A DNA stretch of 5,086 bases from a virus (IMGVR_UViG_3300011982_000023:1-5086); one strand, 5' to 3'; counted from the first letter of the stretch, positions 1-5,086 are shown. Program-made: numbers and translations. Notes: generated by a model not told the origin, from the letters alone.

Positions 1-78
1 AGAAGTAATCACATCACTATTAACAGGAATAGAACCAGTAATATTAGCAGAAGCGCCTAAATTAATTTCAACGCCAGG
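1..78. repeat. Terminal redundancy copy 1: exact 78-nt direct repeat of 5009..5086, the circular-genome assembly overlap
   Basis: Base-by-base identity of 1..78 with 5009..5086 (agaagtaatcacatcactattaacagg...aacgccagg). Confidence 0.97.
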
Positions 79-741
79 ACCTTTTTGCGGCCAAGGAAGA
101 GCTGAAGTAAAATAATCGTGACGTTTACCACGTAACAAAACCTTAGCGCTTTCTTTAGATAGAACAGTCGTTCTGTCATCACCATACATGTCCTTTTCAA
201 CGTCATCGTTAACAGTATGAATAACTTCGCCAGTCGTAACATTTATCGATGGCTGAAAATTTTCATCTCTAAACCAATCATTATAAATACGTCTATAAGC
301 TCTAAAAGGAAGAGCAGAAACAGACAATTTTTTACTTACGCCTGTAGGAAAACCAAAATAGTCAACCAAAGTTCCTGATAACTCATTATTATTATCTGTA
401 TACTCAACCTGAGGAACTAAATACTCCTTAGTTTGCGAACCTTCTAAAAGATTTTCACCATTAAATTCCTTCCAGTGTCTCCAAATAAGACGATTAGGAA
501 CATAAAAGAAAAATACATCTAAATAAGCATTGTCCATAACAGGCGCAACAAGCGTCGCAAGACGCGCAAAAAGAGTCGCCTTACAATTAAAAGTATCACC
601 AGGTAACACCTCATCTAAATAAAACGGAACTAAATAACCTGCATCAAATGTAGTTTTATAACCATGTGTACGATTAAAAACAGAACGCGGAATATTAGTT
701 CTTGGAATCATTGAAAACTTATAATCCATCTTAGTTGACAT
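1..741 (-). CDS. VP1: Major capsid protein VP1, N-terminal 247 codons. The ATG is at 741 and the ORF runs off the window start, continuing in frame at 5008..4052 across the circular junction. Full protein 565 aa.
   Basis: Reverse-complement translation from 741 gives MSTKMDYKFSMIPRTNIPRSVFNRTHGYKTTFDAGYLVPFYLDEVLPGDTFNCKATLFARLATLVAPVMDNAYLDVFFFYVPNRLIW...RAYRRIYNDWFRD, the hallmark gokushovirus VP1 N-terminus. There is no stop down to position 1. 741 nt is exactly 247 codons and the frame matches ORF 4052..5020 after subtracting the 5008-nt genome unit. GAGAGGTG RBS lies 8 nt upstream at 750..757. Confidence 0.95.
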   Translation of the reverse strand, partial: MSTKMDYKFSMIPRTNIPRSVFNRTHGYKTTFDAGYLVPFYLDEVLPGDTFNCKATLFARLATLVAPVMDNAYLDVFFFYVPNRLIWRHWKEFNGENLLEGSQTKEYLVPQVEYTDNNNELSGTLVDYFGFPTGVSKKLSVSALPFRAYRRIYNDWFRDENFQPSINVTTGEVIHTVNDDVEKDMYGDDRTTVLSKESAKVLLRGKRHDYFTSALPWPQKGPGVEINLGASANITGSIPVNSDVITS

Positions 742-763
742 CTAATAAACACCTCTCTAAAAT
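735..763 (+). promoter_or_regulatory. Candidate plus-strand sigma70-like promoter, TTGACA (735..740)-N17-TAAAAT (758..763), pointing away from VP1 into the intergenic region
   Basis: Perfect -35 hexamer, 17-nt spacer and a 5/6 -10. The -35 is the reverse complement of the VP1 start codons ATG-TCA-A, so it may be an incidental by-product of coding sequence. Confidence 0.25.
750..757 (-). promoter_or_regulatory. Shine-Dalgarno GAGAGGTG for VP1
   Basis: 8 nt upstream of the ATG at 741 on the minus strand. Confidence 0.7.
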
Positions 764-821
764 AAAATTAGTTCCGATAATTTAACGTTATCAAACTTAA
801 AAAATTTAACAATCTATGTAT

Positions 822-850
822 AATATAACATAAGTTTAAAAAAATGACAA
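822..850 (-). promoter_or_regulatory. Candidate sigma70-type promoter for VP1. -35 TTGTCA (850..845), 17-nt spacer, extended -10 TGtTATATT (830..822).
   Basis: Read on the minus strand: TTGTCA-N17-TATATT with TG at -15/-14. Predicted TSS near 815, giving a ~74-nt leader to the VP1 ATG at 741. Lies downstream, in the minus-strand sense, of both terminator hairpins. Confidence 0.45.
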
Positions 851-892
851 ATGTCATCAGGAAACTTCGTCATTTTTTTAAGTACGAACAAC

Positions 893-911
893 CACCATTC
901 GTAAAATGGTG
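893..911. other. Stem-loop caccatt-cgtaa-aatggtg, 7-bp stem, immediately 5' of hairpin 915..949
   Basis: Inverted repeat read directly from the sequence. Forms a tandem pair with the 915..949 hairpin. Confidence 0.4.
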
Positions 912-914
912 TCA

Positions 915-956
915 GTCGGCACAGTTACATCAAGTAGTAATGTGCCGACCGTTTTT
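915..956 (+). terminator. GC-rich hairpin. Stem 9 bp gtcggcaca/tgtgccgac (915..923 with 941..949), 17-nt loop, then cg + TTTTT (952..956). Intrinsic-terminator-like on the plus strand, weaker on the minus strand.
   Basis: All nine base pairs are Watson-Crick. The T5 run begins 2 nt after the stem on the plus strand. On the minus strand only a 4-T run (cattttac) follows, 8 nt away. Confidence 0.5.
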
Positions 957-1000
957 CTAATTAACTCAAAACGTCACAAAGTGATGAGTCTAACAATAAC

Positions 1001-1035
1001 AAAAAAACCGTATCAAGAGATACGGCAATTTTTTT
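1001..1035. terminator. Bidirectional rho-independent terminator. A7 (1001..1007), stem ccgtatc/gatacgg (1008..1014 with 1019..1025), loop aaga, then caa + T7 (1029..1035).
   Basis: Perfect 7-bp stem with 4-nt loop, flanked by an A-run on one side and a T-run on the other. On the minus (coding) strand this reads hairpin followed immediately by UUUUUUU, 170 nt downstream of the VP3 stop. Confidence 0.7.
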
Positions 1036-1204
1036 GTCCAACAATATAACCGAGAATAATGAATAAATATATTCTAATTAAATAATTAATTAACAACTAA
1101 TGTATTAACGTAAAATATAATAAACAACGTTAATTACAACAAAAATAAAAAATAATAAATTTATAAAACAACCTAAAGTTTTAAGAGGATTCATAATAAT
1201 CCAT

Positions 1205-1678
1205 TTAAGCATCATCCACTGTAGACGAAGAAGCATCATTATCAACTTCTTTATGTCCTTCAACAGTCCTTGAAACATCTTCCTTCATCCTTTCATTAAC
1301 AAGACCAAGCTTCAAAGCTTCCTCATAATTATTTTTATCAGAAACAAATTCTAACAAATTCAAAGGATTATAATTAAATCTTTCACGAATCTCAACAGGT
1401 AAACTATCAAAATTCTCTCTAGCTCTTACTAAGATATTCTGACTACGCATATAATCAGCAGAATCAAATTCGCTAAAATCGCCAAAAGTAGGGGAAGAAG
1501 ATGCGGATTTACCATTAATAACTGAAAGAGGGTCATAAAAAAAACCAGTATCCTCATATCTATCTACTAAAACATTAATATCTGTATCATCAGCAAATTG
1601 TTGCTGAGTCAAAGAAGGTTCAACAAAAGTAATACCAGGAGATGATACATAACACTCATAACGCTTTCTAATTTCCAA
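1205..1678 (-). CDS. VP3: Internal scaffolding protein VP3 (157 aa, acidic), apparent TTG start
   Basis: PSLTQQQFADDTDINVLVDRYEDTGFF and the C-terminal LPVEIRERFNYNPLNLLEFVSDKNNYEEALKLGL match the two conserved blocks of gokushovirus VP3 (Chlamydia-phage-type scaffold). An in-frame stop lies two codons upstream of the TTG at 1678 and there is no in-frame ATG before residue 77. GAGGTGA RBS at 1686..1692, 7 nt upstream of the TTG. Confidence 0.8.
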   Translation of the reverse strand: MEIRKRYECYVSSPGITFVEPSLTQQQFADDTDINVLVDRYEDTGFFYDPLSVINGKSASSSPTFGDFSEFDSADYMRSQNILVRARENFDSLPVEIRERFNYNPLNLLEFVSDKNNYEEALKLGLVNERMKEDVSRTVEGHKEVDNDASSSTVDDA

Positions 1679-1685
1679 TTGTTAT

Positions 1686-1692
1686 TCACCTC
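1686..1692 (-). promoter_or_regulatory. Shine-Dalgarno GAGGTGA for VP3
   Basis: Minus strand reads TTGAGGTGAATAACAATTG. The spacing supports the TTG start. Confidence 0.6.
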
Positions 1693-1734
1693 AATTCACA
1701 TACTTATACACAAACCGATAAGTATGAATAATTT

Positions 1735-1755
1735 GTGTAGGGGAGACCCCTACAC
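1735..1755. other. GC-rich perfect hairpin between VP4 and VP3: gtgtagggg-aga-cccctacac, 9-bp stem with 3-nt loop
   Basis: The only GC-rich block in the 160-bp VP4-VP3 spacer. All nine pairs are Watson-Crick. On the mRNA strand it is followed by a moderately U-rich stretch (AAAUUAUUCAUACUUAUC). Confidence 0.6.
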
Positions 1756-1838
1756 TAAATTTTCATACTAATGAAAAAAAGGATATACTCTATGAATAAA
1801 AATTACATCACTATCAAATATTAAACTAACACAAAAAA

Positions 1839-3056
1839 TTACTTATTAACTTCAACAAAATCAGAACCATTAGCTAAAAAACGTGGCTGAGACTCTTTAA
1901 TTACTTCCCCGGAATCATTATCAAATTGACCAATACAATATAACTTAAAGTCTTCCGGATGCTGATTAAGAAGAGAAGGATGAGAGGAATCAGTCACTTG
2001 GTCAGAAAACAAACGAAGAGCCATACCATCAGTCTCAAGATAAAACGGAGAACCAAAACTAGAAGCCTTTTCATCAAAAACAGAATACAAACGCAAAACC
2101 ATTTCTACACCACTTTCTTTAGATAACACTTGTCCTTCATACGAACGAACTAATTTATTTAACTTTAATTCCTGAATAGCTTCTTGCATTTTCAAACAAT
2201 CATAATCAACCAACTCCTTTGAATGTTTAACTCTAGACGCTTTTACTTTAGCGTATAACTCACTATCTTCAATCTCTAAAAGTTTGTCATAATACCTAGG
2301 AGGTTTAGTTATGATGTTATTCCTAATAACTATTTTATCATTTGGATAAATAGAAGTCGAATACTTATCATAAAAATCCTTACCTATTCCAGGACGCCTA
2401 GACATTGTGACATACTCAGGTTGAAGACCTTTATAATAATCATCAGCTAAATCACCATTGACCTTTTTACATATGTAACGAGCTACATAAGCACAAGATT
2501 CAAATGTAACATTACCAATGACATTATAACCATAAGGCCATAACTCACTCAATAAATCACTCGTATAATAAGGGAATCCACCTTTAACCTTTAAAAATTT
2601 CTTATCAGGAAAGTCGAAACCAAAAATAATTGCATGATGGTGAGGACGTTTTAACTTAGAGCCGTATTCACCACAATGGAAAAATCTAATTTTACCATAT
2701 CCTGAATGGTCACAATATTTACGTAAACGTTTCATGAATTTAACAAACTCTTTTTTTTCTAAAGAACCATCAGGAGCAATTTTATCAAGTGACTCATTAT
2801 TAAATGTTAATGTTATAAAACAGTTTTTTCTGTGAAGAACCGCTTCGTGACAACATCTGACAGCCCATTGACGACTCCTTTCAAGCCTACAGCCGATACA
2901 CTGACCACACGGGACAGTAACAGGCATATCAGTATAAGCATTAGAACGACTAAAAGTAACAGACCATTTACCAGTTTTTTTGTTAAAACCATTCCTAGAC
3001 CTCCAACCTTGCAAAGGGTGAAAACAAGCCATTAAATCACATCCATAATCAATCAC
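1839..3056 (-). CDS. VP4: Rolling-circle replication initiator VP4 (HUH superfamily I endonuclease). 405 aa from GTG 3056; an alternative in-frame ATG at 3032 gives 397 aa beginning MACFHPL.
   Basis: Zn-finger-like CGQCIGCRLERSRQW near the N-terminus. RCR motif 1 CFITLTF. Motif 2 HUH as RPHHHAIIFG. Motif 3 with paired catalytic tyrosines AYVARYICKKV (compare phiX174 gpA YVAKYVNKK). The GTG at 3056..3054 sits inside the ATG-TGA end of the upstream small basic ORF, a start-stop overlap. Confidence 0.93.
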   Translation of the reverse strand: MIDYGCDLMACFHPLQGWRSRNGFNKKTGKWSVTFSRSNAYTDMPVTVPCGQCIGCRLERSRQWAVRCCHEAVLHRKNCFITLTFNNESLDKIAPDGSLEKKEFVKFMKRLRKYCDHSGYGKIRFFHCGEYGSKLKRPHHHAIIFGFDFPDKKFLKVKGGFPYYTSDLLSELWPYGYNVIGNVTFESCAYVARYICKKVNGDLADDYYKGLQPEYVTMSRRPGIGKDFYDKYSTSIYPNDKIVIRNNIITKPPRYYDKLLEIEDSELYAKVKASRVKHSKELVDYDCLKMQEAIQELKLNKLVRSYEGQVLSKESGVEMVLRLYSVFDEKASSFGSPFYLETDGMALRLFSDQVTDSSHPSLLNQHPEDFKLYCIGQFDNDSGEVIKESQPRFLANGSDFVEVNK

Positions 3057-3172
3057 ATCCTAAAACCACCGCGCATAGGAGTTGCTTGCAAATTCTTTTT
3101 ATGCGTCTTATTTACAGTAGCTCTAAACAACTTACGAGAACCTTTTTTAGACAACTTTTTTCTCTTTTTCAT
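3053..3172 (-). CDS. Small highly basic DNA-binding protein (39 aa; J-protein analogue, VP8/ORF8-like), MKKRKKLSKKGSRKLFRATVNKTHKKNLQATPMRGGFRM
   Basis: Not in the supplied ORF track (too short). Found by translating the reverse complement of 3053..3172: ATG at 3172, TGA at 3053..3055. 15 of 39 residues are K/R and none are acidic. GAGGTGA RBS at 3178..3184, 5 nt upstream, with the VP2 TGA stop embedded in it. Sits between VP2 and the replication gene, as the small DNA-packaging protein does in gokushoviruses. Confidence 0.72.
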   Translation of the reverse strand: MKKRKKLSKKGSRKLFRATVNKTHKKNLQATPMRGGFRM

Positions 3173-3177
3173 TCAAA

Positions 3178-3184
3178 TCACCTC
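3178..3184 (-). promoter_or_regulatory. Shine-Dalgarno GAGGTGA for the small basic protein, containing the VP2 TGA stop
   Basis: Minus strand reads ATGAGGTGATTTGAATG. Confidence 0.65.
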
Positions 3185-4040
3185 ATTTACTATTACTAAG
3201 TCTAAAATCAATACCAAGGCTATTAATAAAACCGCCTAAATCACGAGCAGCACCCTTAAATTGGTCAATAGAAGAAAGAGCATTCTTACCATAATATTTA
3301 GCTGAAAATTCATCCTGCAAAACTTTTGCTTCCTTAGACTTATTATCTGAAACTATTCCTATCTGATTTAATAATTCAGTTTTTTCTTGTTGACTAATCA
3401 AACCAGTACGAGCTACAGACTCAACAGCTTGTTGTGCAAAATAACCTGCTTGAGCCTGATTACGACCAACACCTGAATAAGCTTCAGCCGCAATAGCCGC
3501 ATTCTTTTTAACTTCAGAATCGGTAATACGTTTACTATTCGCAATATCCTGCATAGTTTTCTGAATATTCATTTTCATTAGTGAAATATTTACAGGATAA
3601 GTAGCAGAACGAGCTCTAGACTCTTCAGCATCTTGCATATTCTTAGCTGAAACGGAAGAATTAACTTGAATATCTGAATTAGTTTTAGCAATATCAGCAT
3701 CTAATTTAGATAAAGTCTTTTCTCCAATTAACAACTGTTGCTTAGCTAACATACGTTGTGTGCGAGCGTTATAAACTCCTGAACCTGCTTCCATCATTCC
3801 AGCAGCAGGATTCTGCTGCATAGCACCAAAACCGACAGGAGTTGAAGCTCCTTGATTAGCTGAAAGAATAGGATTAAGTCCTGCGTTACGTAAATCTTGT
3901 ACTTCCCTTGTATGGGAAGTAGAAGACATACGCTCTTGAAAATCTCTATTAGCTTGAGCTTCCTTGCGTGCAGAATGATTAGAAACTATACCTCCTAAAA
4001 GGGAAGGAACACCACCTATAAGAGAAGAAAGAAAAGACAT
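3183..4040 (-). CDS. VP2: Minor capsid / DNA pilot-like protein VP2 (285 aa)
   Basis: N-terminus MSFLSSLIGGVPSLLGGIVSNHSARKEAQANRDFQERMSSTSHTREVQDLRNAGLNPILS matches the conserved gokushovirus VP2 motif (QERMS..HQREV.DL..AGLNP.L), followed by Gly/Ala/Gln-rich low-complexity and coiled-coil-like segments. Position immediately downstream of VP1. AGAGGTG RBS at 4046..4052 overlaps the VP1 TAA stop. Confidence 0.85.
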   Translation of the reverse strand: MSFLSSLIGGVPSLLGGIVSNHSARKEAQANRDFQERMSSTSHTREVQDLRNAGLNPILSANQGASTPVGFGAMQQNPAAGMMEAGSGVYNARTQRMLAKQQLLIGEKTLSKLDADIAKTNSDIQVNSSVSAKNMQDAEESRARSATYPVNISLMKMNIQKTMQDIANSKRITDSEVKKNAAIAAEAYSGVGRNQAQAGYFAQQAVESVARTGLISQQEKTELLNQIGIVSDNKSKEAKVLQDEFSAKYYGKNALSSIDQFKGAARDLGGFINSLGIDFRLSNSK

Positions 4041-4045
4041 TTAAT

Positions 4046-4052
4046 CACCTCT
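4046..4052 (-). promoter_or_regulatory. Shine-Dalgarno AGAGGTG for VP2, overlapping the VP1 TAA stop
   Basis: Minus strand reads TAAGAGGTGATTAAATG. Confidence 0.7.
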
Positions 4053-5086
4053 TAGAAATGAGAAACAAGACCTGGAACAGAATAAACAGGCATAGGACGC
4101 GCACAACGAAGAGATATATAACTATCTAATATAAACTGAGGTTCAGACTGAACAGCAACAGCTCGTTTAACACCATCATATGAAGCTTTATCCTCAATAA
4201 ATTCATGATTCAATTGAGGTAAATTATCAAACTTTTGAGCAAAATGCCAAACATCTAAAGACTGTGGATAAGTAGAACGAAGTTTTCCTGTAATTACAGA
4301 AGGATGATATCTATACTCAGCATATCTTTCCTGATATCCAAATATCTTGTTATCTTCCTCAGTTCCCTGAGCATAAATTTCCTTATTTAAAATAGCTTGT
4401 TCACCAAGATGAGCAAAGTCTGGCCAGTAATATTCAACGCGTGTCTTACGTGACCACATTCTGTTAATCCCTTGTTGATAAGACAAATCAGTACGAATAT
4501 TAACCAATCCAATTACAATACCATGTTCGGTAAATGATTTAGTAAAACCAGTACCTTTTGTGCCAACAATACCAAATGCAGACAAATTACCTTGCGGGGA
4601 ATCCTTAGAAGTCTCAGAATTTTGAACTACTGTAGAAATATTAACAGGAGTTGAAGAACCGCCAAGATACTCAGAACGCTGCAAACGAGAATCAGGGGAA
4701 ACAACACCGAAATGACTCCTAACAATCTCGGTATATCGTGTTCCGCCTCTTGCATCTCTTTCATAGAATCGTTGTAACTGAAATGCTTGTCGCAAATTAT
4801 TAATAGTAATAGCGGAAGCAGAAGACAAATCAGCTTGTAAACCTGAAACAGGTAAATTAAAAGAATTATTTTTCAAATAGCCAAGAGTATTATTATTAGG
4901 AAGAGAAATTCCATAACCATCAAAAAAAACCTGACGTTCTCCATCTTTAGATCCTGAATAACTAGCTTTAAACTTCGAATAACGATGACCATTATCAGTA
5001 ACAAAAGAAGAAGTAATCACATCACTATTAACAGGAATAGAACCAGTAATATTAGCAGAAGCGCCTAAATTAATTTCAACGCCAGG
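4052..5086 (-). CDS. VP1: Major capsid protein VP1, C-terminal portion (318 aa plus TAA stop). 5009..5086 duplicates 1..78. The 'M' at 5020 in the ORF track is an internal GTG Val codon, not a start.
   Basis: ORF-track protein ...ITSSFVTDNGHRYSKF... continues the translation of 1..60 (...PVNSDVITS) exactly. 5008-4052+1 = 957 nt = 319 codons including stop. Long beta-rich capsid-type sequence, size typical of gokushovirus F-like capsid. Confidence 0.93.
   Translation of the reverse strand, partial: PGVEINLGASANITGSIPVNSDVITSSFVTDNGHRYSKFKASYSGSKDGERQVFFDGYGISLPNNNTLGYLKNNSFNLPVSGLQADLSSASAITINNLRQAFQLQRFYERDARGGTRYTEIVRSHFGVVSPDSRLQRSEYLGGSSTPVNISTVVQNSETSKDSPQGNLSAFGIVGTKGTGFTKSFTEHGIVIGLVNIRTDLSYQQGINRMWSRKTRVEYYWPDFAHLGEQAILNKEIYAQGTEEDNKIFGYQERYAEYRYHPSVITGKLRSTYPQSLDVWHFAQKFDNLPQLNHEFIEDKASYDGVKRAVAVQSEPQFILDSYISLRCARPMPVYSVPGLVSHF
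5009..5086. repeat. Terminal redundancy copy 2. Genome unit = 5008 nt.
   Basis: Identical to 1..78. VP1 reading frame is continuous across the junction only if the molecule is circular. Confidence 0.97.

Follow-up and report, generated by a model that had tools for sequence, protein, structure and literature searches.

Genome organization

The DNA analyzed here (the window) is a stretch of 5086 nt with all of its genes on the minus strand; it represents the complement of the coding (viral) strand of a gokushovirus and is cut inside the capsid gene (Table 1). Along the coding strand, VP1 is followed by VP2, a J-like basic peptide, Rep with a C-terminal VP5, VP3, a small membrane peptide, and a 463-nt control region. 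Noncoding DNA in the circle amounts to only 463 + 160 nt, T makes up 37% of the coding strand, which is thus T-rich, and pN/pS values of 0 to 0.14 indicate purifying selection in every main gene.

Table 1. Features of the window, in order of position
Feature	Position (strand)	Details
Terminal redundancy	1..78 (.)	Equals 5009-5086; overlap left by assembling a circular molecule whose unit is 5008 nt
VP1, N-terminal 247 codons	1..741 (-)	ATG at 741, continues at 5008; no stop; starts MSTKMDYKF
Integration-site mimic (attP)	764..792 (-)	GATAA-CGTTAAA-TTATCGGAA, then CTAATTTT
Candidate promoter	822..850 (-)	TTGTCA-17-TATATT, TG-extended; precedes VP1
Candidate viral-strand origin hairpin	908..951 (-)	Stem CGGTCGGCACATTAC / GTAA-C-TGTGCCGACTG, loop TACTTGAT, 3' flank TGACACC
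Intrinsic-terminator-like hairpin	999..1037 (-)	Bordered by runs of A and T; lies downstream of both VP3 and the small ORF
Small ORF, 57 aa	1105..1278 (-)	29 aa from inner ATG 1194; overlaps VP3 end
VP3, internal scaffolding protein, 157 aa	1205..1678 (-)	TTG start after GAGGTGA; Pfam Chlamy_scaf, E 1.2e-29; phrog_1642
Long hairpin, 22 pairs	1721..1769 (-)	GC-rich tip GTGTAGGGG-TCT-CCCCTACAC; lies within the 160 nt that separate Rep-VP5 from VP3
VP5 (Phage_ORF5) domain	1839..2102 (-)	Internal ATG at 2102
Rep (VP4) fused in frame to VP5, 397 aa	1839..3032 (-)	ATG at 3032; open from GTG at 3056 (405 aa)
Putative J/VP8-like small basic DNA-binding peptide, 39 aa	3053..3172 (-)	phrog_10695, E 4.8e-14, function unknown
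VP2, DNA pilot protein, 285 aa	3183..4040 (-)	PHROG pilot-protein families, best E 6.9e-25
VP1, C-terminal 318 codons and stop	4052..5008 (-)	5009-5086 repeats codons already in 1-78

The initial annotation had read the two identical ends as the mark of a 5008-nt period, and direct comparison bears this out, with 78 nt being the longest overlap between them. Four other public human oral metagenome assemblies contain the same 5008-nt circle with no mismatches, opened at four different breakpoints. Two are MEGAHIT k127 contigs of 5135 nt (5008 + 127) and two are SPAdes contigs of 5063 nt (5008 + 55); the end overlap thus equals the assembler k-mer in all four, at positions unlike the window's. 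A relative at 94% nucleotide identity, PV594036.1, is broken in the intergenic region and reads straight through the window's junction, and gene order is collinear both with this record and with the circular OR148998.1. It is from these assemblies that we infer a circular topology. The virion DNA is presumably single stranded, judging from family membership alone.

Closing the circle joins the two parts of VP1 into one gene of 565 aa, with the junction reading ...PVNSDVITS/SFVTDNG and the frame kept open to the stop. The split capsid gene had been recognized in the initial annotation, as had the loss of its N-terminal 247 codons from the mechanical ORF list, which indeed holds only a GTG-started 322-aa ORF at 4052-5020 and lacks the part running off position 1. 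The stop or frameshift that could have broken the 741-to-1 and 5008-to-4052 join is absent, and the suggested HMM search of the joined protein matched the whole Pfam Phage_F profile (positions 1-501 of 501, E 1.1e-171). VP1 also matches phrog_514 and, over its full length, the gokushovirus capsid PDB 8DES (E 1.9e-185); PDB 9CGM follows at E 3.4e-98, and no phiX174-group F chain was found among PDB chains at E <= 0.01.

Gene content and known relatives

The closest GenBank record, PV594036.1 (Microviridae sp. isolate micro-30157), comes from a human nasopharyngeal swab in China and was deposited as a partial sequence of 5000 nt. It matches the window over 99% of the circle, with 98.5% amino acid identity in Rep and 96% in VP1, and shares the gene order, the Rep-VP5 fusion, and an identical att motif and origin hairpin. 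It differs in being cut in the intergenic region, in having only two genes annotated, and in the C terminus of the small membrane ORF. The usual species line is 95% identity, and at ~94% PV594036.1 lies close to it. More distant is the 4861-nt OR148998.1 (Microvirus D_HF4_298), from human saliva (USA). Its gene order is the same, Rep and VP5 are likewise fused (408 aa), and it too has the small membrane ORF, the origin hairpin, and, upstream of VP1, an att motif. Its nucleotide identity to the window is 70%, with 66% amino acid identity in Rep and 79% in VP1 (the latter for a prophage copy 97.5% identical to it); unlike the window, it has the site spacer ATGGATG and integrated copies in Dialister-like chromosomes.

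VP2 has no Pfam match and shows a pN/pS of 0.04 against PV594036. The J-like peptide contains 15 basic residues (10 K, 5 R) and no acidic ones, was predicted as a gene in every independent contig, and has 40-aa counterparts at the same position in relatives. The J-like label given previously is based only on its size, position, and charge, which suggest that it may bind DNA; the family that it matches, phrog_10695, is of unknown function.

Rep carries the motifs FITLTF, HHHAIIF (HUH), and YVARYICKK, the last with the two tyrosines of YxxxY, and the viral-strand nick-site sequence is conserved among relatives, as expected of a rolling-circle HUH Rep with a phiX174-type origin. In the 405-aa ORF, Pfam REP_ORF2-G2P covers residues 78-198 and Phage_ORF5 residues 323-398 (E 5e-23); the PHROG matches are phrog_942 (E 9e-120) and phrog_1670. 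The same fusion occurs in PV594036, OR148998, P0003, and P0004, yet the two domains are found together in only 4 of the 120 best Rep clusters, so that it is atypical. It also sets the window apart from the Enterogokushovirus EC6098 group, with which it shares the gokushovirus capsid (PDB 8DES). Upstream of the internal ATG at 2102 lies GTGGTG, spaced like the GAGGTGA ribosome-binding sites of this genome; separate translation of VP5 is therefore possible. VP5 differs from that of PV594036 by three synonymous and no nonsynonymous changes.

The small ORF encodes ...LKWIIMNPLK followed by a single hydrophobic helix. It has no PHROG or Pfam match, but ORFs combining NPL(K/N) with a transmembrane helix occupy the same place in PV594036, OR148998 (annotated as hypothetical), and the contig L016, and contig L014 has a hydrophobic ORF there that lacks the motif. 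We regard it as a candidate membrane or lysis peptide.

An F-type capsid, VP2, VP3, Rep (VP4), VP5, and a circular genome in the range of ~4-6 kb place this phage in Gokushovirinae. Searches of the other ORFs of at least 45 aa gave no Pfam match to a major spike protein G, an external scaffolding protein D, or a lysis protein E, and no further ORF of the circle has a Pfam (at least 45 aa) or PHROG family match. Family searches of every gene, together with the assemblies opened elsewhere, uphold the earlier reading of a whole circular Microviridae genome. The accompanying claim that each hallmark gene occurs once stands for VP1, VP2, the J-like gene, Rep, and the scaffold; VP5, fused in frame to Rep, had been overlooked, and the integration-site mimic, the origin-like hairpin, and the small membrane ORF had gone unseen.

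A candidate replication origin and other noncoding elements

The control region contains a hairpin (fold z -4.9) whose loop holds the heptamer ACTTGAT at 935-929. This element is present in 119 IMG/VR microvirus contigs, and 124 of its 127 copies share the strand of VP1. In an alignment of 111 distinct microvirus sequences, picked by loop and 3' flank, 88% of cells are paired in the stem, against 25-40% when the stem is slid; five pairs show compensatory change, and the observed covariation score was reached in none of 500 shuffles. The phiX174 origin (NC_001422.1, rep_origin 4306) is annotated at the A of AACTTG/ATATT, the same heptamer, likewise on the viral strand. In this register the two sequences agree at 17 of 30 positions, among them 8 of the first 9 and a GAC at 25-27. 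In phiX174, however, the origin lies inside gene A without a prominent hairpin, whereas in the window the heptamer sits in the loop of a stem-loop between genes.

We consider this hairpin a candidate origin because it presents the phiX174 nick heptamer in its loop and its stem covaries. The predicted nick falls between G931 and A930; the two-tyrosine HUH Rep would cleave the viral strand at ACTTG/AT and thereby initiate rolling-circle replication. Alternatively, the hairpin could have a different function, for example in complementary-strand priming or packaging.

Two further hairpins stand out. The longer, an inverted repeat in the Rep-VP5/VP3 gap, has a DNA fold of -17.1 kcal/mol (z -6.8); as a guess, it may be a terminator or a complementary-strand origin. 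The terminator-like hairpin (-12.7 kcal/mol, z -7.3) has counterparts at the same position in OR148998 and L013. Promoter-like sites such as the one upstream of VP1 are no more numerous in the window than in shuffled sequence.

A mimic of a palindrome beside a Veillonellaceae recombinase gene

Upstream of VP1, the genome carries a motif that occurs once in the window with 0 matches expected by chance. Its 21-nt core, GATAACGTTAAATTATCGGAA (772-792), ends 30 nt upstream of the VP1 ATG; for the extended motif this distance is 22 nt. The core mimics a Veillonellaceae palindrome of 9-7-9 architecture, TTCCGATAA-N7-TTATCGGAA, that adjoins the gene for a Cre/XerA-like tyrosine recombinase, and it is identical at 21 of 21 positions to the site TTCCGATAACGTTAAATTATCGGAA of Anaeroglobus geminatus F0357, including the spacer CGTTAAA. 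The window's copy has a degenerate left arm (TTTGATAA versus TTCCGATAA). Among 120 loci with the palindrome, 69 contain the recombinase homologue. No ORF of the 5008-nt circle has a recombinase domain in Pfam or PHROG. Because the phage lacks an integrase, it would most likely borrow the host's Cre/XerA-like recombinase, for which the mimic would serve as the insertion site.

This strategy is known from gokushovirus prophages of enterobacteria, which have no integrase, carry a noncoding host-site mimic, and are flanked by host and phage sites (PMC7062461). Those phages use the canonical 28-bp dif (11-6-11), and their integration needs both XerC and XerD (PMC7062461), in contrast to the 9-7-9 palindrome beside a single gene in Negativicutes. 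The window's site and the recombinase encoded beside its bacterial counterpart do not constitute a canonical 28-bp dif with XerC and XerD: the recombinase aligns with Cre over its full length and scores 54-60 bits, versus curated cutoffs of 330-335 for XerC and XerD. With no element-encoded integrase and a host-site mimic in noncoding DNA, the phage would work like an IMEX, an integrative element exploiting a Xer-type recombinase of its host, yet it is not a XerCD-dif element. A parallel is also offered by the single-recombinase dif systems and their exploiters, namely, XerS/difSL, XerH/difH, XerA, and XerL with LME-1 (PMC2731167, PMC9765430). As there, one recombinase is paired with a palindromic AT-rich site, often beside its gene, and a mobile element carries a mimic; here, however, the recombinase is none of XerS, XerH, XerA, or XerL by curated models, and dimer resolution is putative.

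The palindrome may instead serve a resident recombinase, of mobile-element or regulatory type, as its operator or target and be used by the phages as an ordinary secondary att site, rather than being a site of dimer resolution. We give this a substantial chance, though short of an even one. The recombinase, at ~60 bits, falls far under the curated cutoffs for XerC, XerD, XerS, and XerA (220-335), the site lies within the recombinase promoter region, and its chromosomal position varies from 11 to 71% among complete genomes. On the other hand, the synteny of recombinase, site, and neighbors is kept among Dialister-like genomes, the gene-site pair is conserved across phyla, and two complete Pelagibacter chromosomes have the site at 46.6% and 47.6% of their length. 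Were the operator explanation true, the name of the host system would change but the mechanism of phage integration would not.

Integrated relatives

Close relatives of this phage integrate at the att site in Veillonellaceae chromosomes. Prophages 97.5% identical to the free OR148998 genome occur in contigs of 105 kb and 637 kb, where TTCCGATAATTTAATGTTATCGGAA and GATAAATGGATGTTATCGGAA, separated by 4858 nt, border them; the DNA on either side of the copy in the 105-kb contig shows synteny with unoccupied sites of Dialister and Allisonella genomes. A nearer relative (L259; 91.7% nucleotide identity to the window, VP1 95.8% at the amino acid level) is joined to a perfect TTCCGATAACGTTAAATTATCGGAA site and a recombinase gene fragment. 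Its chromosome junction, seen on the left side only, falls exactly in the att motif and has the same 7-nt spacer as the window. Both junctions are captured in L013 and L263, again in the att motif; in L263, no recombinase gene lies within 2.6 kb of the site. In a third lineage (L015, L016), 29 of 30 positions match a Veillonellaceae MAG site. No VP1 or Rep was found at the 120 representative-genome loci that hold the palindrome.

An integrated copy of the exact window genome was not found, all contigs with the exact VP2 being at most 5.1 kb. That the exact sequence occurs as free circles only, with an imperfect left arm in its att motif, would suit a strictly lytic gokushovirus that never integrates and whose 21-nt motif is a promoter/operator element or a relic, as would the absence of dif motifs from most gokushoviruses and the transience of integration (Kirchberger and Ochman, PMC7062461). 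We nevertheless consider this improbable, given that the motif, with the same spacer, is precisely where the chromosome junction of a 92%-identical relative falls, that the site borders the phage in two further lineages, and that the motif is unique in the window when chance predicts none. Integration of the window's own genome, as judged from these relatives, is thus the reading that we retain, and the 21-25 nt of identity together with the relatives point to oral Veillonellaceae (Anaeroglobus, Dialister group) as the likely host.

Although terminal repeats do not by themselves prove circularity, a linear fragment, whether from a tandem concatemer, from a prophage between direct repeats, or through an assembly artifact that duplicated 78 nt, is scarcely credible when five assemblies from different assemblers cut the same unit at five places, overlaps equal k in four contigs, the join restores a full-length capsid, the window has no host DNA, and integrated relatives have their att repeats upstream of VP1 and not within it.

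Taken together, these data very probably describe a complete circular gokushovirus genome of the human oral cavity or upper airway that would replicate by an HUH rolling circle, integrate through a host recombinase, and infect Veillonellaceae. It is ordinary in kind, save for its copy of a bacterial recombination site. Gene-palindrome pairs of the same type are seen in Veillonellaceae, other Negativicutes, Pelagibacterales, Myxococcales, Bacteroidota, and others; Pelagibacterales have been reported to be without a dif/Xer system. We propose, tentatively and as the less probable outcome, that the att mimic is a sign of a hitherto undescribed chromosomal recombination system with a single recombinase, a Cre/XerA-like gene next to TTCCGATAA-N7-TTATCGGAA, and that several gokushovirus lineages exploit this system. 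If true, oral gokushoviruses would gain both a host and a route to lysogeny outside the Enterobacteria.

A complete circular genome cut within the capsid gene

The first 78 nt of the window (1-78) are identical to the last 78 (5009-5086), and because this is the longest overlap between the two ends, the repeat unit is 5008 nt. All long ORFs of the window lie on the minus strand. Read as its reverse complement, 1-741 stays open for 247 codons, beginning MSTKMDYKF, and 4052-5008, read likewise, extends the VP1 frame as far as its stop. Once the circle is closed, the two parts join in frame with no stop (PVNSDVITS followed by SFVTDNG) into a VP1 of 565 amino acids (aa). The mechanical ORF list holds VP1 only as a GTG-started piece of 322 aa (4052-5020) and omits the part running off the window, as the initial annotation had pointed out. 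The profile search that it proposed for the reconstructed protein returned a match along Pfam Phage_F from end to end (positions 1-501 of 501, E 1.1e-171).

An exact look-up of the window's VP2 identified seven public contigs, all in ENA assemblies, three of which are labeled human oral metagenome (PRJNA230363). Four of the seven are full length: two MEGAHIT k127 contigs (5135 nt each, end overlap 127 nt) and two SPAdes contigs (5063 nt each, end overlap 55 nt). After trimming, all four give the window's circle with 0 mismatches, each broken at a different point. The nearest GenBank record, PV594036.1 (Microviridae sp. micro-30157, human nasopharynx; 94% nucleotide identity), is broken in an intergenic region and runs continuously through the window's junction. 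One unit with five breakpoints leaves little room for a linear molecule. At the level of assembly, the circle can be called proven.

Features of the genome in window coordinates, which descend along the coding strand
Feature	Position	Strand	Length	Matches and remarks
VP1 capsid	741 to 1, 5008 to 4052	minus	565 aa	Phage_F, phrog_514
VP2 pilot	4040 to 3183	minus	285 aa	pilot-protein PHROGs
J-like basic peptide	3172 to 3053	minus	39 aa	phrog_10695, function unknown
Rep-VP5	3032 to 1839	minus	397 aa	REP_ORF2-G2P, phrog_942 (E 9e-120), Phage_ORF5
Long hairpin	1721-1769	minus	22 pairs	GC-rich tip; between Rep-VP5 and VP3; z -6.8
VP3 scaffold	1678 to 1205	minus	157 aa	Chlamy_scaf
Small membrane ORF	1278 to 1105	minus	57 aa	overlaps VP3 end
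Terminator-like hairpin	999-1037	minus		after VP3
Candidate origin hairpin	951 to 908	minus	15 pairs	control region; loop TACTTGAT
att core	792 to 772	minus	21 nt	GATAACGTTAAATTATCGGAA; 30 nt upstream of VP1 start

A Pfam search of the remaining ORFs matched no family; spike, external scaffold and E-type lysis genes are therefore absent. The best solved relative of VP1 is the gokushovirus capsid 8DES (E 1.9e-185, full length), and the same search of solved structures matched it to no phiX174-group capsid. Every main gene is under purifying selection (pN/pS 0-0.14 against PV594036), and the ribosome-binding sites read GAGGTGA. Since the window's plus strand is A-rich, the coding strand, which in Microviridae is the packaged strand, is T-rich. 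On the coding strand, GGATGTGATT occurs twice, 16 nt apart (3035-3044 and 3051-3060), spanning the J-like stop and the Rep start. Taken together, the full VP1, the five breakpoints and the family matches uphold the initial annotation in both observation and interpretation: this is almost certainly a complete circular gokushovirus genome.

Relatives integrate at a site that the genome mimics

Through a Rep cluster at 66% identity we reached a 105-kb contig (L013). In it, a tyrosine-recombinase gene on one side and housekeeping genes on the other enclose a copy about 97.6% identical to the free genome OR148998.1 (Microvirus D_HF4_298, human saliva) along its entire length. The left border of this copy is TTCCGATAATTTAATGTTATCGGAA and its right border GATAAATGGATGTTATCGGAA (L013 7274 and 12132). 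A second OR148998-like prophage, in a 637-kb contig, again has its sites 4858 nt apart. Uninterrupted sites syntenic with the flanks of L013 are present in Dialister sp. Marseille-QA0723, in Allisonella and in a Veillonellaceae metagenome-assembled genome (MAG). The right flank of the Dialister site was considered as a phage remnant, an idea dropped because it is native sequence found to the right of another prophage.

The att motif matches once in the window, against 0 matches expected by chance. A third phage lineage (L015, L016) shares 29 of 30 positions with a site in a Veillonellaceae MAG. Scanning metagenomes for the expected left junction recovered a contig (L259) in which a recombinase fragment is followed by ATTAG-TTCCGATAACGTTAAATTATCGGAA-CTAATTTTATTTTAGAGAGGTG (328-360) and then by a phage 91.7% identical to the window in nucleotides and 95.8% in VP1 amino acids. 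A further gokushovirus lineage, at a TTTAATG site, came from the same scan. In a third integrated lineage (L258 1938-2000; L260, reverse complement, 74-130), an extra half-site, ATGTTATCGGAAGTTAT, directly follows the left junction.

At least three or four gokushovirus lineages are integrated at, or mimic, the palindrome TTCCGATAA-N7-TTATCGGAA beside a tyrosine-recombinase gene, as seen in the window (764-792) and in L013, L259, L263, L258 and L260. The window's exact att motif with its flank is absent from IMG/VR, and a VP1-alignment scan of representative bacterial genomes, using peptide patterns that were too specific, returned no relatives. While relatives, a close one included, are found integrated at the att site, for this genome we infer the same, and integration through a mimic of the host site is probable. 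Were it to occur, reads linking TTCCGATAACGTTAAATTATCGGAA-CTAATTTT with bacterial DNA would be expected.

Gokushoviruses in Enterobacteria integrate through XerC and XerD at the canonical dif site, and the study describing this found none of their prophages outside that group (PMC7062461). A later survey lists Microviridae-like regions in Negativicutes, giving no mechanism (PMC9753089).

The host site and its recombinase

We scanned for the palindrome using one genome per species and recovered at least 120 loci. Of the 120 listed, 69 encode a recombinase homologous to that of L013, in most cases no more than about 100 nt away from the palindrome. In the locus of Anaeroglobus geminatus F0357, a human oral member of the Veillonellaceae, the spacer is CGTTAAA and 21 of 21 nt agree with those of the window; 42 nt separate this site from the start of the recombinase. 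The chromosomes carrying gokushovirus integrations at the palindrome are Veillonellaceae-like; the L013 organism is placed solely by its synteny with Dialister and Allisonella and its identity of about 70% to them. None of the 120 palindrome loci listed encodes VP1 or Rep, so these species representatives lack the prophage. A host within the Veillonellaceae is likely. In four Veillonella loci (L021, L039, L040, L088) and one of Dialister (L056), a perfect palindrome stands 2.1-2.4 kb away from the recombinase gene rather than beside it, and another small element may sit between the two.

The recombinase has Phage_integrase and SAM-like domains and scores far below the curated cut-offs of XerC, XerD, XerS and XerA. 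Among solved structures it is closest to archaeal XerA, XerD and, along its full length, Cre. XerS/difSL, XerH/difH and XerL likewise pair a palindromic site with a single adjacent recombinase gene (PMC2731167, PMC9765430). The palindrome with an adjoining homologous recombinase gene also occurs in at least about 40 genomes of Pelagibacterales, and in Myxococcales, Bacteroidota, Paenibacillus and a Chlamydiae MAG. In two complete Pelagibacterales chromosomes it stands at about 47% of chromosome length (660,205 of 1,385,505, CP159818.1; 649,044 of 1,394,121, CP159812.1). Pelagibacter has been reported to lack dif/Xer (Carnoy and Roten 2009, PMC2731167).

A candidate replication origin

The control-region hairpin (DNA fold -12.8 kcal/mol, z -4.9) has ACTTGATGT in its loop and is followed by TGACACC. 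Its loop and flank recur, with differing stems, in six other genomes examined, and in at least 119 IMG/VR contigs of 2-9 kb. All 119 contigs listed encode a VP1 homologue; of the 127 motif copies that they hold, 124 lie on the same strand as VP1. The search pattern prescribed the loop and flank and, in the 3' arm, the top three pairs, leaving the remaining stem free. Across 111 distinct sequences, 88% of cells in a 10-pair stem are paired, against 25-40% with the partner slid; five pairs have changed on both sides (144 cells), and 0 of 500 shuffles reached the observed covariation.

The phiX174 record annotates the viral-strand origin at the A of AACTTG/ATATT, and the 30-nt phiX174 origin matches the window at 17 positions in the same register; the loop heptamer ACTTGAT is the one at the phiX174 nick site. 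From this annotation and match we propose that the viral strand would be nicked at ACTTG/AT in the hairpin loop. The hairpin may instead serve another role, such as complementary-strand priming or packaging; on balance we lean toward a viral-strand origin. A second ACTTGAT, inside Rep, was rejected as the origin and taken as chance, being without a hairpin and not conserved in OR148998. We found no description of the motif in Microviridae in the literature searched, which does not prove it undescribed.

The tip of the terminator-like hairpin reads CTCTTGAT in the window as in OR148998 (L013 about 11900), on differing stems, and resembles CTTGAT of the origin loop.

A Rep-VP5 fusion and other features

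Pfam places Phage_ORF5 at residues 323-398 of Rep's own ORF. Ordinary relatives encode VP4 and VP5 as separate genes, and in MG945491 and MG945479 the VP5 ATG directly follows the VP4 stop in the same frame; in the window, a short linker, VLSKESGVE, replaces that stop. Both domains occur in only 4 of the best 120 Rep clusters (8000 scored), namely the window's own, that of OR148998 and two more at 55% identity, and gene order is the same in the genomes of all four. Of the differences that separate the VP5 domain from that of PV594036, 3 are synonymous and 0 non-synonymous; the fusion is genuine and subject to selection. Because a GGTG core precedes an internal Met (ATG, 2102) at the usual ribosome-binding-site distance in the window and OR148998, a separate VP5 may also be made alongside Rep-VP5.

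The small ORF encodes NPLK and one hydrophobic transmembrane helix. ORFs with an NPL(K/N) motif and a helix occupy the same place in PV594036, OR148998 and L016, and L014, a further relative, has a hydrophobic ORF there lacking the motif. It matched nothing in PHROGs or Pfam and is possibly a lysis or membrane peptide; we know of no lysis gene in the gokushovirus subfamily. An Rfam search of the window returned no match. A sigma-70 promoter scan of the window did not exceed shuffle expectation, and its promoters are therefore candidates only.

Significance

The genome belongs to a known group and is ordinary within it. With microvirus genomes numbering in the tens of thousands, identical contigs already available in raw form and a GenBank relative at 94%, it contributes little simply as one more genome. 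It is useful as a well-annotated reference for a gokushovirus clade of the human mouth and airway, and its mimic of the host site, its inferred host, the origin-like hairpin and the rare Rep-VP5 fusion shown here make it moderately more interesting. It marks a candidate replication origin common to many gokushovirus-like genomes. The clade gains a probable host family, the Veillonellaceae, and a testable lysogeny mechanism unlike the XerCD-dif route known in E. coli. If the host site is a dimer-resolution site, the phage would have pointed the way to a new system of Xer type, as happened with LME-1 in Legionella.
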